Source: a phage. From it: DNA of 64,000 nt. Positions 1 to 64,000 of this stretch are shown one piece after another. Under the pieces are notes generated by a model, which saw only the letters and a program-made list of their open reading frames with translations, searched no databases and had not been told where the DNA came from. The stretch lies in sequence record PZ379177.1, one strand, 5' to 3'. Numbering within the stretch: position 1 is the stretch's first letter; the number at the start of each line of letters is the position of its first letter. The position numbers were made by a program, and so were the translations under genes.

Positions 1-1578
1 CGGCGGCGGCGGTACGCCGTCCAATCGGCTAACGTTCCATGAGCGTCTGATGCCGTCAGTCTCTGCAATCAATGTTGCGTTTCCTGGGTACGGGTAGCCG
101 CCGATTGAACCAGAGTACGCAAGTGATGACCCAGGCTGCATGAATGACTCGCCCACCATGCCATTTCTTGTCGTCAACGGACCGTTTGCGCAAGAAATGT
201 TGTTGAGCGTTCCCGCCGTTACAGACAGTATTGCTGTTCCGTCAGAAGGAGGGTTTTGCGTTCCATAAAAATAAGGCTCAGGTCCATTTGGATTCTGAAC
301 AGGGTCGCAGACGCAAATCGAGTATCCAAAAAGAAGTGCATCAGACCCTTCAGGCAATTCACGAGTTTGAGTTGATCCAGCGGCAGTCGCCTTCAACTCT
401 ATTGAAAAGCTGGTACTTACTCCAGAAGCAGCGGTTGCCGTCTGCTCTACAATCCAGATTCGATACCAATCGCCGCCAATTGCTTTTATGCCACCACGGT
501 TTGATTCCCTTCTTACTCCATCGAATTTGCCTTTGATGAAATAGCTCAATGACGGGTCCAAGTTGAACTGGCCAGTGACGGGGTCAAACAGCTTTCCATT
601 ACTCGATGCATCACTATTCTCTGTAACAGAAACAGAAGCGACGTTTTCAGAAAGCACCTTTATGTAGAAGCTATAGCAAACGTTGACGCCAGCCTGCGAA
701 GGAAGCGAAATTGATTTGGCACTTGGATTATTGGCCAAAGAATACACAGGCTCACCGCTTGAAGCCGTCTTGATGACCCTTACTGCGTTGGCAAAATTCT
801 CTATGGCCTCGCCTGGGTAATCACCACACAACTGCCCATAGTAATCAGGCCCACCATACTGTCTGGTGTCGCCGCCGACAAGCCCTGTGCCGGAACCATT
901 TCCCCATGAGTACCAATCTGGGTGCGCCATCCGTGACACGGTGCCTGACACTCCGCTGATGGCCAGTCCGGCGTTGTTGCCATGGCTTAAAAGTATCTGC
1001 TTATAATCATGCTGAATCTCAGTTGACCCTTGCCAGTCGTACAGAAGGAATGAGCCATTGGTTGATTCAGACGAAGACACCGCGCCTTGAGTATTGTCGG
1101 TCACATATGCGTAGCGTGATGAAGAGTAATCCCAAGCCTCTCCACGGTTGAAAATCCACTTAAGCATGCGGTTGATACTTTCGATGCGGCCATCACTTGT
1201 AAGCGTCAGATAACGAAGCTTAAGAAGTATGCGCGCTTCTTCGATATTCTTTACAACCTTCCCGCCAGCACCAAAGAAGTTGCCGCCGATGTTGTCCGCA
1301 CCTTCAAAGTTGTCGCGCGTCGGTCCAAACGCCCAGTTGTGCTCATAATTGCTTAAGTCCACAAAGTCTCTTGGTATGCAAAGAATGTCGCACCAAATAT
1401 AAATGCCCATTGCATCACAAGTGTCAATGTTAAAAATGTTATTGTACCAGTCAGTCCAAAACTGATCTTGGTATCTTTCATACCAGTCACTTTTCTTTTG
1501 CACCAAAGATGCGATGTTTGGCGCATTGTTCTGCATCCACTTAAGGTTTTGCAACAGGTTTGTGTCAAACTTTTGCAT
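1..1578 (-). CDS. Tail fibre / host-specificity-like structural protein, partial (ATG at 1578-1576; 3' end runs off the window start)
   Basis: Hand translation of the minus frame from 1578 to 1 gives 526 codons with no stop (MQKFDTNLLQNLKWMQNNAPNIASLV...). GAGGAA RBS-like sequence just upstream, directly after the stop of the 423-aa gene. Gly/Ser/Thr-rich and last in the tail gene string. Not in the ORF track because it is truncated. Confidence 0.55.
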   Translation of the reverse strand, partial: MQKFDTNLLQNLKWMQNNAPNIASLVQKKSDWYERYQDQFWTDWYNNIFNIDTCDAMGIYIWCDILCIPRDFVDLSNYEHNWAFGPTRDNFEGADNIGGNFFGAGGKVVKNIEEARILLKLRYLTLTSDGRIESINRMLKWIFNRGEAWDYSSSRYAYVTDNTQGAVSSSESTNGSFLLYDWQGSTEIQHDYKQILLSHGNNAGLAISGVSGTVSRMAHPDWYSWGNGSGTGLVGGDTRQYGGPDYYGQLCGDYPGEAIENFANAVRVIKTASSGEPVYSLANNPSAKSISLPSQAGVNVCYSFYIKVLSENVASVSVTENSDASSNGKLFDPVTGQFNLDPSLSYFIKGKFDGVRRESNRGGIKAIGGDWYRIWIVEQTATAASGVSTSFSIELKATAAGSTQTRELPEGSDALLFGYSICVCDPVQNPNGPEPYFYGTQNPPSDGTAILSVTAGTLNNISCANGPLTTRNGMVGESFMQPGSSLAYSGSIGGYPYPGNATLIAETDGIRRSWNVSRLDGVPPPP

Positions 1579-1584
1579 AGTTCC

Positions 1585-2856
1585 TCACACAAATTTAACG
1601 TTGATGAAGCCGCGCATAGTATTAGCCTTATCCCAAGGATTGGCAATCCACTCGCTGCCGTAATCGGATGGATAATTTGGCGCTGCCTGTCCGCTTTTAA
1701 CTGCTGCAATTTTGCAATCTTTAATGTACAGACCTGGATACTCGCAAGATACTGCTGAAGCAATCTCAAAAGAAGATTGAGATTGGCCTACTGCATATCC
1801 TTGCTCGCCGTTAAAATTTCCATTACCGTAATTCAACACAGCGGCAATAATAGATTCGGCATCGGCGGTTGCGGTGCCTCTTACAACAGTAATATCGACA
1901 TACAAGTCATATATGACAGCAGTGTTGAACTTTACGAAATAAGACAGTTGTGATTCTTCGTCGACAACTTCTATTCCATCAGGAGAGTTGACTGGATTGC
2001 CCTGGTTGGCAGCACCAAAGTCCCACGGCTGGCCGCCCATTTTCGCTTTGAAAATAGTCTCAGCAAAAACTTGCTTATCGAAAGTTCCGCTTGCGCACAC
2101 CCAAACACCGTTAGGCGTTGAAAAGGTGATGCCGCGTACCGTTCCAGGCAATCCCGTGTCGTTCTCCACGACCATCACAGATTCCACGCCGTCGACCGAC
2201 ATGGCGCGAGCGCGAATGGCACCAAGCGATGCAATGCCCTGCTGGTAAAGACGCTTAACGCGAGCGGCCTTTAATGCTCCGTCGCCCATGTATTGCGCTC
2301 CTGGCACAGTCGTCGTTGCTGATGTTGAATACGTTCTTGACCATCCGATGACGTCATAACCTTGCACCACTGTAAACTCTTCATCAGGTGCAACAGTAAA
2401 TGAGCCATACTCTTTTGATGCAAGAGTCATATTGCTTGTCTTGCCAGTCGAAGTGATTTGAACGTCTTCCAAAACATACCAGTATGTGCCATTTGAATCC
2501 GTCAGCAAACTTCCAGCAGGAATCTCCAACAGCGGCGTTCCTTCTGCGGTAATTCCTTTTAGCATCGTGCTGATGTTTTTAGTTCGCTCAATCCCAAGCA
2601 ATGCCGCGATGGCATCAAGGTATACGCCATACGAATAATTTGGGTTGATGAGACTTCCCAGCTCGGCGTTGTTCTTCATCACTGAAGTTCTTGCCAAAGT
2701 CTCCGTTGCGATTAGGGTGCCTTGCGGTGTCGAGGCATCAACGTCAAGCCCGACCCCTAATGACTCAATCCATTCACTTTGAACGTCAGCCAGCAAATCG
2801 GCTGTGTCGATGGTTATTACACCAGTGCTTACTATGTAAGAATATTGTGCACTCAT
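1585..2856 (-). CDS. Tail/baseplate structural protein (possibly baseplate J-like)
   Basis: 423-aa ORF between the spike-like gene and the fibre-like gene; its start overlaps the upstream stop. Function inferred from position only. Confidence 0.5.
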   Translation of the reverse strand: MSAQYSYIVSTGVITIDTADLLADVQSEWIESLGVGLDVDASTPQGTLIATETLARTSVMKNNAELGSLINPNYSYGVYLDAIAALLGIERTKNISTMLKGITAEGTPLLEIPAGSLLTDSNGTYWYVLEDVQITSTGKTSNMTLASKEYGSFTVAPDEEFTVVQGYDVIGWSRTYSTSATTTVPGAQYMGDGALKAARVKRLYQQGIASLGAIRARAMSVDGVESVMVVENDTGLPGTVRGITFSTPNGVWVCASGTFDKQVFAETIFKAKMGGQPWDFGAANQGNPVNSPDGIEVVDEESQLSYFVKFNTAVIYDLYVDITVVRGTATADAESIIAAVLNYGNGNFNGEQGYAVGQSQSSFEIASAVSCEYPGLYIKDCKIAAVKSGQAAPNYPSDYGSEWIANPWDKANTMRGFINVKFV

Positions 2857-3605
2857 TCTATCATATCCCCAGTTCTGTTTCCAGGTCCGTTACCTATGTG
2901 ACCGTGAGTGGATACATTTGTGCCGCCGATTGTTGTGCCAGTCGGAAGCGTTGCCGTCGTTCCTTCTTTCCCTTCTATACCACCATTGAACGTTGCCTTT
3001 CCATTAACTATCAATTGTTGGTCGATAGTGGTTATTGGTGTTTTCACATTTACTCCAGCCGATGCAGTTATGTTTATCGAGTCATCACTTAATGCGATGC
3101 GGACAGCTCCGCTGAGTGACTGGATTACCATTGAGCCTGCATCCTCTCCGCTTATGGTGTATTTTCGAAATACATCCGGTATGAACAGTCCATCAGCGAA
3201 AGTTTTCGCGCGACCATTGGTAGGCGCGGTCGGCTTCAATTCTTCAAGGAATGTCGACAACTCGCGGTCGCCAGCGAATATCCAGCCCAAATCACCTTCT
3301 TTCAAAGGAAAGTTGATTACAAAGCCGCCGCCGCCGATTGCTAATACAGGAATTGACACCAGGGGTTGACGCTCCACTGGTTTATCATCAAGACTTACGA
3401 AATGAATAACAGGCTTTATGACTGCTAAATTCTGTTTGCGGTCATAAGATATTACTTGTGCAGGAATCATGCCGTCAGTGGTATACTTGCCACGGTCCAG
3501 CATTCCCTGCAGCGCGGCAAACATACTTGATTTGTCAGTTTGGTTGGGGCTTGTAAGTTGGGTTAACTTTTCTGCCATCATAGACTCCTTATATCTGATC
3601 AACAA
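2853..3605 (-). CDS. Baseplate central spike-like protein (gpV-like)
   Basis: 250 aa. Gly-rich beta region (AIGGGGFVINFPLKEGDLGW) and a C-terminal His-rich tip (GGTNVSTHGHIGNGPG), as in metal-binding spike apex domains. Position downstream of the tape measure gene. Confidence 0.55.
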   Translation of the reverse strand: MLIRYKESMMAEKLTQLTSPNQTDKSSMFAALQGMLDRGKYTTDGMIPAQVISYDRKQNLAVIKPVIHFVSLDDKPVERQPLVSIPVLAIGGGGFVINFPLKEGDLGWIFAGDRELSTFLEELKPTAPTNGRAKTFADGLFIPDVFRKYTISGEDAGSMVIQSLSGAVRIALSDDSINITASAGVNVKTPITTIDQQLIVNGKATFNGGIEGKEGTTATLPTGTTIGGTNVSTHGHIGNGPGNRTGDMIE

Positions 3606-3638
3606 ATTATAATCTATAAGGAGTCTATAAGCAATATT

Positions 3639-4160
3639 TTAGCGATTTGACTTTGATTCTTTAATGGCAGCTTCGTTTGAGTAGGCTTCATTAAGTGATT
3701 TTGCTATTAAACCATCAAACATGGCAAATGCATCACGCAATGAATAGTATTCTTCCAACTCCTTTAAAGAGGCAAGGCCGTTATTTATTAGACTTGCAAC
3801 CATTGGCTCAAGATAATTAGGCTCTACTGTCGGTGCATCCGCCAAGAATCTATTTGGAATCTTGGTGCCTTTCCAATCGCTAAGGAATCCAAAGTTGTGC
3901 TTTTTAACGGCTTCCATTAATACTTTCAACACAAGATTAGGCGGCAAGTGATTAGGTATGCTTTTCACTTCCTCACTAATTACTTTTTCAGAATTAAGCC
4001 TTACTTTGGACCCGTCATATTTGATGACATAACATTCACTCAATAATTCAAGTGGAGTTAATATGCTTATGTCGTCCACCATTTCGAATGCATCTATTGC
4101 GCTGAATTGATGAATTTCATAAGTAACGCCAAACAAGTCAATTACTTTATTCTTTCTCAT
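3639..4160 (-). CDS. Hypothetical tail-associated protein
   Basis: 173-aa ORF inside the co-oriented tail gene string. Confidence 0.5.
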   Translation of the reverse strand: MRKNKVIDLFGVTYEIHQFSAIDAFEMVDDISILTPLELLSECYVIKYDGSKVRLNSEKVISEEVKSIPNHLPPNLVLKVLMEAVKKHNFGFLSDWKGTKIPNRFLADAPTVEPNYLEPMVASLINNGLASLKELEEYYSLRDAFAMFDGLIAKSLNEAYSNEAAIKESKSNR

Positions 4161-4162
4161 AT

Positions 4163-5035
4163 TTATGCCGATGGTGCAACGCCGCCCGTCACCGTAAATA
4201 TATCATCACGACTTGCTAAATCATATTCAAGTTGCATGATGACAAATGTGGTGTCGTTCAAGCTTGGGTTTAAGACTGATTTGAATTTAACACCTTGTGC
4301 AAGCTTCAAATCTGCGTTATACATACAAGTAAAGTCTGCACCCCACTCGTTCCACATCGGTATTCCGACAAATTCCTCAATGACCGTAATCTGGTCTGGA
4401 TTTAGAATTTTGTCTTTATCCTTGGCAATTAACGTATCGTCATCAATGTATGCCGCGATGGAGTTGCGTTGATAGTTCTGGATCTCAAGCAGCAGCGCAG
4501 CAGCGACATATGTCGTTCTTCCTGGATTCACAAGTCGCTGATTGTTAATCGACGTATCACAAATAACAGTATCGATGTCCATTTGTTTTGCAGACCATTC
4601 CACAAACTCTTTGAAAGTCGGGTTGGATGGCGCAGCTTGAGTGATGAACTTAGTTCTGTTTATTTGGTTGGTGTAGCAAGTGATTCTGATGACAATATTC
4701 GGCGGCGGCGCTGTTATCTCAACTGTCGTCACCTGTCCCTTGTATACCAAGTTGCTGCTGATTACATTCCCTTCTCTGTATCCAGCTTCAATAGTCACGT
4801 TGACGTAGTTCGCCGCCAGCTGGCCTTGATCACGCAGACGTTTGTTGAATGCCGTGAAGTTGGAAAGCAGGTACTCTCTCAAGTACCCTGTTAATCCTGC
4901 GACTTCAATCGTGGCCTTATTCTGAACGGAAAGTGCTGCCTTTTTGATTCGGCATCTAAGCATCAATCCTTCGTCAAGCACTTGGCTTGTGCCATCCGGC
5001 ATGGATAAGGTGACTTTAAGGATTCTCTTTTTCAA
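4163..5035 (-). CDS. Tail/baseplate-associated protein (distal tail or hub-like)
   Basis: 290-aa ORF immediately downstream of the tape measure gene. Confidence 0.5.
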   Translation of the reverse strand: MKKRILKVTLSMPDGTSQVLDEGLMLRCRIKKAALSVQNKATIEVAGLTGYLREYLLSNFTAFNKRLRDQGQLAANYVNVTIEAGYREGNVISSNLVYKGQVTTVEITAPPPNIVIRITCYTNQINRTKFITQAAPSNPTFKEFVEWSAKQMDIDTVICDTSINNQRLVNPGRTTYVAAALLLEIQNYQRNSIAAYIDDDTLIAKDKDKILNPDQITVIEEFVGIPMWNEWGADFTCMYNADLKLAQGVKFKSVLNPSLNDTTFVIMQLEYDLASRDDIFTVTGGVAPSA

Positions 5036-5039
5036 ATGA

Positions 5040-7220
5040 TCACCACTTCAAAGGTGTAGCAGTAAGGTTGTTTATGTCGTTGATATCATCTTGTTCAAGC
5101 ACGCGCTTAGTCTCAATAGCCGTGCTTCGTGGGTCTTGAGCGCCGTTGACGTTGATGACAACGTTTTTCTGACCCATAGTGATATCACGCCCACCAGGTC
5201 GACTATTCGCGGAGAGGTCGCCGCCGTATTTCTGGAACGCCTCAAGCTGGAATGCCGCAAGACGAGCATTCTTCATCGCTTCGGCCTGAATGTTCGGTCT
5301 TACGCCTGGAGTTGAAGCCAGCTGCATGTTTTTAATATAATCCCTTTGCGTTCCAAGTTTAAGGTAAGTTTGAGCAAAGTCAATATCACCTTTGTTAACT
5401 TGCCCTTGCATCAGCTGCTCAACTGGCACGTTTAGGTATCCTGCAATGGCTTCTTGCAACTGTCTGTATTGCACCGTTTGGCGGGATTGGCCTTGTACTG
5501 GTGCATAGCTTCCTTTCGGCGCTTCTGCTCCGCTGCCGCTAAGAACTGGAGTAACTGGTGCACCTTGCGGCGCTCCTGTGGCGTATTCTCCATTCGCCTG
5601 TCGGTCGAGAGCAGCCATCACCTTGCCAGGATATGCACGGGTGTTCTTTCCCCATCCGCTGCGGTCATATCCACCGTGATACATAGTCAGGGCAAGATTC
5701 CAATCGCCATTGGCAGCGGTTAAATATTCCTTGAGAAGTTGAGCGCCGCCCATAATGTTTTGTCTTGGGTCGTTACCGTCTGTAATGCCAAGTCCCTTGA
5801 AGTTGGAAGGCATTATTTGCATCAATCCGGTCGCGCCTGCTCCGCTCACAGCGTTAGGGTTGAATCCAGATTCGACTTCTGTGACGGCCTTCATCATCGC
5901 AACAGGGATTCCATAACGCTTGGAGGCTTCCTCATAGATTGAGTCATATGCAGTCGGATTTCCTGACCCCAAGTTGTTGCCTACGGTCGCACCAGTGCTT
6001 AGTGCTGGCGTGCCAGGCATTGCGGATTGGCCTGCGCTTCGTCCTATCTCACCAGCCCATGCAGCCCACGCTTGTCGCTCATCAATAACACCAGCAAAGG
6101 TTGAAACGGCGCTTGAAAACAGGTTTATATCGCGAGTGAAAAGTGCTTGCGCAGAACGTTGTTCAGCCGCGTTTTGCTCCTGGTTCCTCTGGCGTTTCAC
6201 ATCGCCGTCAGCCATCTGAGTTATCCATCTATCAACGGCACGCTCGTGACGCTCGTTAACAGCCGCCTGTTTATCGAACGGGTGTTTCAAATCAGCGATG
6301 AAATTGTCGACAAATTCAGACCATCCATCAGACATCCTTTGGAACATCATCTGGAATCCTTCGACTGTATCGGCGGTCTTGCTGACAAGCATCGAGAATG
6401 CAGGCATCACGTTCTCACCGATTACCAGTTCAATGCGTCGCCAGTCTTCTTGAATTTGGCCCATGCTGTTTCGTATCGTTTCAAGCGCAGCCTGCTGTCT
6501 TTGCAGCTTCGCCGTTTCTTCGTCGCTTATACGGGTGCTTTCTTTGACTGATTGATTTCGCTCACGAAGCGCACGGACTTCATCGGCGGTAAAACCTGCC
6601 AGAGCACCAATAGCACGAGCGGTTTGCTCATTCACACTTCTCAGCTTTGTGCCAATTTCATCAAGCAGCTGGTTTGTGTCTTTGATGCCGCCGTTACTGT
6701 TGAAAGGACTGGTCCCCATCTTGTTCAGAAGCAAGTTATCCTTGTTCATCACATCGGGGTTGGTGTATGCGTTAAATGCGAGATTAGAAGCCTTGCTGAT
6801 TAAATCCCTTGACCCTTGCGCACCAAGAACTCCGCCTGAACTTTCATTCAATTGTCGCTGTAGTTGCTCCACTCCGATTGGTGAAAGCCCTGCTTCAAAT
6901 CCAAGCTTCCTTTGCGCTTCATATTCTTTTCGAACATCAACGATTGATTTAACGACAACAGCCAATCCTGCAACAACAGGAACGAGCGCGGCGAAGCGAT
7001 AAGTAAGCCGCGCAAGGATTCCGTCAATAGACCCCAGTTCAGCTGTGAGAGGCTTCAACTCACCAAACACATCTTTGAATGCTCCGGTGAAGTCTTTACC
7101 AGCGGACTTTGCCTTTTTGTTTGTCTGATCAACCTTATCTTGCAATTGCTCAAGACGATTGATGGACTCTTTCAAGTCCACCGTATATTGAAGCACAAAT
7201 TTTTCTAATGAGTCAGACAC
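5040..7220 (-). CDS. Tail tape measure protein with lytic transglycosylase (SLT) domain
   Basis: 726 aa. Long helical, Ala/Gln-rich N-terminal part. SLT-type motifs TEVESGFNPNAVSGAGATGLMQIMP and MYHGGYD. Sits between chaperone-sized ORFs and baseplate-like genes. Confidence 0.8.
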   Translation of the reverse strand: MSDSLEKFVLQYTVDLKESINRLEQLQDKVDQTNKKAKSAGKDFTGAFKDVFGELKPLTAELGSIDGILARLTYRFAALVPVVAGLAVVVKSIVDVRKEYEAQRKLGFEAGLSPIGVEQLQRQLNESSGGVLGAQGSRDLISKASNLAFNAYTNPDVMNKDNLLLNKMGTSPFNSNGGIKDTNQLLDEIGTKLRSVNEQTARAIGALAGFTADEVRALRERNQSVKESTRISDEETAKLQRQQAALETIRNSMGQIQEDWRRIELVIGENVMPAFSMLVSKTADTVEGFQMMFQRMSDGWSEFVDNFIADLKHPFDKQAAVNERHERAVDRWITQMADGDVKRQRNQEQNAAEQRSAQALFTRDINLFSSAVSTFAGVIDERQAWAAWAGEIGRSAGQSAMPGTPALSTGATVGNNLGSGNPTAYDSIYEEASKRYGIPVAMMKAVTEVESGFNPNAVSGAGATGLMQIMPSNFKGLGITDGNDPRQNIMGGAQLLKEYLTAANGDWNLALTMYHGGYDRSGWGKNTRAYPGKVMAALDRQANGEYATGAPQGAPVTPVLSGSGAEAPKGSYAPVQGQSRQTVQYRQLQEAIAGYLNVPVEQLMQGQVNKGDIDFAQTYLKLGTQRDYIKNMQLASTPGVRPNIQAEAMKNARLAAFQLEAFQKYGGDLSANSRPGGRDITMGQKNVVINVNGAQDPRSTAIETKRVLEQDDINDINNLTATPLKW

Positions 7221-7223
7221 AGT

Positions 7224-7640
7224 TTACCCCTTGTTTGGAGTCTCGCCGCTGAGGAATGGCGCGATTAATCGCATCGATTCGCCGATGAATGCTGCAGCCA
7301 TTTCGCCGCCAGCTTGTTCCCAGTAGCCTTCACGCTCGGCGTGAGTATCTGGGTTTATACCGTTCTCCATGAGGACTGCTTCGAAGACTTCTTTAAGGTT
7401 TTCCCAGTCACCAAGATGGTTGTCAATTAGTGCACCAGTGCTTAATGGGATTTCTTGGCCCACATCAAGCTCGACTTTTGCGAAGCTCAACACTTCCATC
7501 GTATACTCTGAACGAAACGCAGGGTCCTTCGACATTGCAAATTCGACAAAGCGACGCTGAATATTCCAGCCTTCCATCGCAGTCATTTTGCTGATTTTGA
7601 TTTCTACTGTACGACCAGTTTGTTTGTTGGTGATCTTCAT
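7224..7640 (-). CDS. Putative tail assembly chaperone
   Basis: 138-aa ORF immediately upstream of the tape measure gene. Confidence 0.45.
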   Translation of the reverse strand: MKITNKQTGRTVEIKISKMTAMEGWNIQRRFVEFAMSKDPAFRSEYTMEVLSFAKVELDVGQEIPLSTGALIDNHLGDWENLKEVFEAVLMENGINPDTHAEREGYWEQAGGEMAAAFIGESMRLIAPFLSGETPNKG

Positions 7641-7641
7641 T

Positions 7642-8202
7642 TTATATTCCTACTGTTGATTTTATTTTATTATATAACGAACTCACAGTTGTAGTCAAAC
7701 TGACTGGTTCTTTAATAGCAACACCATTTGATGATTCGTCTGCAGATTGTTTAGGGTCGAAGCTTCCTTGAATGCTAAATGACGTTTGCTCGAAAGTTAT
7801 TACTATTGAGACTCCATTCAAGTTTTCTTCTGACTGGGTTATTTCAACGTCGGACATCGACATTTTACTGGCAATGATGCTTCGAGAAGTTATTGAAAAT
7901 GTGACTTCGTCATCATCAAATGAATTTATGATATTTTCAATTGTAGACTGGTCATTGCAAATTACGTTTAACGCCATATGGGCTGGCATTACAACCTTTG
8001 CCGCCTGTAAATTGCTTACTGATGACGTGCTTGATACTTCGACAACCTGCATGGCTGTACCAGCAAGAGGGAATTGAGTTGTTTCTGCTGGGGATGTTAT
8101 TTCTGCAGAAACAGGTGAAAGCCTTGTCCAGACAGGAAGACCTGTTGACTCATTCGTTATGGTCAAAGATTGACCAGAAAGCAGAATCGAAACGAAGTCC
8201 AT
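7642..8202 (-). CDS. Putative tail assembly/structural protein
   Basis: 186-aa ORF adjacent to the chaperone-like ORF in the tail string. Confidence 0.4.
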   Translation of the reverse strand: MDFVSILLSGQSLTITNESTGLPVWTRLSPVSAEITSPAETTQFPLAGTAMQVVEVSSTSSVSNLQAAKVVMPAHMALNVICNDQSTIENIINSFDDDEVTFSITSRSIIASKMSMSDVEITQSEENLNGVSIVITFEQTSFSIQGSFDPKQSADESSNGVAIKEPVSLTTTVSSLYNKIKSTVGI

Positions 8203-8735
8203 CAGAACATCCCCTTGATACCATTCATCACCTTTGTAGCGACGCCAGTGACGCTGGCAGAAGTTTCTTTTATGTATGCAATGCCGCGCTCTATTACTGT
8301 TGAGTCGCCTGCCTGCGCTGTTTGAATAGACACATCCTGCTGTGTTAATATCTCATGGAAGACCAATTGTATGGGCTGAGATGTTATATTGTCAGCGTCC
8401 TGGCTGAAGTTGTTATTTTGCAGCACCATACGTTCGAATATTAGACCACGGGAATTAATTGTGTATATAGTCGACCTGTTTTGCAACATCTTAGCTATTG
8501 CATCTGATGCGCTTTTCGTCTGAGCTATCACGGTGACAGTGAGTATTCGCGGCATCTTTACTCTGCCATCGACAATATAGCTGCCGTCTTCCCTTTGGTT
8601 TTTGAATATCTTCGCTTGGAGTCTTATTTTAACGTTAACAATCGCCCAACCAAGCGTTGACACTTCCCCAAGGTTGAAGCTTCTTATTGTGAAGCTTCTG
8701 TTGGAAAGACTATATGACAATAAATCGATAGCCAT
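8202..8735 (-). CDS. Hypothetical tail protein
   Basis: 177-aa ORF; start and stop overlap with neighbours. Confidence 0.45.
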   Translation of the reverse strand: MAIDLLSYSLSNRSFTIRSFNLGEVSTLGWAIVNVKIRLQAKIFKNQREDGSYIVDGRVKMPRILTVTVIAQTKSASDAIAKMLQNRSTIYTINSRGLIFERMVLQNNNFSQDADNITSQPIQLVFHEILTQQDVSIQTAQAGDSTVIERGIAYIKETSASVTGVATKVMNGIKGMF

Positions 8736-9232
8736 TAAATTGACCCCAATATGCTCTGCACCACGCCTTTTGCAATTTGCGATGTGCTCTGTGCGCCGCC
8801 GTAGCTGGCAAACACGAATGTGTATCTGTTTGTCTTACGACGACCGGACTGCTCAATGGAGTCGCCAAGCGGACCGCTGATGATGGTCCCGTTCGAAAAC
8901 GCCACTCTGCCGCCATCAGGATATGTAATAAGCATTGATGTGACATCCTGGATAGGAAGCCACTTGAATCCGCCTTTACGAGCGGAAAGCAAAAGCTTTA
9001 GGTTTATGTCATCTTCAGTGTTTGGGATCACCGCAATGGATACGCGAACGACGGCGGCCTTGTCATAAATACAAATGCCGCCGTCATAAGTAAGTTGATA
9101 GCCTACTGATTCAACTTCCTCAATAATTAGCGAATCCTGGTCATCAGACAAAGAACTGATATTCAGCCCAACAGGAAAAGATTGGAGAGCGACAATTCTA
9201 ATGCTTGTGCCAAATCCACTAATATTGACCAT
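8735..9232 (-). CDS. Tail tube-like protein, paralog of 10183-10650
   Basis: 165 aa. N-terminus MVNISGFGTSIRIVALQSFPVGLNISSLSDDQD matches MINVSGFGASIRLVASNTFPNGVTLSDFADDAD of the 155-aa ORF. Confidence 0.5.
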   Translation of the reverse strand: MVNISGFGTSIRIVALQSFPVGLNISSLSDDQDSLIIEEVESVGYQLTYDGGICIYDKAAVVRVSIAVIPNTEDDINLKLLLSARKGGFKWLPIQDVTSMLITYPDGGRVAFSNGTIISGPLGDSIEQSGRRKTNRYTFVFASYGGAQSTSQIAKGVVQSILGSI

Positions 9233-9234
9233 GT

Positions 9235-9501
9235 TTACTCCGCAGATGCAGATTTAACTGCTGCAAGAATTTCATCCTTATAAGAAAGACCTTTGATGTC
9301 AATCTCATGTTCCTTTGCATAAGCCTTCAATTCAGAGACGCTCATTGAATCAAAATCAACTTTCGATTCCACTTCCTTCTCTTCAACCTGTTCTTTCTTC
9401 TCCGCAACAGGGTTTGAAGTCTTTTTGAATAATTCCGATGCGTCTTCAAATTTTTCGCCAAATTTCATGACGCCATTAGCAAAATGAATTACTTGTGCCA
9501 T
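9235..9501 (-). CDS. Hypothetical protein
   Basis: 88-aa acidic ORF in the tail string. Confidence 0.45.
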   Translation of the reverse strand: MAQVIHFANGVMKFGEKFEDASELFKKTSNPVAEKKEQVEEKEVESKVDFDSMSVSELKAYAKEHEIDIKGLSYKDEILAAVKSASAE

Positions 9502-9857
9502 TATTGATTACTCACCTTTATACGTTCGCCATAAATAGTCACCACTTCAGCGGTGAATCCAAGAATACCGTTTTGGATGGTGACAGTCAATGAGTCGATT
9601 CCGGCAACGTCTGCTTTCTTCAGAATAGCATCTGCAATCGACTTTCTCGCACCGTCTTCATCAACGGGCGATTTGAAAACAGTGCCTAAATAATCGACTC
9701 CGTTTTCAACATCGTACAAGTCTTCACCAAGTCGCAGTTGATGCGCTGCCTTGATAACTTGTACCATGGCCTTTTCTCCTGACAGAATATTCAAATTTCT
9801 TCCATCAGGCAGAAACAGGTCGTTGTTATCATTAACTTCAATCGTTAGAGTTGTCAA
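9501..9857 (-). CDS. Hypothetical protein
   Basis: 118-aa ORF; overlaps neighbours at both ends. Confidence 0.5.
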   Translation of the reverse strand: MTTLTIEVNDNNDLFLPDGRNLNILSGEKAMVQVIKAAHQLRLGEDLYDVENGVDYLGTVFKSPVDEDGARKSIADAILKKADVAGIDSLTVTIQNGILGFTAEVVTIYGERIKVSNQ

Positions 9858-10183
9858 ATTGCAAACTCCGCTTCAGCAGTTTTCTGGAATTCAGCCAACT
9901 CAGATTCTGACATGTAATATAAATTACAGCCGCCAGAGTTAAAATTCTCATAATCGGGTGTGCTGTCAAAAATAAAATTGCCGTACCCAATCATGAGATA
10001 TTTATAAGGCACCATTGGTATACCACCAAAACAACGTACCCCCTGAATCAACAATTCGCCATTGCGGTAAACATCTGCGCACATGTGCTCAATTGCGGCG
10101 AATATGTGCAGCTGCCAATAAGCACCGTCAACGTTAAAGCTGATATTCTGGTTAGGTACGCTGTCAAGTGGTATTTGATACAT
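9854..10183 (-). CDS. Hypothetical protein
   Basis: 109-aa ORF; overlaps neighbours at both ends. Confidence 0.5.
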   Translation of the reverse strand: MYQIPLDSVPNQNISFNVDGAYWQLHIFAAIEHMCADVYRNGELLIQGVRCFGGIPMVPYKYLMIGYGNFIFDSTPDYENFNSGGCNLYYMSESELAEFQKTAEAEFAI

Positions 10184-10650
10184 TATAAAATCTCTTGGTT
10201 GCTCACGCCAGTTTTGACTACGTTCTCAAACTTAAAGCGATATTGACGTGTTTTTACACGACCCTGAGACTGGATGCCAGGAATTACTGAGCCAGTCGTC
10301 AAAGTGCCCTTGTTCAGTGTAATGACCATGCCAGAAGGGTAGGTCAGAATAAGGGTGATCACGTCTTTCGCAGAGTTCTTTCGCTTGCCTACACGGTTAG
10401 CCGCTGCCAGAACATCTAAGTTCACATCGCTTTCAGAAGTAGGGATGATGTTGACGCCTACTTCAAGAGGGTTGGCACGGTTCCATACTACCAGGTCACC
10501 GTTCAATCCCATTGCTGCTTCAGAGATTTGAAGATCAGGCGCGTCAATCGGATCAGCATCATCTGCGAAATCAGAAAGAGTTACACCATTTGGAAAAGTG
10601 TTTGATGCCACTAAACGAATCGAAGCGCCAAAACCGGAAACGTTAATCAT
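10183..10650 (-). CDS. Putative tail tube protein
   Basis: 155 aa, directly downstream of the 512-aa sheath/major-tail candidate; paralog of 8735-9232. Confidence 0.5.
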   Translation of the reverse strand: MINVSGFGASIRLVASNTFPNGVTLSDFADDADPIDAPDLQISEAAMGLNGDLVVWNRANPLEVGVNIIPTSESDVNLDVLAAANRVGKRKNSAKDVITLILTYPSGMVITLNKGTLTTGSVIPGIQSQGRVKTRQYRFKFENVVKTGVSNQEIL

Positions 10651-10697
10651 TACAGATTCCTCTCAGAGAGATGGCCGCCAGTTACGGCGGCAATTAT

Positions 10698-12236
10698 TTA
10701 GATAAGAACGTCACGACCTTCAACGCGACGCACAGCATCATCTTTAGAGTAGATTAGCGTGTATGTTGCATAGTATTCGGTGCGCCCATCGGAAGTGGTT
10801 TCAGTATCAAAATCTACAGTCAGCCAGTAACCGATAGTTTCAACCTGCCGCCAAGCAGTGTTGTCACCGGAAGTTTGCGTGATGTATTGTTTCTGAATCT
10901 CAGTCAGCGCCTTGCCAACAGAGATGGTGCCGTTCACTTTTGCGTTATCCACAGCAACCTGAATCATGGCTTGCACAGTCGCCTTCCCTTCTTCGTTAGC
11001 AGGGACGCGACCAAGATTCAAGAACATGCTGAACAGCTGAGATGTAATAGCAGACTTGAGCCACATTTCGTTGGCATAAGTGTTCATATCAACTGCTGCT
11101 GTCGACCCGCCCATCAATACGCCGCGCTGGAAGAATGCCAAGGTTTGTCCGGCCTGCTGAGTAGCACCGATGTAGTTCGCACGGTTTTGATCAGCAGTAT
11201 CTGCGCGAGAGTCAGTTGAAACAGTCACGTTGCGAGTATCAAACTGATAATACATGTAGTTTTGAGTCGCATTCACAGTATTATAGTTTGTTGCCGCGAG
11301 GATTTCAGCAGGTGCTTGGTCGATGTAATCGTTGGCAAGGTTAGTTGCGCGAATCATCATGCCAACGCCTGAGTACCCTTTCAGAGCGGTGTAGTATGAC
11401 CCGATATTAGCGAACGAAGTCGAGAATAAATACATGTACATATTATTCTGCGAATGAGTCCACGCTGCCACAGCGGTAATTTCTTCCAGAGTTCGGTCAG
11501 CCCCAGCAAAAAGGAATGAGCCAAAGTTGTTGGAGATTTCCACAGATGCCGCGATGGCTTCTACCGGACTTGAAACGCCCTGGCCTGCAACGGTTACGGT
11601 GCCAGTGGTGGTCCAACCCAATGCTTGAGACGGGTCGGTCGGTTGGCCTGTGACGTTGATAGACAGGTTGCCTGCACCAGCGGTCGACGGCGCTGCTTCC
11701 AGTGTAAACTGCTGAGTATTAGCATTCCAATACACTTCTGCATCAGCAAGTGCAGGCACCGACGTGCCACCAGCTGATGCAAATTTAGTATTGATTGCCG
11801 TTTCCAGAAGTTCAGCCACATTTGCCAGACTTGTTGCCGCTGAAAGGTTAATTGCGTCAGTCAGGTAGTCTGTACCATCATAAGTAATGCTTAAGATAGC
11901 GCCAGTAAATGCTTGAAAAGTAGCAAGCACTTTAGGCTCAGTATCACCGATGACCATTGCTGGAATCGCAGTTGAAACAATGCGCGAGAAGCTGATTGAA
12001 TCAGGTGAGTTAATTTGCTTGCTGATGAATCCAAAATATAATGCTGCGCGCTTATATTCTTCGGAAGAATAACCGAAATATGATCCAACAGCATCAGCCG
12101 TTGAAAATTCTGCTACAATGCCAGGCGGCAGAACTGTATTAGAAGTCATGACGCGAAGAGACAGTTTGCGAACTGCAACAGCCGCGCCTGCTCCGACCCC
12201 TGATACAATTTTAATATAACGAGATTGACTGATCAC
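10698..12236 (-). CDS. Putative tail sheath or major tail protein
   Basis: 512-aa ORF between head-tail connector-sized genes and the tube-like gene. Assignment by size and order only. Confidence 0.5.
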   Translation of the reverse strand: MISQSRYIKIVSGVGAGAAVAVRKLSLRVMTSNTVLPPGIVAEFSTADAVGSYFGYSSEEYKRAALYFGFISKQINSPDSISFSRIVSTAIPAMVIGDTEPKVLATFQAFTGAILSITYDGTDYLTDAINLSAATSLANVAELLETAINTKFASAGGTSVPALADAEVYWNANTQQFTLEAAPSTAGAGNLSINVTGQPTDPSQALGWTTTGTVTVAGQGVSSPVEAIAASVEISNNFGSFLFAGADRTLEEITAVAAWTHSQNNMYMYLFSTSFANIGSYYTALKGYSGVGMMIRATNLANDYIDQAPAEILAATNYNTVNATQNYMYYQFDTRNVTVSTDSRADTADQNRANYIGATQQAGQTLAFFQRGVLMGGSTAAVDMNTYANEMWLKSAITSQLFSMFLNLGRVPANEEGKATVQAMIQVAVDNAKVNGTISVGKALTEIQKQYITQTSGDNTAWRQVETIGYWLTVDFDTETTSDGRTEYYATYTLIYSKDDAVRRVEGRDVLI

Positions 12237-12248
12237 GTCGGTGTCCTC

Positions 12249-12734
12249 TTATTTAATGACTTGGCTGCTGACAGATTGCCACATGAGGCTGGTGTGAATC
12301 AAAGGCTTGTCGAATCCCTTCACACGTACAGTATATCTGGCGTTTGGTTGCCACGGTCCGTTTTTAATTGATTCGACAATCTTTGCTTCCATCGCAAGCC
12401 CAATTTGACCCAATGCCTGTCTAGCGTCTATTTTACCGGAAAAAATCTTTTTAGCAATTTTATTCTCTATTTCACTGCGCTCACTAACGAATAATTCATA
12501 GGCATATCTCATGAATGGTCTGGGTGGCACTTCCACCCTGACTGGGCCTTGTCCAAAGTTCAAAACGGCTATGTGACCAAATTCGTTAAGTCGCGCGACT
12601 TCTGACACCAGTATGCCTTCTCCACCAGTTTCTGAAGGGTATCTGGTGGAATCAAACCATCCTGCTTCAACAGTAAGACCCTTCATAGATTGAAGCGCCT
12701 TAATTTGTTTTTCTATCATTTTTGATTTTGTCAT
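12249..12734 (-). CDS. Hypothetical head-tail joining/tail completion protein
   Basis: Track ORF 12249-12794 trimmed to the internal ATG (MTKSKMIEKQ...), which removes the overlap with the upstream gene ending at 12736. Confidence 0.45.
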   Translation of the reverse strand: MTKSKMIEKQIKALQSMKGLTVEAGWFDSTRYPSETGGEGILVSEVARLNEFGHIAVLNFGQGPVRVEVPPRPFMRYAYELFVSERSEIENKIAKKIFSGKIDARQALGQIGLAMEAKIVESIKNGPWQPNARYTVRVKGFDKPLIHTSLMWQSVSSQVIK

Positions 12735-12735
12735 A

Positions 12736-13317
12736 TTACACCGGAACGTCACCCAAATCATTATTAACAGCTCTTGCCACTGCAGGAGTATCAATTGAAA
12801 TTGCGTTTCTGTGAAGTATTACCAAATCAAAAGAAGGGAATGATTCGAATTGAGACATGTCATCATAAAACTTTTCATTATTATTCATGTCGATTCGATA
12901 TACTGAAGCTTGGTGCTTTTTAAACCAATCTCTCAGATTAGCTTTATGAGTTATGAATCTTGCCAAATAAGTCAACACGTCATTAGCAGTAGGCTTTTCT
13001 GGATTGCCAGGAACTTCTGGGAATAAGCCGCTGATTTGAAAACGTGTTGCGTATATCTGATCTTCAATATCTTTAAATTTTCCGTTTACAAATTGAGACT
13101 CATCATTGACAAATTCACTTTTCCTCATGGACCATCCAAACGGAACTGAGAATAAAAGGTTAAACCAAATTTGGTCACCAGTCGGAATACCCTGTTGAGT
13201 CGGTTGATACTTTTTCTGGACCGGAACAGCAGAAAGGTCTGCACGACTATACGCCGCCAGACCTTCTTCAATTCGCGTTGCCAGCATGTCAATCAGGTCG
13301 ACATCTGTCATATACAC
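12736..13317 (-). CDS. Hypothetical head-tail connector protein
   Basis: 193-aa ORF in the connector region. Confidence 0.5.
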   Translation of the reverse strand: MYMTDVDLIDMLATRIEEGLAAYSRADLSAVPVQKKYQPTQQGIPTGDQIWFNLLFSVPFGWSMRKSEFVNDESQFVNGKFKDIEDQIYATRFQISGLFPEVPGNPEKPTANDVLTYLARFITHKANLRDWFKKHQASVYRIDMNNNEKFYDDMSQFESFPSFDLVILHRNAISIDTPAVARAVNNDLGDVPV

Positions 13318-13318
13318 C

Positions 13319-13705
13319 TCAAGTAGACACTGGAAAGCTTTGTTTTATTTCCACGGCAAGGCAAGTCGTCCAACCATCTTGGTCAAACCATGTCGTTTCA
13401 TCTTCCATTTTATACGTTTTCCCACCAAACACAAAATAGTCGCCGGAAGCGTCGCGGTCAAGGTCAACAATGTCTTTGTCTACCCAGATTTTGACATAGT
13501 TCTTTTGAAGCTCCAATCCAAGCTCGACGTATTGATTTCGAAGAACAGCCTGCACCGAAGCAAGTAGCGTGATTGGTTCTTCATAAGTGGTAACGTAGTT
13601 GCGCATTTTATCAAGAGCGCGCCCCTTGTACATGTAATATTGAATCGGTTGGCGACCGATGACCTTTGTCGCAACTCGATATAAGTTTACGCCAGGAATC
13701 CTCAC
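13319..13705 (-). CDS. Hypothetical head-tail connector protein
   Basis: 128-aa ORF. Confidence 0.5.
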   Translation of the reverse strand: MRIPGVNLYRVATKVIGRQPIQYYMYKGRALDKMRNYVTTYEEPITLLASVQAVLRNQYVELGLELQKNYVKIWVDKDIVDLDRDASGDYFVFGGKTYKMEDETTWFDQDGWTTCLAVEIKQSFPVST

Positions 13706-14166
13706 CAGAATACCCCACCAATTTTACGAAATCCTTCGCGCTCTGGAAGACCGCCAAACGACAAGCCGCCGACAGCCAGTGCTTGCAGAAGCGCCCAAAG
13801 CGCCATGCCATAAGGAGTGCTTGAAAGCCAGTATTCCCAACCATCACTTGCAGGCGGCGCTACCTTATTCACGGTGATGTCACCGATTGTTGCACCAGTC
13901 ACGAAGCCGCCTTGTTCAACTCCGTCACCAGAAGACACAGACACCTGTTGGTCTGTGGCTATGCATAAAAGATGAGCCGTCATATATTCCAATGCCAGCT
14001 CCAATTTACTGCCATTTAAAACACGACAAGGACTGTCTTGTGATTCAATAAATTCACATGCCATGTCATAGAATACTTGAAGCGTTGCGTCAGGGAATTT
14101 GACCTGATCAGCAAACTGTGGAAATTTTATTCTGAACTTGTCGTAATCTAATGACATGGCATTCAC
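13702..14166 (-). CDS. Hypothetical head completion protein
   Basis: 154-aa ORF; overlaps the downstream gene. Confidence 0.5.
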   Translation of the reverse strand: MNAMSLDYDKFRIKFPQFADQVKFPDATLQVFYDMACEFIESQDSPCRVLNGSKLELALEYMTAHLLCIATDQQVSVSSGDGVEQGGFVTGATIGDITVNKVAPPASDGWEYWLSSTPYGMALWALLQALAVGGLSFGGLPEREGFRKIGGVFW

Positions 14167-14171
14167 CTTAT

Positions 14172-14636
14172 TTAAACGCGGAACAAATCATCTTCTTGGT
14201 CGCCGCTCAATTTAACCTTGATGCGCTTGTCAGCAGTTTCACGCGTCATAGGTGCGAACGGGTCATCTGACATGCCGCGCACTTCTTTAGCGACAGCCTT
14301 GTGATTGCCAACGATGTCGTGGTTAACCACTTTAACCAGACCTTTTTCAAGGTGCTGCTTGAATACGTGATGATCTTTTAAATGTTCAAAATCAGCATCG
14401 CTTACAACGGTGACGATTCCTTCAGGAGTCCACAAAGGTGCACCATCAGCGCCTTTTGCCATTTCACCAAAGCCGGAAGTTGCCGAAGTAAGACCAGCAC
14501 CGCCCTTGATCAGAATCTGTTTGCGAATATTTGGAAGAGCGCCTGAACCAGCTTTTGCGTTCGGATTTTCTTTCACTTCCGTATAGAAAGTGTAGTTGAC
14601 TGACATAGACATAGTTGAAACGATGTATTTTGGCAT
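14172..14636 (-). CDS. Hypothetical structural protein
   Basis: 154-aa ORF directly downstream of the capsid gene. Confidence 0.5.
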   Translation of the reverse strand: MPKYIVSTMSMSVNYTFYTEVKENPNAKAGSGALPNIRKQILIKGGAGLTSATSGFGEMAKGADGAPLWTPEGIVTVVSDADFEHLKDHHVFKQHLEKGLVKVVNHDIVGNHKAVAKEVRGMSDDPFAPMTRETADKRIKVKLSGDQEDDLFRV

Positions 14637-14751
14637 TTTGTAGTCCTATTTATATAAGCCTCAGATAAGCCCCTACAGCCCTTGAGGTCTATTGATATGG
14701 GGCGAAGCCTTTCGACCACGCCCCATGTGTTTTACTGTGTAATCACAGCAA

Positions 14752-15891
14752 TTAGATACCAGTCATACGGACGACTGCGAAAGGACGCTTGAGCAGAACG
14801 CCTGCTGTTGCGTTTGCGTAGTCTTCAACGTAGCTCTTAGCACGTTTCTCAACGCCCAGAGTCATGAACTTAGTCTGGACCAGCTGACTGAATACTGAAC
14901 CATCATCGCTTGAGCCATCAATTGAGGAATCGATGTGATCAGCGTACAGATATGCCACATTCAGGAAAGTCGGGTCACTGCCAAGTGCGCCGTTGAGTTC
15001 CGGTGCAGATTTGATCTTCATCTTCGGATAAGTCTGGGTGATCCAGTCACGTACAGAAATACCGAAGTCGGTGGTGTTTGACAGCCAATCAATAGAGTTG
15101 GTCGGCAGCGCCAGAGTCATGTCAACCTTCTCTGGATCAATCTGGTCCTGAGAGTTTACACGAATTTGACGAACCATCAAACGGATGTCTGCAGTCACCT
15201 GTTGGAAGGTCGCAGTAGCCCAGCCGGAAGTGGTGTTTGAAGTCATCGCCGCTGGCAGGTTTGGATCATTCAGGAAGCCGAACGTGCGGTTGTTCCCGTT
15301 GTACCAACCATAGAAGCCGATTGCGTTACGCATGATTTCCAGAGATACAGCAGCCTGCTGGCGCTTGGTTTCTGCGGAGTTCAGACGCATCGCAGACGCG
15401 CGACCTTCTTCCAGCATGCCGACTGCCATGCCCATTTCACCGCGAACGATGGAACGGCGTTCAAAGTTTACGTTCCAGCTTGCCAGAGGAATAGCGGTGA
15501 AATCACCATATTCAACTGCGGTGCCAGCTGGTTCAACAATGCCCTGAACGATTTCTGCATCTTCCCACTGGCCAACGGTGTCAATACCAACCAGCTCGTC
15601 AATTTTACGAGCAGCGGTCATGATTTTGACGAAGCCAGGCAGCCACTGTTGCAGGAACTGCAGCGGGGTCGGGATTGATGGCGTGGTCTGCGGCGCAGTA
15701 AATGCGGCGTCACCTACGCGGAAAGCGCCTGCACGGTTTAAGTGCTCAATCTGATCACGCACAATCGCGGAATCAAACACAATACCGATACGCGCAAGCT
15801 GGGAAACAGCCGCGTCGGTCACGGATTGCATATCAAAAGGGCGCACCTTGCTCGCTGGGAGGCGAGAGTGTGTTTGGCTAATGCGAGTCAT
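14752..15891 (-). CDS. Major capsid protein (putative)
   Basis: 379 aa, the usual size, placed after the protease/scaffold-like and decoration-like genes and before the connector genes. No search run. Confidence 0.6.
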
Positions 15892-15905
15892 TATTCACCT
15901 GCCTA

Positions 15906-16523
15906 TTAACGAGTCAATTGTACAATGGTATAAGTGGAAGACTGGACGCTTGGGCCGGAAAGGGCAATAGCAGTCGGGTCAATCACAATACCGCCTGGGA
16001 TGGCAACCATGCCAGTTGGCAGTGAGCCAGTATAGGCGATAATTGCACCGATAGGCAAGTTGTTCGGGTTGTTGCCGCTGGAAATGCCTTTAGGTACATA
16101 AGCGAGCAGGTCGCCGTAGTTCAGCGTCTGCGGGCTGGTGCTTGGGTTGAATACTTCAACTACGAGGCCCGTGCACATATCATAGAACTCGCCTTCGCTA
16201 TATTGAGGCAGAACCATGCTGGCACCCAAAGGACCAGTAGAGTTGCCATACAGCGCGTAACGCTTGCTATTGCCGAGGATGCCGTAGTAGTTGGTGCCGC
16301 CCAGCTCAACTTCAAAGTCCTGCGCGCCCAAAGTTTTGGTTTGACCAGTACCCATTAAGGATACGTCAGTCTTAAAACCGAACACACGGCTGATGGCGTT
16401 TACGTTTGCGCCTTCGTTGGCGTTGGCAATTCGGCCTGGCTTCCCACGCTGTGGGCCGTCGCGAACGATGTCGCCAGGAAAGCCAGTTGTATATTGACGG
16501 CCTACACTAGTTTGGAAAGTCAT
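15906..16523 (-). CDS. Putative capsid decoration/structural protein
   Basis: Track ORF 15906-16544 trimmed to the internal ATG (MTFQTSVG...) so that it abuts the upstream stop at 16526. Gly/Thr-rich. Confidence 0.45.
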   Translation of the reverse strand: MTFQTSVGRQYTTGFPGDIVRDGPQRGKPGRIANANEGANVNAISRVFGFKTDVSLMGTGQTKTLGAQDFEVELGGTNYYGILGNSKRYALYGNSTGPLGASMVLPQYSEGEFYDMCTGLVVEVFNPSTSPQTLNYGDLLAYVPKGISSGNNPNNLPIGAIIAYTGSLPTGMVAIPGGIVIDPTAIALSGPSVQSSTYTIVQLTR

Positions 16524-16525
16524 AT

Positions 16526-17944
16526 TTATTCCCCTTTCAACCAAGCTTCAAATGCTTCGTCAGTTGCTGCAGAATCCGCAGCGGCCTTTTGTTTTGCGAC
16601 TACACGCTGTTTTTGACCGTGTTCAACGCCGCGCAGATAGTTATCCACAACGTCAAACTCAGCACCATCAACGCACTTCAAGCCTAACTTTTTAGCGCCA
16701 TATTTCGCTACGGACTTGGAGTCCATAGTTGCATGATCAAAGGCACCAACAACTTTAGACAGGCGCTGGTAGAGGCTATTCTTACGAGCAGAATCAGCGT
16801 AGAAAGCAGCAACTGCTGAATCAGATGCCATTGAGTGTTCCCCTTTTGCTGGACCTGGCGACGCTTTCGCCGCTTTTGTCGGTTTGTCATCTTTTTCGAC
16901 CGAAGCCCCCTTTACGTTGCTGTTTTGCAGGCCGCTAACCACATCTTCAGCTTTGTCGCAAGGTGATACATCTTCAGCCTTGACTTCAACTTCTTCGTCT
17001 TTGACTTCGGCTTCAACTTCTTCTTCATCACCTACCGCGCCACCTTTCAGTTTTGCAATAAGTGCTTCGATTTGGCTGATCAGTTGCGGAAGCTCGCCAC
17101 CAGCGTGAGATTCAGTTTCAACTTCAAACTTCTCTTCACCTTCTGGAGTCTCTTCAGCTTCTGCTTTGACTTCTGGATCAACCATCACTTCTTCACGTTC
17201 TTCGGTTGAATCCTTCTCTTCTGCTTTCACTTCAACTTCGTCCTGATGAGCAGCTTCGGTGCTCTCTTCATTCAGAAATTGTTCGAGCGCAGGGATCAGT
17301 GATTTCAGCTGTTCAACAGCATTATCACGCGCTTTACCTTTTAACGGTTTTGGCATGTCTAAATCCTCGTTGGATGGTGTTACAGTCGTCAAACAAAGAT
17401 GGTCAAAGCAACGACCATCCAGCACCCGTGCACCTGGTACTCGACCAACGTCCACGAGAGCAATGTGGTTGCCGCGAAGAGTTGTCTGTACCACTTCATA
17501 CGGCTGCCCGTCAAACTCTCCAGACTGTATGATGAATTCACAGTCATAGCCCAAAGACAAGTCAACCTTTCCAGAATCGATGGCTTTCTTCAGACGACGG
17601 CTAAAAACTTTAAGATCGCCGCGCATCCATGGCTTGTCATAATAAACATTGCCAGTTAGAACGCCATCAACGCCATACTCTTCGGGTGCTGTGTTATCCT
17701 CATCACCTTCGAATCCAGAAAGCATTTCGTGATTGTCTATGAAAGGGATATTTTTGAATGAATCTATCGCTTCGGGGTCTTTCACCGCTGACTCTGGGCG
17801 ATAAACTTTTACGATGCGATTCGGATCACCATCAAGTCCAACCTGACCTGCAGAATAATCAAAAATGCCAAATGACGAAATGGGACAACCCACAATCGTC
17901 AAGAATCCATTTTTGTCAATTTCGCGTGCCGTTTGCATTCGCAT
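16526..17944 (-). CDS. Putative prohead protease/scaffolding protein with acidic linker
   Basis: 472 aa. Globular N-terminal region, then a long acidic low-complexity stretch (EEVEVKAEEKDSTEEREEVMVDPEVKAEAEE...) typical of scaffold proteins. First gene after the repeat-rich intergenic region. Start could be the ATG two codons in (17938). Confidence 0.5.
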   Translation of the reverse strand: MRMQTAREIDKNGFLTIVGCPISSFGIFDYSAGQVGLDGDPNRIVKVYRPESAVKDPEAIDSFKNIPFIDNHEMLSGFEGDEDNTAPEEYGVDGVLTGNVYYDKPWMRGDLKVFSRRLKKAIDSGKVDLSLGYDCEFIIQSGEFDGQPYEVVQTTLRGNHIALVDVGRVPGARVLDGRCFDHLCLTTVTPSNEDLDMPKPLKGKARDNAVEQLKSLIPALEQFLNEESTEAAHQDEVEVKAEEKDSTEEREEVMVDPEVKAEAEETPEGEEKFEVETESHAGGELPQLISQIEALIAKLKGGAVGDEEEVEAEVKDEEVEVKAEDVSPCDKAEDVVSGLQNSNVKGASVEKDDKPTKAAKASPGPAKGEHSMASDSAVAAFYADSARKNSLYQRLSKVVGAFDHATMDSKSVAKYGAKKLGLKCVDGAEFDVVDNYLRGVEHGQKQRVVAKQKAAADSAATDEAFEAWLKGE

Positions 17945-18039
17945 CCACCCTCAAATAAGTATTGTGTATTATATCTAATGAAAAAAACTTAGGCAAACAA
18001 TAATTATGGTTTGAATATGTATAACAACCGATATAGCCG

Positions 18040-18340
18040 CGCCTTAATTAGTGTGATACGGATGATACGGATAAAATGAGGCGTATTTTTATCCGTATCG
18101 GTGTATAAGCCGCGCTATCACTGGTGTGCTACGGATGATACGGATGATACGGATACTTTTCATATATAAGAGTTTATAAAAAAAATAAAATTAAATTAGA
18201 TATATAATTTTAAATTAATTTATTTGAATTCCTATAAAGTATCGCGGCAACGCGTATCATCCGTATCATCCGTAAGATTCTTTTGAAAACAACTACTTAC
18301 TTGATACGGATGATACGTCATTATACGCGTAAAATCCTGC
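18040..18340. repeat. TACGGAT-family repeat module, copy 1
   Basis: About 9 copies, e.g. GTGATACGGATGATACGGATAAAA, a 13-bp-arm palindrome GATACGGATAAAA...TTTTATCCGTATC, GCTACGGATGATACGGATGATACGGATAC and CGTATCATCCGTATCATCCGTAAGATTC, flanking an AT-rich core (AAAAAAAATAAAATTAAATTAGATATATAATTTTAAATTAATTTATTT). Confidence 0.75.
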
Positions 18341-18361
18341 GGCAATCCATTGCCAGGCGAT

Positions 18362-18498
18362 TCAGTGAATATTAAAAAGCACTCCAGCAACTAAAACGCC
18401 AATCAGCATCGAGTCGTAAACAGCCCATTTCCAAGAAAGCAAAGAGTTGCAATTAATATTTCGCACTTTAACGTAACGTGACTGAATAATCTTTTGCA
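18362..18498 (-). CDS. Small hydrophobic peptide (44 aa)
   Basis: ATG preceded by AAGAGGAAG RBS; product MQKIIQSRYVKVRNINCNSLLSWKWAVYDSMLIGVLVAGVLFNIH. Below the 60-aa track cutoff. Confidence 0.3.
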
Positions 18499-18509
18499 TA
18501 ACTTCCTCT

Positions 18510-19430
18510 TTAGTTCAACTTAATTGCGGTGATCTGTCCGTAAACGGTAGATGTCAATGCGTCTGTGCATTGATAGTTTAGATACACGTTGCCAGGCGCG
18601 GCAAGAGTAATTATCTTTGTTGGGATATTGCCGCCGAAACGACCTGCAGCCCGAATGCCAGCTGACATTGTAAATGCATCATCCGTAATATCTGAATTAC
18701 TTGTTGACAGCTTGACTGTAATTCCGGTATTCGCTTGAACTCCTGCTGTCGCGACAGTCAACTGACTTGCTGTCACAAGCCATTTCCCTGCAGGCAGGTT
18801 TAAGGTTGCCAGATTCACCAGAGTTGTCGGAGGATTGCTTACGCTGTTGCTTGCGTTCTGCACAGTGCTTGCAGCAGCATTAAGGACGCCAGAACCATCA
18901 ATTGATAGTGTCGTTCCTACCTTTATGCCACCCAAGGTTGATGCTGATGCAATCGGTAATGAGTATTGAGTCACACTAATTGTACCGTCACCTGCAACGC
19001 TTATGCCACTTCCTATTTTGACGCCGCCAAGAACAGAAGCCGTTGCCGCTGGTAGTGTGTATTGGTTGCTGCTGGATTTGACTACCTTAACGGCGACAGC
19101 ATTCTTGGACCCTCCAGACTCCATGCCTATAATCACTGCTTCTCCAAAAGCGATGGCGATCGTAGATGCAGTTAAACCAGTCTGCACGTCTGTTATGTTC
19201 ATTTTGGGAACTGAAAGTGTCAGATTCGGCTTGCTGGTAGAATCGCCATCATTACCGATCATAAAGAACTGGCCAACTGAATTGTATCCAGACGCCAATG
19301 GCGGACTCAATGGAACAATCAGGTTTTTATCGGATGTGAATTCCGAAACAATCGCCAAACCGTTAGCATATACAGCAGGCAATACTGGCGTTTGTCCAGA
19401 TAGAGGAAACGTGCTGATTGGTATCGTCAT
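18510..19430 (-). CDS. Structural protein with tandem beta-repeats (fibre-like)
   Basis: Track ORF 18510-19499 trimmed to the internal ATG (MTIPISTFPL...), which removes the overlap with the upstream gene ending at 19438. Internal repeat TLPAATASVLGGVKIGSGISVAGDGTISV / SLPIASASTLGGIKVGTTLSIDGSGVLN. Confidence 0.5.
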   Translation of the reverse strand: MTIPISTFPLSGQTPVLPAVYANGLAIVSEFTSDKNLIVPLSPPLASGYNSVGQFFMIGNDGDSTSKPNLTLSVPKMNITDVQTGLTASTIAIAFGEAVIIGMESGGSKNAVAVKVVKSSSNQYTLPAATASVLGGVKIGSGISVAGDGTISVTQYSLPIASASTLGGIKVGTTLSIDGSGVLNAAASTVQNASNSVSNPPTTLVNLATLNLPAGKWLVTASQLTVATAGVQANTGITVKLSTSNSDITDDAFTMSAGIRAAGRFGGNIPTKIITLAAPGNVYLNYQCTDALTSTVYGQITAIKLN

Positions 19431-19437
19431 AATGACC

Positions 19438-20289
19438 TCAAATGATTGGTATTTTTCTGCACTTGCAGTGTATCGCCCATCCAGGAGGACCGATGTCACC
19501 CTTTTTGAACTTCAACTCTCCGCCCACTTCCCATAGACGCTTGTCATCAAGTTTGAATCTCATTCCGTCGACATGTTCATGAGAGATTCGCGGCTCCTTT
19601 CCTGCTCCTGAGTGCGCCCATTCAAATTCTTCAACTCCATTCTGGCGCATCCTTTCATCGCTTAGAACGCAATACAATTTGCTTGTCTGGTCTTTAGCGA
19701 TTAAGTCGACTCTCTTTGCAGAGAAGTGTTTTACGTTTCGCAGCGCCGCCTGAATGCCTGACGTGCCTTGCTGGGCTGGGTCGGGCGAAGTCAGCGAAAG
19801 CATGACTGCTTCGTACACTCTGTTGTGAATATCCTCGCCGACCTTAGTCACTAGAGTCGTGTTAAACGTCTCGCTTGTTCTAAGAGTGTTCTCAACGAAT
19901 TTGTTATATGTGGCCTTTGGCGCTTCTATGCCTGCGGACTTAAGGCTGGCGAATGTAGCAGAAGTAGCACCCTTTTCAACCGACTTGATAAAATCAGCGG
20001 CAATCTTCGACCCAACACGAGCAAACGCCTTTGCCCATTTCAGCTGCAGACGTTTCATAAGAGTTTGGAATGTTGAATCAGCAGAGTCTTGCGCAAAGAA
20101 CTTCTGCACCTGCTTCTTTTCAAGCCACTCTGAAATTCCTGCCTGATAGTCATCAATCATCGCATAGCAAAGACCTTTCATCTCACGACGGTAGGCCATC
20201 GCAATAGCGTTTGATGGGATTATCGGACTGCCGCGCCCGATTCTATCGGGTGAGCGGCGTTCACGTTTTTTCGAAGCTTTAAAAGCCAT
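19438..20289 (-). CDS. Head morphogenesis protein (Mu gpF-like / SPP1 gp7-like)
   Basis: C-terminal signature ...EWAHSGAGKEPRISHEHVDGMRF...GPPGWAIHCKCRKI (PxxHxxCxC). Directly downstream of the portal gene. Start set at ATG 20289 (MAFKASKKRER...). Confidence 0.75.
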   Translation of the reverse strand: MAFKASKKRERRSPDRIGRGSPIIPSNAIAMAYRREMKGLCYAMIDDYQAGISEWLEKKQVQKFFAQDSADSTFQTLMKRLQLKWAKAFARVGSKIAADFIKSVEKGATSATFASLKSAGIEAPKATYNKFVENTLRTSETFNTTLVTKVGEDIHNRVYEAVMLSLTSPDPAQQGTSGIQAALRNVKHFSAKRVDLIAKDQTSKLYCVLSDERMRQNGVEEFEWAHSGAGKEPRISHEHVDGMRFKLDDKRLWEVGGELKFKKGDIGPPGWAIHCKCRKIPII

Positions 20290-20290
20290 A

Positions 20291-22666
20291 TCAACCTTGC
20301 TTCGGTGAATTAGTAGGATTATTGAGTGCTCCGTATGCTTGAGAGCAATCACCCTTCAACCACTCCTTGAATGAGTTCACATCTAATTCGTGGATTGAGT
20401 CGAATCCGTTCCAACCGTTACCAAATGATGCTTGATAAGCTTCTTTCGCTTCTTCTGCTGAATCGAATCCAAGCATACACTTGTGTTCATCAAACTCGCC
20501 AGAGTAGTTATCGTTTTGGTTCACGATAAAGACTTTCGGCGACTTCAGATTTGGACCCACAAAGCAGTCGACTTCATCACCGTCTGCGCCCTTGGTGCCC
20601 TTGATGAATCCGTAGTGGTGCGGCATCTTCACGGCCCATTCACCGTCAAGGCTGTTTCCTCTACGAATGCTGTTTCGCGGATTCTCAATGCCAAGAATCA
20701 TTCCGTGCAACTTCATCTTAGGTAATGATGCTGCGTCCATTTTACCCACGTTGTGGCGTAAGTTGACGACGTGTCCTTTAACGCTTGGAAGGGTAGACGG
20801 TTGCACCGACCGTGAATCTTTTTGAGGGTCAAAATCCACATCCTGACCTTCTTTCAGGTAGTAATCCGCAATACCCTCCAGCCCTTCTTTCAACTGCGTT
20901 AGGACATCAACCTGATGGCTTGATTCATCACCGGTATCGTCCATGTTGATTTCGACAGGCGCTTTGTCAGGGTTTTCCGCCAACTCACCACGCGCAGCAC
21001 CCTCTGGCATAATACCTGTTTCGCTATAGAACTGGCCGCCCATCTTAACGACATCAGCTTTCGCCTGTTCAATATCGGCCTTACCTTGCAGGACTTCACC
21101 AGCAGACTTGCCAAGCAATGCCATATTCTCTGGAGACATCCCTGGGGTTTCTTCTGCTGCGTCTTCCGGCAGACGGTTGTAGCCGCTGTTTTTGTCGTCT
21201 TTGATGCGGTCGCGCTCTTCATCAGGAGAAATGACGCCAGCATCAATAAGAGTTTTGCCAGTGTTGGCTCGCTTATCATTGATTTCTGCAAGTTGAGTAG
21301 CAGTAAGTGAGCCAACTGGTTCCCATGCAACCTTAACATCGACATCCACCCCTTCTGATTTGAGAAGGATTTTGTAATGGCGGTCGAGAATTTTTGTCAG
21401 GTCATGCTGCTGGCACGTTTCCAACTCTTCGTGATAGCTGACCATCTCGAATTCACCAGTGGCGTTAAAGCCTTTTGGCGAAGTCCCAAGCAGTTTGGTC
21501 GACGGAACTTTTGCGATTGCGGCCACAAGCTGGTACTGGTTCATGATGATGCTGTCGAAGTCTGACAAGTTGATGTCAAACTGGTCCATCTCTTCTTTTT
21601 GGCCAAGCACTTTGACTGCATAGTTGTCGCGGTACTTGATCCACATCATCAGACGTTCTGCAAAAGACCGCTCATTGGCAATAGCCTTGTCAACGTCGGT
21701 CCGCAGCGTCGTTGTACGCTTGGACATCGCCAGCAATGGCGCTTCGTTGGCGGTACGTTCAGCGGCATAGATGCGTTCATAAATCTGCTGAGTCAGAGGG
21801 ATGCCGCCGTAAATATAAGTCGGCTTGAGAATATCAGCTGGCTCATCGTTGCGCAAGATTATGAGGTGGCTGCGATGATAACGTTGTCCGCTGATTACCC
21901 AATATTCTGGGTCATAGAAGTGCTGTGATGCAGGGTCTGCCGTGTTTTCAGACGTCAGAAACGGCATCATCCAATAAGGGTCAACCTGAATGATTCCCTT
22001 ATAAGACCCCTTTGTCACACCATCAATGTTAAAAGGCTTGCTGTAATATTCTGGGTCATCGCTACGCACATCAAATATGATGACGCGGATACCAAAAATA
22101 TTTTTGAATCGTTCGGCTTCAACTAAGTGCTCTTTGATATTAAATTCTTTATCAATTTGCTTTAGGCGTTCGCTTGCCTGTACTGACAATTCTGACTCAG
22201 AACTGGATTTGACTTCCCAACCTTTACGGACCGCATCGCGGCCTACCATGGAACACGCCTTGTTCACCAGCCAATGCTGTGCGATGATGGCACAAGCTTG
22301 ATAGCCGATGAATGACTGTGACAGATACCAGTTTTGAAGTTGAATAGGTACTGTGTATGGGTTGACTTGCCCTTCTGAACTGATGTTCTTTAAGGCATTA
22401 TCCATAACCTTTTTGGATACTGTTGCGGAATCGACTGAACGACCTTTTATGATTGCAACACCATCGCCATTAATATCAGGCTCATATAAAGGGAAGTCAT
22501 CAACCGTTTTAAAGGTCGGTCGATTGCTTTCAGTCTTTTCCCAGCGTTGACCGCTGCCGCGCCTTTCAAGGCGTTCAAACGGTGCCAATGGGTCGCCTGG
22601 CGGCATCTCCGCTGGTTCGGCTTCTGGTTGCGTCTTCTCCCAGAGTTTTATGCCAAGAATTTTCAT
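20291..22666 (-). CDS. Portal protein with C-terminal inorganic-pyrophosphatase-like domain
   Basis: Large ORF between terminase and the Mu-F-like gene. Track start is TTG at 22699; ATG at 22666 (MKILGIKLW...) with AGGTGG RBS preferred. C-terminal ~150 aa carries MPHHYGFIKGTKGADGDEVDCFVG, which resembles the pyrophosphatase core [24 protein letters not shown]. Confidence 0.65.
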   Translation of the reverse strand: MKILGIKLWEKTQPEAEPAEMPPGDPLAPFERLERRGSGQRWEKTESNRPTFKTVDDFPLYEPDINGDGVAIIKGRSVDSATVSKKVMDNALKNISSEGQVNPYTVPIQLQNWYLSQSFIGYQACAIIAQHWLVNKACSMVGRDAVRKGWEVKSSSESELSVQASERLKQIDKEFNIKEHLVEAERFKNIFGIRVIIFDVRSDDPEYYSKPFNIDGVTKGSYKGIIQVDPYWMMPFLTSENTADPASQHFYDPEYWVISGQRYHRSHLIILRNDEPADILKPTYIYGGIPLTQQIYERIYAAERTANEAPLLAMSKRTTTLRTDVDKAIANERSFAERLMMWIKYRDNYAVKVLGQKEEMDQFDINLSDFDSIIMNQYQLVAAIAKVPSTKLLGTSPKGFNATGEFEMVSYHEELETCQQHDLTKILDRHYKILLKSEGVDVDVKVAWEPVGSLTATQLAEINDKRANTGKTLIDAGVISPDEERDRIKDDKNSGYNRLPEDAAEETPGMSPENMALLGKSAGEVLQGKADIEQAKADVVKMGGQFYSETGIMPEGAARGELAENPDKAPVEINMDDTGDESSHQVDVLTQLKEGLEGIADYYLKEGQDVDFDPQKDSRSVQPSTLPSVKGHVVNLRHNVGKMDAASLPKMKLHGMILGIENPRNSIRRGNSLDGEWAVKMPHHYGFIKGTKGADGDEVDCFVGPNLKSPKVFIVNQNDNYSGEFDEHKCMLGFDSAEEAKEAYQASFGNGWNGFDSIHELDVNSFKEWLKGDCSQAYGALNNPTNSPKQG

Positions 22667-22828
22667 TGTTAACGCCACCTGACAGTGAAAGGGAATCAAT
22701 CTATATTATAAATATTCATGTGTTTGTAAGCAAATGATATGTATGGTGATCATAAATAGTTCATAAAATATTTTGCTTTTGTATCATTTTGAGTTATATT
22801 TTAGTTAACTAAACGAAAGGAGATTGAA

Positions 22829-23245
22829 ATGAGCACAACAATTGTATTTGTCGTCCTACACAACGGCGAAGTCGTTAACGTATGCGAATATGAAGAAATG
22901 GCAAAGGCCACTGCTGCGAGATACGAAGGTGCTACTATTGACCCGTGGATTTTAGATGCGCGCAGCGTCTTGCAGGCGACTTTAGATGAGTGGTTGTTGG
23001 GTCGCAAGGTCTATCCAGTAGACAACATCGACTCAATTCAAGGCGAAACAGTATACTTTGAAGATGAATGCGTTCGCGGCATCGGCAAATTTATGGGATT
23101 ATGTCCATCTTCATCCAAAAATAAATTTTATCGTATTCAAGTTGAAGAAAACGATATGTTTGACAAAGTCACGCGCTCGATTGTTCCTGGCGGCGGCACT
23201 CCAATCTTTATGGCAGAATCAGACATCAAGGGGATTATCAAATGA
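22829..23245 (+). CDS. Hypothetical protein (opposite-strand insert)
   Basis: 138-aa ORF with strong RBS (AAAGGAGATTGAAATG), convergent with terminase. Confidence 0.55.
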   Translation: MSTTIVFVVLHNGEVVNVCEYEEMAKATAARYEGATIDPWILDARSVLQATLDEWLLGRKVYPVDNIDSIQGETVYFEDECVRGIGKFMGLCPSSSKNKFYRIQVEENDMFDKVTRSIVPGGGTPIFMAESDIKGIIK

Positions 23246-23481
23246 GAACTTTAACCGAACTCGATGTTTTGAAAGATGTTGCAGCCGCGCTGGGCGTTGA
23301 AGTCTCCGAAAAGTCGACACTGGGTGCGTTGCGTCGCGATTTACTCGAAGCCGTCGACCGCAACGATTTTGATCGTAAGTGTTTGCAAAAGAAGATTCGA
23401 CAGGCAGTAAGGGCGGGTAAGCGATTCCGTGCCAGGTCGTTTGCCGCAAGAAAACTCGACCTTCAGCACGGAATGCTTTAA
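23242..23481 (+). CDS. Hypothetical basic protein
   Basis: 79-aa ORF overlapping the upstream stop (ATGA); Arg/Lys-rich C-terminus. Confidence 0.5.
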   Translation: MRTLTELDVLKDVAAALGVEVSEKSTLGALRRDLLEAVDRNDFDRKCLQKKIRQAVRAGKRFRARSFAARKLDLQHGML

Positions 23482-23484
23482 TTG

Positions 23485-24945
23485 TCAAAGGTTAGAGAAG
23501 AAGCCGGATGCTGCAACAATTGGTTTCATCAACGCCATGATTGCTGCGTCCGCTTTGTTAGGCGATTTGACTCCACGCTTTGCCATATCCTTTTTCGATT
23601 CAACTTTAAACTTACCAAGCACAGACGTGTCTTTGCGCGGCGCTGACATCTCAAAAAGAAATGTCTCAATTTCTTCCGCAGACCAAGCAGGAATCCCAAG
23701 TTCTGGAATGCCGTCTGTGTCGATGGAAATCAGCTCATCAGTCGGGTATACGGCCTGCCCTGTTGCATACTCATATGTCTTCCTGAATCGTTCGGCAATC
23801 TCAGTCCATTTTTGCGCTTTTATGTTTGCGAAATGGTCTTTATTGAGTATTTCAACGTGTGGTAACTCAAGGAAGACGTCATCAGGATCATCAACAGCAC
23901 CTTGCGCGTTGAACGCATTAAATTCGATTCTTGGGAATGTTGGATTTTCATGGATTGCATACTCATTAAGCTCATCAAATTTTGAACCAGCAAATGCACC
24001 AACACCGATGGCGTCATAGGTAATTGATGCGCCGAATGTTAATGCATCTTTCCAAACTCCGCTTGCGGACTTAAGCAATTCATCTTCCAGACCTTCCCAT
24101 GTCTTGATGCCGCGCAATACGTTGCCCGTGACAAATGCTGTGGCGTTTAAGTCGTCGCCGTCGTCTGCCACGTCAAAGCCTATGCGGTTAGACCCTGACA
24201 AGCTCCATCCCAGCGTAGGGTGTTTGTGTAGGTTTAGCGCGGCCTTGACGAATGCACGGTTTATGACAGACTTGTCGCCGCCTGTCTTCGGTACTCCGCC
24301 ATAAACGTGTTCTGCCTTTTTCGGGTCGCGCTCATACATGCCAGCAATAACGTCCAGCATTGTTTGCGACAAGAATGGATTGTCCTGCCAGTTAATCTTC
24401 TTAACGATGGCGTTCTTCGGCGGTCGCATGACAAAGTTCTGGTAGACGAAATCAGCCTCTTCATCAGGGTTAAATATGATCCATATTTCGGACCCTTCCT
24501 TACGAATTGTCGGCTCAATAATGTCCCACTGCTCTTCAGTCAGCGCGTGCGCTTCCTCAAGCCAAAGAACATCAACGCCTTCTGTTGATTTGATTTCGTC
24601 AACGTTGCGTGCAATACCGTAAAATAAAAATTCAGATTTTGTTCTTTTGTGTTCAATAGAGTTCTTTAATAAGTTGAACTCGTCTTTAAAATCAGAAATC
24701 TCTATTTTGTCTTTTAATAGCGTATATACTGATTCAGAAATCTTGTTCTGGAATTGTCGGACGCAAAGGAATTTTAATTTAAAGTTTGCCGCCAAATAAA
24801 TAGCAAAACCAGCGGCATCATGCGATTTGGAAGATGCACGACCGCCGTATATTACTTTGTATCGCGCTTTCGTCTTCCAGACTTCTCTTAAAGCAGGATT
24901 CAACTGGTACATGACTTTCCAATTATGTGTTAATATTTTATTCAT
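23485..24945 (-). CDS. terL: Terminase large subunit
   Basis: 486 aa. N-terminal Walker A-like VIYGGRASSKSHD, Walker B-like VLWLEEAH, C-terminal acidic nuclease-type region GFDVADDGDD. Adjacent to portal. Confidence 0.9.
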   Translation of the reverse strand: MNKILTHNWKVMYQLNPALREVWKTKARYKVIYGGRASSKSHDAAGFAIYLAANFKLKFLCVRQFQNKISESVYTLLKDKIEISDFKDEFNLLKNSIEHKRTKSEFLFYGIARNVDEIKSTEGVDVLWLEEAHALTEEQWDIIEPTIRKEGSEIWIIFNPDEEADFVYQNFVMRPPKNAIVKKINWQDNPFLSQTMLDVIAGMYERDPKKAEHVYGGVPKTGGDKSVINRAFVKAALNLHKHPTLGWSLSGSNRIGFDVADDGDDLNATAFVTGNVLRGIKTWEGLEDELLKSASGVWKDALTFGASITYDAIGVGAFAGSKFDELNEYAIHENPTFPRIEFNAFNAQGAVDDPDDVFLELPHVEILNKDHFANIKAQKWTEIAERFRKTYEYATGQAVYPTDELISIDTDGIPELGIPAWSAEEIETFLFEMSAPRKDTSVLGKFKVESKKDMAKRGVKSPNKADAAIMALMKPIVAASGFFSNL

Positions 24946-25063
24946 ATTATAGTTTGCTTGCGACAGCTATATCAAGTAAAATTATGATTCCAGCTTAGTA
25001 TTGGATAAAGGGTGATCTTTTCGGCCAGATTCTTTCTGGCCATTTTTTTATCAGGAGTAAATC

Positions 25064-25294
25064 ATGGCCCTAGTAAATATTCAACTCACTCCATCTTACA
25101 CTTCCGTTCTTTCTGTTGCTGAAAACGTATCAGGCGCACTTATTCAAGTTCGCGGCGGTGCCGCAGAGATCTGTTTCGAAGAAAAAGCCGATGACAAGTT
25201 GATCGGAATAGCAGTTGTTGGCACGGTCACAATCCCGCCAGGCGTTGAGATTTTCGCGAAAGGAAGCGGCACATTAGTCGTGTCTTCTCACTAA
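25064..25294 (+). CDS. Hypothetical protein
   Basis: 76-aa ORF with RBS CAGGAGTAAATCATG. Confidence 0.5.
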   Translation: MALVNIQLTPSYTSVLSVAENVSGALIQVRGGAAEICFEEKADDKLIGIAVVGTVTIPPGVEIFAKGSGTLVVSSH

Positions 25295-25383
25295 TCATTT
25301 GCCATGGACGGCATAAATTCACAAAAAGTTTGCCTTTCTGAAACTCTGCATTATAATCATATTAACTCAAAACCGGAGGTAAT

Positions 25384-25599
25384 ATGAAACTAATCGACCG
25401 CGCCATCAAAGTCATTGATAATCACTCCACCGCGCTTGCTTTCGTGATGGGATTTTGTTTCACTGCTGCGTTTGGCGACGTTCACACATTCAAGTCTGTC
25501 ATCTTGTGCTGGTCCATTTGGTCACTTATTTCTCTGGTTTTGATTCTTCCGATGACATGGCTTGTTCTTACTTGTCTGGAATCTCAAGGTGAAGACTGA
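25384..25599 (+). CDS. Small membrane protein (holin-like candidate)
   Basis: 71 aa, two predicted hydrophobic helices; RBS CCGGAGGTAATATG. Confidence 0.5.
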   Translation: MKLIDRAIKVIDNHSTALAFVMGFCFTAAFGDVHTFKSVILCWSIWSLISLVLILPMTWLVLTCLESQGED

Positions 25600-25820
25600 T
25601 GAGGCTATCAATCAAAGAGCGGGCAAAGCGACCCAAAAGGAGTGAGCCAAAGTCCAAATACACATGCATCGGCGGACCATTCGACGGTCAAGTGATGTGG
25701 CTTTCAAAATCTAATCCATCGACGGTTGAGTTCAGCCTTCATGGAATGCGCGGCAGATACCTGCTAAATAGAGAAACAAGTGGCAGTACATTCGTGGAGT
25801 GGAAAGAAAATGGCAAATGA
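25599..25820 (+). CDS. Hypothetical basic protein
   Basis: 73-aa ORF whose start overlaps the upstream stop. Confidence 0.45.
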   Translation: MRLSIKERAKRPKRSEPKSKYTCIGGPFDGQVMWLSKSNPSTVEFSLHGMRGRYLLNRETSGSTFVEWKENGK

Positions 25821-26043
25821 ATTGACTTTAACAGTACCAAAAGAAGTGCTAGACAAGGCATATGCAGATTCTGTAAAAGAATTGGCTGGAGTGCTTGGAA
25901 TTGAAAATGAATTCAACGTTCAGCTGCAATTCCTTAAGGATACTCTTCAGATTAAAGAGAACAGAGAGGCGGGAAGTGGTGCGCCTTTAGCTTTAGCAAT
26001 CCTCTATGCGGGACTTGTTTTGCAATCTGGAGATGAACTGTGA
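25810..26043 (+). CDS. Hypothetical protein
   Basis: Track ORF 25780-26043 trimmed to ATG 25810 (MANELTLTVPKEV...). Confidence 0.45.
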   Translation: MANELTLTVPKEVLDKAYADSVKELAGVLGIENEFNVQLQFLKDTLQIKENREAGSGAPLALAILYAGLVLQSGDEL

Positions 26044-26239
26044 ATCGTTGGTGCAGTTGGAAGTTGAAACGTCTCGCCTGGGCCAATGCCGCCAATTCTG
26101 CTGGCCCAATCACCGCTGGTGTTGGGTCGATATGGGATGGTGAGGGCCGTTGGGACTCGCTGTGTGGCACGCGCTTATTCTTTCGCGTAAAATAATATTC
26201 GCCCTTCCCACATCGGGAAGGGAATTTAAAGAGGTTATC

Positions 26240-26581
26240 ATGAACAACACTTTATCACAACTTCTAATATGGACCATCGCCGCTATCATCGGCACCGTTA
26301 TTATGATGTCAAGTGCAAAGGCCGATACGGATATTTGCGGCAGACTTATGTCTGAGAATGGCGAGATTTATTATGGCAACTCAAAAGGTGATTATATATC
26401 GACTGAAGTTTGCGCTCAGAAGAAAGCAGAAATGCAAAAGCAGTATCATGAAGATCAATCCATATCTCAGGCCGCGCTGATTGAATTAAGTATATCAGCC
26501 ATCATCTTTCTAATCGTTTTTATGCTCATTATTAAACCAAATAATGACAGCAACCGTCATATTCCTCTCAAAAGAAATTAA
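26240..26581 (+). CDS. Secreted/membrane-anchored protein
   Basis: Start set at ATG 26240 with RBS AAGAGG. N-terminal signal-like helix MNNTLSQLLIWTIAAIIGTVIMMSSAKA and a C-terminal hydrophobic helix. Confidence 0.5.
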   Translation: MNNTLSQLLIWTIAAIIGTVIMMSSAKADTDICGRLMSENGEIYYGNSKGDYISTEVCAQKKAEMQKQYHEDQSISQAALIELSISAIIFLIVFMLIIKPNNDSNRHIPLKRN

Positions 26582-26619
26582 GGCTATAATACGGTTGTCG
26601 ACAAAACGAGGACCGTAAA

Positions 26620-28962
26620 ATGCCAAGGCTAATATTCAAAAACAACTTTGAGGTCGCGCTCGCTCAGCCAACGACGACTTCAAACACCACAATCACAATT
26701 CGCTCAGGGTCGGGCTTTCCGACCTTGGGCGCAAACGAGCGTGTAGTGGCGACAATCGTTGACGCTGCAACAGGCCTCCAATTCGAAATCGTCACAGTAA
26801 CAGCCGTTGTTGGAAACGTCCTGACCGTGCAGCGTGCACAAGAAGGAACTGCAGCGCGTGCATGGGCAGCTGGCGATTTACTTTCCATTCGAACAACTGC
26901 CGCGACTTTGACGGGTACTGTCCGAAACTTTGGAGAGATTCCCTCAGGCATCAACCTTAATGCGCTTACTGGCAGCTGGTTCGGTCAGTATTATCAACCT
27001 TCTAGTGGCGCAGCATCAACTGCGCTTAATTACCCACTCCAATCGTCTGGCGTGCTGGAAGTAATTCAAATTTCAGCAAATGCTTGCTCACAAAAATACA
27101 CTACCACAGTAGGTTTTGAATATAATAGAACATTTGATGGCGCATCATGGTCACCTTGGAAGAGGGTTTATAGCGAACTCGATGTAATCCCAGTCTCCAA
27201 CGGTGGTACAGGTCAAACTACCATCCAAGGAATGAAGTCTGCTTTTGGATTCGGGCAAGTCGCTGATCAGAATATTGTTCCTACTTCGATGGGCGGCACA
27301 GGCTCAGCAGACAACGCTCAAGCATGGCTAAATATTCGTCCACAAGGCTCAACACCGCTTGCTGGCGACCCAGTTAACGACTATGATGCGACAACTAAGC
27401 GTTGGGTTGAGAACTTAGTTAACACAGGCACCGTTGGCCCAAGTATGAACGGCGTCATGAACTATGGTGTTGGTGATTTCCATCTTCGCAATAGTAGATC
27501 ATATATTCAGCAATACGAAGTCGTTGCAGACGGGCAATTACTAAACCGTGCTGACTGGCCTGAACTTTGGGCATATGCACAGATGCTTTCACCCATTGCA
27601 GATGCCGATTGGCTTGCGGATAAGTTCAAACGTGCAAAATATTCTTTAGGCAACGGAACAACGACATTCCGTGTCCCAGACCTTAACGGTGTCCAGACAG
27701 GTTCTGTACGGGCGCTGTATGGGCGCGGCGATGGCGGAAACTCCACTGCGAACGGTCAAATATTCGAATCTGCCGCGCCAAACATCACAGGCTCAGCCGC
27801 AGGTGTATCGGCAGGCACTTATGCGCAAATTTTTGGCACAGCCGTCCGAGGTGCTTTTTACACAAACAATGATTTGTACCCTCAAGGCGCTGGCGACACC
27901 ATACCTGTTGGAAGCGGTGCAGTAGAGGGTCGTCTCAATACAATAAATATTGATGCATCCAGATCAAGCCCGATTTATGGAGCAGCAACTGACGAAATCA
28001 TGGGCCGCAACTTTGTAGGCATTTGGGTTATTCGTGCATCGGGCGGATTTGTTGCCGCGAATACGCAATGGCAAGTTATCAATGCTGATGCTGTTCGCCC
28101 AGGGTCTGGAGTGAAGGCATCTTCTGGACAGGTAAAGGCACAATACAAAATTGGGACGACAGTTGAAGCAGAAGCAGGATTGCGAAGCGATGCATACATG
28201 GATGGTATGTATTACGCAATAATGTCTGTCTACAACAAAACAAAAGGTGTTACAAAGGAATTTGCATTTGGCGATGATGGAATGCTGAATGGTGACAGAT
28301 ACACTGCAAGATATGGCACATTGATGGCTTGGAGTGAGACTGGTACTAGAAGGGGAACATTCTCGATTGAGAACCAGTCACTTGCGGCGAACTATGCATT
28401 CAATAGTCTGCTCAGTGGTGGGCAATCGGTATCAGCAGGATATTATACTTCTACACACTTTGGCATGATTCACAATGACGGTGGAAGCTTTGCTCAATCG
28501 TGCTGGCACGTGGTTGGTGACGAAAACAACGGGTATGGTTGCCGATTGGCGATTCAACCAAACAACGATAACATATTCTTTTATCGTTGGGTGCCTGGTG
28601 ATACCGCTACTTATACACTTGCAAAGAATGCTGTGTCTGATGAAAGGCTTAAATCTGATATCACTGATGTCTCTGTTGATAAGGCTTGGGCGAATATTGC
28701 TGCGCTTAACTTTGTTAATTTCGTCTATAAGTCCGATGAACAGCAAAGGTTGCGGCGCGGCATCATAGCACAGCCTACAGAGTTAATTGAGCCTCTTTAT
28801 GTTAAAACTCGTAAATTTTACGACGACAACAATGTGCAACAAGAGCAAAAGGAGCTTGACACAACTCCAATGCTTCTTGACACGATGCACGTGGTTCAGG
28901 AGTTGATGAAAAAGGTTGAGTCACTAGAGGCAGAGATAGCCGCGCTGAAATCAGCAAAATAA
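26620..28962 (+). CDS. Tail fibre/spike with C-terminal intramolecular chaperone (peptidase S74-like) domain
   Basis: 780 aa. C-terminal motif SDERLKSDITDVS...GIIAQPTELIEPLYV followed by a coiled-coil, as in auto-cleaving fibre chaperone domains. Gly/Thr/Ser-rich shaft. Confidence 0.8.
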   Translation: MPRLIFKNNFEVALAQPTTTSNTTITIRSGSGFPTLGANERVVATIVDAATGLQFEIVTVTAVVGNVLTVQRAQEGTAARAWAAGDLLSIRTTAATLTGTVRNFGEIPSGINLNALTGSWFGQYYQPSSGAASTALNYPLQSSGVLEVIQISANACSQKYTTTVGFEYNRTFDGASWSPWKRVYSELDVIPVSNGGTGQTTIQGMKSAFGFGQVADQNIVPTSMGGTGSADNAQAWLNIRPQGSTPLAGDPVNDYDATTKRWVENLVNTGTVGPSMNGVMNYGVGDFHLRNSRSYIQQYEVVADGQLLNRADWPELWAYAQMLSPIADADWLADKFKRAKYSLGNGTTTFRVPDLNGVQTGSVRALYGRGDGGNSTANGQIFESAAPNITGSAAGVSAGTYAQIFGTAVRGAFYTNNDLYPQGAGDTIPVGSGAVEGRLNTINIDASRSSPIYGAATDEIMGRNFVGIWVIRASGGFVAANTQWQVINADAVRPGSGVKASSGQVKAQYKIGTTVEAEAGLRSDAYMDGMYYAIMSVYNKTKGVTKEFAFGDDGMLNGDRYTARYGTLMAWSETGTRRGTFSIENQSLAANYAFNSLLSGGQSVSAGYYTSTHFGMIHNDGGSFAQSCWHVVGDENNGYGCRLAIQPNNDNIFFYRWVPGDTATYTLAKNAVSDERLKSDITDVSVDKAWANIAALNFVNFVYKSDEQQRLRRGIIAQPTELIEPLYVKTRKFYDDNNVQQEQKELDTTPMLLDTMHVVQELMKKVESLEAEIAALKSAK

Positions 28963-28971
28963 TTCACTCAA

Positions 28972-28996
28972 GGCGCTGAAAAGCGCCTTTACTTTA
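28972..28996 (+). terminator. Putative rho-independent terminator after the tail fibre gene
   Basis: Hairpin GGCGCT-GAAA-AGCGCC followed by a T-rich tract. Confidence 0.45.
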
Positions 28997-29043
28997 TGCT
29001 CGATTAAGTTATACTCATTATACGTTAACAAGTGAGGTGGTTC

Positions 29044-29250
29044 ATGGAAATTAAAGTATTGTCCGATTTTGTGAAAAGTATCGAAGCCAAAGGCATGACA
29101 ATCAAGGCCAAAGGCAGTCTCGTTTGCATTGATAAGCAACAAAGCGATCAAAGTATATCACTTGATGATATCAAAACGATGCAAAAGCTCAATAAGAAAG
29201 GTGCTTTGCACGAGTTCTTAACGGATATTGGAGCAGTGGACAATGGATAA
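29044..29250 (+). CDS. Hypothetical protein
   Basis: Track ORF starts at GTG 29032; ATG 29044 preferred (MEIKVLSDF...) with RBS GAGGTGG. Confidence 0.45.
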   Translation: MEIKVLSDFVKSIEAKGMTIKAKGSLVCIDKQQSDQSISLDDIKTMQKLNKKGALHEFLTDIGAVDNG

Positions 29251-29341
29251 AGAGGCACGGCGCTTTGCATTTTGGGGCACGGTTTGTGTTGTCTCCCTGT
29301 TTGGGATAGTTTACGCAATCATTCATGCTGCTGCGGCATAA
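29243..29341 (+). CDS. Small hydrophobic peptide (32 aa)
   Basis: ATG overlaps the upstream stop (ATGGATAA); product MDKEARRFAFWGTVCVVSLFGIVYAIIHAAAA. Below the track cutoff. Confidence 0.3.
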   Translation: MDKEARRFAFWGTVCVVSLFGIVYAIIHAAAA

Positions 29342-29344
29342 ATT

Positions 29345-29740
29345 ATGATCATCGATATTGAAAAGGCGCTTAAGCGTGAACTGACACCAGGCGCAACTCC
29401 TGGTGAAGAAGCCTACTACCGACCAAAGTCGCAACGCACCAATGATATTCCGGTCGCCAAGCGTACAGTGAATAAAAACGGTCAGCGGTCGCGACCGCGC
29501 TCTATCCGGTCCGGTGAGAAGCTGAAAACGATTCGTCAGTGTCTACAACGCCTCGAAATCATGGGTTGTCGCGCTTATATCGACCCTGATGGAAAGGTTC
29601 TGGTGAGAATTGGCAATAGTACACAACTACAAGACGGATTGCCCTGCGGCGAATCCAGACCCATAGCCAAGACCGACCGTGTAGCTACTGGCCGCGAGAT
29701 TGAGGAAAGTTGGTTGGGTGCTTTCTTATTAAAATATTGA
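29345..29740 (+). CDS. Hypothetical basic protein
   Basis: 131-aa ORF, Arg/Lys-rich. Confidence 0.5.
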   Translation: MIIDIEKALKRELTPGATPGEEAYYRPKSQRTNDIPVAKRTVNKNGQRSRPRSIRSGEKLKTIRQCLQRLEIMGCRAYIDPDGKVLVRIGNSTQLQDGLPCGESRPIAKTDRVATGREIEESWLGAFLLKY

Positions 29741-29747
29741 GGATTAT

Positions 29748-29945
29748 GTGAATCAAAATGAATCAGTAGCATTCTTACAATGGCTGGAAGGTGTGGTGGA
29801 GTATTACGCTCCAAAAGACCGCTTCATCTTTCAAGGAAAAAGTTACAAGCGCAAAGGGCAGGCCCAGAAAGCAGCGCGTAAGTACTGGAAGGAAGTTTAT
29901 TCAGAGTTCTTTCAGCAGATGGGCAGCACAGTTGGTATCGATTGA
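29748..29945 (+). CDS. Hypothetical protein
   Basis: 65-aa ORF. Confidence 0.45.
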   Translation: MNQNESVAFLQWLEGVVEYYAPKDRFIFQGKSYKRKGQAQKAARKYWKEVYSEFFQQMGSTVGID

Positions 29946-30043
29946 TGAATGTTGATTTCGTGATGTTTTTGATCATATTGGCGATAAGTTCAGTATTTGT
30001 TGTCGCTATGATCGCGCTTATTGATTGGTTGGATAAATAAATC
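29945..30043 (+). CDS. Small hydrophobic peptide (32 aa)
   Basis: ATG overlaps the upstream stop (TGATG); product MNVDFVMFLIILAISSVFVVAMIALIDWLDK. Below the track cutoff. Confidence 0.3.
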
Positions 30044-30749
30044 GTGGTTTTGGTGATTTTGGTGATTTAACCGTGAATCGTGGGTCGCTGTGGCGGCCCT
30101 TTCTTTTGCCTGCCGCGCAGGAGTGTACTGCAAATTTACTGTGGGCACAAAATAGTACGGTACTGTCCAGGACTTTTTCTTTGAAAAGTTAGTGGACCAA
30201 ATGTGTCGTATTTTGATTAGTGTACTGCAAATTCCATCAAGTAGCAAAACGCACCAAAAGACCCATGCCATAAAAACCACACGAACGCAATAATCAATCG
30301 CCGTTACAGTTTCCAGCGTTACAATTCGAAAGCGAATGATTCGATGCATAATAATATGAAGCATAATGATTCGAAAGCTAATGATTGCGTGTAGGATAAT
30401 ATCGGTGGGGATTATTCTAGATGCATGTAATTTCGCATGCGTACTATTTTCGGACGAAGGGTCGGCATATTCCTCGTTTTAGTTCGGAACGAAGGGAAAG
30501 TTTTGCGCCTTTATAAAACAATGACTTACGCGACCCGCCCTAACGGTCCGATATAGGTGTCTATATAAAACAAGGACTTACGCGATGTTCTCCATTTAAC
30601 GTAATACCCGTTATGCGAACTAAGGCGCATCTCGACGAAGATTATGCGACGACGAAGGGAAGGATAAAGGAGTTTTCGCGGAGAAGCGCATCGAGATAGG
30701 GACGAAGAAAAGCCGCGACTAAGCGCGGCCTATTAGTAACGGAAGGGTA
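30040..30749. repeat. Long non-coding repeat-rich region
   Basis: No credible ORF. Contains tandem TGGTGATTT x2, GTGTACTGCAAAT at about 30124 and 30221, AATGATTCGAAAGC-like x2, ACGAAGG x4, and TATAAAACAA(T/G)GACTTACGCGA twice (30510-30535, 30561-30587). Confidence 0.6.
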
Positions 30750-31040
30750 TTATAAGGAAACGATTTTAAAGAAAGAGTAACGGCCTTCGCCTTCGGATAC
30801 CGCGAGATATTCGCCGCCGAACTCCGTAGCAAAATAAACCTTGCCTTCGATAGTAACGCGGAAGGTAGAAATATCTTCCTCTTCGAGTTCCGTAAATTCG
30901 CTAAAATCGATAGGACTATGAAGCTCCTCGATAGTCGCATCTACGTTAAAGAGATAAACGTTTTTAAGTTTTTCGCCAAATACGTTAGAGTTTTCGGAAG
31001 TTTCGGCGCGAGCGTTACGGATAGCGGCTAAAGTAATCAT
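30750..31040 (-). CDS. Small acidic early protein B (96 aa)
   Basis: Preceded by the conserved leader ...CCCAACTAGGAGATTATTATG and promoter cassette B. Acidic product. Leu codons TTA/CTC/CTT; TG/CA dinucleotides depleted. Confidence 0.55.
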   Translation of the reverse strand: MITLAAIRNARAETSENSNVFGEKLKNVYLFNVDATIEELHSPIDFSEFTELEEEDISTFRVTIEGKVYFATEFGGEYLAVSEGEGRYSFFKIVSL

Positions 31041-31099
31041 AATAATCTCCTAGTTGGGTCGGGAGGGTAGCGACCTATTCGCTACCTCATCCCCTCTCG

Positions 31100-31137
31100 A
31101 TATAAAACATTATAGTCTTAGTGTACGAAGAAGTAAA
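31100..31137 (-). promoter_or_regulatory. Sigma70-like promoter, cassette B
   Basis: In gene sense: TTTACT - 17 nt - TATAAT, followed by TTTTATATCGAGAGGGG, a stem-loop (GTAGCGAATAGGTCGCTAC) and the conserved RBS. Confidence 0.55.
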
Positions 31138-31148
31138 GCACTTTTTCA

Positions 31149-31451
31149 TTATTCTGCGATAAAATATTTATAAGCTTTATCGCCTTCTACGTCGATATAC
31201 TCGACGATAATTAACGCTTCGCCGCGAGGCGTAACCGTCTCGATAAGGGTAACGGCTTCGTCGTCGGTCTTCGCGAAGCGGATGGCGCTACGTTCGGCAT
31301 ACTTCATATCGTCGAAGGAAAGGCCGATGAAGGCGACCGCGCGGACCTTAATGGCGCTAGATTCTAGTTCCGCGTTAACGGCGGCGATAAGAGAGCGAAC
31401 AGTTAAGCGGTCTTCGTCGTAAGTAAGGATGGAAGAGATTAAAGTAGTCAT
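31149..31451 (-). CDS. Small acidic early protein C (100 aa)
   Basis: Track ORF 31149-31508 trimmed to ATG 31451 (MTTLISSIL...), which follows the conserved GGGAGCTTTATTATG leader; preceded by promoter cassette C. Confidence 0.55.
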   Translation of the reverse strand: MTTLISSILTYDEDRLTVRSLIAAVNAELESSAIKVRAVAFIGLSFDDMKYAERSAIRFAKTDDEAVTLIETVTPRGEALIIVEYIDVEGDKAYKYFIAE

Positions 31452-31497
31452 AATAAAGCTCCCGATGCTAGTAGAAGAAAGGGCCATCGCCCGTCTC

Positions 31498-31535
31498 GAT
31501 ATAAACAAGTATACGCGAGTGTACGAAGAAGTAAA
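31498..31535 (-). promoter_or_regulatory. Sigma70-like promoter, cassette C
   Basis: In gene sense: TTTACT - 16 nt - TATACT, followed by TGTTTATATCGAGACGGG. Confidence 0.5.
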
Positions 31536-31579
31536 GAAAAAAGATAAAATAATTTATCGCATTTTTATCTAAAAAGTGC

Positions 31580-31615
31580 TTTACTTTTTTCTACACTATA
31601 TTATAATGTACTCAT
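31580..31615 (+). promoter_or_regulatory. Sigma70-like promoter, cassette A
   Basis: TTTACT (31580-31585) - 16 nt - TATAAT (31602-31607), followed by CTCATATCGGGACGGG, stem-loop GTTAACGAATAGGTCGTTAAC and CCCAACTAGGAGTTTATTATG. Confidence 0.55.
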
Positions 31616-31675
31616 ATCGGGACGGGATGAGTTAACGAATAGGTCGTTAACGCCTCTCCCAACTAGGAGTTTATT

Positions 31676-31990
31676 ATGGCTATCGTTACCCGCTTTACCC
31701 TCGAAAACGCAACCGCCGAAGTCCAGGGCGTTACGCTTACTTACGGCGAAATTCTCGCTAAATTCTCCGGCGTTCGCTTAGGCGAAGAAATTAACGACGC
31801 GACGGTAATCGAGCAACTCGCTGCTTCTCGCTTAGAGCGCGACGAAAACGGATTCTTCGAAGTCGATGCGGAATTAAATTTATGCGGTAAAACGGCGTTT
31901 ATTAACGAGTTCGAACTCGCCGTTTTAGTTAATTACGATAGCAAAGCTTACGCCTTCGCCCTCGAATTAATCGAAGACGACGAAGAGTAA
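31676..31990 (+). CDS. Small strongly acidic early protein A (104 aa), DNA-mimic-like candidate
   Basis: First gene after promoter cassette A. Product has many Glu/Asp and ends ELIEDDEE. No CTG or TTG Leu codons. Confidence 0.55.
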   Translation: MAIVTRFTLENATAEVQGVTLTYGEILAKFSGVRLGEEINDATVIEQLAASRLERDENGFFEVDAELNLCGKTAFINEFELAVLVNYDSKAYAFALELIEDDEE

Positions 31991-32070
31991 GAGAGGATTT
32001 TTAGAGCGTCGTGCGCGGCGCTTTAATAAAATTCTTTCGCGCCTAGCGCCCTAACAAATAGGAGTTTATT

Positions 32071-32697
32071 ATGGTTAGCTTAAATCGCTTTTCTACTAGC
32101 GGCGACGTTATCGCAACTAAGACCGCCGACCTCGTTGCATTCTATAATGCAAATTCCGGCTCAAAACCGATTAAGAAGTTTGCGGACCGCCGGACCGCCG
32201 AGACTCGCGTAATCGCGTTAATCGAGTCCTTAAACGCGCTCGATGCGCCGTCCAACGAGTCGCCCATCCCCGACGCGAAGGCGCGCGAGGAAGTGTCCAG
32301 CGATGTAAAAACTCATAAGGCGCGTGCGGTCGTTAAAAAGGCTGAGCCGACCCAGGAAGAACTCGACGCGATGACCGACGAAGAATATGAAGCCTTCGTT
32401 AAGAGCGGTTTAAATGATAGTGCAAATTGCGTAGTGCAAAATGGAACTCCTTCCCATCGCCGTTCGAATAGCGAAGGTATTGCAAAAAGCTGGGATAATA
32501 AGGAAGTGGCGCAAAAGCGTCTCACCCGTAACGGTGTCATGGTCGAGGGTGTAGGCGAGTTCAAATCGGTCCGCGTAGCGTTCGCTGCGCTGGGATTACC
32601 GGATAGCAAGCACATTCGCTTCCGCATGAAGCTTAAGGAAGCTGGGCGCTTGAACTTCGAGTTCGGCAACAAGTCCTACACCTTCCAGATTATCTAA
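32071..32697 (+). CDS. Hypothetical protein
   Basis: 208 aa; RBS context AATAGGAGTTTATTATG resembles cassette A. Contains two in-frame TAGTGCAAA repeat copies. Confidence 0.55.
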   Translation: MVSLNRFSTSGDVIATKTADLVAFYNANSGSKPIKKFADRRTAETRVIALIESLNALDAPSNESPIPDAKAREEVSSDVKTHKARAVVKKAEPTQEELDAMTDEEYEAFVKSGLNDSANCVVQNGTPSHRRSNSEGIAKSWDNKEVAQKRLTRNGVMVEGVGEFKSVRVAFAALGLPDSKHIRFRMKLKEAGRLNFEFGNKSYTFQII

Positions 32698-32747
32698 TAG
32701 AATGGCGGCCCTTCGGGGTCGCTTTTCATAGTGCAAATTGGTGGCTT

Positions 32748-33011
32748 ATGAATACGCTCATTCTCATCGCTACGTTATCCATCGGAAGTGGTCGCACCTT
32801 ATCCCTTTACGACCATAGTGCAAATTGCGCTTATCCTACGCGCGTTGCGGCGATAGTTAATAGTGCAAATAAGATGCTATTCGAGACTTGCTGGCGGGTC
32901 GATAACGAGAAAGGTCGGGTAGTCTTAGGTTATAGTGCAAATCTGCTGGTGGAGTCGTTCGATTGGACGGTTGAAGGTCGTAAATTGTTACGGAAAGTGA
33001 CTAAAAGATGA
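32748..33011 (+). CDS. Hypothetical protein (iteron-encoded SAN repeats)
   Basis: 87-aa ORF. Three in-frame TAGTGCAAA copies give HSANC, NSANK and YSANL. Could be a reading frame imposed by the repeats rather than a functional protein. Confidence 0.4.
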   Translation: MNTLILIATLSIGSGRTLSLYDHSANCAYPTRVAAIVNSANKMLFETCWRVDNEKGRVVLGYSANLLVESFDWTVEGRKLLRKVTKR

Positions 33012-33125
33012 CTTATAATAATACACTTTCTAACGCGTTTATGGTTGTAACCTTCCCCGTCGTATTACCGATGGCCCTAGAAGTGGAGAAAATGTGTTCT
33101 AGGGCCGTTTTATAGTGCAAATTGG

Positions 33126-33614
33126 CTAGTGGCGGGAGAATTGCTCACCTTCTTTGGCCGCCTCTCCAAAATCCTTGTAGAAATCGTCCATGGAACGGCC
33201 CATTTTACTATTGCCGTTTTCATCAATCATCGTGATGCCGTAGATGATATTCAGTTCACGAATAGCATTAAGTTTGGCTGACGCCGCGACTTCTGGATCA
33301 CGCACAAGCTTGACCAAATTGTGAATTGCACCTTTTACGCTCCACAAATCCTTGAGTGGCATCTCTTCCATACGCTTTTTGAAGCGCATCTTGTAGTATG
33401 GATTGCGTTGCGCGCAAAGGATTCGCTGGCCAGTGTAGTTATCCGTTGCAACTTCCATTCCAAATACTAGTGCAAAAGCTGCGCGCATGTCATGGCCCTG
33501 AATAACAAGGTCAATGAACTCATCGAATAAAGCCTGATTGTGCTCTGCAAATCGCGGGTCTTCAAAGTCTTCAGGCATCGCTACATAATCTTGACTCATA
33601 GTGCAAAATCCCAT
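33126..33614 (-). CDS. Hypothetical protein, possible helix-turn-helix DNA-binding protein
   Basis: 162-aa ORF whose start codon lies within an iteron copy (reverse complement TTTGCACTATG). A small-terminase-like role is speculative. Confidence 0.45.
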   Translation of the reverse strand: MGFCTMSQDYVAMPEDFEDPRFAEHNQALFDEFIDLVIQGHDMRAAFALVFGMEVATDNYTGQRILCAQRNPYYKMRFKKRMEEMPLKDLWSVKGAIHNLVKLVRDPEVAASAKLNAIRELNIIYGITMIDENGNSKMGRSMDDFYKDFGEAAKEGEQFSRH

Positions 33615-33699
33615 AGTGCAAATTAATAGTGTGAATTATACAATGGATGGACATTATATTCAAGTGCAGATTGATGTTCATTATGGCTATAAACGTACA

Positions 33700-34110
33700 C
33701 AAATCATAGTGCTGAATGGATAACGGACCGTGGTGCGTGGTGTACTGTTTGATACGGATAAAAGAAATCCATCCCTTTCGCCGCTTGTTATGCAAATCAA
33801 TGACTTAGCCGCTGCTGGCTGGTTTAAGCGTATCATGACGTATCATCCGTATTGCCGCAAGTCTTTGTTTTTACTTATATCTTACGGATAATACGTTAAA
33901 TATATAAATTAACATAAGTATGAGGATGTAGAAAAAAAATTAATTTAAATTAATTCAAAATGGAGTTAATTAATTTTTGAAATAATTCTGGTTACAATAA
34001 GGAAAAATGGCGTATCATCCGTATCATCCGTAAGATTCAGTGTACAAATCCAGGCGCGGCGCACCCTAGCGCCATGATACGGATAAAAACCTATCCGTAA
34101 GAGTGTACGC
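33700..34110. repeat. TACGGAT-family repeat module, copy 2
   Basis: About 8 direct and inverted copies of GATACGGAT/ATCCGTATC flanking an AT-rich core (GAAAAAAAATTAATTTAAATTAATTC...). Shares the exact 29-mer CGTATCATCCGTATCATCCGTAAGATTC with the module at 18.2 kb. Confidence 0.75.
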
Positions 34111-34415
34111 TTCAATTAAAGAATCCAGGCGCGGCGCGGCTTTCACCACCACACACCACGGTTCACTCTCCAAAATCCGCACACTAAATTCCAAAATCCA
34201 ATGCTCATACTCCAAAAATAAATCCAAATTTCCATTTTATTTATTATTTTCATCCACAATATACTAAATTCTATCCGTATTAACCACGACTCAACCCACC
34301 ACGATTCATGCCAATCACTTCAAAATTTCCATCGAAAACGACAAAAGGCCGCGTAAAGCGACCAATTGCACACATTCCATTATTCAAAACACGTAAACGA
34401 GTGTTCTTTTATCCA

Positions 34416-34955
34416 CTATAATTTAGGCATCAATCCCTTTTCCGTTCTCCTTTTTATCTCGTCTTCTATCATTTTATTGGTCACTCTATAGCCAATCCTT
34501 TCCAATTCCATTAATACTTCCTTTTGGTATTTTCTTATTTTCACAATGTCAACCGTATCCCTCCAATAAGATAATACCTTCTTAATGACTGACTTTTCCA
34601 TTTTATATCTGGCGGTAGTCATATACTTCATTTTAAAAATAGAGTTGATCGCATCAGTCTTTAACCATTCCTTTCTTAATTCAGGATGATCATTCCAAAG
34701 AGTAATGGCGAACTCCTGCGGACTTTTGCACCTGCTTTGAAGCTCCTTTATATAGTCAGCCGTTTTTACTTTTCTATCTAAACGCGCGCGGCAAACGGTG
34801 CACTCTTCCTTGAGCAACCAATCGGCCTTCTTATCAATTTGCAAAGTTGAATTGCCATCCCTTTTATACCTGCCGCAAAAGCTTATGCCTTCATCTTTTA
34901 AGAAGTAATGCAACTCTTTAGAGTATTTCGCTTTACGCCAAAAGCCTCCCATCAC
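34416..34955 (-). CDS. Hypothetical early protein
   Basis: 179-aa ORF; Cys-containing, basic. Confidence 0.5.
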   Translation of the reverse strand: MMGGFWRKAKYSKELHYFLKDEGISFCGRYKRDGNSTLQIDKKADWLLKEECTVCRARLDRKVKTADYIKELQSRCKSPQEFAITLWNDHPELRKEWLKTDAINSIFKMKYMTTARYKMEKSVIKKVLSYWRDTVDIVKIRKYQKEVLMELERIGYRVTNKMIEDEIKRRTEKGLMPKL

Positions 34956-35521
34956 CCCTCCTTAACTACCCGATAAGCAACAACGTCCCAAGCTTCTCCG
35001 TGGTGATCCCAATGCAAAACACTCGAGTGAATTTGATCATTGCCACGTTCGCCGTTACGCATTTTGAATTCAACCATTTCCCCAGGCACCGGATTATCGC
35101 CACCAAACCACACGGTCCACGCTTCCTCCTTCGGCGCATCAGAATCCACGCCTATAGTAGCAACGACGTCATGCAACTGCTTAACGAGCGCCGACGCATC
35201 ACGGACTTGTGAGCGTAATGCAACCAACTCGCGTTGCACTTCACTGTATTTCGCTTCCAGCGCGGCATAATCAGCAAACTTCACATATGAACCAGAGGTG
35301 TCATCACCCTCTGTATTGAGCCATGCATCATTGCAGTTTACTGCATACGTTTTAACTTCACCGCATTTCGGCTCAAGCGCGACGCGACTTTTTACTTCAC
35401 TGTATTTCGCTTCCAGCGCGGCATAGTCCTCATATTCAACATAGCCGCCTTCATCATCCTTTACAACTTCGCATGTGCAAGCGTGCTGCGTGCAATAATC
35501 AACATCATAACGTTGTATCAT
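34952..35521 (-). CDS. Hypothetical early protein with internal tandem duplication
   Basis: 189 aa; contains YEDYAALEAKYSEVK and FADYAALEAKYSEVQ, encoded by a 30-bp exact DNA repeat. Confidence 0.5.
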   Translation of the reverse strand: MIQRYDVDYCTQHACTCEVVKDDEGGYVEYEDYAALEAKYSEVKSRVALEPKCGEVKTYAVNCNDAWLNTEGDDTSGSYVKFADYAALEAKYSEVQRELVALRSQVRDASALVKQLHDVVATIGVDSDAPKEEAWTVWFGGDNPVPGEMVEFKMRNGERGNDQIHSSVLHWDHHGEAWDVVAYRVVKEG

Positions 35522-35738
35522 TTAACTTCTCCAAAATTTCGATGGCGATTTGTGTTTGCTTCTCAAGAGCAAGACGCAACATGTCAATTTGCAAGTCACG
35601 GTGGGCCAGTTCAGCGGCGATGTCTGACTTGCGGTAAAGTCCTTCATGAGTCATGGCATAGATGTGGCGCGTATAATAGCCGCCCTCGTCGAGTTGCTCG
35701 ATGTCACGTTGCCCGACTGCGTATTGTTTATCGGTCAT
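35505..35738 (-). CDS. Hypothetical early protein
   Basis: 77-aa ORF overlapping its neighbour. Confidence 0.4.
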   Translation of the reverse strand: MTDKQYAVGQRDIEQLDEGGYYTRHIYAMTHEGLYRKSDIAAELAHRDLQIDMLRLALEKQTQIAIEILEKLNDTTL

Positions 35739-35791
35739 GATGCATCCTTAGTTGGATAAAATTTAGGATTGGCCTTGTAGAATGCTTTGAG

Positions 35792-36067
35792 TCATGCCTT
35801 TGCTTCGGCAATGCTGCTGAACTCTTCCTTGGAGAGTCCGGTGCGGTCCTCGCCTGCGACCTTGAAATGGATGCGCACCTTGAGCCGAAGGTTGGTTGCT
35901 CTCGCGTAGTGGCCTTCATAGCCGTGATGGTCTAGGCTTACGATTGCGGCGAGAAGCTCGCAATCTTCTTTATCTGGATTGCCGCTGTAACAAGTCGGCC
36001 AGCCGCGACGTTGGAATGACCTGTATGAGCCTGTTGGCTCAGGGTCCACGTACCATTTCAATTTCAT
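35792..36067 (-). CDS. Hypothetical early protein
   Basis: 91-aa ORF. Confidence 0.4.
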   Translation of the reverse strand: MKLKWYVDPEPTGSYRSFQRRGWPTCYSGNPDKEDCELLAAIVSLDHHGYEGHYARATNLRLKVRIHFKVAGEDRTGLSKEEFSSIAEAKA

Positions 36068-36387
36068 TCAAATTTCTCCGTTTCTTTAATACACTGTAAT
36101 ACTTCTTCAAGGCCGACTTCAACTTGAACATTGCTTTGACGCATCTCATCAATGAAGTCATCTTCACAGCGTATCGGGTTGTGCATTGTTGATATTTCAA
36201 ATACCTCGACGTGACTTACCAAAGGCAGAAGGTGCTTCCTTACTAGTTTGATCAAAACATCGTGGGAGTCTTTGTCTTTTAATTCTGATTCAATATTGTT
36301 TTCTTCACAGAAAAGTGACACGATGTCACCATCCATGAATCCGAACTTAGATGCAAGCGAACGCGCCTGCAAGTTAAGAGTTTTCAT
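36064..36387 (-). CDS. Hypothetical early protein
   Basis: 107-aa ORF; stop/start overlap with neighbours. Confidence 0.5.
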   Translation of the reverse strand: MKTLNLQARSLASKFGFMDGDIVSLFCEENNIESELKDKDSHDVLIKLVRKHLLPLVSHVEVFEISTMHNPIRCEDDFIDEMRQSNVQVEVGLEEVLQCIKETEKFE

Positions 36388-36782
36388 TTGACCTTCTCCA
36401 ATTGGAATCTCGCTTCTGGAAAGCCTGCGACAAACATGTCACGGCCCTCGACATCACGCTTCACGAACCAACGCATCCCGTTGACGACCGTGAAGACAAT
36501 TTGCCTTCCATCAATAATAAGTCCTTTTGCCTCATAAAGCAAATAAGTCTGCCCGACTTTGAAGCTTAACATATCCTTGCTTGTGCTGGTGCACTTAAGC
36601 CGCCACTGGGTGAGATTGGATTCGCTTGCCTCGATGTCAACAACCTTACCGCGCAGCAGCGATGTGCGCTGAAGCTCTTGCATTTGCTCGTCGAACGTTA
36701 GCTCACGGCCTTCTTGCTCTTCCATTATTCCTCCACGACGCGATGATAGACATTCTTGCGCCGCTTTGCCTTGTACAGACAA
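36384..36782 (-). CDS. Hypothetical early protein
   Basis: 132-aa ORF. Confidence 0.5.
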   Translation of the reverse strand: MSVQGKAAQECLSSRRGGIMEEQEGRELTFDEQMQELQRTSLLRGKVVDIEASESNLTQWRLKCTSTSKDMLSFKVGQTYLLYEAKGLIIDGRQIVFTVVNGMRWFVKRDVEGRDMFVAGFPEARFQLEKVK

Positions 36783-36869
36783 CGGTCGCCGCTGCGGTTG
36801 TAGATGTTAAGCCAGGTGCGCTTACTAATCTTATATGGCACATGCGGCTTGATGAATAACAAACGGGCT

Positions 36870-37163
36870 TTAAGATTGGATGTCATAATATTTACCTCCA
36901 GCCATATTTTCTTTAATCTCTTTTAATGCCGCGCGACCTGCTTTTGTCATCACCACGGATGAATAGCGCGTCGGGTCTTTCTCCCCTGGCACCGCCCAAT
37001 CAACAAGGCCCAACCGGAATAAGACAGGGATTGATGGCGCATTGATGTCGTGAAACAGTGATGGCCGCTTTTCATAAGCCTTCTTGCGGTCGCCGCGCAG
37101 CATGTATGGCGTTCCGTCTTCCATCCGGTACAATGTTTGAATTTGCGCTAGACTTAGTCTCAT
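36870..37163 (-). CDS. Hypothetical early protein
   Basis: 97-aa ORF. Confidence 0.45.
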   Translation of the reverse strand: MRLSLAQIQTLYRMEDGTPYMLRGDRKKAYEKRPSLFHDINAPSIPVLFRLGLVDWAVPGEKDPTRYSSVVMTKAGRAALKEIKENMAGGKYYDIQS

Positions 37164-37465
37164 AGCTCCCCTCCAAACGTTGCAACACGGATGCCGCGCC
37201 GCTCGAACGTTAACATTGGGTTAAGGCCGTCAGCGCAAGTGATGAACAAATCATCAACGATAAGCTCATATCCGCCGACGTAAAGGATGAATGTGTCATC
37301 GCTGTTCTTCAACAGCATTATGGCAGCAATTCCGTTTTTGTTATTATTGAATCCGTGCACCGTCACCTCACCGACTTGCCTTTCAGTAAAGGTTTTAATG
37401 GCACCACAGTTCACGGCTTCTTGCAAAGCGTTCAAAATCTTTTTCTTCATCGCTTCGGTACTCAT
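37160..37465 (-). CDS. Hypothetical early protein
   Basis: 101-aa ORF. Confidence 0.5.
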   Translation of the reverse strand: MSTEAMKKKILNALQEAVNCGAIKTFTERQVGEVTVHGFNNNKNGIAAIMLLKNSDDTFILYVGGYELIVDDLFITCADGLNPMLTFERRGIRVATFGGEL

Positions 37466-37824
37466 AGCTCACCCTCTTTAAAAACAAAGCCGCTGATAAC
37501 AGATTGATAGTAGTTCACGCCGCGCACCTCTACAACCTTGCAGCGATGGGCCTGGCCCTTATGTTCTATCCACCAGACTTCCATATCAGGCAAGTTGTTG
37601 CGACGCGTCAACCAGCCGTGAAACAGCTTGTATGTTTCGCCGACCTTAAAAGGTTTCAGCGTACCGTAAGAATCAACCTTGAATGCGCAGACAACATCTT
37701 TGCTGTCTTTGTGCACCGCGTCATGAAATAATCCGCTTCTGCCAAACCTTTCGTCGTAACTCATAATCATTTCTCCTTTGCTTGATGAACTAAGTATAAT
37801 ACAGACAAATAAAAAGGCAAGCAT
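37462..37824 (-). CDS. Hypothetical early protein
   Basis: 120-aa ORF; true start may be internal (MIMSYDERF...). Confidence 0.45.
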   Translation of the reverse strand: MLAFLFVCIILSSSSKGEMIMSYDERFGRSGLFHDAVHKDSKDVVCAFKVDSYGTLKPFKVGETYKLFHGWLTRRNNLPDMEVWWIEHKGQAHRCKVVEVRGVNYYQSVISGFVFKEGEL

Positions 37825-37842
37825 TTAGCTCACCTTTTTGAA

Positions 37843-38103
37843 TTAAATATTCTTTGCCTCTTCGTGAAGGCCGACCGACCTTAGTTTACGCCGCAAGTAA
37901 GCTTTCTTTTCGCTCTCCCGTCCGGCTGGAGTGACGCGCCAGCGTAATGTGTTCTCCAGATTCTTGCGACGGTTGTGCTCGTCGAGTAGCTCTACCAGTG
38001 CCTTTGCGTCGTCGAGTGTTAACGCCACGGGCCGCGACCCATTAACGGCTTGTCGAAGCTTCCGCGCGGCAACGGCCAACTTAGTCATCGGACCCTTGTT
38101 CAC
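37843..38103 (-). CDS. Hypothetical basic early protein
   Basis: 86-aa ORF, Arg/Lys-rich. Confidence 0.45.
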   Translation of the reverse strand: MNKGPMTKLAVAARKLRQAVNGSRPVALTLDDAKALVELLDEHNRRKNLENTLRWRVTPAGRESEKKAYLRRKLRSVGLHEEAKNI

Positions 38104-38492
38104 GGCAACTCCTTATTCATCGGCGTTATGGACAGCACCTTCACTTCAGTGATGTCACGGTTGTATTCGCGCTTGATTTGTAGAATCTGGGATTGGATGC
38201 GCGCGATAAAGTGCGACGTGATTCCTTCCTTAACGTTAATCCAAGCCGCAAGTTGGATTGAGTCGATGTCACTTCTCAATGTCGTTGGGCAGTTAATAGC
38301 ACTTGGCGCACCGCTCGCACCGTAAGCCAGTTGCGCGTCATAAGCTGAATACTTGAATGACACCAGAAACATTCTTTCTTCAAGTTCGCTTTCGCTCTTA
38401 GGATTCTTATCACAGTTAATCATGTGCTGCACGAACTCTTCGTGTGGAAGGTGCATCACATCGTGGCAATAAGGGCAACGCTTCATTCTCAT
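38100..38492 (-). CDS. Hypothetical early protein with N-terminal zinc-finger-like motif
   Basis: 130 aa; CPYCHDVMHLPHEEFVQHMINC (C-x2-C...H...C). Confidence 0.5.
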   Translation of the reverse strand: MRMKRCPYCHDVMHLPHEEFVQHMINCDKNPKSESELEERMFLVSFKYSAYDAQLAYGASGAPSAINCPTTLRSDIDSIQLAAWINVKEGITSHFIARIQSQILQIKREYNRDITEVKVLSITPMNKELP

Positions 38493-38725
38493 TTTGCATA
38501 CTCCATAGCATATTGCTGCAGCTTAAATGCAGCCTTTTGTAATTGTTTACGACGCTCATTCAATTCTTTCCATTCTTCTTCAGGACAATTTAGAGAGTAG
38601 GCCTTGTTTGCAATCTTGATTAGTGATAAATGCGTTTGTTGAAAGCGCGACACCATACGCAACTCGTTGCGCTTGTTGAAAGACAGCTTACCCAGCGCGG
38701 CATTCATAATTGCACCTCGACACAC
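38489..38725 (-). CDS. Hypothetical early protein
   Basis: 78-aa ORF. Confidence 0.45.
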   Translation of the reverse strand: MCRGAIMNAALGKLSFNKRNELRMVSRFQQTHLSLIKIANKAYSLNCPEEEWKELNERRKQLQKAAFKLQQYAMEYAK

Positions 38726-39021
38726 GATTCACTAGCCTCGAAGCCCCACCCCTCCAGGCCGACTTCGCCGCAACAGCGCACACTTGCCCAGCCAGTCATG
38801 AGCCATTGGTGATACTTTTCGAAGTATGTCGGCTTTTCTGAGTAACAATGAACAAGGCCGTTATCGTCAATGGCCACGTAACGCGTCCAAGGTGCAACGG
38901 GTACAACTACGTCGCCGTGGTCTTCTGGCCAAGGCTTGATGTGTACAGCTGTGTTCAAGTCTACGTTTAACACGCTTCCTAACCGCTCGTCTTGTTCCTT
39001 GTCGATTCCTAAGTAAATCAT
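38704..39021 (-). CDS. Hypothetical early protein
   Basis: 105-aa ORF. Confidence 0.45.
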   Translation of the reverse strand: MIYLGIDKEQDERLGSVLNVDLNTAVHIKPWPEDHGDVVVPVAPWTRYVAIDDNGLVHCYSEKPTYFEKYHQWLMTGWASVRCCGEVGLEGWGFEASESCVEVQL

Positions 39022-39106
39022 AATTCACCTCGCTTGTTTGTCTTGATGAAAAGAGTATAAGTATTGATAAAAGAAAAGGCAAGCATTTAGCTCACCTTTT
39101 TGATAT

Positions 39107-39439
39107 TCATTTTACATAGTGGAGTAGGTCAATCTCTATCTCGTGCCGCGTCCTTGTTATCTTTGTATCACCCGTCCGATGGGAGAATTGATAGAAGAAA
39201 GAGTCTTTGTGAGCACCTCGTTCAAACGTCATGCTGGCAATTCTGCACCCGCATATTGCATCAAGCTTTGCTCCGTTGGACAAAAGGTTGAATGTCAATA
39301 CAGTGTTATCCATCCTTGCGTTTTGTTTGATGCACTTCTTTAAGAAGTAATAAGAATCAGCAAAAGAATTGGCCTTCTTCCATACTTCTTTTATCAATCC
39401 ACGCTCATGCGCGGCGAGTATCTGATCACGGGTCATCAC
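39107..39439 (-). CDS. Hypothetical early protein
   Basis: 110-aa ORF. Confidence 0.45.
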   Translation of the reverse strand: MMTRDQILAAHERGLIKEVWKKANSFADSYYFLKKCIKQNARMDNTVLTFNLLSNGAKLDAICGCRIASMTFERGAHKDSFFYQFSHRTGDTKITRTRHEIEIDLLHYVK

Positions 39440-39738
39440 TGCACCTCTGTTATTCCGGTAATTCGAACGATGACTGTGTCATCCAAATTGAACTGCTGCC
39501 GCGCGACGCGTTTGATGTCGTCCTTAAGGTCCGCAATCAACTCCCTTGTTAACACTGTACGCTCTGAAACGTCATATTGAACGTCAAAGGTATACTCGCC
39601 ATAAAATACCGCGCCATTGGGAAGTTGCACGACATAGAATGCCATATACATCGCATTGATATAATCTTCCATTATACATTCTCCGAATCTTGATGATATT
39701 TCGTAAGCCATTTTTGATATCGAAATAAGCAATCGCAA
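39436..39738 (-). CDS. Hypothetical early protein
   Basis: 100-aa ORF. Confidence 0.45.
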   Translation of the reverse strand: MRLLISISKMAYEISSRFGECIMEDYINAMYMAFYVVQLPNGAVFYGEYTFDVQYDVSERTVLTRELIADLKDDIKRVARQQFNLDDTVIVRITGITEVQ

Positions 39739-40001
39739 GCCTTTTTATTGCTTTTAAATCTTTCTAAGAAAAGAGTGTCAACTCCCATTGTTAAGGATTC
39801 GTCACAGCTCGAACGACCTACCAGCCACAAGCTATAAGTCTGAATGTCCAACCCATAATTTCTATCAAGATTCAAACGCACTTTTAACGGCCTTTCACCT
39901 TGCTCTTTTTCGAATTTCGTTAATCTTTCTTTAAAAGTATCTTTATTCATTATACATTCTCCACGGGTCGACGGATGAGTTTGCGTAATCCTTCGGGCCA
40001 T
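39672..40001 (-). CDS. Hypothetical early protein
   Basis: 109-aa ORF; the overlap with its neighbour leaves the start uncertain. Confidence 0.4.
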   Translation of the reverse strand: MARRITQTHPSTRGECIMNKDTFKERLTKFEKEQGERPLKVRLNLDRNYGLDIQTYSLWLVGRSSCDESLTMGVDTLFLERFKSNKKACDCLFRYQKWLTKYHQDSENV

Positions 40002-40297
40002 ACCTTCTTGATGACGGCCTTCGCTGGGCTGGATGAAAGCTTCTTCAGCTTCAATAGAACACAGCCTTCATCATCGTTCGGTTGCACCTGGATAACGACG
40101 CGCGCTTGTCGGTCGATGACCATGACATCGCCAACGCGAATGTCTTTTACCAACACGCCCATCTCCTTCGTGCCGGATACGCCAATCACATGGTCGCATC
40201 GAACGCGCGGCGGTAGCAGCGTGCCACCTTCAGCCATCTCACGCACGCGCTTCTTGATCTCTGCGCCATACAGCACTTCGTCTTTAACATGAGCCAT
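39950..40297 (-). CDS. Hypothetical early protein
   Basis: 115-aa ORF. Confidence 0.45.
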   Translation of the reverse strand: MAHVKDEVLYGAEIKKRVREMAEGGTLLPPRVRCDHVIGVSGTKEMGVLVKDIRVGDVMVIDRQARVVIQVQPNDDEGCVLLKLKKLSSSPAKAVIKKVWPEGLRKLIRRPVENV

Positions 40298-40766
40298 GGT
40301 CGAGTACCTTATAAAGAGTGCAAGAAGGACTGCTGAATTCCCTTAATGCATAAGCCACGTTCAAGCTGCCAGGTTCTTTCTTTGCGTTTGTCACTTCCAT
40401 GTATTGGCAGCCGTTTATGCTGTATCGTCTTACTACAACAGCATTGAAAATCTGACTGCCGTAATAGACGCAGACGATAACATCACCGACTTCTATTTTA
40501 TCAGCCGGAACAGGTTTAAGGCGCGGCTTTTTATCAACATAAGTTTTAATAGGAACTTTTACGCAACGTGATTGATGATGGACAAGTCTTTCAACATGCC
40601 TTTTTGTTGGCGGTAAGATATTGAATGACTCAACACCTGCAAACTCGTTGTCGATAAATGTATTTATTTTCATCCTTAATGGCATTGGGACGTCGCATTG
40701 ACTTGCTGCCGCTAAAATAATTGCGGCTTCTGATTTACTTAACATTAAAGGGCGATGGATGATCAT
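40284..40766 (-). CDS. Hypothetical early protein
   Basis: 160-aa ORF. Confidence 0.5.
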   Translation of the reverse strand: MIIHRPLMLSKSEAAIILAAASQCDVPMPLRMKINTFIDNEFAGVESFNILPPTKRHVERLVHHQSRCVKVPIKTYVDKKPRLKPVPADKIEVGDVIVCVYYGSQIFNAVVVRRYSINGCQYMEVTNAKKEPGSLNVAYALREFSSPSCTLYKVLDHGSC

Positions 40767-40920
40767 AATTAACCTCTGATTTGTGACACAAAACGTTTAT
40801 AATGTTCTTTGGCTAAGACGCGTGCGCGCTCTTTTGTATGGCCGCTGGCTTCAAGTACGCGGCGAAGCTGCTTGATTGCGTCCGCTTTACTAATCTTGTT
40901 ATCGTTAAACTGAAATTTAT

Positions 40921-41141
40921 TCATGCTTCACAAGCCGCCTTAATTTGACGTGGAGTAACGATGACTACTTCACCAACCAGTGACTTGTCATCTTCTTTTA
41001 CCGTATCGATTCGAACGCGATAGTGATTGCGACCGCGCGAATCAGTAAGGTATTGATCCAGCTCAAGGATGGTGCCTGCGCGCATATTCTGTCCTGACAT
41101 CCAACTGATGCGGTCCCCAGCCTTAAGAGTTTTCTTGCTCA
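40921..41141 (-). CDS. Hypothetical small protein
   Basis: Track ORF 40921-41307 trimmed to the internal ATG (MSKKTLKAGDRISW...) to avoid overlap with the 41150-41428 gene. Confidence 0.4.
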
Positions 41142-41149
41142 TCTTCAAC

Positions 41150-41428
41150 TCACTTATAATATTTAAACATAGCCGCGCAAAAGTCTTGCATGGCATTCTT
41201 AATTTGCTTCTTGAACAACGGGTCGTGCATCGTTTCAACATTCGTCTTAATCCGAACGTGACCGATAACATCAAACGCAGTTGCCGGCATCGGCTCATAG
41301 ATTTCATGATCGTTCAATATTATATCTAGTCTTGACTCAGAAATCACGGGATAATTCTTTCCAGCAGTAAACTGGTCATCAATCGATGACGTGCACTTGA
41401 CAAAGAACACTTTGTATGTAGAAATCAT
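41150..41428 (-). CDS. Hypothetical early protein
   Basis: 92-aa ORF. Confidence 0.45.
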   Translation of the reverse strand: MISTYKVFFVKCTSSIDDQFTAGKNYPVISESRLDIILNDHEIYEPMPATAFDVIGHVRIKTNVETMHDPLFKKQIKNAMQDFCAAMFKYYK

Positions 41429-41634
41429 AGTGAGTCCTTCGGGCCGCAGTAGCGCCCGTCCAGGTATCGGTCGTATTGGATTAAAGCGAATGTTTTCAAC
41501 GAAAGGTTACGGCGCTTAAACAGGTGACCCGTTGATGGATTCTGCTCGTGCGCCGTAGGATAAAGGCGTGTCAGGTAGTGGATGAGGACTTGTAAAGCCC
41601 TACGTTGCTTTGTTATTCTCCCTTGTGTATTCAT
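41425..41634 (-). CDS. Hypothetical early protein
   Basis: 69-aa ORF. Confidence 0.35.
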   Translation of the reverse strand: MNTQGRITKQRRALQVLIHYLTRLYPTAHEQNPSTGHLFKRRNLSLKTFALIQYDRYLDGRYCGPKDSL

Positions 41635-41824
41635 GGCTGAATCTACCCTCTGTCAATATCCGGTCGTGGATGACTATACCAGTGCACCGCAGGCGGTTGG
41701 CATTGCTTCGCGCCTTTGCTGCTTGATGAGGATTGAACAAGCCAAATAAACTAGCCTTAAAAGCAAACTGGTAATATTTGATTAAGGTACTAAGTGCTAA
41801 CTCAATCCTGTCTAAATTAATCAT
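41600..41824 (-). CDS. Hypothetical early protein
   Basis: 74-aa ORF. Confidence 0.35.
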   Translation of the reverse strand: MINLDRIELALSTLIKYYQFAFKASLFGLFNPHQAAKARSNANRLRCTGIVIHDRILTEGRFSHEYTRENNKAT

Positions 41825-41863
41825 AATATCACCTCGTCAGAAAAGCAAATATTTTGATGATAA

Positions 41864-42511
41864 TTATCCTGTGGCCTGCATATTGCGTACATACTTCTGC
41901 TCTAATGAATAGATGAAGTCGGCGACCGTCAATCCTTTGGTGTGCCACTCATACATTGTGTAGCCTGTATTCAGGAAATAGCCGCGCACTTTATCCATCG
42001 CTTCAGCTTCCTCCATGGAAGCCATCAGCGCGGCGACGTTATCATAAGAAGGCACAAATCCCTTCTTGCGTAGCGCATTGCGCAAATCTTTAGTTCTGAA
42101 TCCAATCTTGCACGGGTCATCACGGCCCGTTGATGATGCAACCTTCGGCAAAGCAAGGAACTCTTTGAGGAACATCGAGATGTTCAGGTCGCCTGCATCA
42201 TCAAGCTTCTGGAGTCGGTTGCGACCGCGCCCCTTGAATTCACTCGCACGGGGGTGAGCGCCAAAACAGTGCGCACCTTCCAATTTAGGGTCGATGATCA
42301 TCAAATCTTTTCCTACGCGCAATTCAACGTAGTAAAGGTATGTCTCATCGACAAGCTTCGTGCGTTTACAGGTGATGGAGTCCTTATCGTAACCAAAACC
42401 ACGCAACACGGTTGAAATCATCCGGTTCATTTCTTCTCCGTGAACGTCACTCTCTTTGTTCAGTTCACCGAGATGTTGAAAGAATTTAGCGATGTTGATT
42501 GCTTTATTCAT
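41864..42511 (-). CDS. Hypothetical early protein
   Basis: 215-aa ORF abutting the helicase gene. Confidence 0.5.
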   Translation of the reverse strand: MNKAINIAKFFQHLGELNKESDVHGEEMNRMISTVLRGFGYDKDSITCKRTKLVDETYLYYVELRVGKDLMIIDPKLEGAHCFGAHPRASEFKGRGRNRLQKLDDAGDLNISMFLKEFLALPKVASSTGRDDPCKIGFRTKDLRNALRKKGFVPSYDNVAALMASMEEAEAMDKVRGYFLNTGYTMYEWHTKGLTVADFIYSLEQKYVRNMQATG

Positions 42512-44181
42512 CAGAATTCATCCTTATCTCTTCCTAAAGAACGTTTGCGCTCAATAACCTTCTTCAAGAATTCAATATCTTCAGGGTCAGACTCGTCGCG
42601 AATAAGATACGCTAAGATAGTCATCAAGTCAGAAATGTATTCCCCTGCTTCATTCTTAATCAGCGGCGTAAAGTATCCACGCTGGTTGCGATAGGTCGCA
42701 GGCTCAAATCCAAGCTTCGACATGTGCGGCGCAAGGGTACGTGAGAAAGGCGACTTGCCGCACTTAGCTCTGAATCCCATAGCGATTGCACCACTGGTGA
42801 TGTGCCAGCGTCCGCTGTGATGTCGGTCATAAGGCGCGGTAATGACGACTTCAACAAGGTCGTTGTCGACCATCTCATCACGGATAACGCCGCGAGCACG
42901 TTCCATTTCATTCTTGCTAAACTCAGTAAGCATGCGAGATGTTTCACCAACAAACGCGTTGTAACCTGCTTCGCCGTGCTTCTCCATCCATGCAGCGCAC
43001 TCAGCCATCAATTGCCAAACGTCTTCTTTCAAAGTGGAAAGATCAGCTTGGAAGTCTTTCGACCAGTTCGGCTGCCCGTCCTTGTCAGCAAGTTGGCCAA
43101 CAAAGATAGGATATACACGACGGTTGCCCGTGTCATCACGCTGCATACCTGCGTATTCGTTGCCGTCCATGATAGCAATCCACTGGCGTGGTTTAACCTG
43201 CGTATCTTCAAATTTGAAGTCCAGGTCATCTTCCGTCTTAGTCAGGAATGCTTTCATGTTTTCGATGTCAGCCTTTTTAAAGCCTGTCATCTCGCCAACG
43301 TTCGCGATAATTGAGCGACCCGTAATAGCTCGCAAGAACGGGTTGAAGTTCTGCGCGGCCAAGTTCAACGGAATCGGTGTTGCGTGGCGGTCGTTCATAA
43401 TAGCTTCGCAAAGTAGCTTACTAAAATAACTCTTCCCTGCGTTCTGGCCGCCGATGAGCGCGATGGAGATTGGCGCTTGACATCCAGGGTTTGTCAGGCG
43501 GTTGTAGAGCGATAGCCAAAAATACACACCGATTTGTCGGTTTAACTCTGTATCGAACGGTCGGAATAGCTCGATAAGGTATTTTTCAATGCGCGCAGTA
43601 CCGTCCCATTCAGGAAGCTTCTTGTAGAAGAAGTCCATCAGGTCGTCGCGCTGATAACGCATGGCCCATTCCTTATAGGATTGAGCGACCTGACGTGAGT
43701 TTGGGTTGGACAGTCCTGCTGCGTCGACAGCGGCAACTATCTCTGTGACTTCCAAAGTACGGTCGGTGAATGTTTCGCCGCGATGGTCGACTAAGCGCCC
43801 ACGAAAAGTATCTTTGTGAGGGAATGGAACAACGCCACTTCCCTTATCAAACAACGCGTCGAAAACCGCATAACGGTTCATGTCACTCGTCCGGTCTGCC
43901 TGTAGAACGAAGTCATCTTTGGTAGGCTTGTAGTGAGGGAACTTGATTACCTGAAGTGAGGCGAGCAAGCGTGCTCTTTCAACCAAGTCTTCTTCACCGT
44001 AGCATTCCATGCGCTCTGCATCTTTCTCAACAGCCTTATGCTGGAGGCTGATTTTAGCTCTGGTGCCTTGCTGCTCTGCCGCTTGCATCTCTTCTGAAAC
44101 ACCAGCGTCTTGAATTTCGTCAAAGATTGCACCAAATTCATCACCTGTATCCTCTGGAAGATTGTCATGTTCAATTGACAT
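42511..44181 (-). CDS. VirE/D5-like P-loop DNA helicase (primase-associated)
   Basis: 556 aa; Walker A IALIGGQNAGKSYF; WDGTARIEKYLIELF region typical of phage VirE-family helicases. Confidence 0.7.
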   Translation of the reverse strand: MSIEHDNLPEDTGDEFGAIFDEIQDAGVSEEMQAAEQQGTRAKISLQHKAVEKDAERMECYGEEDLVERARLLASLQVIKFPHYKPTKDDFVLQADRTSDMNRYAVFDALFDKGSGVVPFPHKDTFRGRLVDHRGETFTDRTLEVTEIVAAVDAAGLSNPNSRQVAQSYKEWAMRYQRDDLMDFFYKKLPEWDGTARIEKYLIELFRPFDTELNRQIGVYFWLSLYNRLTNPGCQAPISIALIGGQNAGKSYFSKLLCEAIMNDRHATPIPLNLAAQNFNPFLRAITGRSIIANVGEMTGFKKADIENMKAFLTKTEDDLDFKFEDTQVKPRQWIAIMDGNEYAGMQRDDTGNRRVYPIFVGQLADKDGQPNWSKDFQADLSTLKEDVWQLMAECAAWMEKHGEAGYNAFVGETSRMLTEFSKNEMERARGVIRDEMVDNDLVEVVITAPYDRHHSGRWHITSGAIAMGFRAKCGKSPFSRTLAPHMSKLGFEPATYRNQRGYFTPLIKNEAGEYISDLMTILAYLIRDESDPEDIEFLKKVIERKRSLGRDKDEF

Positions 44182-44317
44182 TTAATCCTCCTGATACGGC
44201 TTTGTTATATTGTTGCATGGATATATCCTTTCAGGGTGCGGTAAATAAACGCCAGATTTCTGGCGTTGTATATTAATATAGTAAAACTCAATTTAAAGCA
44301 ATATAACTGGTGAACTA

Positions 44318-44608
44318 TCAGCAAGGAAATTGGTTGGCGTATGCCTTTCTCAATTTGTTTACTGATTGAACAGCATGAAGGTATTGGCAATCGGTGAAGA
44401 TGCGGCGCAAATGATCCATAGAAGACAGGTCATCGTTAGTAACCACCAGAATCTCTTCCGAAGGACAGCCAGCTTCTTTGACAATCTCATTGAGATTTGC
44501 GCCACTAATTTCTTCAACACGTTTCACCTCATCGATACCGTAAACATCAACGGCAACTTCGATGTCGTCATCGCTGATATTTTCACCATAAAGAATTACA
44601 ATATTCAT
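44318..44608 (-). CDS. Hypothetical early protein
   Basis: 96-aa acidic ORF. Confidence 0.45.
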   Translation of the reverse strand: MNIVILYGENISDDDIEVAVDVYGIDEVKRVEEISGANLNEIVKEAGCPSEEILVVTNDDLSSMDHLRRIFTDCQYLHAVQSVNKLRKAYANQFPC

Positions 44609-44727
44609 CCACTCACCCCTGCCAAATAATATGCCATATCCAATACATATAATAGCCCCAGGATGATGACAAGGGAAATGATTAATGTGTATTTCTTTAC
44701 GGCTTTCATAAGTATCTATACCTAAAT

Positions 44728-45072
44728 TTACTGTTGAGGATCACCAATGGAGTCTGTTGCATCCCATTCAACGCGTGCTGTGCGCTCTGCTGGTGGGCAA
44801 CCTTCGCCAGCGTAAAGCTCCACAACGCCTTCATGAGAGCAGCACTGGCACTCTACAAGGTCGCCATCTTCCCAGGCACCTTCCTCCGCGTTGCGATGCT
44901 GCCGCACCTTGATAACATCGCTTGCACAGTTAGGACAAGTCGAGAGATTGCTGGTAACGTTCCAGGTGAACTCGTTACGGAAAGCACCCATGCTACACCT
45001 CTTGATCTCTTTGCTGTTGAATCGCGGCTGAAGCTTCGTCAAAATTGACTGGCTCAACGGTGAACGTTGCAC
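44728..45072 (-). CDS. Hypothetical zinc-ribbon-like protein
   Basis: Contains CPNC...CQCCSH Cys clusters; start uncertain. Confidence 0.45.
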   Translation of the reverse strand: MQRSPLSQSILTKLQPRFNSKEIKRCSMGAFRNEFTWNVTSNLSTCPNCASDVIKVRQHRNAEEGAWEDGDLVECQCCSHEGVVELYAGEGCPPAERTARVEWDATDSIGDPQQ

Positions 45073-45283
45073 TGACCGTAAGGTTTTTAATAGTCAGCAG
45101 CGTATTGAATCGTTCGGCCTGAAGATTCATAGCGACATGCGTGGATACGTTAAGGATTGCCCCAACAACTTCCTCCACTGCGTAGCCTGCAAACAAAGGA
45201 AGAATCTGGTTGACAAGCTTAAGCTCGTTTTCAACACGAAGATTTTGTGCTTCTTCAACGGTCATCATTTTTGGTTCGTTCAT
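44993..45283 (-). CDS. Hypothetical early protein
   Basis: 96-aa ORF. Confidence 0.45.
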   Translation of the reverse strand: MNEPKMMTVEEAQNLRVENELKLVNQILPLFAGYAVEEVVGAILNVSTHVAMNLQAERFNTLLTIKNLTVSATFTVEPVNFDEASAAIQQQRDQEV

Positions 45284-45287
45284 TTTT

Positions 45288-45432
45288 ATTCCTTAACAAA
45301 TTCAGAGTAGTGTTGGGCCGCAGCCGCTTGATGGTGAGCCATGACTCCTTGAAGGGTCGGAAGCTCTGCTGGTTTAGGTTCTAACGACTTTAACAGACAT
45401 TCAACCTCGATGTTCAATTCTTCGCTTTGCAT
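45288..45432 (-). CDS. Small ORF (47 aa)
   Basis: ATG with AGAGGTGA RBS; product MQSEELNIEVECLLKSLEPKPAELPTLQGVMAHHQAAAAQHYSEFVKE. Below the track cutoff. Confidence 0.3.
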
Positions 45433-45490
45433 GAATCACCTCTGCTTCAGTTCATAAAATGATTATAGTTGCTATGAAAATAAAAGCAAA

Positions 45491-46573
45491 CTATTTTATG
45501 CCACCTGCACGACGATTTATCATGTCAAGTTGATTCTCAATATAAGGCATGACGATTGCTTCAACAAAAGCAGTCCAACCTTTCTTGCCTTCCCCTTTCC
45601 GGTGACAGTCGTGAGCGCAACCGAAAACGAATTCATGTTCAGCGCCAGGGATTGGGCCGCGAAAATAAGCGCCGTATGGGTCGCCGTTGGTGTGTTCTTC
45701 ACCCCAAGGACAGATGATGCGGCATTTGCCTGACATGTTTTCAACAACATCGCCATCGGACCCTTCACCCATCTTATTGCGAGCAAGGATTTGCTGGGCT
45801 ATTTTATACCAAACAGCATCATATTTGTATTCGTCAACGTCAATTTGAATTTCACGCTTTTGCGGCATAACGACGTGGAAACCGAAGGCTTGGCAAATCT
45901 CTTCGATTGTGTAGCGCAAAGAATAGTCTGCATGAACAAGTCGGCAGCGGAACGGGTCGCCGTTCTCATCGACATATTTATAGGGGCCGTCGTGAGTCAC
46001 ACGCTTGTTGTTGATGCACCCAGGAACACGGCCCACGCGCGTTACGTCTTTAATCGTGTTGTCGCCGCCCTTCTTGAGTACCATGTTAACGAAAGACCCA
46101 AGGAACGCTTTGAACTGAATAAGATGGTCAATCGGTTCTTTAAAGAAGTACCAAAGCTGGTGGTTGTTCGGTGAAGTCTCGACGATGACAGTCGGCTTCA
46201 GTCGCTCGAAAAAGAATTCCAAATCTAAATCGCCTTTGGACCCTTTACCGTGACCGATGTCGTCGACCATCATCGCCATACCGTGACCAAAGGCCGACTC
46301 TGTACGCCAGTATCGCATCTCACCCGTCTTTGGGTTGGGAGACTTACGCATCGAACTGATGCAAGCATAGCCGTTTTGGTGCTGCATGAGCGGCTTGCCC
46401 AACTTCCAAGGCTTAGGCCAGAAGCTGCTGTTGATCTTCTTGCCGCGTTCGTCGGTCTGTACCGTTGCTTCAGGAGCAAACACCGTCATGACGCGCTCAT
46501 CTTCTGGAATGCCTCTTTGGAGTTCTGTTAAAAACTCTTCGATTATTTTTGCTTCTTCTCTTAAACTAGCCAT
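45491..46573 (-). CDS. PrimPol-like (archaeo-eukaryotic-type) primase with C-terminal Cys/His cluster
   Basis: 360 aa; acidic MVDDIGHG, then ETSPNNHQLWYFF (SxxxxH motif), and C-terminal CPWGEEH...CAHDCH. Confidence 0.65.
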   Translation of the reverse strand: MASLREEAKIIEEFLTELQRGIPEDERVMTVFAPEATVQTDERGKKINSSFWPKPWKLGKPLMQHQNGYACISSMRKSPNPKTGEMRYWRTESAFGHGMAMMVDDIGHGKGSKGDLDLEFFFERLKPTVIVETSPNNHQLWYFFKEPIDHLIQFKAFLGSFVNMVLKKGGDNTIKDVTRVGRVPGCINNKRVTHDGPYKYVDENGDPFRCRLVHADYSLRYTIEEICQAFGFHVVMPQKREIQIDVDEYKYDAVWYKIAQQILARNKMGEGSDGDVVENMSGKCRIICPWGEEHTNGDPYGAYFRGPIPGAEHEFVFGCAHDCHRKGEGKKGWTAFVEAIVMPYIENQLDMINRRAGGIK

Positions 46574-46733
46574 CTTTCTTTCCTTCGGTGATCAATACCT
46601 GCAGTATAATATTGAGTGATACAAAGTCAACAATATTTACCATTTAGTTCACAATTTCGATTTACTTTGCTTTATACTATATCTGCAATTATACTATCAG
46701 AAAATATTTCCGCACTAACAAAGGTCGCCTGAA
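46574..46733. promoter_or_regulatory. Divergent AT-rich intergenic region
   Basis: Separates the leftward early operon from the rightward replication operon; contains TATAAT-like hexamers. No promoter mapped. Confidence 0.4.
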
Positions 46734-47060
46734 ATGAACGAAAAAGAGACGAAGCAACGCGAACGTGCAACACACGTCGGCATCGTTGAGTCCTTCCTTA
46801 ATACAAGATTGAATTCAAGCCTAACAATCATGCGATTCCTGGGTCAACCAGACAGAATCAAATTTATTTTTGCCGCAAATCCGGTATCGCTGTACATCCC
46901 TGTTGAATCCATGGCGTACTTAGTGCGCGACGAGAAAGGATGGAAGATACCAAACACAACTGTTTTCTTCAGCCATGTTGATGGTGAGATGTTTGAACGA
47001 AAAGAAGATTGCCATTTTATTCCAGTATATCTGGACCTTGACAGCGTAGTGGAGTTATAA
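46734..47060 (+). CDS. Hypothetical protein
   Basis: 108-aa ORF; its stop overlaps the helicase start. Confidence 0.5.
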   Translation: MNEKETKQRERATHVGIVESFLNTRLNSSLTIMRFLGQPDRIKFIFAANPVSLYIPVESMAYLVRDEKGWKIPNTTVFFSHVDGEMFERKEDCHFIPVYLDLDSVVEL

Positions 47061-48244
47061 TGAGCATTCCAGAATTTAATGATGAGCCAGTGATTCAGTT
47101 TAACGCGCAACAAATCGATGCCATCGAGAAGGCCGTTGCATGGTACAAGCGATTGCAGGACGGTAAAACTACGAAGCGCGTGTTTTTCATTGCTGGCTAT
47201 GCAGGGACTGGTAAAACCTCTATTGCTCGCGAGATTGTGCGCCGATGTGTCGGTGAGTACGGCGCTATCTATATTGCTCCGACCGGAAAGGCTGCAAGCC
47301 GATTAAAGCAAAAAGGCTGTCGTGGCGCTAAGACCCTTCACCAGTTCATCTATAACGTGCGCGGCGTTAACGATGACAATGAACCAATCTTCGCAAGAAA
47401 GTCAACGCTTGATGAAAGGCCGCACCTTGTCGTCCTTGATGAAGCTTCAATGGTCGGTGAGTGGGACACAGAGCGCCTTCTTGATCACCGCATCCCTGTC
47501 CTGGCATTAGGCGACATTGGACAAGTCCCTCCGGTAAAAGCCGCAGCCTACTTTACCGAAGAAGCCGTTGACGTACTGTTAACCGAAATCATGCGGCAGG
47601 GGAAAGAGTCAAACATAATCCGCGCCTCCTTCTTCGTGCGCCAAGGCAACCGACTTCCTCCGCGTGAATACGATGACGTCAAAGTATTGGCAGAATCGCC
47701 GCGCGTTACTGCGTTGAAGAAATTCATGGGCAAAGATGATCAAATTATTTGCTCCTATAACAGCACCAAAGATAAATGGAATTCATTATTACGGCAAGTG
47801 AGCGGACGTATAACGCCAATGCCAGGAATCGGTGAGAAGGTTATTTGCACCTTCAACCAACACGGGCCAGGATTCTGTAATGGCGAGCAAGGGATTGTTA
47901 TTAGCTATGAGCCAGTGCCGGACTTTGAAAGGGATGAAGATGAGTCGAATGAAATCATGTATGTTAATTTACGCTCATTGACTGATGGGAAAGATATAAA
48001 GGTAAAGATCAATCCTCTTTCCTTCTCTACTGATCAGGAAGTGCGCAAAGAGGCCCAACGCGCTGTTGGAGGCATGGACTATGGCTATGTCATCACGGTG
48101 CACAAATCGCAAGGCAGCGAGTGGGACAATGTGTGCGTGCTGGAAGAAATCTTGCACGGCGTTCCGTACTCCAAGATGATGTACACCGCTATCACCCGTG
48201 CTAAGAAGAATCTGACCGTGTACCGTGATTTGAAAGCGCGTTAA
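47060..48244 (+). CDS. Dda/RecD-like superfamily 1 DNA helicase
   Basis: 394 aa; Walker A GYAGTGKTS, Walker B VVLDEASMV, C-terminal VITVHKSQGSEWDNV. Confidence 0.85.
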   Translation: MSIPEFNDEPVIQFNAQQIDAIEKAVAWYKRLQDGKTTKRVFFIAGYAGTGKTSIAREIVRRCVGEYGAIYIAPTGKAASRLKQKGCRGAKTLHQFIYNVRGVNDDNEPIFARKSTLDERPHLVVLDEASMVGEWDTERLLDHRIPVLALGDIGQVPPVKAAAYFTEEAVDVLLTEIMRQGKESNIIRASFFVRQGNRLPPREYDDVKVLAESPRVTALKKFMGKDDQIICSYNSTKDKWNSLLRQVSGRITPMPGIGEKVICTFNQHGPGFCNGEQGIVISYEPVPDFERDEDESNEIMYVNLRSLTDGKDIKVKINPLSFSTDQEVRKEAQRAVGGMDYGYVITVHKSQGSEWDNVCVLEEILHGVPYSKMMYTAITRAKKNLTVYRDLKAR

Positions 48245-48397
48245 TGTTGACGTAAATTTACGAAAAATAAAACTGAAAATCAGTTTAATTAAAGTGGCAT
48301 TGCCGCCATAGTTTTTAGTTGCTACTGGCGGCGACTGAAGGCATAATTAAGTTATCCCAAACGGGGAATATAAAATAAACTAATTTATTTAAGGACT

Positions 48398-49243
48398 GTG
48401 AATATGGCCGAAGCAATCAAAGTATTATCTAAAGAAGAAAAACAAGCAGCCGCAGCAGAACGTCGTCGCGTGGCTGAAGAAAAACGCCTGGCTAAAAAGA
48501 AAGAAGCCGAAGAAAAACGCCAGAAGCGTGAGCAGGAAAAACAAGCCAAGCGTGAAGAAGCTGCGCTGAAACGCAAGCAAGCTGCTGATGAGAAGGCTCA
48601 GAAGCGTGCTGAAGAAGCAGCTAAGAAAGCTAAAGAGCGTGCAGAAAAGGCTGCCGCTAAGAAGGCAGAGCGTGAAGCCGCTAAAGCCGCTAAAGAAATT
48701 GAAAAGGCAAAGGCGAAAGAAGAAGCCAAGCGCCTGAAAGCTGAGCAGGCTGCGGCCAAGAAAGCTGAGCGTGATCAAGCCCGTGCTGCAGCGAAGGCCG
48801 AAAAAGAGAAGGCAAAAGAAGAAGCTAAAGCGAAACGCAAGGCAGAGCGTGAAGCTGCTAAGATTGCGGCGAAAGAAGCTGCAGAACAGCAGAAAGAACA
48901 GCGTAAGAAAGAAGCTGAAGAACGTCGCAAAGCCATCGCAGAACGTAAGGCTGCTAAAAAGGCAAACGGTCAGCGTCGTGCAAAAGCCACTCACTTCATC
49001 TACACTGGCAATGGCCTGAGCCAGCCGCAAGAGCATTCCACCCGTGGACGCGTTCTGGCGGCGATCAAAGAAGGCGAAGTTGGCGTGGCGCAGTCTATCG
49101 ATGAGCTGGGCGAAAAAGTTAAAGATCAACTGTTTGGCGCTTCCGTTCGCTCCTACCTGAGCAAGCTGGAAGAGATGGGCCACATCGAGTTTGTCGATGT
49201 TGAATCCAATGACGATGCCGAAGACGGTGATCAAGCGGAATAA
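48398..49243 (+). CDS. Lys/Ala/Glu-rich charged helical protein with globular C-terminal domain
   Basis: 281 aa; about 190 aa of KAE low-complexity (AEEKRQKREQEKQAKREEAALKRKQAADEKAQKRAEEAAKKAKERAEKAAAKK...) followed by a roughly 80-aa non-repetitive tail. Confidence 0.6.
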   Translation: MNMAEAIKVLSKEEKQAAAAERRRVAEEKRLAKKKEAEEKRQKREQEKQAKREEAALKRKQAADEKAQKRAEEAAKKAKERAEKAAAKKAEREAAKAAKEIEKAKAKEEAKRLKAEQAAAKKAERDQARAAAKAEKEKAKEEAKAKRKAEREAAKIAAKEAAEQQKEQRKKEAEERRKAIAERKAAKKANGQRRAKATHFIYTGNGLSQPQEHSTRGRVLAAIKEGEVGVAQSIDELGEKVKDQLFGASVRSYLSKLEEMGHIEFVDVESNDDAEDGDQAE

Positions 49244-49271
49244 CCTGTAGGACGGTTATGTAGCGGTAATT

Positions 49272-49298
49272 GACCCACACTTGTTGTGGGTCTTTTTT
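49272..49298 (+). terminator. Rho-independent terminator
   Basis: Hairpin GACCCACA-CTTGT-TGTGGGTC followed by TTTTTT, directly after the KAE-rich gene. Confidence 0.7.
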
Positions 49299-49377
49299 CG
49301 TCTGTACTAAATAGAAATGACTTGTTGCTGTAAAATAATTTAGCTATTATACTTCTCATATCACCCACAAAGGACAA

Positions 49378-50373
49378 ATGAACATGAAACAACCTGTAAT
49401 GATTATCGGCGGCGGCTTGGCAGGACTTATTACCGCGTGTCACTTCCCGAACTCTATTGTGTACGAAGCAGGGGAGCGAGCGCCACAGCACAAGGCGCTG
49501 CTACGCTTTCGCGGCGAAGAAGTAAGCCGTATTACCGGAATACCTTTTAAGGCCGTGACAGTTGACAAGGCTGTGTATTTTCGCGGTAACTACTACCACG
49601 ACCATTGCCCAATTAACCTTGCAAATATGTATTCCATGAAGGTCACCAATCAGTTTGGCAGCCGTTCAATCATGAAGCTTAAGACTGCAACGCGTTATAT
49701 TGCGCCTGATGACTTTTATGATCAGCTTGTCGACAAACTGGGTGACCGCATATTCTTTAATACTCCGGTTGATACTCTTTGCGGCTATAGCGAGACGCCA
49801 ATCATCAACACGTCGCCGCTGCCAGTAATGATGAAGCTTGCTGGGATTGATCAAAAGCTTGATTTCTCATTTGATAAAGCAAACATTCGCGTTTACCGCT
49901 TTAAGATTAAACGTAAGTGTGATTTGTATCAGACAATTTACTTCCCTGACTACTCCGTCAGAACTTACCGCGCATCAATTACTGGTGACACACTTATCAT
50001 TGAAACCATTCCTTTGGTCAGCGTGAGTGAAGCTGCAGTTGAAGCCGCTGGCGGCATCACTCGTTACCGTGACATGAAGCTGCGCGCAGAAGTCGACGAA
50101 GTGTTGACAGCCTTTGGCCTCTCATGGAGTGACATCGCTCTTGAAGAAGTTGAAAAGGTCGACCAGAAATATGGCAAGATTGTCGACATTCCGAAAGACT
50201 TGCGACACGCCCTACTCCTGCAGCTGACCATGGATTTAAACGTGTTTAGTGTCGGTCGATTTGCTACCTGGCGCAACATTTTGCTTGATGACGTCGCTCA
50301 TGACCTTGTTGAAGTTGAAAAACTCATCAAAGCAAATAACTATCAAAAATTTGCTTATATTGCTAATAAATAA
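49378..50373 (+). CDS. FAD/NAD(P)-binding Rossmann-fold oxidoreductase-like protein
   Basis: 331 aa; N-terminal dinucleotide-binding motif VMIIGGGLAGLITA (GxGxxG). Confidence 0.55.
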   Translation: MNMKQPVMIIGGGLAGLITACHFPNSIVYEAGERAPQHKALLRFRGEEVSRITGIPFKAVTVDKAVYFRGNYYHDHCPINLANMYSMKVTNQFGSRSIMKLKTATRYIAPDDFYDQLVDKLGDRIFFNTPVDTLCGYSETPIINTSPLPVMMKLAGIDQKLDFSFDKANIRVYRFKIKRKCDLYQTIYFPDYSVRTYRASITGDTLIIETIPLVSVSEAAVEAAGGITRYRDMKLRAEVDEVLTAFGLSWSDIALEEVEKVDQKYGKIVDIPKDLRHALLLQLTMDLNVFSVGRFATWRNILLDDVAHDLVEVEKLIKANNYQKFAYIANK

Positions 50374-50438
50374 TTTGCTTTCTGCTTCAATGGGCGTATA
50401 CTTTAATCATTGAAGCAGAACTCATAGAGGAAACGAAA

Positions 50439-50885
50439 ATGAAACGAATCACTGGAATCGCGCTTGCCGCGACTGCTATTCTCGGCACCATGTATATGGA
50501 AGCGACTGAAGCCGCTGTCCGTACTTCCGATTCAATCGCTGTTTACGATTGTGAAGCGATGGACGGTAAGACCGCAGCAACGACTGGTGCAAAGATTACC
50601 ACTTACATCGGTGTGAATGAGCAAGAAGGTCTGAATATTCAGATTCAGGGATTCACGGGAAAAGGTGTCAACCGGACTCCGTGGATGCAACGTTTCACTT
50701 TCGTCCAGCCTCGTTCAACTGGCGGCTTTATCAACCTGATTGGTGAAAACCGTTCTGGTGCAGAAATCTTTACATCAATGAGTTCTAATAATGAACCAAA
50801 GAAAAGTTTTCAGTTGCTTTATAACGCACAATTCGTTTATCATTGCGTTTTCTCTGGTGATCAGCAACTGGTAAATTACCGTTAA
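50439..50885 (+). CDS. Secreted protein
   Basis: 148 aa; signal-peptide-like N-terminus MKRITGIALAATAILGTMYMEATEA. Confidence 0.5.
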   Translation: MKRITGIALAATAILGTMYMEATEAAVRTSDSIAVYDCEAMDGKTAATTGAKITTYIGVNEQEGLNIQIQGFTGKGVNRTPWMQRFTFVQPRSTGGFINLIGENRSGAEIFTSMSSNNEPKKSFQLLYNAQFVYHCVFSGDQQLVNYR

Positions 50886-50898
50886 TAGGATAATTAAA

Positions 50899-51672
50899 AT
50901 GAAAGTTGAATTAGTAAGATACACCCAAGATGCACTTGAACTTCTGCTGGAAACAAAGAACACGCGCATGACTGGCAAGCCTGTCTCTGAGATGACAGAG
51001 TCAGAGAAACAAGAGCACTGGCGATATATGCTTGACACCATCAAGTCACCTTTTGACTTTGTGGACTATATCTTTGACATCACCGACGTGTCTAAGAACA
51101 TGACCCATCAAATGGTGCGCACCCGCACAGGCGCATATCAAGAGCGCACCAGTCGCGCTCAGGAGTCGTCAGCGTTTGATGCGATTCGTCCGAAGGCTTT
51201 TGAACATCCTGAAGGGTCCACAAGCGTGCTTGGCGAAAAGTGGGATGATGCCATGGCGACTATTGACGCAATCTATCAAGAGTTGCGCGCGGCGGGTGCA
51301 GAAATCCAAGATGCGCGTGGCGTCCTGCCTTCGAATATGCAAACGCACATCATGGCCAAGTTCAACTTGCGCACGCTGCAACAAATGGCATCCAACCGCC
51401 TCTGCACGCGCACTCAAGGCGAGTACCAAAACGTATTTCGCGCAATGGTTGCTGAAGTTCTTAATGTGCACCCGTGGGCAAACCCTCTCTTACAGCCGCT
51501 GTGCATCGGTATGGGTAAGTGCGCATTCCCTCGTCACGGTAAGGCCCATTGCCCTTGGTATCGTGATTGGATGGATACCACTGCACAGCAAGAAGAATTA
51601 CGCATCCAGTTTTGGGATGCCGCGCCAATCACCAATAATCCAGTTGCCAAAGATGGAGTATCAAAAGGATGA
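50899..51672 (+). CDS. ThyX-like flavin-dependent thymidylate synthase homolog with variant motif
   Basis: 257 aa; THQMVRTRTGAYQERTS aligns with the ThyX signature RHR-x7/8-S, but His is replaced by Thr (RTR). Confidence 0.55.
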   Translation: MKVELVRYTQDALELLLETKNTRMTGKPVSEMTESEKQEHWRYMLDTIKSPFDFVDYIFDITDVSKNMTHQMVRTRTGAYQERTSRAQESSAFDAIRPKAFEHPEGSTSVLGEKWDDAMATIDAIYQELRAAGAEIQDARGVLPSNMQTHIMAKFNLRTLQQMASNRLCTRTQGEYQNVFRAMVAEVLNVHPWANPLLQPLCIGMGKCAFPRHGKAHCPWYRDWMDTTAQQEELRIQFWDAAPITNNPVAKDGVSKG

Positions 51673-52517
51673 AAACCTTAAACATTTTTGATTTAGACGG
51701 CACCATATTTAATGACGCTTGGCGTTTACAATACATCGATAAAGAAAACAAGAACTATGATGGCTATCACGAGCGATTGACTCATGATGATCACTTTCCT
51801 AATATAGCTTCGCAAGTAGGCTGGTCACTAAGTGAAGGCGCTGTTGAGTTCTGGACAGCGCGACCTAACAAGTGGCGTGCGACTACAACTAAGAAGTTGG
51901 AAGATACTTTCGGATGTATGCCTGGCGTAATCATACGCATGCGCGGCGATGATGATTTGCGTAGCGCGGCAGCATTGAAAGCAGATTACATGCGTCGACT
52001 CCCTTCAGGCTATGATCAGGTGTATGTGTACGACGACCGCGCAGACGTTTTGGATGCCATGATCATTGAAGCGCGTCCAAAGACTGGCGTCACGTTCCGA
52101 TTCTACCTTTGCACCAATGGTAGCTTCACGGAATACCACACACTTTTTAACCGCTCTAATAAAGCGAAAGTGCCTACTACGCAGGACACGCTGGGAGATT
52201 CGTTAGAAGCAACCAAGCCTGCCACCGCCGCCGATATTCTTGATGCGATGGCCGCGACCTTCCGTGAGCGCAACGCCGTTTATGGCGATAACGCTGTGAT
52301 GGTAGGTCAGGTTATGCAGGTGCTTTTCCCTAATGGCGTAACGTTGAAAACGCCGGAAGACTACCACATGTGGCATCTGTTCGAGCTTAAGATTGTCAAG
52401 CTTACACGCTTTGCAATCAGCGGCCTGAAGCACGAAGACTCTATACACGATGATGGTGTTTACAGCGCCATGTGTGAACGTCTTGTCAACACCCATAATA
52501 TTAATTTCAATAAATAG
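51669..52517 (+). CDS. HAD-superfamily phosphatase-like protein with C-terminal extension
   Basis: 282 aa; N-terminal motif I IFDLDGTIF (DxDGT); start overlaps the upstream stop. Confidence 0.55.
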   Translation: MKTLNIFDLDGTIFNDAWRLQYIDKENKNYDGYHERLTHDDHFPNIASQVGWSLSEGAVEFWTARPNKWRATTTKKLEDTFGCMPGVIIRMRGDDDLRSAAALKADYMRRLPSGYDQVYVYDDRADVLDAMIIEARPKTGVTFRFYLCTNGSFTEYHTLFNRSNKAKVPTTQDTLGDSLEATKPATAADILDAMAATFRERNAVYGDNAVMVGQVMQVLFPNGVTLKTPEDYHMWHLFELKIVKLTRFAISGLKHEDSIHDDGVYSAMCERLVNTHNINFNK

Positions 52518-52581
52518 TTTACTTGTGCGTTTCGATGAGTTATATTTATCTCATCGAAACGAAGTCCAAAAGGATAAATAA

Positions 52582-53265
52582 ATGAAAAAAGTAATTGTTG
52601 TAACTGGCTGCAATTCCGGTCTTGGTAAATCCATTTTTGACACCCTTGGTGCTTACGGTCATGAAGTTGTCGGTATTGATTTGGAGAACGGCTATGACAT
52701 CCGTAACGCGAAACAGATGAAAGAGCTTCTCTCTCAATACGACGTAGAAGGCTTGATCAACTGCGCTGGCGTCAACTCCAACAACTGGTTCGAAGATGTT
52801 AACTACGAAGAGTTCAATCGCGTTATGCACACCAACGCCTTCTCTTTCGTCAACACGACTCAGGCCGCGCTGAAAAGTCTTATTGACAACAAAGGTTTTG
52901 TGATCAACATCGTTTCCAACGCTGCGCATATTCCTATGACGTCCAGCTTGTGTTATAATGCATCCAAGGCTGCTGCGCTTATGATTAGCAAGCAGATGGC
53001 TCACGAGCTTACGCCTAAGTACGGAATCACGGTATTCTCTATTAGTCCTAACAAGCTACGTGGTACTGGCATGTCCAAACAGATTGAAGATGCTGTTTGC
53101 GCGACTCGCGGCTGGACTCCTGAGTATGCTGCTGAATACCAGAAAAAGGCGTTGATGAACGGATTGGAGACTGAGCCGCAAGTAATTGCTGACTTCATTC
53201 GCCATATCTTAATTACGGGCGCATGGCGCTTTATGTCTGGTACTGATATTCCATTTGGGAAATAA
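52582..53265 (+). CDS. Short-chain dehydrogenase/reductase (SDR)
   Basis: 227 aa; cofactor motif VIVVTGCNSGLGKSI (TGxxxGxG) and catalytic YNASKAA (YxxxK). Confidence 0.75.
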   Translation: MKKVIVVTGCNSGLGKSIFDTLGAYGHEVVGIDLENGYDIRNAKQMKELLSQYDVEGLINCAGVNSNNWFEDVNYEEFNRVMHTNAFSFVNTTQAALKSLIDNKGFVINIVSNAAHIPMTSSLCYNASKAAALMISKQMAHELTPKYGITVFSISPNKLRGTGMSKQIEDAVCATRGWTPEYAAEYQKKALMNGLETEPQVIADFIRHILITGAWRFMSGTDIPFGK

Positions 53266-53268
53266 ATC

Positions 53269-53439
53269 ATGACTATCAAAGTTGTTGTAGAAGTGATTGG
53301 CGACGTAGCAGAAGTGAAGATTGATCAAGAAGGTGTTGGATTTGAAGTAATAAGAATCGAAAACGCAAAGATTAACCACGAGCGCGTCGGTGCCATTGAG
53401 ACTTATTCCATCGAAGGCAACACAGTAATTAATCAATAA
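53269..53439 (+). CDS. Small ORF (56 aa)
   Basis: ATG immediately after the SDR stop; product MTIKVVVEVIGDVAEVKIDQEGVGFEVIRIENAKINHERVGAIETYSIEGNTVINQ. Confidence 0.3.
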   Translation: MTIKVVVEVIGDVAEVKIDQEGVGFEVIRIENAKINHERVGAIETYSIEGNTVINQ

Positions 53440-53459
53440 TATTTAATTAAGGAAACAAA

Positions 53460-54011
53460 ATGCCACATTTTAAAATTGAACAAATCGCCCTGTCAATTCC
53501 AGGTGCTCAGCGCGCACAGAATTTCCTGGCTAAAATCGGCCTGACAGAATGGTTCCATGATCACGTTGTTGCTACTGGTCGCGTATTTGAAGCTGATGTC
53601 TTTAAGGGTCAGCGCGGCGATTGCACCAACGAAGCTGACTTGCGCTTCAACTATCAGGCTGGCAACGGCACCGATGGCGGCGCTGGTAAGCCTCTTGAGC
53701 TTGAAATTCTTGACTATACAAAAGGTTGCAACTGGATTCACGAAAACATCGAATACATCGATGCGCACGACAATCAGGTTAGCCATCTTGGTATGCACGT
53801 GACTGCCGCTGAACTTGCTGAATGGCGCAAGTTCTTTAAAGAAGAAGGCATTCAGGTTGCGCAGGAAGTCGTAACCGACTCTCACACCAACCCAAATATT
53901 GCTGGTCAGCGTCGTTACAACTATGTGATCTTTGATACGCGTGAGATCATCGGCGTTGATTTGAAGTTTATCGTGCGCTTGAATCAAGACGGTACTCCGT
54001 ACACTGTATAA
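53460..54011 (+). CDS. Hypothetical enzyme, possibly glyoxalase/VOC-like fold
   Basis: 183 aa; His/Glu-containing beta-alpha segments (LELEILDY, SHLGMHV). Assignment weak. Confidence 0.4.
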   Translation: MPHFKIEQIALSIPGAQRAQNFLAKIGLTEWFHDHVVATGRVFEADVFKGQRGDCTNEADLRFNYQAGNGTDGGAGKPLELEILDYTKGCNWIHENIEYIDAHDNQVSHLGMHVTAAELAEWRKFFKEEGIQVAQEVVTDSHTNPNIAGQRRYNYVIFDTREIIGVDLKFIVRLNQDGTPYTV

Positions 54012-54027
54012 CGAATCGTGAATCTGT

Positions 54028-54052
54028 GGCCGTCCTAATGGGCGGCCTTTTT
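54028..54052 (+). terminator. Putative rho-independent terminator
   Basis: Hairpin GGCCGTCC-TAAT-GGGCGGCC followed by TTTTT. Confidence 0.55.
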
Positions 54053-54065
54053 GTAGGAGGCCAAT

Positions 54066-54608
54066 GTGTTATTTCTCCCTTATGACTTCGAAACAACCGG
54101 ATTGACCGTGCACCCGAAAGCGCCGCTTGGGATGCAGCCGCGCCCTATTGAATTTGCAGGTCTGTTGACAGACGGCAAAGAGATTATTGAAACGTTTGAA
54201 TTCATAATTAATCCTGAAATCGTGATTGAAGAAATTATCACAAAGATTACCGGATTAACAAATGAAGACCTTGAGTGCAATCCACCATTCATCAATTTTG
54301 TCCCGCAGCTAAAAGAAATCTTCAAGAAGACGGCTGCCACTATCGCGCACAACCATGCGTTCGATAAAAACATTCTTGATTATGCACTACAGCGCGAAGG
54401 ACTTACGCTTGATGATGTTAATTTTCCAGAAATAAACATTTGTACAGTTGAGCAAACCTTGCCTATTTTTGGCCGAAGAGTTAAGCTTCAAGAGCTGTAT
54501 GAATTATATTTCGGAAAATATGAACAGAAACACCGTGCATTAGACGACGTAATATTACTGCACAAAGTCTGCCAACAAATTGGCGTATATGACATCTGGA
54601 GTAAATAA
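54066..54608 (+). CDS. DnaQ-like 3'-5' exonuclease (DEDDh family)
   Basis: 180 aa; Exo I motif FLPYDFETTGL, Exo II-like HNHAFDKNIL, Exo III HRALDDVILL. GTG start with AGGAGG RBS; stop overlaps the DnaE start. Confidence 0.75.
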   Translation: MLFLPYDFETTGLTVHPKAPLGMQPRPIEFAGLLTDGKEIIETFEFIINPEIVIEEIITKITGLTNEDLECNPPFINFVPQLKEIFKKTAATIAHNHAFDKNILDYALQREGLTLDDVNFPEINICTVEQTLPIFGRRVKLQELYELYFGKYEQKHRALDDVILLHKVCQQIGVYDIWSK

Positions 54609-57505
54609 TGTTTCCACAATTGAGAGTTCGCAGCGGTTACACGTTCAAAGAAGTTTATGGACGGCATCCTGAAATTATAGCACGGCTCAAAGAGTTGGGC
54701 TGCGAAGTCGCGGCATTAGTTGATAACAACACATGGGGTCACGTTCGCTGGGAAAAGGAATGCCAGAAAAATGATATTAAGCCTATGTTTGGAATGGAGA
54801 TTCCAATCATCGACCCTGATGCGGACCCGAAAAAGGGATTCAAACCGAAGGCTTGGATATTGGCCCTTGACTTAAAATCTTTTTACAACGCTACAACACT
54901 TGCAACGCAGCGTGGTGGTCTTACCCGTGCAGAGTTCGGGGCGCTTGATGGCGTCGTTAAATTCTGTGGCGGTGCCGTGGAACTGCTGCGGCCAGAGGAC
55001 TACGACTATATAGACGTCAACCCATCGTCGTTCCTTTTGGCAAAGCGCCAGGCGTTGGCTCATCGTAGCAGTGGAAGGCCGCTGGTTTTAACCGGATACA
55101 ATCACATGCCTTCTCCTGAGCACGTTGACTTCGCTTATGCGTGGGAAGTGCGCGACACGGTTAAGCCGCATTGCATCGTTGACGTTGAAGACTTGCGCAA
55201 ACAGCTTAAAGGCATCTTGACTGAAGATGAGCTTGATCAGGCAACGGCCAATGCCGTGGACATCGCGAACGGCATAGTCGGACTTGACTTGAAATTGCGT
55301 AAGGCACCGATTATTCACCTTGCTGGTGACATGGTAAAGCTTGCTCGCGAGGGGATGGAGTACCGTCTAAAAGCAGGTCACATCAAAGAATGGACTCAGG
55401 AATATGAGGACCGCTTCAACGAAGAAATTCACCAGATTCAGCTGAAAGATTTCGACTCATACTTTCTGGTGGTAGCGGACCTTGTACGATTCGCAAAAAC
55501 AAAAATGCTAGTCGGTCCTGCGCGCGGCTCATCGGCTGGTTCACTTGTTTGCTATTGCCTCGGCATCACGGAAGTGGACCCAATACCGTATAAACTGCTT
55601 TTTGCCCGATTCATCGACGTAAGCCGCGCCGACCTTCCTGACATCGACATCGACTTTGAAGATACCAAACGCTATATGGTGTTTGATTATCTTAAAGAGA
55701 AATACGGCGAAATGAACGTTGCAAAGCTTGGCAACATTAACACGCTTAAGGCCAACTCAGTAATGGCGCAGGTTGGTAAGAAGTTCAACATTGGATACCA
55801 CGAAACGGCCAACATTAAAAACGCACTGCTTGAATACTCATCCGGTGACGCCCGTTATGGCCACGGCCTGGAGGATACCTTTGCCACAACAACCACGGGT
55901 CAAGAGTTTGTGGCCAAATATCCTGATGCCGCGCGTTGCATGGGCGACCTTGAGATTCACCCGTCTCACACAGGTGTTCACGCAGCGGGAATCATTGTGT
56001 GTAATGACCCAATCTCTGATTATTGTACTGTAACTGCAGAAGGGATTGCACAAATTGATAAGCCTGACAGCGAATACCTTAACCTTTTGAAGCTTGATGC
56101 GCTGGGCCTTCGTACTCTCGGCATTATTTCTGATACAGGCGTTATTGATGCTGAAACGCTCTACGGCATCAAGCTTGATGATCAAAGCGTCCTTGACATT
56201 CTTAACGAAAACAAGATGTCAGGCATCTTCCAGTTTGAAGGCGACGCTGTACGCTCAGTAACAAACTTTGTGCACGTCGATAACTTTAACAAAATCGACA
56301 ACCTGACGGCTTTGGGTCGACCTGGCCCGTTGTCATCCGGTATGGCCCAGAAATACATTGAACGCGCAGCAGGGCGTGCGCCGATTGAATACGACGTGCC
56401 GCAGCTTGAGCCGTACTTAAAAGAGACTTACGGCGTGTTCCTTTACCAAGAGCAAATCATGGCCGTGGTTAAAGAGATTGGTTCATTTGACTGGGCGAAA
56501 ACATCCGCTGTGCGTAAGGCAATGTCAGGCCGTAAGGGTGAGGAATACTTTAACAAGCTTGGCGAAGACTTTGTTGCAGGCGCAATAAATAACGGCGTAC
56601 CGGAAGCGGATGCAAGAAAGCTTTGGCAGGCGATGGCTACGTTCGGGTCATGGGGCTTTAACAAGTCGCACTCCGTGTCATACGCGGTCGTGACCTACTG
56701 GACCTTGTGGCTTAAACGACACTACCCGTTGGAATTTGCCGCTGCTTGCTTACGCGCTGCTAAGGACGAAGACCAGACGATTGCGATATTACGTGAACTT
56801 GCGAAGGAAGGCGTGGATTATGTGCCAATCGACCCTGATCACTCTTCAATGAACTGGACCATCGCTAACGGAAAGCTAATCGGCGGCATCATGAACGCGA
56901 AAGGGTACGGAATGGTGAAGGCGATGAAGTATATCGAAGCACGTGAAGCCGGAACCTTAACGCAAAAGCAAAAGGACGCATTGGCCAATGCTGAAGTAAA
57001 ATACGGCGACCTTACAGAGATGCACACAAAGTTCGGCTGGGCGTATAATGACCCGTATCTGATTGGTGTGACGTCCGGCGCTTCAATACGCCAGATGAAG
57101 GAAGTCGGTGATGACGAGCGCGCAATAGTAATCGGCAAGTTGACAAAGAAAGTGCTTGCGGACGAGAACGAAGCAACACGCATCCGTAAACGACTTGAGC
57201 GCGGCATCTATACAAAGCACGGCAAGCTTAAAAAGGGTCTTCAAGTTGATGGCCGCTACGCAGAGTTTGACCAGTACGGGAACAAGCTTGAGACTCAGTT
57301 CATCGACCTTATGTGCAAAGACGACTCGACCGACTCGCCAATGCGCTTCAGGATTCGCCCAGAGAAGTTCCAGAAGTACGGGAAGTACATTGCTGAAAAC
57401 GTCGGGAACGGCGCATTCTTCCTGATGAAAGGTCGCAAGCTTGAAGGCATTGACATGTTCATCGTTGACGTGATCAAACAGGTGTATCCAGATGGCAACA
57501 AATAA
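54608..57505 (+). CDS. DNA polymerase III alpha-type (DnaE-like) replicative polymerase
   Basis: 965 aa; DnaE-like segments GPARGSSAGSLVCYCLGITEVDP and FNKSHSVSYAVVTYWTLWLKRHYPLEFAAACL. Confidence 0.85.
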   Translation: MFPQLRVRSGYTFKEVYGRHPEIIARLKELGCEVAALVDNNTWGHVRWEKECQKNDIKPMFGMEIPIIDPDADPKKGFKPKAWILALDLKSFYNATTLATQRGGLTRAEFGALDGVVKFCGGAVELLRPEDYDYIDVNPSSFLLAKRQALAHRSSGRPLVLTGYNHMPSPEHVDFAYAWEVRDTVKPHCIVDVEDLRKQLKGILTEDELDQATANAVDIANGIVGLDLKLRKAPIIHLAGDMVKLAREGMEYRLKAGHIKEWTQEYEDRFNEEIHQIQLKDFDSYFLVVADLVRFAKTKMLVGPARGSSAGSLVCYCLGITEVDPIPYKLLFARFIDVSRADLPDIDIDFEDTKRYMVFDYLKEKYGEMNVAKLGNINTLKANSVMAQVGKKFNIGYHETANIKNALLEYSSGDARYGHGLEDTFATTTTGQEFVAKYPDAARCMGDLEIHPSHTGVHAAGIIVCNDPISDYCTVTAEGIAQIDKPDSEYLNLLKLDALGLRTLGIISDTGVIDAETLYGIKLDDQSVLDILNENKMSGIFQFEGDAVRSVTNFVHVDNFNKIDNLTALGRPGPLSSGMAQKYIERAAGRAPIEYDVPQLEPYLKETYGVFLYQEQIMAVVKEIGSFDWAKTSAVRKAMSGRKGEEYFNKLGEDFVAGAINNGVPEADARKLWQAMATFGSWGFNKSHSVSYAVVTYWTLWLKRHYPLEFAAACLRAAKDEDQTIAILRELAKEGVDYVPIDPDHSSMNWTIANGKLIGGIMNAKGYGMVKAMKYIEAREAGTLTQKQKDALANAEVKYGDLTEMHTKFGWAYNDPYLIGVTSGASIRQMKEVGDDERAIVIGKLTKKVLADENEATRIRKRLERGIYTKHGKLKKGLQVDGRYAEFDQYGNKLETQFIDLMCKDDSTDSPMRFRIRPEKFQKYGKYIAENVGNGAFFLMKGRKLEGIDMFIVDVIKQVYPDGNK

Positions 57506-57914
57506 CCGTGAGCAGAAATACATATTCGTGCCTTTGAAGAAGCATTCAGAATCGGTATTGAAGCTTCAACGAATCGAGTCGATGACTGGTGATGGCGTGC
57601 CGGACGTAATCGGCACCAACCGGAAAGGGCGCGGCTTTTGGCTTGAAATGAAGTTCTTTGAATCGTGGCCTGCAAGGGCCACCACTGCACCTTTCAGAAA
57701 TGCATTTGAGAAAGGCCAATGCAGCTTTCTTTCTTCGTGGAATGATTGGAAATACCCATCATTTGTTCTGCTTAAGGTTGATTCTGAGAAGATGTTTTAT
57801 TTAGTCCACCCTTCTATTGAATTAAAGCGTTATAATATTGCAGACGTTCAACGTGAGATAATCGTGAAGGGAACTATTCATCACATCATCAAGTATTTAG
57901 AGGAATTGTCATGA
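57492..57914 (+). CDS. VRR-NUC domain nuclease
   Basis: 140 aa; PD-(D/E)xK-type motif GDGVPDVIGTNRKGRGFWLEMKF. Immediately upstream of and overlapping the SNF2 helicase gene. Confidence 0.65.
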   Translation: MATNNREQKYIFVPLKKHSESVLKLQRIESMTGDGVPDVIGTNRKGRGFWLEMKFFESWPARATTAPFRNAFEKGQCSFLSSWNDWKYPSFVLLKVDSEKMFYLVHPSIELKRYNIADVQREIIVKGTIHHIIKYLEELS

Positions 57915-59434
57915 AAACACAAGGAATGCGCCACCAATTATTGGCGCTTGATAAAGCAGGCCGCAGAAAATACTTTGCTTATTTTATGGAGCAGGGTCTT
58001 GGCAAAACCTGGACTGCTTTGGCAGAGTTTGAAAAGCACTTCACTGCTGGCGCGTTCGATGCCATGGTCGTCATCGCTCCAAACGGTGTCCACTCCAACT
58101 GGATTCGTCGTGAAGCACCAGAACACCTTTCCATCAAGTGGATTGGGCACTACTGGCGCGGCAACGACAAGATGAAGACTAAAAAGGGCAAGGCGCTTTG
58201 GGAGAAGATGTTTGCTGATCACTACCCTGAAGGCGAAGTGCCTGCGCGCATCTTCTCATTCAACATCGATACCGTCAACACACCAGTAGGTTATCAACAC
58301 ATCGAGTCGGTCTTGAAGAAATACCGCTGCCTGATGATCATTGATGAATCGACTCGCATCAAAAATAACACAGCAAAACGCTCCATCAAGGTCGTGGAGT
58401 TGGGTCGGCTGGCAAAGGCCCGTCGAATCCTTTCTGGCACGCCGTTGCCGCGCTCGCCTGCGGATATTTACATGCAATATCACTTCCTTGAAGCAGGCTT
58501 GCTCGGCACCAAATCTTTCCGCGCCTTCAACTCTGAATTCACTGTGCTACTTGAAGCGCACGACCCAGAAATGCAAGCCATCCTCAAGAAAATCGGCGGC
58601 AATGGCTATGGGATTCCGCAAGTGCCGCGCAAAGACCAGTTTGGCCGACCGATGTACAAAAACCTTGACAAGCTTATCCGGCTGATGGAACCGCACTATT
58701 TTCGTGCGACAAAAGCGGAATACTTGCCTGACCTTCCAGAGAAGGTGTATAAGTTTATCGACTTCGAGCTGTCGCCTAAACAACGCGATGTCTACGATGA
58801 ACTCAAGAATGAGTACAACTATTTGATGGAATACAAGGGCGAAGAAGAAAACGTCAAGTTTGAGATGATCGCATCTCGCACTAAGATGAAGCAGGTGACA
58901 TCAGGCTTTGTTAAGGTGTATGATGAGATGGTCTACATGGAAGACAACCCACGATTCACAGCCTTTAAGGATTATGTGGAAGGGGTGCTGGAAGACGACC
59001 CAGAGCGCAAATTCATTGTTTGGGCCATCTTTAAGGAAGAGATGAACCAGATTAAGGACTGGCTTGAGTCTGAAGGCGTGGTCACTGGTGTGTACAACGG
59101 TGAAACATCAAAAGAGCAGCGCGAGTTCTTGATTGATGACTTCCAGAAAAACACAGTCGAGAACGGTGGAACGCAAGTGTTGGTGTGTCACGCAGCTGCG
59201 GCAGGCATCGGAATCACGCTTACCGCCGCCGACTTGGCAATCTATTATTCTTGCAACTATGACAACGAGTTGCGAAAGCAATCCGAAGACCGAAATCACC
59301 GCATCGGCACCAAATCAAGCGTGTTGTATGTTGATTTTATTGGCGTTGATACCATCGACGAAGAAATTCAGCGTTCACTGAGCATGAAATCTATGCTTGC
59401 TGATCACATCCTCGACGGCAAAAAGATGAATTAA
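57911..59434 (+). CDS. SNF2-family helicase
   Basis: 507 aa; motifs MEQGLGKTWT, LMIIDESTRIKN, LSGTPLPRSPADIY and C-terminal helicase motif QVLVCHAAAAGIGITLT. Confidence 0.85.
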   Translation: MKTQGMRHQLLALDKAGRRKYFAYFMEQGLGKTWTALAEFEKHFTAGAFDAMVVIAPNGVHSNWIRREAPEHLSIKWIGHYWRGNDKMKTKKGKALWEKMFADHYPEGEVPARIFSFNIDTVNTPVGYQHIESVLKKYRCLMIIDESTRIKNNTAKRSIKVVELGRLAKARRILSGTPLPRSPADIYMQYHFLEAGLLGTKSFRAFNSEFTVLLEAHDPEMQAILKKIGGNGYGIPQVPRKDQFGRPMYKNLDKLIRLMEPHYFRATKAEYLPDLPEKVYKFIDFELSPKQRDVYDELKNEYNYLMEYKGEEENVKFEMIASRTKMKQVTSGFVKVYDEMVYMEDNPRFTAFKDYVEGVLEDDPERKFIVWAIFKEEMNQIKDWLESEGVVTGVYNGETSKEQREFLIDDFQKNTVENGGTQVLVCHAAAAGIGITLTAADLAIYYSCNYDNELRKQSEDRNHRIGTKSSVLYVDFIGVDTIDEEIQRSLSMKSMLADHILDGKKMN

Positions 59435-59508
59435 TATCAAAAATAATTTGACTTGTCATGGAAGATGAGTCATAATTACTTCATCGAAACGAAACAGAGG
59501 AATACAAA

Positions 59509-59772
59509 ATGGTACGCATCCTTGAACGTTACAAAAATGAAGCTACTGGCGCAATCGCTTTCAAACGTCTTTTGGTCAAAGAAATTGACGGGATGTTCCG
59601 CGTTGTTAAAGAGTTTGATTATGGCAACGGTGCTGGGGTGAATACCGTTATTATGCCTGGCATCAAGGCGTATAAAACCTTGAAAGGCGCTGAGAAGGCT
59701 TTGGCGGCTTGGAAGCCTGAACGTTATCAAATGACCCGTGTTGAAGGGCTAATGCAAGAAGGTAAAATATGA
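59509..59772 (+). CDS. Hypothetical protein
   Basis: 87-aa ORF. Confidence 0.5.
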   Translation: MVRILERYKNEATGAIAFKRLLVKEIDGMFRVVKEFDYGNGAGVNTVIMPGIKAYKTLKGAEKALAAWKPERYQMTRVEGLMQEGKI

Positions 59773-60326
59773 GCAATATTAATTGGGAAGATGATTTGCC
59801 GCAGGTCGCTCCTGAGAGCATTCAAGAGCGCCTTGCGCGCTTAGTATCTGAACTGGCAGAACGCCAAGAAGCTTTGACAGAGCTTGAAGATGAAGCTGAT
59901 ATGCAAAAGCAGCGAATCAGTGAAATCAAAACTGTTCTGCTTCCTGGCGTTATGGATGAGCTTGGCGTGTCCGAAATCAAGCTTGAGGACAAGACCAAAA
60001 TCAAGGTCGAGTCCAAGGTGAATGCTTCAATCAAGAAAGAAAACGAATTAAAAGTTTTCGATTGGCTTGTCAACAACGGTTACGGCGGCTTGATCAAGTC
60101 CAGCGTCACGGCTGAGTTCGGTCGCGAAGAAATCGAACAGGCGCAAGAGATTGTTGCCGCGCTGCGTGAAGATGGTGTTGAAGTCACATTGAAACAAGGC
60201 GTTCATTCTGCTACACTGAAGTCATTTGTAAAAGAACAGCTGGAAGCAGGCAATCCAGTTAGTGAAGATATTAGCGTTTTTGAATACAAAGAAGCTAAAA
60301 TAACCTTGCCTAAAAGCAAAAAGTAA
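59769..60326 (+). CDS. Hypothetical coiled-coil protein
   Basis: 185-aa ORF; acidic coiled-coil N-terminus. Confidence 0.5.
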   Translation: MSNINWEDDLPQVAPESIQERLARLVSELAERQEALTELEDEADMQKQRISEIKTVLLPGVMDELGVSEIKLEDKTKIKVESKVNASIKKENELKVFDWLVNNGYGGLIKSSVTAEFGREEIEQAQEIVAALREDGVEVTLKQGVHSATLKSFVKEQLEAGNPVSEDISVFEYKEAKITLPKSKK

Positions 60327-60385
60327 TTTAACCTTTATCTTGAAATCAGGTTGCCACGAAACTTGATACTATAGGAAAATATCAA

Positions 60386-61246
60386 ATGTCTAAGAAAGAA
60401 ACTACCGAAGTTGCAGTGAAAAACACCCAGATGTCCGCTATGGCTGATTTTGTCGACATGACCGATTTTGGCGCTGGTTTTGAAGGTGCCGATGCCGATG
60501 CATATGCCATTCCTTTTATCGTCGTGCTGCAGAAGATGTCTCCTATGGTCGACGAAGATGATCCAAAACACGTTCCTGGCGCAAAAGCTGGCATGCTTTA
60601 CAACACCGTTACTGGTGAGTTGTATGACGGCAAGAAAGGCGTGCAGATCATTCCTTGCGCATTCAAACGTACCTTCATTCTTTGGGGCGGTCGCGAGTCC
60701 GACGATAAAGGCTTTAAAGGTGAATTTACCAAAGAGCACGTTGATGCAGAAGTAGCGGCAGGCCGCGCTGTTGAGATCAACGGTAAAGTATTTGTGCCGG
60801 ACGAAAACGGCAAGGTGCACGAGAAGAAGTCTCCTTACTACGCAGATACACGTAACCACTTCGTAATTCTGTTGAACGAAGAAACGGGTGAATTTGGTAG
60901 CGCAATGCTGTCTTTGACTTCTTCCATGATCAAGCCGTCTCGCATGCTGATGACCGCTCTGCAGCAGAAGAAAGTTCAGACTCCGCAAGGTCTGAAAACG
61001 CCGCCGACCTTTATGAACATCGTTCGCATGGGTACTGCATCCCAGTCCAAAGACGGCAACACCTGGTCCGTTCTTAAGTTTGAGCTGGAAGGTCTGGTGC
61101 AGGACAAAGGTCTGTACGAAGTCGCCAAGGCATTCCACAACGACGTAGTTGGCGGCAACGTTAACATCGACCGCAGCAAGCAAGAAGAAGCAAGTGGCGC
61201 TGCTGGCCCTGTCAATGAAACTCCGACCGACGCAGAAGAGTTTTAA
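60386..61246 (+). CDS. Putative ssDNA-binding/annealing protein with acidic C-terminal tail
   Basis: 286 aa; ends ...NETPTDAEEF, an acidic tail with terminal Phe as in SSB-type proteins; sits in the replication module. Confidence 0.45.
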   Translation: MSKKETTEVAVKNTQMSAMADFVDMTDFGAGFEGADADAYAIPFIVVLQKMSPMVDEDDPKHVPGAKAGMLYNTVTGELYDGKKGVQIIPCAFKRTFILWGGRESDDKGFKGEFTKEHVDAEVAAGRAVEINGKVFVPDENGKVHEKKSPYYADTRNHFVILLNEETGEFGSAMLSLTSSMIKPSRMLMTALQQKKVQTPQGLKTPPTFMNIVRMGTASQSKDGNTWSVLKFELEGLVQDKGLYEVAKAFHNDVVGGNVNIDRSKQEEASGAAGPVNETPTDAEEF

Positions 61247-61303
61247 TCGACAATCAAATCAACAAGGCTGCCGATTGGCGGCCTTTTATTTATCTGGTGC
61301 ATC

Positions 61304-61822
61304 ATGATAGAAAGAATTGTACCGCTCCTGAAGATTCTGGCCCTTGTTGGCGCATTTGCCGCTGGATCATACGTTGAAGACCTGCAGCAAACCAACGCAT
61401 CACTGGCCAAGGATAATCAATATCTGACATCGCTTAATGAGCGTAAGGACAAGATAAATGCACTCGAAGAGCAAATTGCATCTTTACAGGTTGAATCGGC
61501 ATCGGCATATGAGAAGGGTCGCCAGGAAGCGCAACTGGTTGCTGATGACACTATTGCTAGTTACAAGTCTGGGAATATCAAGCTGCGCGAGCAACTCAGC
61601 TGCTCCCGTGAGTTACTCAGGAGTATGCCCGACTCTGCGACCACTGGACGCCTCTCTATCCCAGAAGGAAACTGTGGACTATCAGAAGAAGATGTCAGAT
61701 TTCTTGTTCAGTTCGCCGCAGAAACAAACCGATTAAAAGAGAAGGTTAATAGCTTGATTGATACTTATAATCAGGCTAAAATAAAAATCGATCAATTCAA
61801 TGCATCAAAGGAAAATAAATGA
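61304..61822 (+). CDS. Putative i-spanin (Rz-like)
   Basis: 172 aa; N-terminal transmembrane helix (IVPLLKILALVGAFAAGSYV) followed by coiled-coil; a lipoprotein ORF is embedded in the +1 frame. Confidence 0.5.
   Translation: MIERIVPLLKILALVGAFAAGSYVEDLQQTNASLAKDNQYLTSLNERKDKINALEEQIASLQVESASAYEKGRQEAQLVADDTIASYKSGNIKLREQLSCSRELLRSMPDSATTGRLSIPEGNCGLSEEDVRFLVQFAAETNRLKEKVNSLIDTYNQAKIKIDQFNASKENK
61509..61736 (+). CDS. Putative o-spanin (Rz1-like lipoprotein) embedded in the i-spanin gene
   Basis: ATG at 61509; product MRRVARKRNWLLMTLLLVTSLGISSCASNSAAPVSYSGVCPTLRPLD... with a lipobox-like ISSC and a Pro-containing mature region. Lies wholly inside 61304-61822 in another frame. Confidence 0.45.
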   Translation: MRRVARKRNWLLMTLLLVTSLGISSCASNSAAPVSYSGVCPTLRPLDASLSQKETVDYQKKMSDFLFSSPQKQTD

Positions 61823-62412
61823 AACAGATTTATGCAAACATTCGCCAGTGGGCTTCTGACCGTAACATCATCCAAGGTTGCGACCTTAAGGACCAATACC
61901 CGAAGCTTATCAGCGAGTTTGGGGAGTTAACCGACCACGTTGATCAACTCCATGACCTTGTGTTCTTTGACCCTGAAATCGGATATACAGAGCAGGCCAT
62001 TTGTGATTTGCAAGCCGCAATCAAGGACGACATCGGTGATTGCCTTGTTGTGTTAACTATTCTTGCCGCGCAAAATGGTGCAAAAATCGAAGACATCAAC
62101 GGCGGCGGTTGCGCTGACAAAGGCGCTCACCCTCATTCCTTTATCCTTCGCTTGGCGAAGACTCTCGGACGGCTTGGTGACGCCATTGCTAAAAATCAAA
62201 GCATGGATATTGATGTCACTATCATGGCCGCAGTCGATTATCTTTCCGGCGTAGCGCATGATTATGGACTTCGACTGTCTGATTGCGCTCAAGCCGCCTA
62301 TGAAGACATCAAGGACCGTAAAGGTGTGATGTACAACGGAACGTTTATCAAATCGACTGATCAGGCTTATGCCTATGCGCTGGAACAAGTGATGAATAAG
62401 GAGTTTGAGTGA
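61819..62412 (+). CDS. MazG-like nucleotide pyrophosphohydrolase
   Basis: 197 aa; EExGE-like LISEFGELTDHV and DDIGDCLVVLTILAAQNGAKIEDI. Confidence 0.6.
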   Translation: MKQIYANIRQWASDRNIIQGCDLKDQYPKLISEFGELTDHVDQLHDLVFFDPEIGYTEQAICDLQAAIKDDIGDCLVVLTILAAQNGAKIEDINGGGCADKGAHPHSFILRLAKTLGRLGDAIAKNQSMDIDVTIMAAVDYLSGVAHDYGLRLSDCAQAAYEDIKDRKGVMYNGTFIKSTDQAYAYALEQVMNKEFE

Positions 62413-63386
62413 TGGCAGGAGAAATCAAAGCATTAAAACCAATGAAAGGTTGCCAGCGTAAACAAATCATCGAGCGCGGCGAAGATGTGCCGCTGCCTTG
62501 CGGATTATCCTTCAAGGTCGATGGAATACGCGCGATGGCGTATGACAACTTGCCAATGGGCACATCCGGCATGGCACTGCGCAACATTCAAATCAAAAAA
62601 GAGTTCCTATTCTTGGGTGAATTGATTCACGGACTTGATGGAGAGCTAATTGACGGTAATCCGAATGACAAGAACGTCATGCAACAGGCCTATACTGCAT
62701 GCATGAACACTGATGCAATCACTAACTTTACATGGTGGGTGTTTGATGACTTCAGCGACCCTGATTTGCCTTTTGAAAAGCGTTATGCAAACTATCGCGC
62801 TAGAGTTGCTGAAGTCAATCAGCACCTCATCAACCATGGTCGACGCCCATTCCTTCGCGCTCTCGAATATCGAAACATCGAAAATATGGAACAGTACGCG
62901 GCGATGCAAATCGAAGCAGACCAACTTGGCTATGAAGGCTTGTATGGCAAGTCTTGGACGGGCAAATACAAGCATGGCCGCGCGACGCCAAAGTCACGTG
63001 ATGTGTGGAAGGACAAGCCGTGGACCGATGAGGAAGGACTGATCATAGACTTCGTTGAGATGATGGAGAACAACAACGAAGCATTCATTGATGAGTTGGG
63101 TCGCACTAAGCGTTCGAAAGAGGCTGAAGGCTTAGTTGCAAAAGGATACCTTGGATCATTTGTGGTTGTCAATCCAAAATATGTTGATGAGAAAGGTGAA
63201 ATGATTCCTTTCCGCGTCTCCGCTGGTTCAATGCCTATGGCAGAGAGAAAAATGCTTTGGGAGAATCGCGAGAATTATCGCAACAAGTATCTGACATATA
63301 AATTCTTCAACTTTGGCATCGTTGACGTGCCGCGCTCTGCCTTGTATAAATGCTTCCGTGATATTACCGATATGGAGTATTTTTAA
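62409..63386 (+). CDS. ATP-dependent DNA (or RNA) ligase
   Basis: 325 aa; nucleotidyltransferase motif I LSFKVDGIRAM (KxDGxR) and motif EGLVAKG. Confidence 0.7.
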   Translation: MMAGEIKALKPMKGCQRKQIIERGEDVPLPCGLSFKVDGIRAMAYDNLPMGTSGMALRNIQIKKEFLFLGELIHGLDGELIDGNPNDKNVMQQAYTACMNTDAITNFTWWVFDDFSDPDLPFEKRYANYRARVAEVNQHLINHGRRPFLRALEYRNIENMEQYAAMQIEADQLGYEGLYGKSWTGKYKHGRATPKSRDVWKDKPWTDEEGLIIDFVEMMENNNEAFIDELGRTKRSKEAEGLVAKGYLGSFVVVNPKYVDEKGEMIPFRVSAGSMPMAERKMLWENRENYRNKYLTYKFFNFGIVDVPRSALYKCFRDITDMEYF

Positions 63387-63471
63387 CACACTGGATAAAT
63401 AATTGGTGCGTATAATCTATCGCGCCGTTTTCTAGAATTTAATATACAGTGTATACATAAAGCCGGAAATT

Positions 63472-63497
63472 TCCGGCTTTTCTTTTATTTACTTTCG
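63472..63497 (+). terminator. Rho-independent terminator
   Basis: Hairpin AGCCGGAAATTTCCGGCT followed by TTTTCTTTT, downstream of the ligase gene. Confidence 0.65.
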
Positions 63498-63561
63498 GCG
63501 TATTTACTTTCAAAACCTTGAGCCTATACTATTAATATTCATAATCAAAAGGTGAATTATA

Positions 63562-64000
63562 ATGAAAGCGAACAAATTAAAGATTGTTTTGATCATCATC
63601 ATGGCTATGCTGACAGTTATATTCTTCACCAAGACTGCATCGGCTGAAAATATGTTTACGCCGCCGAATGGAAGTGCAAAAGTTTTGACAAGATATTTCA
63701 ACAATGGGCAGTCATTTGAGTTTTGCTGGAATAAATACGACGTAATAAAAGAAAGATTTGACAAAGAAAAGATGTGCGTAATGAATGATCGCGGTCGGCA
63801 GGTCGTGTCGTTTGTGTTCGGAATGTCAATGGCAAAAGTTGATGCCCCTGAAATCGTTGTCAGGTATAATACATTGGACAGCGGCCTTGTCGACAAGACA
63901 TACCCTGTTGCAGTAGACAGCAGGACAGGCGGCGCACTAATACTCACTCCAGAAGATAAATCAGATGTCGTTAACATGCTCATCAACAGCAAAGACGTAA
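63562..64000 (+). CDS. Secreted protein, partial (3' end beyond the window)
   Basis: ATG with AAAGGTGA RBS; signal-peptide-like N-terminus MKANKLKIVLIIIMAMLTVIFFTKTASA; no stop before the window end. Preferred over the antisense track ORF 63510-63992. Confidence 0.5.
   Translation, partial: MKANKLKIVLIIIMAMLTVIFFTKTASAENMFTPPNGSAKVLTRYFNNGQSFEFCWNKYDVIKERFDKEKMCVMNDRGRQVVSFVFGMSMAKVDAPEIVVRYNTLDSGLVDKTYPVAVDSRTGGALILTPEDKSDVVNMLINSKDV

What the first reader, a model, noticed from the sequence alone, without database searches (positions are those of the whole stretch)
48245..49243. Lys/Ala/Glu-rich charged helical protein with its own palindromic upstream region and terminator
The 281-aa product is about two-thirds K/A/E/R low-complexity and predicted helical, with a small distinct C-terminal domain. 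Its codon usage looks like a highly expressed gene. Upstream are a perfect 12-bp palindrome CGTAAATTTACG and a second palindrome ACTGAAAATCAGT; a strong terminator follows immediately. It therefore looks like a standalone, highly expressed unit. Candidate roles: nucleoid-associated or histone-like DNA coating, or a TolA-like charged spacer.
Basis: seen in the sequence. Interest (0 to 1): 0.5.

Follow-up and report, generated by a model that had tools for sequence, protein, structure and literature searches.

The report
Abundant rod-plus-winged-helix phage protein, mislabelled TolA
This is a real, strongly conserved and heavily expressed gene of Wifcevirus/PB1-like phages that encodes a 26-nm charged helical rod ending in a small winged-helix-like domain; it is not TolA, its function is untested, and a DNA-associated architectural role in phage replication is the best guess.

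Summary
ATG 48404..49243 (+) encodes a 279-aa protein that is 68% K/A/E/R. Its codon bias ranks 2nd of 80 ORFs, level with the major head protein. An intrinsic terminator follows at 49272-49298.

The window is a Wifcevirus, an E. coli myovirus. The product was detected by mass spectrometry in two relatives. Seven genomes show 50 synonymous-only codons against 2 amino-acid changes.

AlphaFold gives one unbroken helix (residues 10-186), a winged-helix-like domain (197-264) and an acidic tail.

New here: Lys/Arg recur every 3.67 residues (an 11-residue register) along the whole helix. This makes a straight basic stripe, and it is conserved across the family. E. coli TolA lacks it.

The family (phrog_4765, function unknown) occurs in 357 phage records (Pbunavirus, Wifcevirus and others). 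In all six genera examined the gene sits directly after the Dda-like helicase, behind a positionally conserved sigma-70-type promoter (48319-48347).

The two palindromes are no more than chance, unique, not conserved, and lie upstream of that promoter.

TolA membership fails: no membrane anchor, no TolA C-domain, no significant similarity.

Best reading: an abundant nucleic-acid-associated architectural protein of the replication module (confidence about 0.4). This is inferred, not shown.

The parts
48251..48262 (.). Perfect 12-bp palindrome CGTAAATTTACG, starting 7 nt after the helicase stop codon. Probably incidental.
   Evidence: Present once. The number of such palindromes in the window equals chance (39 vs 38.6 +/- 6.5). 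Not conserved in other genera.
48266..48290 (.). Imperfect AT-rich inverted repeat AATAAAACTGA-AAA-TCAGTTTAATT.
   Evidence: 11-nt arms, 91% complementary. As RNA it is a weak hairpin: the whole 48245-48295 stretch folds at -7.4 kcal/mol, z = -2.1.
48300..48334 (+). G+C-rich hairpin (GCCGCCAUAG...CUACUGGCGGC) that overlaps the -35 hexamer. It may attenuate or process read-through from the helicase operon.
   Evidence: -19.3 kcal/mol, z = -3.4. In Burkholderia phage BCSR52 the equivalent hairpin is followed by TTTT and likewise overlaps the promoter.
48319..48347 (+). Sigma-70-type promoter TTGCTA-17 nt-CATAAT, about 55 nt upstream of the ATG.
   Evidence: Scan hit. The same -35/17-nt spacer/-10 layout aligns in Serratia MTx, Pseudomonas E217, Aeromonas Gekk3-15, Luteibacter Pluto and Burkholderia BCSR52.
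48391..48395 (+). Shine-Dalgarno AAGGA, 8 nt before the ATG.
   Evidence: Read directly from the sequence.
48404..49243 (+). CDS of 279 aa plus stop. Member of phrog_4765 (function unknown). Annotated 'hypothetical' or 'TolA protein' in relatives.
   Evidence: Across 7 Wifcevirus genomes, 50 codons vary only synonymously, 2 change the amino acid, and length never varies.
48431..48961 (+). Residues 10-186: a single uninterrupted alpha-helix (about 26 nm). Lys/Arg sit in an 11-residue (11/3) register, making a straight basic stripe with Glu on the opposite face.
   Evidence: AlphaFold2. K/R periodicity 3.70, z = 9.3 here and 3.65-3.70 (z 5-21) in 14 of 18 homologues tested. Register table. No 33-bp DNA repeat.
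48962..48991 (+). Residues 187-196: basic arm NGQRRAKATH carrying the family's most conserved motif, G-x-RR-x-K-A-T-H.
   Evidence: RR is invariant or nearly so. The 15 residues preceding the domain core (181-195) carry net +2 to +7 in all members.
48992..49195 (+). Residues 197-264: winged-helix-like domain (beta-alpha-beta-alpha-alpha-beta). Invariant residues are Q209, S212, R214, R249 and K254; R249 and K254 lie on the third helix.
49196..49240 (+). Residues 265-279: disordered acidic tail (net -7).
   Evidence: Low pLDDT. Tails are acidic in almost all homologues (0 to -11 over the trimmed alignment; down to -18 in full-length proteins).
49272..49298 (+). Intrinsic terminator GACCCACA-CTTGT-TGTGGGTC followed by TTTTTT.
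   Evidence: -15.4 kcal/mol, z = -4.0. Annotated as a terminator in WFC. Equivalent terminators are annotated after the orthologues in LMA2, LBL3 and MTx.

Best explanation
The gene is the Wifcevirus orthologue of an uncharacterised core protein of PB1-like myoviruses (phrog_4765).

Expression: host RNA polymerase transcribes it as a single-gene unit from its own sigma-70-type promoter. Transcription ends at its own intrinsic terminator. The protein is made in very large amounts.

Anatomy: the protein is not an enzyme. It is a rod about 26 nm long, formed by one continuous helix. Lys/Arg residues in an 11-residue register form a straight positive stripe, with Glu on the opposite face. The rod is followed by a basic RR-x-KATH arm, a winged-helix-like domain and an acidic tail.

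Most likely function: an abundant nucleic-acid-associated architectural protein of the replication module, that is, a phage 'chromatin' or linker-histone-like factor. In this model the basic arm plus winged helix anchor it on DNA. The basic stripe then lies along or bridges DNA, or zips to the acidic face of neighbouring rods. The acidic tail modulates binding or recruits partners such as the adjacent Dda-like helicase.

Shown: anatomy, expression signals, abundance, conservation and synteny.
Inferred: DNA binding and every mechanistic step.
For: - Expression. The promoter is positionally conserved in six genera and the terminator is strong. Codon bias equals that of the major head protein. 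Mass spectrometry gave 7 peptides and score 1197.6 (7th of 33 proteins) in vB_Eco4M-7, and the protein was also found in ECML-117 (PMC7048862).
- Constraint. Fifty synonymous-only codons against 2 replacement codons, with no length change, in 7 genomes.
- Basic stripe. The 11/3 K/R stripe is conserved even though the helices cannot be aligned, and no DNA repeat creates it.
- Context. The gene sits directly after the Dda-like helicase in the replication/nucleotide-metabolism module in Wifcevirus, Pbunavirus, Myosmarvirus, Bcepfunavirus, Aeromonas and Luteibacter phages. No SSB or histone-like protein is annotated in a carefully annotated Wifcevirus.
Against: - No DNA-binding assay exists, and no sequence family with known function matches.
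- The helix carries net +25 only in Wifcevirus. In other genera it is about +5, and occasionally zero or negative.
- A straight stripe does not follow a DNA groove.
Confidence: 0.4

Rival explanations
1. Replisome or recombination adaptor or scaffold. The winged helix and acidic tail bind proteins (for example the Dda-like helicase, the polymerase or host SSB), as RPA32C does. The rod acts as a spacer, or self-assembles through its opposite-charge faces into bundles, sheets or a condensate that organises a replication factory.
Against: No partner has been identified. The very high expression is more than an adaptor usually needs. The invariant Arg/Lys residues and the RR arm look like a nucleic-acid-binding signature.
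Confidence: 0.22
2. Packaged internal virion protein. It is bound to the genome inside the capsid, helping condense DNA, and is ejected with it to act first in the next cell.
For: It was detected in CsCl-purified particles of two Wifcevirus phages with a score above portal, major capsid and sheath. It was absent from DNA-free ghost particles of Pbunavirus SCUT-S1, as expected for a protein that leaves with the DNA.
Against: The same preparations contained other non-structural proteins: a helicase, a 'glyoxalase', and a reductase in ECML-117. Two of them match other strongly codon-biased ORFs of the window by size. Carry-over of abundant lysate proteins therefore explains the detection. The gene lies in the replication module behind a host-type promoter. 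The main texts of the E217 and Pa193 cryo-EM papers do not mention it. The 'structural protein' label in LMA2/LBL3 carries only a similarity note, 'cell wall associated'.
Confidence: 0.12
3. Sequence-specific transcription factor that autoregulates through the upstream palindromes.
For: The fold is winged-helix-like. Inverted repeats of some kind occur upstream of the promoter in most orthologous intergenic regions.
Against: The palindromes are at chance frequency, unique and not conserved in sequence. Capsid-level codon bias and a 177-residue rod are atypical for a repressor.
Confidence: 0.06
4. TolA-like envelope-spanning protein, as annotated in several GenBank records.
For: It has a K/A/E-rich long helix like TolA domain II. 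It is annotated 'TolA protein' in ECML-117, FEC19, vB_Eco4M-7, BcepF1 and MTx.
Against: There is no hydrophobic anchor: the maximum 19-residue Kyte-Doolittle mean is 0.61 against 2.45 in TolA. There is no PF06519 domain. BLASTP gives E = 0.17. TolA domain II lacks the 3.67 K/R periodicity. There is no DNA similarity to any E. coli genome.
Confidence: 0.02

Closest known systems
phrog_4765 / orthologues in PB1-like myoviruses (14-1 ORF66, E217 gp68, LMA2 gp66, BcepF1 and MTx 'TolA protein')
   Same: Full-length match, E = 2.4e-84. Same architecture, same position after the Dda-like helicase, same promoter and terminator layout.
   Different: The Wifcevirus helix is the most basic (net +25 against about +5). 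Helix length varies between genera (about 80-190 charged residues). Many homologues have His-rich N-termini, which this one lacks.
Winged-helix (wHTH) domains: Fur/PerR, MecI/BlaI, ArsR, Csa3, ORC2, PriA, RPA32C
   Different: No Pfam, NCBIfam or PDB sequence match. An N-terminal strand (HFIY) completes the sheet in place of a second wing strand. The domain core is not basic.
E. coli TolA (domain II)
   Same: Long K/A/E-rich helical region; this is the source of the database label.
   Different: No membrane anchor, no TolA C-terminal domain, no significant alignment. Charge periodicity is 5.3/7.25 in TolA against 3.67 here.
Linker histone H1/H5 and other 'winged helix plus Lys/Ala-rich extension' chromatin proteins (comparison from general knowledge)
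   Same: A winged-helix globular domain joined to a long Lys/Ala-rich segment, and high abundance.
   Different: No Linker_histone Pfam match. Yeast H1 GII appears only as a non-significant Foldseek hit. The extension here is N-terminal, contains as much Glu as Lys in most homologues, and is an ordered helix rather than a disordered tail.
Charged single alpha-helix (SAH / ER-K) domains and 11/3 (hendecad) helices such as apolipoproteins, alpha-synuclein and LEA3 (from general knowledge)
   Same: A very long, stable, monomer-predicted charged helix with 11-residue periodicity.
   Different: SAH domains place opposite charges at i/i+4. Here opposite charges are enriched most at i+5 and sit on opposite faces. 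Classical hendecad helices put hydrophobic residues at the positions occupied here by Lys/Arg.
Phage phi29 p6 and SPO1 TF1, abundant phage histone-like proteins (from general knowledge)
   Same: Very abundant non-enzymatic phage protein linked to replication. p6 also has a basic helix and an acidic tail.
   Different: No sequence or fold relationship was found. Size and architecture differ.

Membership tests
TolA (Tol-Pal system) | N-terminal transmembrane anchor (domain I) | tested here: not met
   Maximum 19-residue Kyte-Doolittle mean is 0.61 (inside the C-terminal domain), against 2.45 for TolA residues 14-32.
TolA (Tol-Pal system) | TolA C-terminal domain (PF06519) | tested here: not met
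   E. coli TolA hits PF06519 at 2e-38. The phage protein has no Pfam hit at E <= 1, and its C-terminus none at E <= 10 apart from DUF6240 below threshold.
TolA (Tol-Pal system) | Sequence similarity of the helical domain beyond composition | tested here: not met
   Composition-adjusted BLASTP E = 0.17. No blastn match in 5,426 E. coli genomes. Different charge periodicity.
phrog_4765 (PB1-like phage family, function unknown) | Full-length profile match | tested here: met
   E = 2.4e-84, residues 1-279 on profile positions 14-271 of 294. 357 phage records carry the C-terminal domain.
Winged-helix fold | Helix-strand-helix-helix-strand topology with a three-stranded sheet | tested here: met
Winged-helix DNA-binding proteins | Binds DNA through helix 3 and the wing | not testable with these tools
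   Only indirect evidence: invariant R249 and K254 on helix 3 and the RR arm, set against a neutral to acidic core.
Linker histone H1/H5 | Linker_histone globular domain (Pfam) | tested here: not met
   No Pfam hit. Only a non-significant Foldseek hit to yeast H1 GII, E = 2.8.
Charged single alpha-helix (SAH/ER-K) | Long helix stabilised by i to i+4 Glu-Lys/Arg pairs | tested here: inconclusive
   A long single helix is predicted. Opposite-charge pairs are enriched at i+3 to i+6, with the maximum at i+5, and the charges are segregated on opposite faces.
Single-stranded DNA-binding protein (SSB) | OB fold | tested here: not met
   The model contains no OB fold and no SSB family matches. Only the acidic tail and the replication context resemble an SSB.
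Anti-phage defence / known defence-associated proteins | Match to a PADLOC model | tested here: not met
   No full-length hit. Only Csa3 wHTH at E = 0.013 on the C-terminal domain.

The most novel reading that the evidence does not exclude
The protein founds an unrecognised class of viral chromatin-like proteins. A winged-helix anchor is joined to a 26-nm helix whose hendecad-phased Lys/Arg stripe coats, aligns or bridges phage DNA, or zips rods together through opposite-charge faces. This would organise the replicating genome in PB1-like and Wifcevirus phages, which include widely used therapeutic Pseudomonas phages.
Probability: 0.3. Interest if true: 0.7.

Novelty: new variant of a known kind. 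Interest (0 to 1): 0.45.

Why it matters
- The family is a core gene, expressed at capsid level, of a large phage lineage. [quoted passage not shown]
- Its function is unknown, and records label it wrongly as 'TolA' or 'structural protein'.
- No SSB or histone-like protein is annotated in these genomes. An abundant DNA-associated rod protein would fill a gap in how they organise replication.
- A helix with a conserved 11/3 basic stripe is an unusual design. I know of no description of one, though I ran no dedicated literature search for it.
- If the protein turns out to be a simple accessory factor, the practical gain is still a corrected annotation and a defined promoter/terminator cassette.

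Tried and rejected
- Sequence searches for function. Pfam on the full protein and the C-terminus, NCBIfam, PADLOC and PDB by sequence and by profile gave nothing significant.
- Homology searches. The word-indexed search returned only fragments. The exhaustive HMMER search found 26 representatives, every full-length one with the same architecture, so no informative domain fusion emerged.
- Fold searches. BFVD returned only family members. Foldseek against the PDB was not significant. The afdb50 library was unavailable.
- 'Structural protein' label. In LMA2/LBL3 it carries only a similarity note ('cell wall associated'), not a proteomics reference.
- Virion evidence. Pa193 supplementary MS tables and 14-1 ONT-cappable-seq tables are not held. 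The Ceyssens 2009 paper is not held.
- Palindromes as operators. Rejected on chance frequency, uniqueness and lack of conservation. A similar CGTAAATTTTACG at 28810 lies inside a 780-aa ORF (51, 52).
- Other checks. No Rfam family in or around the gene (95). No 33-bp DNA tandem repeat underlies the hendecads. No host origin: no match in E. coli genomes.
- Antisense ORF. The 269-aa ORF at 48425-49234 is a by-product of the repetitive GCN/GAA/AAG codons. Protein-level conservation and the MS peptides support the + strand.

Full report
**Identity of the window.** The region 48200-49320 matches 29 phage records at 95-99% nucleotide identity, all Wifcevirus myoviruses of E. coli or Shigella (WFC, ECML-117, FEC19, vB_Eco4M-7, BASEL Bas98-101). 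In these records the gene is 'hypothetical protein' or 'TolA protein'. It lies between a Dda-like helicase and a 331-aa hypothetical protein, inside the replication/nucleotide-metabolism module. That module holds primases, ThyX, polynucleotide kinase, a FabG-like reductase, a DnaQ-like exonuclease and a DnaE-like polymerase.

**Check of the observation: the ORF.**
- The ORF runs from GTG 48398 to 49243 (281 aa).
- The annotated and more plausible start is ATG 48404 (279 aa), with AAGGA 8 nt upstream.
- K+A+E+R is 68.5% of the protein and 86% of residues 1-195. The last 84 residues differ in composition and carry net charge -11.

**Codon usage.**
- The claim holds. The fraction of E. coli optimal codons is 0.733, second of 80 ORFs (mean 0.53, sd 0.08). 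It equals the 379-aa ORF at 14752-15891 (0.735), whose length and position match the annotated major head protein.
- All 25 Arg codons are CGT/CGC, and 9 of 10 Leu codons are CTG.
- One caveat: three of the four Ala codons count as optimal in my list, which inflates Fop for an Ala-rich protein. The Arg and Leu figures are independent of that.

**Terminator and palindromes.**
- The terminator is real: an 8-bp G+C-rich stem plus T6, -15.4 kcal/mol, z = -4.0.
- The palindromes exist but carry no weight.
- Perfect palindromes with 6-bp arms number 39 in the window, against 38.6 +/- 6.5 in shuffles.
- CGTAAATTTACG occurs once.
- The second 'palindrome' has 5-bp arms inside an imperfect AT-rich 11+3+11 repeat.

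**The real expression signals.**
- I aligned the helicase-to-gene intergenic regions of six genera: Wifcevirus, Serratia MTx, Pseudomonas E217, Aeromonas Gekk3-15, Luteibacter Pluto and Burkholderia BCSR52.
- The one shared feature is a sigma-70-type promoter with a 17-nt spacer. It reads TTGCTA/CATAAT here (48319-48347), TTGCCT/GATAAT in MTx, TTCCCT/GATAAT in E217, and TTGCCT/TAATAT in both Gekk3-15 and BCSR52.
- A stable hairpin at 48300-48334 (-19.3 kcal/mol) overlaps the -35 hexamer. In BCSR52 the equivalent hairpin is followed by a T-run. The helicase operon's stop signal and this gene's promoter therefore appear to be interleaved.
- Terminators are annotated after the orthologues in LMA2, LBL3 and MTx.
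- The 'standalone unit' reading is therefore supported, and it is ancestral to the lineage.

**Expression and constraint.**
- Mass spectrometry of CsCl-purified vB_Eco4M-7 found the product (vB_Eco4M-7_83) with 7 peptides, 25.8% coverage and score 1197.6. That is seventh of 33 proteins, above the portal, capsid and sheath proteins.
- ECML-117 gp81 was also detected (PMC7048862).
- Trypsin should cut the K/R-rich helix into very short peptides, so the modest coverage is probably an underestimate (my inference).
- Among seven Wifcevirus genomes, 50 codons vary only synonymously, 35 of them in the 'low-complexity' helix. Only two codons change the amino acid (Q162K, D270E). Length is invariant.
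- With 184 synonymous and 653 non-synonymous sites, the replacement-to-silent ratio is about 0.01.
- This is a functional protein whose exact helix sequence matters.

**Family.**
- The protein matches phrog_4765 (function unknown) over its full length, E = 2.4e-84.
- tblastn with the C-terminal 89 aa finds 357 phage records. These comprise 293 Pseudomonas (Pbunavirus: 14-1 ORF66, E217 gp68, LMA2 gp66), plus Serratia, Burkholderia, Xanthomonas, Pantoea, Luteibacter and Aeromonas phages.
- An exhaustive HMMER scan of 1.84 billion representatives finds only 26.
- Every full-length member has the same architecture:
  - a charged K/A/E/R(Q) region of variable length;
  - a G-x-RR-x-K-A-T-H motif;
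  - a roughly 70-residue domain with invariant Q, S-x-R-G and R-x-x-L-x-K-L-E;
  - an acidic tail.
- Synteny (Dda-like helicase, this gene, then a phrog_4828 protein, ThyX and polynucleotide kinase further downstream) is kept in Pbunavirus, Myosmarvirus, Aeromonas and Luteibacter phages. Bcepfunavirus keeps helicase-gene-kinase.

**Structure.**
- AlphaFold2 with the family alignment gives a confident C-terminal domain (core pLDDT >90). Its topology is strand, helix, strand, helix, helix, strand.
- Foldseek against the PDB is not significant, and BFVD returns only family members.
- The assignment is therefore 'winged-helix-like fold', with no close relative.
- A weak PADLOC hit to the wHTH of Csa3 (E = 0.013) points the same way.
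- The full-length model is one unbroken helix from residue 10 to 186. At 1.5 A per residue that is about 26 nm. The domain and a disordered tail follow.

- Lys/Arg recur with a period of 3.70 residues along the helix (z = 9.3 against shuffles).
- The same 3.65-3.70 period appears in 14 of the 18 homologues tested at z 5-21, including E217 gp68, even though the helices cannot be aligned.
- Written in rows of 11, the register holds for 16 rows without a phase slip. Basic residues occupy positions 0, 3, 7 and 10. Glu occupies 2, 5, 8 and 9. Ala fills the flanks.
- On an 11/3 helix this gives a straight basic stripe with an acidic stripe on the far side.
- Opposite charges are enriched most at i+5, not at i+4 as in classical single alpha-helix domains.
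- No 33-bp DNA repeat underlies the pattern, so selection at the protein level maintains it.
- E. coli TolA domain II shows no 3.67 period; its peaks are at 5.3 and 7.25.

**TolA is refuted as a membership claim.** There is no hydrophobic anchor, no PF06519 domain, BLASTP E = 0.17, and no nucleotide match in any complete E. coli genome.

**What it most likely does.**
- Capsid-level expression, no enzymatic domain, a conserved place next to the Dda-like helicase, invariant Arg/Lys/Gln/Ser residues, a basic arm and a basic stripe all point one way. They suggest an abundant nucleic-acid-associated architectural protein of the replication module.
- No SSB or histone-like protein is annotated in a carefully annotated Wifcevirus.
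- I put this reading at about 0.4. DNA binding is inferred, not shown.
- Three points count against it. The winged-helix core is neutral to acidic (net -5 to +1). The helix is strongly basic only in Wifcevirus (+25 against about +5 elsewhere). The fold matches are modest.

**Rivals.**
- Protein-binding adaptor or self-assembling scaffold of the replisome (0.22). This is supported by RPA32C-type hits, the acidic tail and the two-faced charge pattern.
- Genome-bound internal virion protein (0.12). This is supported by the MS detection in CsCl-purified particles and by its absence from DNA-free ghosts of Pbunavirus SCUT-S1. It is weakened because the same preparations contain other non-structural proteins (a helicase, a 'glyoxalase', a reductase). 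By size, two of them correspond to other strongly codon-biased ORFs of the window. The E217 and Pa193 main texts do not mention the protein.
- Autoregulating transcription factor (0.06).
- TolA-like envelope protein (0.02).

**Novelty and verdict.**
- The gene is already deposited many times, but no family or paper I could search characterises it. It is often mislabelled.
- Its parts are known kinds: a winged helix, a long charged helix and an acidic tail.
- The combination, and the conserved hendecad basic stripe, appear undescribed.
- I rate it a new variant of a known kind, with moderate interest (0.45).

Noticed in passing
window 60386-61246 (+): A 286-aa ORF matches Pfam PF23977 'Pam3 phage gp34-like' (E = 4e-86) and phrog_2402 (function unknown). 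It has the third-highest codon bias in the window (Fop 0.708). By size it corresponds to vB_Eco4M-7_70 (31.2 kDa), detected by MS with 12 peptides. It is another very abundant protein of unknown role.
   Followed up: partly
window 53460-54011 (+): A 183-aa ORF has no Pfam or PHROG match but high codon bias (Fop 0.663, all Arg codons CGY). By size (about 20.8 kDa) and gene order it probably corresponds to the 'glyoxalase family protein' vB_Eco4M-7_77 seen by MS.
   Followed up: partly
window 49378-50373 (+): The downstream neighbour (331 aa, phrog_4828, function unknown, no Pfam hit) begins with a GxGxxG-type dinucleotide-binding motif (MIIGGGLAGL). A gene of about the same size follows the finding's gene in Pbunavirus, Myosmarvirus, Aeromonas and Luteibacter phages. 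It has its own promoter-like site at 49312-49339.
   Followed up: partly
window 48300-48334; L011 3023-3049: A stable hairpin overlaps the -35 hexamer of the gene's promoter. In Burkholderia phage BCSR52 the equivalent hairpin is a canonical terminator (10-bp stem plus TTTT) that merges into the -10 element. This suggests a conserved terminator/promoter overlap between the helicase operon and this gene.
   Followed up: partly
homologues P0008, P0014, P0015, P0017, P0019, P0020 (N-termini): Many family members start with His-rich tips (for example MSHTHHHD, MHKHHNHDHN, MNQHAHEKHEHHD). The Wifcevirus and E217 proteins lack these. They may be a metal- or partner-binding tip at the far end of the rod.
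   Followed up: no
window 48425-49234 (-): A 269-aa antisense ORF spans the whole gene. It is rich in F/L/S/C and is a by-product of the repetitive GCN/GAA/AAG codons, not a gene.
   Followed up: yes
whole genome of Bas98 (L008, L012): No single-stranded DNA-binding protein or histone-like protein is annotated anywhere in a carefully annotated Wifcevirus genome, despite a full replication module.
   Followed up: partly
window 28810-28822: CGTAAATTTTACG has the same arms as the 48251 palindrome plus one extra central base. It lies inside a 780-aa ORF (26620-28962) and is consistent with chance.
   Followed up: yes

What the first reader, a model, noticed from the sequence alone, without database searches (positions are those of the whole stretch)
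49378..54011. Enzyme cluster between helicase and polymerase: candidate nucleotide or DNA modification pathway
Six co-oriented genes sit between the Dda-like helicase and the DnaQ/DnaE replicase: an FAD/NAD-binding oxidoreductase-like protein, a secreted protein, a ThyX-like protein, a HAD-like phosphatase, an SDR and a VOC-like protein. This is more redox and phosphatase chemistry than plain dTMP synthesis needs. Established knowledge: phages that hypermodify pyrimidines place thymidylate-synthase-family enzymes next to tailoring enzymes. Inference: the cluster may make a modified nucleotide or a cofactor.
Basis: partly seen in the sequence, partly recalled or inferred. Interest (0 to 1): 0.65.

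Follow-up and report, generated by a model that had tools for sequence, protein, structure and literature searches.

The report
Candidate phage thymidine hypermodification gene cluster
This E. coli phage carries a conserved set of enzyme genes next to its DNA polymerase that is the best available candidate for making sugar-decorated thymine in phage DNA, a modification recently detected in related therapeutic Pseudomonas phages but not yet assigned to any genes.

Summary
Seven co-oriented ORFs (49378-54011) lie between two terminator-like hairpins in a Wifcevirus genome. They encode a flavoprotein, a signal-peptide protein, a ThyX-like enzyme, a HAD phosphatase fused to a DUF6378-like helical domain, an SDR, a 56-aa ORF and a weakly VOC-like protein.

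The core is flavoprotein + ThyX-like + HAD/DUF6378. It recurs in the same order in 43-46 of 46 viral contigs. The flavoprotein and the DUF6378-like domain occur in nearly the same ~363 of 50,697 phage records. SDR + VOC is an optional add-on, present in 31-32 of 46. An unrelated Microbacterium siphovirus carries the same families.

The ThyX belongs to a divergent clade. It keeps the dUMP-binding arginines but has lost the folate-stacking His53 and its partner Tyr91.

Published work supports the link. Pbunavirus phages, which have the core, replace about 25% of T with sugar-type adducts of 362 and 390 Da, and no genes have been assigned. [quoted passage not shown]

Best reading (~0.55): this is the thymidine-hypermodification module, and SDR/VOC tailor the adduct in Wifcevirus. 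The chemistry is inferred, not shown. The pathway would be new.

The parts
49272..49292 (+). Intrinsic-terminator-like hairpin plus T-run ending the upstream TolA-like gene. It marks the 5' boundary of the cluster.
   Evidence: 8-bp stem, 5 GC pairs, TTTTTT tail. Sequence read. A terminator is annotated at the same place in phage Mansfield.
49312..49339 (+). Weak sigma-70-like promoter match upstream of g1 (9 of 12 positions). Tentative.
   Evidence: The number of such matches in the region is not above shuffles (13 found versus 9.0 +/- 3.2).
49378..50373 (+). g1: FAD-type flavoprotein of the UGM / protoporphyrinogen-oxidase / amine-oxidase fold class. It belongs to a Pfam-less phage family (phrog_4828) and is a core component.
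50439..50885 (+). g2: 148-aa protein with a signal-peptide-like N-terminus. It is a lineage-specific insertion and probably not part of the pathway.
   Evidence: sequence. No family hits. Homologues only in 5 Wifcevirus loci. Pbunavirus has unrelated small ORFs at this position.
50899..51672 (+). g3: divergent ThyX-family flavoenzyme and a core component. It keeps the dUMP-binding Arg set. His53 is replaced by Ile, His79 by Thr, Ser88 by Thr and Tyr91 by Ala.
   Evidence: Pfam Thy1 at 105.7 bits. NCBIfam thyX equivalog at 71.3 bits, below the 87.9 cut-off. Alignment to TmThyX. Clade-wide motif counts.
51669..52517 (+). g4: HAD phosphatase (about aa 1-150, DxDGT motif) fused through a linker to a DUF6378-like four-helix domain (about aa 185-282). 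It is a core component and a hot spot for allele replacement.
   Evidence: HAD_PNKP, phrog_4889. DUF6378 weak, best 5e-5; conserved HAD motifs; model pLDDT 90, four helices; 56% identity to other Wifcevirus g4 versus 95-100% for neighbouring genes. The start codon overlaps the g3 stop (ATGA).
52582..53265 (+). g5: classical short-chain dehydrogenase/reductase with TGxxxGxG and YxxxK motifs. It is an accessory component.
   Evidence: adh_short, 110 bits; no specific NCBIfam family reaches its cut-off. FabG-like PDB hits at about 1e-12. Present in 31 of 46 loci.
53269..53439 (+). g5b: 56-aa ORF between the SDR and VOC genes. Function unknown.
   Evidence: Annotated in Bas99 and Mansfield. Homologues only in Wifcevirus.
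53460..54011 (+). g6: VOC (glyoxalase/dioxygenase)-like protein. It is an accessory component that travels with the SDR.
   Evidence: Glyoxalase_4 at E=0.09 for this protein, 8 of 13 family members hit, best 8.6e-6. No PDB sequence hit. Present in 32 of 46 loci. Adjacent to the SDR even in Microbacterium phages.
54028..54047 (+). Intrinsic-terminator-like hairpin plus T-run. It marks the 3' boundary of the cluster, just before DnaQ/DnaE.
   Evidence: 8-bp stem, 7 GC pairs. Sequence read. A terminator is annotated at the same place in Mansfield.

Best explanation
The cluster is the thymidine-hypermodification module of the PB1-like phage supergroup, in an extended Wifcevirus version.

Core (inferred function). 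A divergent ThyX-type flavoenzyme (g3) and a partner flavoprotein (g1) carry out flavin-N5-mediated chemistry at C5 or the 5-methyl position of a deoxyuridine or thymidine unit. They attach a sugar-derived group instead of, or in addition to, a plain methyl. The HAD phosphatase / DUF6378 protein (g4) then removes a phosphate from the adduct or its precursor. Because it is the most variable gene, g4 probably helps decide which adduct is made.

Accessory (inferred function). The SDR and VOC-like enzymes (g5, g6) oxidise, reduce or isomerise the sugar moiety, or make its donor. This would give Wifcevirus DNA an adduct different from the two found in Pbunavirus, and so protect the genome from restriction.

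Shown here:
- the gene content;
- the operon-like boundaries;
- the conserved order and co-occurrence;
- the altered ThyX active site;
- the fold class of g1.

Shown by others:
- sugar-type thymidine adducts in Pbunavirus DNA;
- RM resistance of Wifcevirus.

Inferred:
- that these genes make the adduct;
- every chemical step.

My preferred chemistry, at about 0.25 on its own, is an extension of the ThyX formaldehyde shunt. An aldose or aldose phosphate condenses with reduced flavin N5, and its C1 is transferred to uracil C5.
For: (1) Conserved module. In 46 viral loci with at least 6 kb downstream of a g1 homologue, the ThyX-like gene is present in 46, the DUF6378-like domain in 44, the HAD domain in 43, the SDR in 31 and the VOC in 32. 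The order is always flavoprotein - ThyX - HAD/DUF6378 - (SDR - VOC) - DnaQ - DnaE.

(2) Database-wide co-occurrence. g1 is found in 362 phage records and the DUF6378-like domain in 364, out of 50,697, with matching genus counts: Pseudomonas 292 and 292, Escherichia 27 and 27, Serratia 9 and 9.

(3) The same families occur outside the PB1-like lineage:
- Cronobacter podophage Ss1;
- a 206-kb Rhizobium phage, where they are dispersed among nucleotide-metabolism genes;
- Microbacterium siphovirus RikSengupta, with SDR at 7e-64, VOC at 2e-44, DUF6378-like at 1e-31, ThyX-like at 3.5e-28, and a flavoprotein at hhalign E=3e-4.

(4) Three of four sampled distant ThyX-clade representatives have a g1 homologue immediately upstream.

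(5) The ThyX clade keeps Q75, R78, R80, R90, R147, N163 and R174. It has Ile at His53 (72 of 72), Thr/Ser at His79, and Ala/Val at Tyr91. It fails the NCBIfam thyX equivalog cut-off. In TmThyX, His53 stacks on the folate pterin, and Tyr91 is its H-bond partner and a proposed general acid (PMC11940539). ThyX can use a free aldehyde, formaldehyde, through a flavin carbinolamine (PMC8316439).

(6) Pbunavirus F8 and 14-1 carry the core genes. Their DNA has about 25% of T replaced by nucleosides of 362 and 390 Da, described as sugar-alcohol and cyclic-pentose derivatives, with no genes proposed (PMC12191111). Native nanopore reads of Pbunavirus are poor until the DNA is amplified.

(7) The masses fit an aldose C1 on uracil C5, or O-linked adducts on hmdU.

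(8) Wifcevirus Bas98-100 plate at EOP 0.27-0.92 on EcoRI hosts, with 36-38 EcoRI sites counted by the authors. They also plate at about 1 on EcoRV, EcoCFT_I and EcoCFT_II hosts. This window has 17 GAATTC sites against 18 expected.

(9) g4 is the most divergent gene between F8 and 14-1, which carry different adducts: 81% identity against about 96% for neighbouring genes. The same holds among Wifcevirus strains, at 56% against 95-100%.
Against: - There is no experiment linking any of these genes to the modification.
- Nothing is known about Wifcevirus virion DNA chemistry.
- The TG-context, 25% replacement reported for F8 implies a sequence-selective step on DNA. No protein in the set has a recognisable DNA-binding or sequence-reading domain, and the fold of the DUF6378-like domain is uninformative.
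- Most of the 80 loci are related phages that share the whole replication module, so part of the synteny is common descent.
- ThyX, HAD nucleotidase/PNKP-like and FabG-like genes occur in many phages without known modifications.
- The cluster has none of the hallmark enzymes of known thymidine hypermodification, namely a ThyA-type hydroxymethylase, a 5-hmU DNA kinase, aGPT-Pplase or a glycosyltransferase.
- The UGM resemblance of g1 is only at fold level.
- RM resistance of Wifcevirus could have another cause.
Confidence: 0.55

Rival explanations
1. The cluster is ordinary replication-associated nucleotide metabolism plus auxiliary genes. ThyX makes dTMP. The HAD protein is a 5'-nucleotidase or a PNKP-type 3'-phosphatase for DNA-end repair. 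The flavoprotein supports ThyX redox or one-carbon supply. SDR and VOC are auxiliary metabolic genes. The genes that hypermodify Pbunavirus DNA lie elsewhere.
For: - Pfam Thy1 and HAD_PNKP hits, and PHROG labels of 'thymidylate synthase', 'polynucleotide kinase' and 'FabG-like ... moron/AMG'.
- The core dUMP-binding arginines of ThyX are intact.
- The position inside the replication module suggests dNTP supply.
- Most loci are phylogenetically related.
Against: - The folate-stacking His53 and Tyr91 are lost across the whole clade.
- The ThyX fails the thyX equivalog cut-off.
- ThyX needs no partner flavoprotein, yet g1 is present in every locus and is restricted to phage-sized contigs.
- The same five or six families are kept together in unrelated phage types.
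- No other candidate modification genes are known in Pbunavirus.
Confidence: 0.25
2. The cluster makes or degrades a small molecule that is not incorporated into DNA. Examples are a cofactor (pterin, flavin or folate analogue), a modified free nucleotide, or a host immune signal. It would serve host takeover or counter-defence.
For: - A flavoprotein, HAD phosphatase, SDR and VOC are typical small-molecule enzymes.
- No DNA-binding domain was found.
- Wifcevirus phages are insensitive to all tested non-RM defences as well.
Against: - The module is constantly associated with a uracil-C5-alkylating enzyme family and with the replicase.
- Pbunavirus, which has only the core, demonstrably has modified thymidine.
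- In-vivo resistance to type II enzymes such as EcoRI is most simply explained by covalent DNA modification.
Confidence: 0.12
3. The cluster is a sugar-nucleotide pathway that alters host surface glycans, such as O-antigen or LPS. It would consist of a UDP-galactopyranose-mutase-like enzyme with SDR, VOC and phosphatase tailoring enzymes, plus a secreted protein.
For: - The phage Mansfield annotation calls g1 'UDP-galactopyranose mutase'.
- UGMs are the best fold matches.
- g2 has a signal peptide.
- Wifcevirus uses O-antigen as its receptor.
Against: - There is no Pfam GLF hit, and hhalign to E. coli Glf aligns only the 21-residue Rossmann motif.
- The cluster has no glycosyltransferase or nucleotidyltransferase.
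- These are virulent phages.
- g1 is always next to ThyX and the replicase, not near lysis or tail genes.
Confidence: 0.03

Closest known systems
Flavin-dependent thymidylate synthase ThyX (Pfam PF02511; T. maritima TM0449, M. tuberculosis ThyX)
   Same: g3 has the Thy1 domain over its full length. It keeps the residues that hold dUMP on the flavin: Q75, R78, R80, R90, R147, N163 and R174. It therefore very probably alkylates C5 of a uracil nucleotide through flavin N5.
   Different: - It scores below the NCBIfam thyX equivalog cut-off.
- The signature RHR...S.RY reads RTR...T.RA.
- The folate-stacking His53 is Ile and His59 is Phe, throughout a clade of at least 150 clusters at 50% identity.
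- It is always paired with the g1 flavoprotein.
- Its carbon donor may therefore not be CH2THF.
Thymidine hypermodification pathways of phages SP10, PhiW-14, ViI and M6 (Lee et al. 2018 PNAS; PMC8989533)
   Same: Both are phage-encoded clusters beside replication genes. In both, a thymidylate-synthase-type enzyme is coupled to tailoring enzymes. The outcome is partial replacement of T by bulky adducts that block restriction.
   Different: Those pathways start from a ThyA-family dUMP hydroxymethylase. They then use a 5-hmU DNA kinase, aGPT-Pplase, PLP enzymes and radical-SAM enzymes acting on DNA. None of these is present here. This cluster instead has a ThyX-family enzyme, a second flavoprotein, a HAD phosphatase, a DUF6378-like domain, an SDR and a VOC-like protein.
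Pbunavirus (F8, 14-1, PB1) hypermodified thymidine, reported without biosynthetic genes (PMC12191111)
   Same: The genomes share a syntenic core of g1 (39-41% identity), ThyX, HAD/DUF6378, DnaQ and DnaE. Wifcevirus is the sister group of Pbunavirus.
   Different: Pbunavirus lacks the SDR, the VOC-like protein, g2 and g5b. F8 DNA is cut by EcoRI, whereas Wifcevirus is unrestricted by EcoRI in vivo. The adduct or its sequence context should therefore differ.
UDP-galactopyranose mutase (Glf/UGM) and other flavoenzymes of the same fold class (protoporphyrinogen oxidase, amine oxidases)
   Different: - No sequence-level relationship is detectable.
- At 331 aa, g1 is shorter than most of these enzymes.
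TrmFO and MnmG: folate/FAD-dependent uridine-C5 alkylating enzymes acting on tRNA
   Same: They are precedents for flavin-iminium C5-uracil alkylation on a polynucleotide rather than on a free nucleotide (abstract; own knowledge). Such a step is what a TG-context modification on DNA would need.
   Different: They act on RNA, belong to the GidA-type family and use CH2THF. No homology with g1 or g3 was tested or found here.

Membership tests
ThyX (flavin-dependent thymidylate synthase) | Thy1 domain (Pfam PF02511) above the gathering score | tested here: met
   105.7 bits against a cut-off of 24.8, covering residues 5-193 and profile positions 2-191 of 191.
ThyX (flavin-dependent thymidylate synthase) | Scores as a thyX equivalog (NCBIfam TIGR02170) | tested here: not met
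   71.3 bits against a cut-off of 87.9.
ThyX (flavin-dependent thymidylate synthase) | Signature motif RHRx7S(x)RY | tested here: not met
   The motif reads RTRTGAYQERTSRA. Across 72 linked homologues, the His79 position is T in 57, S in 11 and H in 1, and the Tyr91 position is A or V. Only about 6 of 150 clade representatives have Tyr.
ThyX (flavin-dependent thymidylate synthase) | dUMP/flavin-binding residues Q75, R78, R80, R90, R147, N163 and R174 (TmThyX numbering) | tested here: met
   All are aligned and conserved. R74, R76, R86, R140, R158 and R167 are invariant in 72 of 72 sequences.
ThyX (flavin-dependent thymidylate synthase) | Conserved His53 that stacks on the folate pterin | tested here: not met
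   The position is Ile in 72 of 72 linked homologues. In 150 clade representatives it is I in 95, L in 24, V in 10 and H in 7. The role of His53 is described in PMC11940539.
ThyX (flavin-dependent thymidylate synthase) | Converts dUMP + CH2THF + NADPH to dTMP | not testable with these tools
   This needs an enzyme assay.
UDP-galactopyranose mutase | GLF family sequence signature (Pfam PF03275), or homology to a bona fide Glf | tested here: not met
   No Pfam hit at E<0.1. No PDB sequence hit, even with a profile. hhalign against E. coli K-12 Glf aligns only 21 N-terminal columns at probability 4.5%.
UDP-galactopyranose mutase | UGM fold | tested here: inconclusive
FAD-dependent oxidoreductases of the two-dinucleotide-binding-domain class | N-terminal GxGxxG followed by an acidic residue at the end of beta-2, and a Rossmann-type FAD domain | tested here: met
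   G11, G13, G16 and E30 are invariant or nearly invariant. The confident model, pLDDT 87, matches hundreds of FAD enzymes.
HAD phosphatase superfamily | Motif I DxDx(T/V), motif II T/S, motif III K, motif IV DD | tested here: met
   The sequence has FDLDGT at residues 7-12. DxD, TxRP, K and DDxxD columns are nearly invariant in 50 homologues. HAD_PNKP scores 24.3 bits for this protein, below the 27.6 cut-off, but 42 bits for the Pbunavirus homologue, and is precomputed on most homologues.
Polynucleotide kinase/phosphatase (PNKP), as annotated in relatives | P-loop polynucleotide kinase domain | tested here: not met
   There is no kinase domain or Walker A motif. The C-terminal part is a DUF6378-like four-helix domain.
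DUF6378 (Pfam PF19905) | Score above the gathering cut-off | tested here: inconclusive
   Five of 8 family members hit at E 5e-5 to 0.12. All are below the 27.1-bit cut-off, and the window copy does not hit.
Short-chain dehydrogenase/reductase (classical SDR) | adh_short domain, TGxxxGxG cofactor motif and catalytic S...YxxxK | tested here: met
   110.4 bits against a cut-off of 26.6. VTGCNSGLG and YNASK are present in the sequence. No specific NCBIfam family reaches its cut-off.
VOC (glyoxalase/bleomycin-resistance/dioxygenase) superfamily | Glyoxalase-type domain above threshold, or a paired beta-alpha-beta-beta-beta fold | tested here: inconclusive
   Glyoxalase_4 scores 13.5 bits against a cut-off of 27 for the window protein. 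Eight of 13 homologues hit, best 8.6e-6. No PDB hit with a sequence or a profile.
Known thymidine hypermodification systems (5-hmdU route) | ThyA-family dUMP hydroxymethylase, 5-hmU DNA kinase and aGPT-Pplase | tested here: not met
   None of the seven proteins hits such families in Pfam, PHROGs or NCBIfam.
Phage DNA hypermodification system (general) | Non-canonical nucleoside in virion DNA that depends on these genes | not testable with these tools
   The evidence is indirect only: modified T in Pbunavirus and RM resistance in Wifcevirus.

The most novel reading that the evidence does not exclude
The ThyX-like enzyme has lost its folate-stacking histidine. Together with the g1 flavoprotein, it forms a new class of flavin-dependent 'uracil C5 glycitylases'. 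Reduced flavin N5 condenses with the open-chain aldehyde of an aldose phosphate and transfers its C1 to dUMP, or to a uracil/thymine unit in DNA. The HAD domain then removes the phosphate.

This would yield C-C-linked 5-(1-deoxyalditol-1-yl)- or C-glycosyl-deoxyuridines. It would be the first ThyX-family enzyme with a non-one-carbon donor, and a route to DNA hypermodification that needs no hydroxymethyl intermediate, kinase or glycosyltransferase. In Wifcevirus the SDR and VOC-like enzymes would turn this into a third, still undescribed, DNA base.
Probability: 0.2. Interest if true: 0.92.

Novelty: new variant of a known kind. Interest (0 to 1): 0.75.

Why it matters
Pbunavirus phages are among the most used therapeutic phages against P. 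aeruginosa. In 2025 their DNA was found to carry an unprecedented sugar-type thymidine modification whose genes are unknown. [quoted passage not shown]

This cluster gives both puzzles a concrete set of candidate genes that can be tested directly. It also makes three predictions:
- Wifcevirus DNA carries a further, different adduct.
- The variable HAD/DUF6378 gene sets adduct identity.
- A large, mostly viral ThyX subfamily does something other than, or in addition to, plain thymidylate synthesis.

If confirmed, it would add a new enzymology to DNA hypermodification, namely flavin-based attachment of a sugar to a pyrimidine. This would have practical consequences for phage host range, nanopore sequencing, and engineering DNA that resists restriction and CRISPR.

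Tried and rejected
- Confirming the VOC fold by sequence against the PDB. There was nothing with either a single sequence or a 13-member profile.
- Placing g1 in the UGM family by sequence. phmmer and a profile search against the PDB found nothing. hhalign against E. coli Glf aligned only the Rossmann motif. I therefore reject the 'UDP-galactopyranose mutase' annotation as a membership claim.
- Looking for Rosetta-stone fusions of g1 with ThyX among 150 ThyX-clade representatives. The only hit was one doubtful 277-aa chimera, P0326. The long representatives are intein or N-terminal extensions.
- Looking for a homologue of the Pbunavirus anti-END1 protein (14-1 gp88) in the window, as indirect evidence of hypermodification. 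None was found.
- Looking in the window for homologues of the Microbacterium phage glycosyltransferase and its Pyr_excise-like gp54, and for paralogues of the cluster genes. None was found.
- Checking whether RM resistance could be plain site avoidance. GAATTC occurs 17 times against 18 expected, so it is not avoided. Some other sites are depleted.
- A fold search against afdb50 was unavailable.
- A guessed PMC id for the ThyX folate-site paper was not held.
- The Wifcevirus description paper has no restriction-digest data for WFC or WFH.

Full report
**What is in the sequence**

The window is a Wifcevirus, an E. coli myovirus. It is 94-96% identical over this region to FEC19, WFH, ECML-117 and the BASEL phages Bas98-101.

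Seven co-oriented ORFs lie on the + strand between 49378 and 54011:

| Gene | Coordinates | Length | Description |
|---|---|---|---|
| g1 | 49378-50373 | 331 aa | Flavoprotein |
| g2 | 50439-50885 | 148 aa | Signal-peptide-like N-terminus |
| g3 | 50899-51672 | 257 aa | ThyX-like |
| g4 | 51669-52517 | 282 aa | HAD phosphatase + helical domain |
| g5 | 52582-53265 | 227 aa | SDR |
| g5b | 53269-53439 | 56 aa | Unknown |
| g6 | 53460-54011 | 183 aa | VOC-like |

The g4 start overlaps the g3 stop. Two strong terminator-like hairpins bracket the block exactly, at 49272-49292 and 54028-54047. Terminators are annotated at the same places in phage Mansfield. Upstream lie a Dda-like helicase and a Lys/Glu/Ala-rich 'TolA-like' gene. 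Downstream lie DnaQ and DnaE.

**The individual proteins**

*g3.* It has a full-length Thy1 domain (3.5e-30) but scores below NCBI's thyX equivalog cut-off, at 71.3 against 87.9 bits.

*g5.* It is a classical SDR (adh_short 1e-31). It has no specific family assignment, and its best PDB relatives are FabG enzymes at about 1e-12.

*g4.* The N-terminal half is a catalytically intact HAD phosphatase of the PNKP/NT5C type, with the FDLDGT motif and conserved motifs II-IV. It has no kinase domain, so the 'polynucleotide kinase' label used in relatives is not justified. The C-terminal ~95 residues form a well-conserved domain that also occurs as a stand-alone 100-110-aa gene. This domain hits Pfam DUF6378 weakly. 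It models confidently as a four-helix bundle, but the fold search was uninformative.

*g6.* It is only weakly VOC-like (E=0.09). The family as a whole leans that way, with 8 of 13 members hitting and a best E-value of 8.6e-6. Neither the sequence nor a profile finds anything in the PDB.

*g1.* It has no Pfam, NCBIfam or PDB sequence match. It belongs to a large family: phrog_4828, with 1952 homologues, none carrying a Pfam domain, mostly on phage-sized contigs. A confident AF2 model (pLDDT 87) places it among FAD enzymes of the UGM / protoporphyrinogen-oxidase / amine-oxidase class.
- hhalign against authentic E. coli Glf aligns nothing beyond the Rossmann motif.

So g1 is a new flavoprotein family, not a UGM. 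Its many invariant Arg and Lys residues suggest a phosphorylated or polyanionic substrate (inference).

**Do the genes travel together?**

tblastn finds g1 in 362 of 50,697 phage records: 292 Pseudomonas (Pbunavirus), 27 Escherichia, plus Serratia, Pantoea, Xanthomonas, Burkholderia, Rhizobium, a Cronobacter podophage and others. The DUF6378-like domain of g4 is found in 364 records with essentially identical genus counts.

I fetched 80 IMG/VR loci encoding g1 homologues and searched their ORFs with iterated profiles of each window protein. Among the 46 loci with at least 6 kb downstream of g1, excluding near-identical Wifcevirus copies:

| Component | Loci with it (of 46) |
|---|---|
| ThyX-like | 46 |
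| DUF6378-like domain | 44 |
| HAD domain | 43 |
| DnaQ | 44 |
| DnaE | 39 |
| SDR | 31 |
| VOC | 32 |

The order is always flavoprotein - ThyX - HAD/DUF6378 - (SDR - VOC) - DnaQ - DnaE. This defines a core (g1, g3, g4) and an optional SDR + VOC pair. Pbunavirus, including F8, 14-1 and Nello, has the core only. g2 and g5b are specific to Wifcevirus.

Many of these loci are related phages, so part of the synteny is inheritance. But the same families also occur in other contexts:
- a 42-kb Cronobacter podophage;
- a 206-kb Rhizobium phage, where they are scattered among dUTPase, RNR and Nudix genes with no DnaE nearby;
- the actinophage RikSengupta.

In RikSengupta the gene order is flavoprotein-like gp55, HAD gp56, SDR gp57, VOC gp58 and DUF6378-like gp59, next to DnaE. 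A 459-aa ThyX-like gene lies 8 kb further on. The scores against my profiles are 7e-64 for the SDR, 2e-44 for the VOC, 1e-31 for the DUF6378-like domain and 3.5e-28 for the ThyX. gp55 is related to g1 only at hhalign E=3e-4 over 157 columns.

Starting from the other side, I sampled four divergent representatives of the ThyX clade. Three have a g1 homologue immediately upstream. The fourth sits on a 4-kb contig.

**The ThyX is not ordinary**

Aligned to T. maritima ThyX, g3 keeps Q75, R78, R80, E86, R90, R147, N163 and R174. It has Thr at His79, Thr at Ser88 and Ala at Tyr91. The N-terminal 'H-x-S/T-P-F-E-H' motif reads 'I-K-S-P-F-D-F'.

These are clade properties rather than accidents. In 72 g1-linked ThyX sequences:
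- the His53 position is Ile in 72 of 72;
- the His59 position is Phe in 72 of 72;
- the His79 position is Thr or Ser in 68;
- the Tyr91 position is Ala or Val in 71.

An exhaustive HMMER search of 1.84 billion cluster representatives found only 1764 proteins at E of 1e-3 or better. The 150 best show the same pattern: Tyr91 is kept in about 6, and His53 in 7.

According to PMC11940539, His53 is the conserved histidine that stacks on the folate pterin. Tyr91 is its hydrogen-bond partner and a proposed general acid, and its mutation slows flavin oxidation about 1000-fold. PMC8316439 shows that ThyX can bypass folate and use a free aldehyde (formaldehyde) through a flavin-N5 carbinolamine.

A ThyX clade that keeps the dUMP site but has rebuilt the folate site is therefore a plausible uracil-C5 alkylating enzyme with a different carbon donor. 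This is inference.

**Link to real DNA modifications (literature)**

*Pbunavirus.* PMC12191111 reports the following for phages F8 and 14-1, previously thought to be unmodified:
- Enzymes whose sites contain TG do not cut the DNA.
- The T:A ratio is below 1.
- About a quarter of thymidines are replaced by novel nucleosides of 362 Da (F8, 'erythrose/threose sugar alcohol derivative') and 390 Da (14-1, 'circularized aldopentose derivative').
- No biosynthetic genes are proposed, and the authors stress that gene-based prediction would have missed these phages.

A 2026 preprint independently finds that native nanopore reads of Pbunavirus are of low quality unless the DNA is amplified.

[quoted passage not shown] Its data show EOP 0.27-0.92 on EcoRI hosts with 36-38 counted sites, about 1 on EcoRV, EcoCFT_I and EcoCFT_II hosts, and no plaques on EcoP1 hosts. 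In this window GAATTC occurs 17 times against 18 expected, so site avoidance is not the explanation.

*Gap in the literature.* I found no paper in the library that connects ThyX, g1 or this cluster with these modifications.

**Putting it together**

The only enzyme set shared by Pbunavirus and Wifcevirus that is built around pyrimidine-C5 chemistry is g1 + ThyX-like + HAD/DUF6378. It is conserved, co-distributed and atypical.

The reported masses equal dU plus an aldose attached through its C1:
- 5-(1-deoxypentitol-1-yl)-dU is C14H22N2O9, 362.33 Da.
- 5-(C-hexosyl)-dU is C15H22N2O10, 390.35 Da.

They are isobaric with O-linked tetritol and pentose adducts of 5-hmdU, so mass alone does not decide the linkage.

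Three chemistries are conceivable with two flavoenzymes and a phosphatase. All three are inference.
- (A) A ThyX-type transfer of an aldose-phosphate C1 via a flavin N5 iminium to uracil C5. The exocyclic intermediate is then either reduced, giving an open-chain alditol as in F8, or trapped by ring closure, giving a cyclic adduct as in 14-1. HAD dephosphorylation follows.
- (B) A reverse-ThyX, vanillyl-alcohol-oxidase-like oxidation of the thymine methyl to the exocyclic methylene. A sugar hydroxyl traps it. This could operate on DNA and would fit the TG context.
- (C) The ThyX variant acts as a dUMP hydroxymethylase feeding an unknown transferase.

I favour (A) because of the formaldehyde-shunt precedent, the lost folate histidine and the obligatory phosphatase. 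It does not explain the TG selectivity.

g4 is the most variable gene. It is 81% identical between F8 and 14-1 against about 96% for their neighbours. It is 56% identical between this window and other Wifcevirus strains against 95-100%, and two further metagenomic copies carry the window's allele at 97-99%. This fits a role in specifying the adduct, or exposure to host counter-selection.

SDR and VOC always travel as a pair, and only in some lineages. They would tailor the sugar or its donor. This predicts that Wifcevirus, Serratia, Pantoea, Xanthomonas, Aeromonas and Krampusvirus phages carry a different adduct from Pbunavirus. That agrees with the different EcoRI behaviour of F8 and Wifcevirus.

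**Rivals**

- Ordinary nucleotide metabolism plus auxiliary genes remains possible (0.25). The ThyX may still make dTMP, and HAD and SDR genes are common in phages. This reading explains neither the obligatory, phage-restricted partner flavoprotein nor the rebuilt folate site nor the recurrence in unrelated phages.
- A non-DNA small-molecule product (0.12) is not excluded.
- Surface-glycan modification (0.03) rests only on the weak UGM resemblance.

**Verdict**

Relative to known systems, this is a phage DNA-hypermodification cluster of a new enzymatic make-up. It has none of the hallmark enzymes of the 5-hmdU route. It matters because it supplies testable candidate genes for an orphan modification in therapeutic Pbunavirus phages and for the unexplained restriction resistance of Wifcevirus.

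Noticed in passing
window 51669-52517 (and the 3' end of 50899-51672): This phage carries a different allele of the HAD/DUF6378 gene from the other sequenced Wifcevirus phages. Identity is 56% for g4 and 87-90% for ThyX, whereas the flanking genes are 95-100% identical. Only two metagenomic proteins (P0121, P0122) share the window's allele. This looks like a localised recombination or replacement hot spot.
   Followed up: partly
window, whole 64 kb: Restriction-site counts are strongly skewed. GGTCTC (BsaI/Eco31I) occurs 0 times against 26 expected. TCTAGA occurs 2 times against 18, GATC 109 against 247, and CCWGG 81 against 180. AAGCTT is over-represented at 52 against 18.
   Followed up: no
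window 48398-49243 (+): A Lys/Glu/Ala-rich 281-aa 'TolA-like' protein with a short globular C-terminus lies directly upstream of g1. It is conserved there in 32 of 46 related loci. It has no Pfam domain and its function is unknown, perhaps a DNA-binding or histone-like protein.
   Followed up: partly
L009 (F8) and L010 (14-1), the region between the flavoprotein and exonuclease genes: Between F8 and 14-1, which carry different thymidine adducts, the small ORFs 058 and 060-063 and the HAD/DUF6378 gene are 78-89% identical. Replication genes on either side are 94-99% identical. Two allele classes of the DUF6378-like domain are visible among Pbunavirus records.
   Followed up: partly
L005 3757-4305 and L091 25134-26210 (Microbacterium phage RikSengupta): The gene just upstream of the flavoprotein-like gene (gp54) has a weak hit to Pyr_excise, the T4 endonuclease V-type pyrimidine-dimer DNA glycosylase (E=0.0016, below cut-off). 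A glycosyltransferase (gp65) follows DnaE. These could be DNA-level partners of the module in that phage. Neither has a homologue in the window.
   Followed up: partly
L093 5208-7121 and 10263 to the end of the locus: In one metagenomic relative, the ThyX-like gene and the DnaE gene both carry inteins, with several in DnaE.
   Followed up: no
L096 11946-12718: In another relative, an HNH endonuclease and a dCMP/cytidine deaminase lie between the module and DnaQ. This hints at deliberate dUMP supply next to the ThyX-like enzyme.
   Followed up: no
window 59769-61246 (+): Two genes downstream of the UvsW-like helicase match the recently defined Pam3 gp33-like (DUF7307, 7e-37) and Pam3 gp34-like (4e-86) families. 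A DUF7307 gene also occurs in the distant locus L096.
   Followed up: no
window 45491-46573 (-): A RepB-type primase (PF16793, 1.6e-36) is transcribed divergently from the helicase/modification/replicase block.
   Followed up: no

What the first reader, a model, noticed from the sequence alone, without database searches (positions are those of the whole stretch)
50899..51672. ThyX-like protein with RTR in place of the canonical RHR motif
The segment THQMVRTRTGAYQERTS aligns with the ThyX signature RHR-x7/8-S, but the His is replaced by Thr. Sequence around the motif is otherwise ThyX-like. A changed active-site residue could mean a different substrate or reaction from standard dUMP methylation.
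Basis: partly seen in the sequence, partly recalled or inferred. Interest (0 to 1): 0.5.

Follow-up and report, generated by a model that had tools for sequence, protein, structure and literature searches.

The report
Virus-type ThyX paired with flavoprotein
The gene is a genuine ThyX-type thymidylate synthase homologue, and its odd Thr is a harmless family trait. The virus-only family it belongs to always sits next to a second flavoprotein, in an operon that may build the modified thymine recently found in related phages.

Summary
ORF 50899-51672 (+, 257 aa) is a ThyX-fold protein (Pfam Thy1 E=3.5e-30), and R74-T75-R76 aligns with T. maritima R78-H79-R80.

The Thr alone does not indicate a new substrate:
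- The canonical His only hydrogen-bonds the FAD phosphate/ribityl.
- In this subfamily the position varies (T 71, H 26, Q 15, S 8, N 6 of 130 representatives) within the same gene context.
- All six ThyX dUMP/FAD arginines are invariant.

The subfamily itself is unusual:
- It is essentially virus-only.
- It scores below the NCBIfam thyX equivalog cutoff.
- It lacks the His53/Tyr91 pair.
- Wherever testable (about 160 loci), it lies directly downstream of a UDP-galactopyranose-mutase-like FAD protein, usually with a HAD phosphatase and often an SDR and a glyoxalase-like protein. In this window these genes form one terminator-bounded operon.

The window is a Wifcevirus, a genus resistant to restriction "without known protection". 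Its Pbunavirus relatives carry the same cassette. A 2025 preprint reports sugar- or polyol-substituted thymidine at TG sites in Pbunavirus DNA, with the biosynthetic genes unknown.

My best reading (about 0.45) is a competent dUMP C5 enzyme feeding such a pathway. A plain thymidylate synthase remains nearly as likely (about 0.4).

The parts
50899..51672 (+). ThyX-like CDS (257 aa), member of a virus-specific ThyX subfamily
   Evidence: ORF. Pfam PF02511 E=3.5e-30. phrog_85 E=6.9e-35. AF2 pLDDT 86.8. Foldseek finds ThyX structures only. TIGR02170 score 71.3, below the 87.9 cutoff.
51118..51126 (+). Codons for R74-T75-R76, the RTR in place of RHR
   Evidence: Sequence cgc acc cgc. Aligned to Tm R78-H79-R80. 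T is invariant in the 120 closest homologues.
51403..51552 (+). Segment carrying four invariant Cys codons: C169 (51403-05), C202 (51502-04), C208 (51520-22), C218 (51550-52). Candidate metal site spanning the core and the C-terminal extension.
   Evidence: All four present in 67 and all four absent in 59 of 130 representatives, with only 4 partial cases. pLDDT is 93-95 over residues 190-240. The geometry was not inspected.
49378..50373 (+). UGM-like FAD protein (331 aa, GxGxxG, phrog_4828), obligate upstream partner of the ThyX-like gene
50439..50885 (+). 148-aa ORF with a signal-peptide-like N-terminus, inserted between the partner genes
   Evidence: ORF. No Pfam or PHROG hit. Matched by tblastn only in the two Wifcevirus loci among the annotated loci L001-L008, and no match in the 80 IMG/VR loci. 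In many other loci the two partner genes abut.
51669..52517 (+). HAD (PNKP-phosphatase-like) protein with a conserved C-terminal helical domain. Its start overlaps the ThyX-like stop (ATGA).
   Evidence: Pfam HAD_PNKP E=3.7e-5. phrog_4889. Homologous to LMA2 gp57. The C-terminal domain is 48% identical in Rhizobium phage TM30 and weakly matches DUF6378. The overlap is read.
52582..53265 (+). Classical SDR (FabG-like, 227 aa)
   Evidence: Pfam adh_short E=1e-31. Near the cassette in 29 of 80 and 48 of 78 viral loci.
53269..53439 (+). 56-aa ORF
   Evidence: ORF. A small hypothetical CDS is annotated at the same relative position in phage Mansfield.
53460..54011 (+). Glyoxalase/VOC-like protein (183 aa)
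   Evidence: Weak Pfam Glyoxalase_4 hit, E=0.09. Annotated as glyoxalase family in Mansfield. Near the cassette in 21 of 80 and 45 of 78 loci.
49272..49292 (+). Intrinsic-terminator-like hairpin plus T-run upstream of the operon
   Evidence: 8-bp stem followed by TTTTTT. Annotated as a terminator at the same place in Mansfield.
54028..54047 (+). Intrinsic-terminator-like hairpin plus T-run closing the operon
   Evidence: 8-bp stem with 7 GC pairs, followed by TTTTT. Annotated as a terminator in Mansfield.

Best explanation
The ORF encodes a catalytically competent ThyX-fold flavoenzyme. It binds FAD and dUMP and makes the C5-CH2 bond by the ThyX flavin relay.

Thr75 replaces a His whose side chain only hydrogen-bonds the FAD phosphate/ribityl. 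Another hydrogen-bonding side chain does the same job, so this is a family trait and not a substrate switch.

The unusual thing is the family. It is a virus-only ThyX branch that has lost the His53/Tyr91 pair, which in T. maritima ThyX stacks on folate or reduced flavin. It is always encoded just downstream of a UGM-like FAD protein. In this window it is co-transcribed with that protein, a HAD phosphatase, an SDR and a VOC protein.

I infer that this operon is a pyrimidine-C5 modification pathway. It would be the likely source of the sugar- or polyol-substituted thymidine reported at TG sites in Pbunavirus DNA, and of the unexplained restriction resistance of Wifcevirus. In that pathway the ThyX-like enzyme would supply the C5 one-carbon unit, either as dTMP or as 5-methylene/5-hydroxymethyl-dUMP.

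Shown here: the fold, the conserved ligand-binding arginines, the variability of the Thr position, the gene linkage and the operon structure.
Inferred: the partnership in function, the link to DNA modification, and the identity of the product.
For: ThyX identity:
- Pfam and PHROG hits; Foldseek finds only ThyX structures.
- Invariant across 45 diverse subfamily members: R74, R76, R86, R140, R158, R167, equivalent to Tm R78, R80, R90, R147, R165, R174.

Thr as a neutral trait:
- Role of the RHR residues in FAD binding (PMC6514825).
- Residue spectrum at the position.
- RHR, RTR, RNR and RSR forms in the same context.
- P0233 is RTR with a canonical His53/Tyr91.

Distinctness of the family:
- TIGR02170 score 71.3, below the 87.9 cutoff.
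- Tm H53 aligns with I48 and Y91 with A87, both invariant in the clade. The role of that pair is described in PMC11940539.
- Only 11 loci in 185,579 species genomes, all phage-like MAG contigs.

Linkage to the UGM-like gene:
- 77 of 80 viral loci have a UGM-like gene upstream on the same strand, median gap 42 nt.
- In the reverse search 73 of 78 have the ThyX-like gene downstream. All exceptions lie at contig ends.
- GenBank genus counts match exactly: Pseudomonas 292/292, Escherichia 27/27, Serratia 9/9, Xanthomonas 6/6.
- The trio also occurs in the unrelated 207-kb Rhizobium phage TM30.

Operon structure: terminators at 49272 and 54028, and an ATGA overlap with the HAD gene.

Link to DNA modification:
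- Pbunavirus F8 and 14-1 DNA contain novel thymidine derivatives of 362 and 390 U, replacing about a quarter of T in TG context, with no known pathway genes (PMC12191111).
- T followed by G accounts for 0.27 of T in those genomes, so essentially all TG sites are modified.
- Native Nanopore sequencing of Pbunavirus fails until the DNA is PCR-amplified.
- No ThyA-like gene in the window, so this is the only recognisable pyrimidine-C5 enzyme.
Against: - No biochemical or genetic data exist for any member of the subfamily.
- The gene linkage could reflect inherited synteny in one large Pol III-alpha phage lineage: 60 of 80 loci carry that polymerase nearby.
- In Rhizobium phage TM30 the gene lies beside dUTPase and ribonucleotide reductase, the ordinary dTMP-supply context.
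- More distant members in actinophages lack the UGM-like partner yet also lack His53/Tyr91.
- F8 and 14-1 carry different modifications but near-identical ThyX-like (93.8%) and UGM-like (97.3%) proteins, so these two cannot determine which group is attached.
- TG-specific, near-complete modification implies a DNA-level step, whereas the ThyX-like active site looks built for a mononucleotide.
- No DNA modification has been shown for any Wifcevirus.
- The HAD domain's best Pfam match is a polynucleotide 3'-phosphatase, which may be a repair function.
Confidence: 0.45

Rival explanations
1. It is an ordinary flavin-dependent thymidylate synthase (dUMP to dTMP) that boosts dTTP supply for a fast-replicating phage. 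The Thr and the loss of His53/Tyr91 are drift within a viral branch. The UGM-like neighbour is either unrelated or is a dedicated NAD(P)H-dependent reductase for a ThyX that lost its own NADPH site. The HAD, SDR and VOC genes do other jobs.
For: - All ligand-binding arginines are conserved.
- It is annotated as a thymidylate synthase in all related records.
- TM30 places the gene next to dUTPase and RNR.
- The motif residue toggles freely.
- P0262, a relative with Cys4 and a fully canonical motif, sits in a cellular chromosome context (ClpP, MFS, Tag), so the branch derives from real thymidylate synthases.
- Among the top Foldseek hits for the UGM-like model are NAD(P)H complexes of UGM and renalase.
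- The HAD domain resembles a PNKP 3'-phosphatase.
Against: - A plain thymidylate synthase has no known need for an obligate partner, yet the pairing holds in about 160 loci.
- The score is below the thyX equivalog cutoff.
- The folate/flavin-stacking His is lost.
- Pbunavirus needs some C5-pyrimidine chemistry for its modified T, and no other candidate is recognisable.
Confidence: 0.4
2. This is the first reader's reading: the His-to-Thr change in the motif re-tunes the active site for another substrate, for example dCMP or UMP.
For: - The substitution is invariant in the Wifcevirus/Pbunavirus clade.
- From memory, the ThyX homologue PolB methylates UMP, so substrate shifts do occur in this fold.
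Against: - The residue contacts the FAD phosphate/ribityl, not the substrate.
- H, T, Q, N and S are interchangeable in one family and one gene context.
- The equivalents of R174, R90 and Q75 are kept; as I recall these are the residues that read the uracil.
- P0233 combines RTR with an otherwise canonical motif.
Confidence: 0.05
3. It is a degenerate, non-catalytic ThyX relic kept as a structural or regulatory subunit.
For: Four positions of the extended ThyX motif differ from the canonical enzyme.
Against: - Six functional arginines and many core residues are invariant over sequences only 26-60% identical.
- The model is confident and ThyX-like.
- The gene is retained in hundreds of phage genomes.
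Confidence: 0.03

Closest known systems
Canonical flavin-dependent thymidylate synthase ThyX (T. maritima TM0449, M. tuberculosis ThyX; PF02511, EC 2.1.1.148)
   Same: - Same fold (TM 0.65/0.76 to 1o26).
- Same set of arginines: Tm R78, R80, R90, R147, R165, R174, plus Q75.
- FAD-contacting Asn163/Arg165 equivalents are kept.
   Different: - RTR instead of RHR.
- Ser88 aligns with Thr.
- His53 aligns with Ile, Tyr91 with Ala, and Arg74 with His.
- A 60-residue C-terminal extension carries a Cys quartet (C169, C202, C208, C218).
- Scores below the TIGR02170 cutoff.
- Virus-only distribution.
- Obligate UGM-like partner gene.
Thymidine hypermodification pathways of phages M6, ViI, SP10 and PhiW-14 (Lee et al. 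2018; PMC8989533)
   Same: - In relatives (Pbunavirus), part of the thymidines carry a bulky group on the C5-methyl carbon in a sequence-dependent way.
- A thymidylate-synthase-type enzyme is the only recognisable source of that carbon.
- The gene sits in the replication module.
   Different: - Known pathways start with a ThyA-family dUMP hydroxymethylase, as stated in PMC8989533. As I recall they then use a 5-hmdU DNA kinase and transferases.
- Here there is no ThyA homologue, and no kinase or transferase was recognised among the ORFs scanned.
- The candidate enzyme is ThyX-type and is paired with a UGM-like flavoprotein.
PolB, the ThyX-family UMP C5-methylase of polyoxin biosynthesis (from memory, not checked here)
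   Same: It is a precedent for a ThyX-fold enzyme recruited to a secondary pathway with altered substrate use.
   Different: As I recall, PolB keeps the RHR motif and its specificity lies in loops. There is no evidence here for a ribonucleotide substrate.
UDP-galactopyranose mutase and protoporphyrinogen oxidase flavoproteins (for the partner gene)
   Different: - Only 11-17% identity.
- About 330 aa against 365-510 aa.
- No Pfam GLF or amine-oxidase hit.
- The substrate is unknown.

Membership tests
ThyX / flavin-dependent thymidylate synthase | Thy1 domain and ThyX fold | tested here: met
   PF02511 scores 105.7 bits against a 24.8 cutoff. All top PDB fold matches are ThyX.
ThyX / flavin-dependent thymidylate synthase | Signature RHR-x7-S | tested here: not met
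   The sequence reads R74-T75-R76-x7-T84, with a Ser only at x8.
ThyX / flavin-dependent thymidylate synthase | Arginines that bind dUMP and FAD (Tm R78, R80, R90, R147, R165, R174) | tested here: met
   R74, R76, R86, R140, R158 and R167 are invariant in 120 close and 45 distant homologues.
ThyX / flavin-dependent thymidylate synthase | Extended-motif His53 and Tyr91 (Mtb H69 and Y108; the extended motif itself is recalled from Ulmer 2008, which is not held in the library) | tested here: not met
   I48 and A87 occupy those columns and are invariant in the clade. The role of the pair is described in PMC11940539.
ThyX / flavin-dependent thymidylate synthase | NCBIfam TIGR02170 equivalog trusted cutoff | tested here: not met
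   71.3 bits against a cutoff of 87.9.
ThyX / flavin-dependent thymidylate synthase | FAD-bound homotetramer converting dUMP to dTMP with CH2-THF and NAD(P)H; complements a thyA mutant | not testable with these tools
   No experimental report was found for any member of this subfamily (paper searches). Mycobacteriophage L5 gp48, which I recall from memory as experimentally characterised, has a canonical RHR/His/Tyr sequence and lies outside this subfamily.
5-hmdU-based thymidine hypermodification system | ThyA-family dUMP hydroxymethylase | tested here: not met
None is annotated in the first 50 kb of the related Bas99 genome.
5-hmdU-based thymidine hypermodification system | 5-hmdU DNA kinase and pyrophosphorylase/transferase enzymes | tested here: inconclusive
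   No such Pfam families were found in the roughly 25 ORFs scanned. Not every window ORF was scanned, and remote homologues could be missed.
5-hmdU-based thymidine hypermodification system | Non-canonical thymidine in virion DNA | not testable with these tools
   Reported for Pbunavirus F8 and 14-1. For Wifcevirus only restriction insensitivity is reported.
UDP-galactopyranose mutase (partner gene) | UGM fold | tested here: met
UDP-galactopyranose mutase (partner gene) | Sequence-family membership (Pfam GLF) and UDP-sugar binding residues | tested here: not met
   No Pfam or NCBIfam hit. Identity to UGMs is 11-17%. Binding residues were not mapped.

The most novel reading that the evidence does not exclude
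The UGM-like/ThyX-like cassette is a previously unrecognised, flavin-based route to hypermodified thymidine. The ThyX-like enzyme would not complete reductive methylation. It would either release a 5-methylene or 5-hydroxymethyl-dUMP, or use a sugar aldehyde in place of the folate methylene. The partner flavoprotein, HAD phosphatase, SDR and VOC enzymes would then elaborate the sugar or polyol substituent.

The reported masses fit several routes equally well:
- 5-hmdU + tetritol - H2O, or 5-hmdU + pentose - H2O
- dT + polyol/sugar - H2
- dU + pentose - H2O + H2, or dU + hexose - H2O
Each pair gives 362.33 and 390.34.

Wifcevirus would then carry a related modification, which would explain its restriction resistance.
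Probability: 0.3. Interest if true: 0.85.

Novelty: new variant of a known kind. Interest (0 to 1): 0.55.

Why it matters
Pbunavirus phages are among the most used therapeutic phages for P. aeruginosa. Their DNA was only recently found to be hypermodified, and no biosynthetic genes are known. Wifcevirus phages resist restriction without any known protection.

A conserved, virus-only ThyX branch welded to a UGM-like flavoprotein gives a concrete candidate locus of two to five genes for that chemistry. It can be tested directly by knockouts and LC-MS.

If the ThyX-like enzyme proves non-canonical, it would be the flavin-dependent counterpart of the split in the ThyA family between thymidylate synthases and hydroxymethylases. 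If it proves to be an ordinary thymidylate synthase, the result still shows that the 'RHR' His and the His53/Tyr91 pair are dispensable. That matters for ThyX mechanism and inhibitor design, and for automatic annotation rules.

Tried and rejected
- I looked for a displaced canonical His. None exists; H70 aligns with Tm R74.
- I tested whether T75 is strain-specific. It is not: 120 of 120 homologues have it.
- I looked for an experimentally characterised member. Mycobacteriophage L5 gp48 turned out to be canonical (RHR, GHESVFEH, SQRY), so it says nothing about this branch.
- Three papers that could give mutational data on the motif His (Ulmer 2008, PMC2258874; Liu & Yang 2004, PMC515151; Koehn 2012, PMC3465422) are not held. 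Searches for 'His79' and 'Arg78' found nothing.
- PDB sequence searches for the UGM-like, HAD and VOC proteins gave only noise. The SDR is generic FabG-like.
- I considered F8 orf70 (57% identical between F8 and 14-1) as a specificity factor. It is coiled-coil-like, has no enzyme domain, and has no homologue in the window.
- I searched for literature on Fe-S or Zn ThyX. Nothing relevant came up.
- I considered the Cys quartet as a virus-specific novelty and rejected that. P0262 has it with a fully canonical motif in a cellular gene context.
- The genome-contig scan with the broad alignment A4 failed for lack of a conserved stretch and was repeated with A5.
- Model coordinates are not exposed, so I could not check whether the four Cys converge or whether T75 reaches the FAD phosphate.
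- Only 42 kb of the 207-kb TM30 genome was inspected for a second thymidylate synthase, and none was seen there.
Full report
**1. The observation**

The window carries an ATG-to-TGA ORF at exactly 50899..51672 on the + strand (257 aa), with an AGGA 9 nt upstream of the ATG. Its stop overlaps the start of the next gene (ATGA at 51669-51672). Codons 51118-51126 read cgc-acc-cgc, giving R74-T75-R76 within THQMVRTRTGAYQERTS.

The protein matches Pfam Thy1 (PF02511, E=3.5e-30, 105.7 bits against a 24.8 cutoff, residues 5-193) and the PHROG thymidylate-synthase family phrog_85 (E=6.9e-35). HMMER against PDB chains aligns the motif onto T. maritima ThyX ('hqmvrtrtgayqertsra' over 'RQWFRHRIASYNELSGRY'). 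A MAFFT alignment with TmThyX gives the same register.

An AlphaFold2 model built on 58 sequences is confident (pLDDT 86.8, pTM 0.80). In the PDB it finds only ThyX structures (1o26_A, TM 0.65/0.76).

**2. Where the window comes from**

The region is 94-96% identical to Escherichia phages FEC19, WFH, ECML-117 and Bas98-100 of genus Wifcevirus. The ThyX-like protein is 48% identical to that of Pseudomonas Pbunavirus (PB1-like) phages. tblastn finds it in 487 GenBank phage records.

**3. What the Thr means**

T75 is present in 120 of the 120 closest homologues (>=52% identity). A search of 1.84 billion cluster representatives found 1,764 relatives at E<=1e-3. Among the 130 full-length sequences of the best 150, the middle residue of RxR is T 71, H 26, Q 15, S 8, N 6, Y 2, A 1, K 1.

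In solved ThyX structures the RHR residues hydrogen-bond the AMP phosphate, the ribityl and the FMN phosphate of FAD. Only the first Arg contacts the isoalloxazine (PMC6514825). A polar residue at that position is thus a cofactor-backbone ligand.

The six arginines equivalent to Tm R78, R80, R90, R147, R165 and R174 are the only invariant columns across 45 members that are 26-59% identical to the query. One representative, P0233, combines RTR with a canonical His53/Ser88/Arg90/Tyr91 set. RHR, RTR, RNR and RSR forms all sit in the same gene context.

I conclude that the His-to-Thr change is a tolerated family trait and not a substrate switch. In particular, the equivalent of R174, which as I recall reads the uracil O4/N3, is kept. 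That argues against dCMP as a substrate.

**4. What is different about the family**

- The protein scores 71.3 bits against the NCBIfam thyX equivalog, below the 87.9 cutoff.
- Tm His53 aligns with I48, Tyr91 with A87 and Arg74 with H70, all invariant or nearly so in the clade. In T. maritima ThyX, His53 stacks on the folate pterin or the reduced flavin and hydrogen-bonds Tyr91, gating the folate site (PMC11940539). In the few representatives that retain His at this column, Tyr is usually retained too (5 of 7).
- A C-terminal extension plus C169 forms a Cys quartet that is all-or-none: CCCC in 67, none in 59, partial in 4. This is not virus-specific. P0262 has it with a fully canonical motif in a cellular gene context (ClpP, MFS transporter, adenine glycosylase). 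It is probably a structural metal site of an older ThyX branch.
- A pattern scan of one genome for each of 185,579 species found only 11 loci. All lie on MAG contigs of 2.6-59 kb, and 10 of them have a UGM-like gene upstream; most also have Pol III alpha downstream, which points to phage DNA.
- Mycobacteriophage L5 gp48, which I recall as experimentally characterised, has a canonical sequence and lies outside this branch. I found no experimental data for any member of the branch.

**5. The neighbourhood**

Two strong intrinsic-terminator-like hairpins, at 49272-49292 and 54028-54047, bracket a + strand unit. Phage Mansfield has terminators annotated at the same positions. The unit contains:

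| Coordinates | Product | Evidence |
|---|---|---|
| 49378-50373 | FAD protein, 331 aa, GxGxxG | |
| 50439-50885 | 148-aa ORF | |
| 50899-51672 | ThyX-like protein | |
| 51669-52517 | HAD phosphatase, PNKP-type (Pfam E=3.7e-5) with a conserved C-terminal helical domain weakly matching DUF6378 | |
| 52582-53265 | Classical SDR (adh_short E=1e-31) | |
| 53269-53439 | 56-aa ORF | |
| 53460-54011 | Glyoxalase/VOC-like protein | |

The unit lies inside the replication module, between a RecD/Dda helicase upstream and the exonuclease, Pol III alpha and SNF2 helicase downstream.

**6. Linkage test**

| Search | Loci | Result |
|---|---|---|
| IMG/VR, ThyX-subfamily alignment | 80 (37-50% identity) | 77 have a UGM-like gene upstream on the same strand; median gap 42 nt, under 300 nt in 53. 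The 3 exceptions start at or near a contig end. |
| IMG/VR, UGM-like alignment (reverse) | 78 new | 73 have the ThyX-like gene downstream. The 5 exceptions have under 1.9 kb of downstream DNA. |
| GTDB genome contigs | 11 | 10 have both genes; the remaining contig is cut off 8 nt upstream of the ThyX-like gene. |

HAD-like genes accompany the pair in 58 of 80 and 66 of 78 loci, the SDR in 29 and 48, and the VOC protein in 21 and 45.

In GenBank phages the UGM-like protein occurs in 362 records. Its genus counts equal those of the ThyX-like protein: Pseudomonas 292, Escherichia 27, Serratia 9, Xanthomonas 6.

Pbunavirus LMA2, F8 and 14-1 keep the trio gp65/gp59/gp57, and so does Burkholderia phage WTB. 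The unrelated 207-kb Rhizobium phage TM30 has a UGM-like gene (34% identity), an RNR-type ThyX-like gene without the Cys quartet, and the HAD C-terminal domain (48% identity) within 7 kb, next to dUTPase and ribonucleotide reductase.

More distant ThyX-like proteins of actinophages (Gumball gp68, RQR with the Cys quartet) have no UGM-like neighbour.

**7. Literature link**

[quoted passage not shown] The exception is EcoP1_I (PMC11990801). This window contains 17 EcoRI and 5 EcoRV sites.

A 2025 preprint on END nucleases shows the following (PMC12191111):
- Pbunavirus F8 DNA resists enzymes whose recognition sites contain TG.
- F8 and 14-1 DNA contain novel thymidine-derived nucleosides of 362 and 390 U. 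These are described as a tetrose sugar alcohol derivative and a circularised aldopentose derivative, and they replace about a quarter of T.
- The pathway is unknown, because these phages lack known modification genes.

T followed by G accounts for 0.27 of all T in F8 and 14-1 (0.263 in this window). 'One quarter' therefore means essentially all TG sites, which implies a sequence-specific, DNA-level step. Native Nanopore sequencing of Pbunavirus fails and is rescued by PCR amplification.

The masses fit several routes equally well:
- 5-hmdU + tetritol or pentose - H2O
- dT + the same - H2
- dU + pentose - H2O + H2, or dU + hexose - H2O

There is no ThyA-like gene in the window, and none is annotated in the first 50 kb of the related Bas99 genome.

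**8. Interpretation**

The enzyme almost certainly still binds FAD and dUMP and forms the C5-CH2 bond. The Thr is not the reason to suspect anything unusual.

The reasons are the lost His53/Tyr91 pair, the sub-threshold equivalog score, the virus-only distribution, the strict pairing with a UGM/PPO-like flavoprotein, the co-transcribed sugar-type enzymes, and the unexplained C5-methyl-linked sugar or polyol modification in relatives that carry the same cassette. On that basis I favour, at about 0.45, that the operon is a pyrimidine-C5 modification pathway with the ThyX-like enzyme supplying the one-carbon unit.

Several facts keep a plain thymidylate synthase nearly as likely (about 0.40), possibly one served by the UGM-like protein as a reductase:
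- The linkage may be inherited synteny in a large Pol III-alpha phage lineage.
- The TM30 context is that of ordinary dTMP supply.
- Actinophage members lack the partner gene.
- F8 and 14-1 differ in modification but hardly at all in these two proteins (93.8% and 97.3% identical).
- The TG specificity needs a DNA-level enzyme that has not been identified.
- No Wifcevirus modification has been demonstrated.

**9. Verdict**

The gene is already annotated as a thymidylate synthase in public records. I found no description in the literature available here of the subfamily's departures from the ThyX motif, its restriction to viruses, or its obligate flavoprotein partner. Together these give a testable candidate locus for a recently discovered DNA modification. 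I class it as a new variant of a known kind, with interest 0.55.

Noticed in passing
window 49378-50373 with 50899-51672; loci L009-L180: A UGM-like FAD protein gene lies directly upstream of the ThyX-like gene in essentially every testable locus: 77 of 80, 73 of 78 and 10 of 11, with all exceptions at contig ends. The median intergenic gap is 42 nt. GenBank genus counts for the two proteins match exactly.
   Followed up: yes
window 51403-51552 (C169, C202, C208, C218): An all-or-none Cys quartet links the ThyX core to a C-terminal extension (67 with all four, 59 with none, of 130). It is a probable Zn or Fe-S site two residues from the R174 equivalent. It also occurs in a canonical-motif ThyX (P0262) in a cellular context. 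The geometry could not be checked.
   Followed up: partly
window 52203-52517; L003 7225-7455; L002 7819-8127: The C-terminal ~85-aa helical domain of the HAD protein is the best-conserved part of that gene. It is 48% identical in a Rhizobium jumbo phage and weakly matches DUF6378 (E about 0.03). Its function is unknown.
   Followed up: partly
window 50439-50885: A 148-aa ORF with a signal-peptide-like N-terminus (MKRITGIALAATAILG...) is inserted between the UGM-like and ThyX-like genes. It has no family hit. Among the loci compared it was matched only in the two Wifcevirus records.
   Followed up: no
window 49272-49292 and 54028-54047: Two strong terminator-like hairpins with T-runs bracket the seven-ORF unit within the replication module.
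   Followed up: yes
whole window: TA is under-represented (observed/expected 0.68) and TG/CA are over-represented (1.15). 26.3% of T are followed by G. The window has 17 EcoRI, 5 EcoRV and 71 EcoP1 (AGACC) sites, although the genus is reported to be insensitive to EcoRI and EcoRV in vivo and sensitive to EcoP1_I.
   Followed up: partly
L089 13894-15090 versus L090 13997-15301 (F8 and 14-1 orf70): This is the most divergent protein in the otherwise 94-99% identical replication region of two Pbunavirus phages that carry different thymidine modifications (57% identity). It is coiled-coil-like with a CxxC-rich stretch and has no homologue in the window.
   Followed up: partly
window 42511-44181 (-), 45491-46573 (-), 54608-57505 (+): The replication module combines a VapE-like primase/helicase, a gene corresponding to the one annotated in phage Mansfield as a RepB-type primase, and a bacterial-type Pol III alpha with a separate epsilon-like exonuclease. 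The same polymerase accompanies the ThyX cassette in 60 of 80 metagenomic loci.
   Followed up: no
window 48398-49243: The 281-aa ORF upstream of the operon shares only its C-terminal ~90 residues with Pbunavirus gp66 and Burkholderia phage WTB (50-54% identity). It has no family hit.
   Followed up: no
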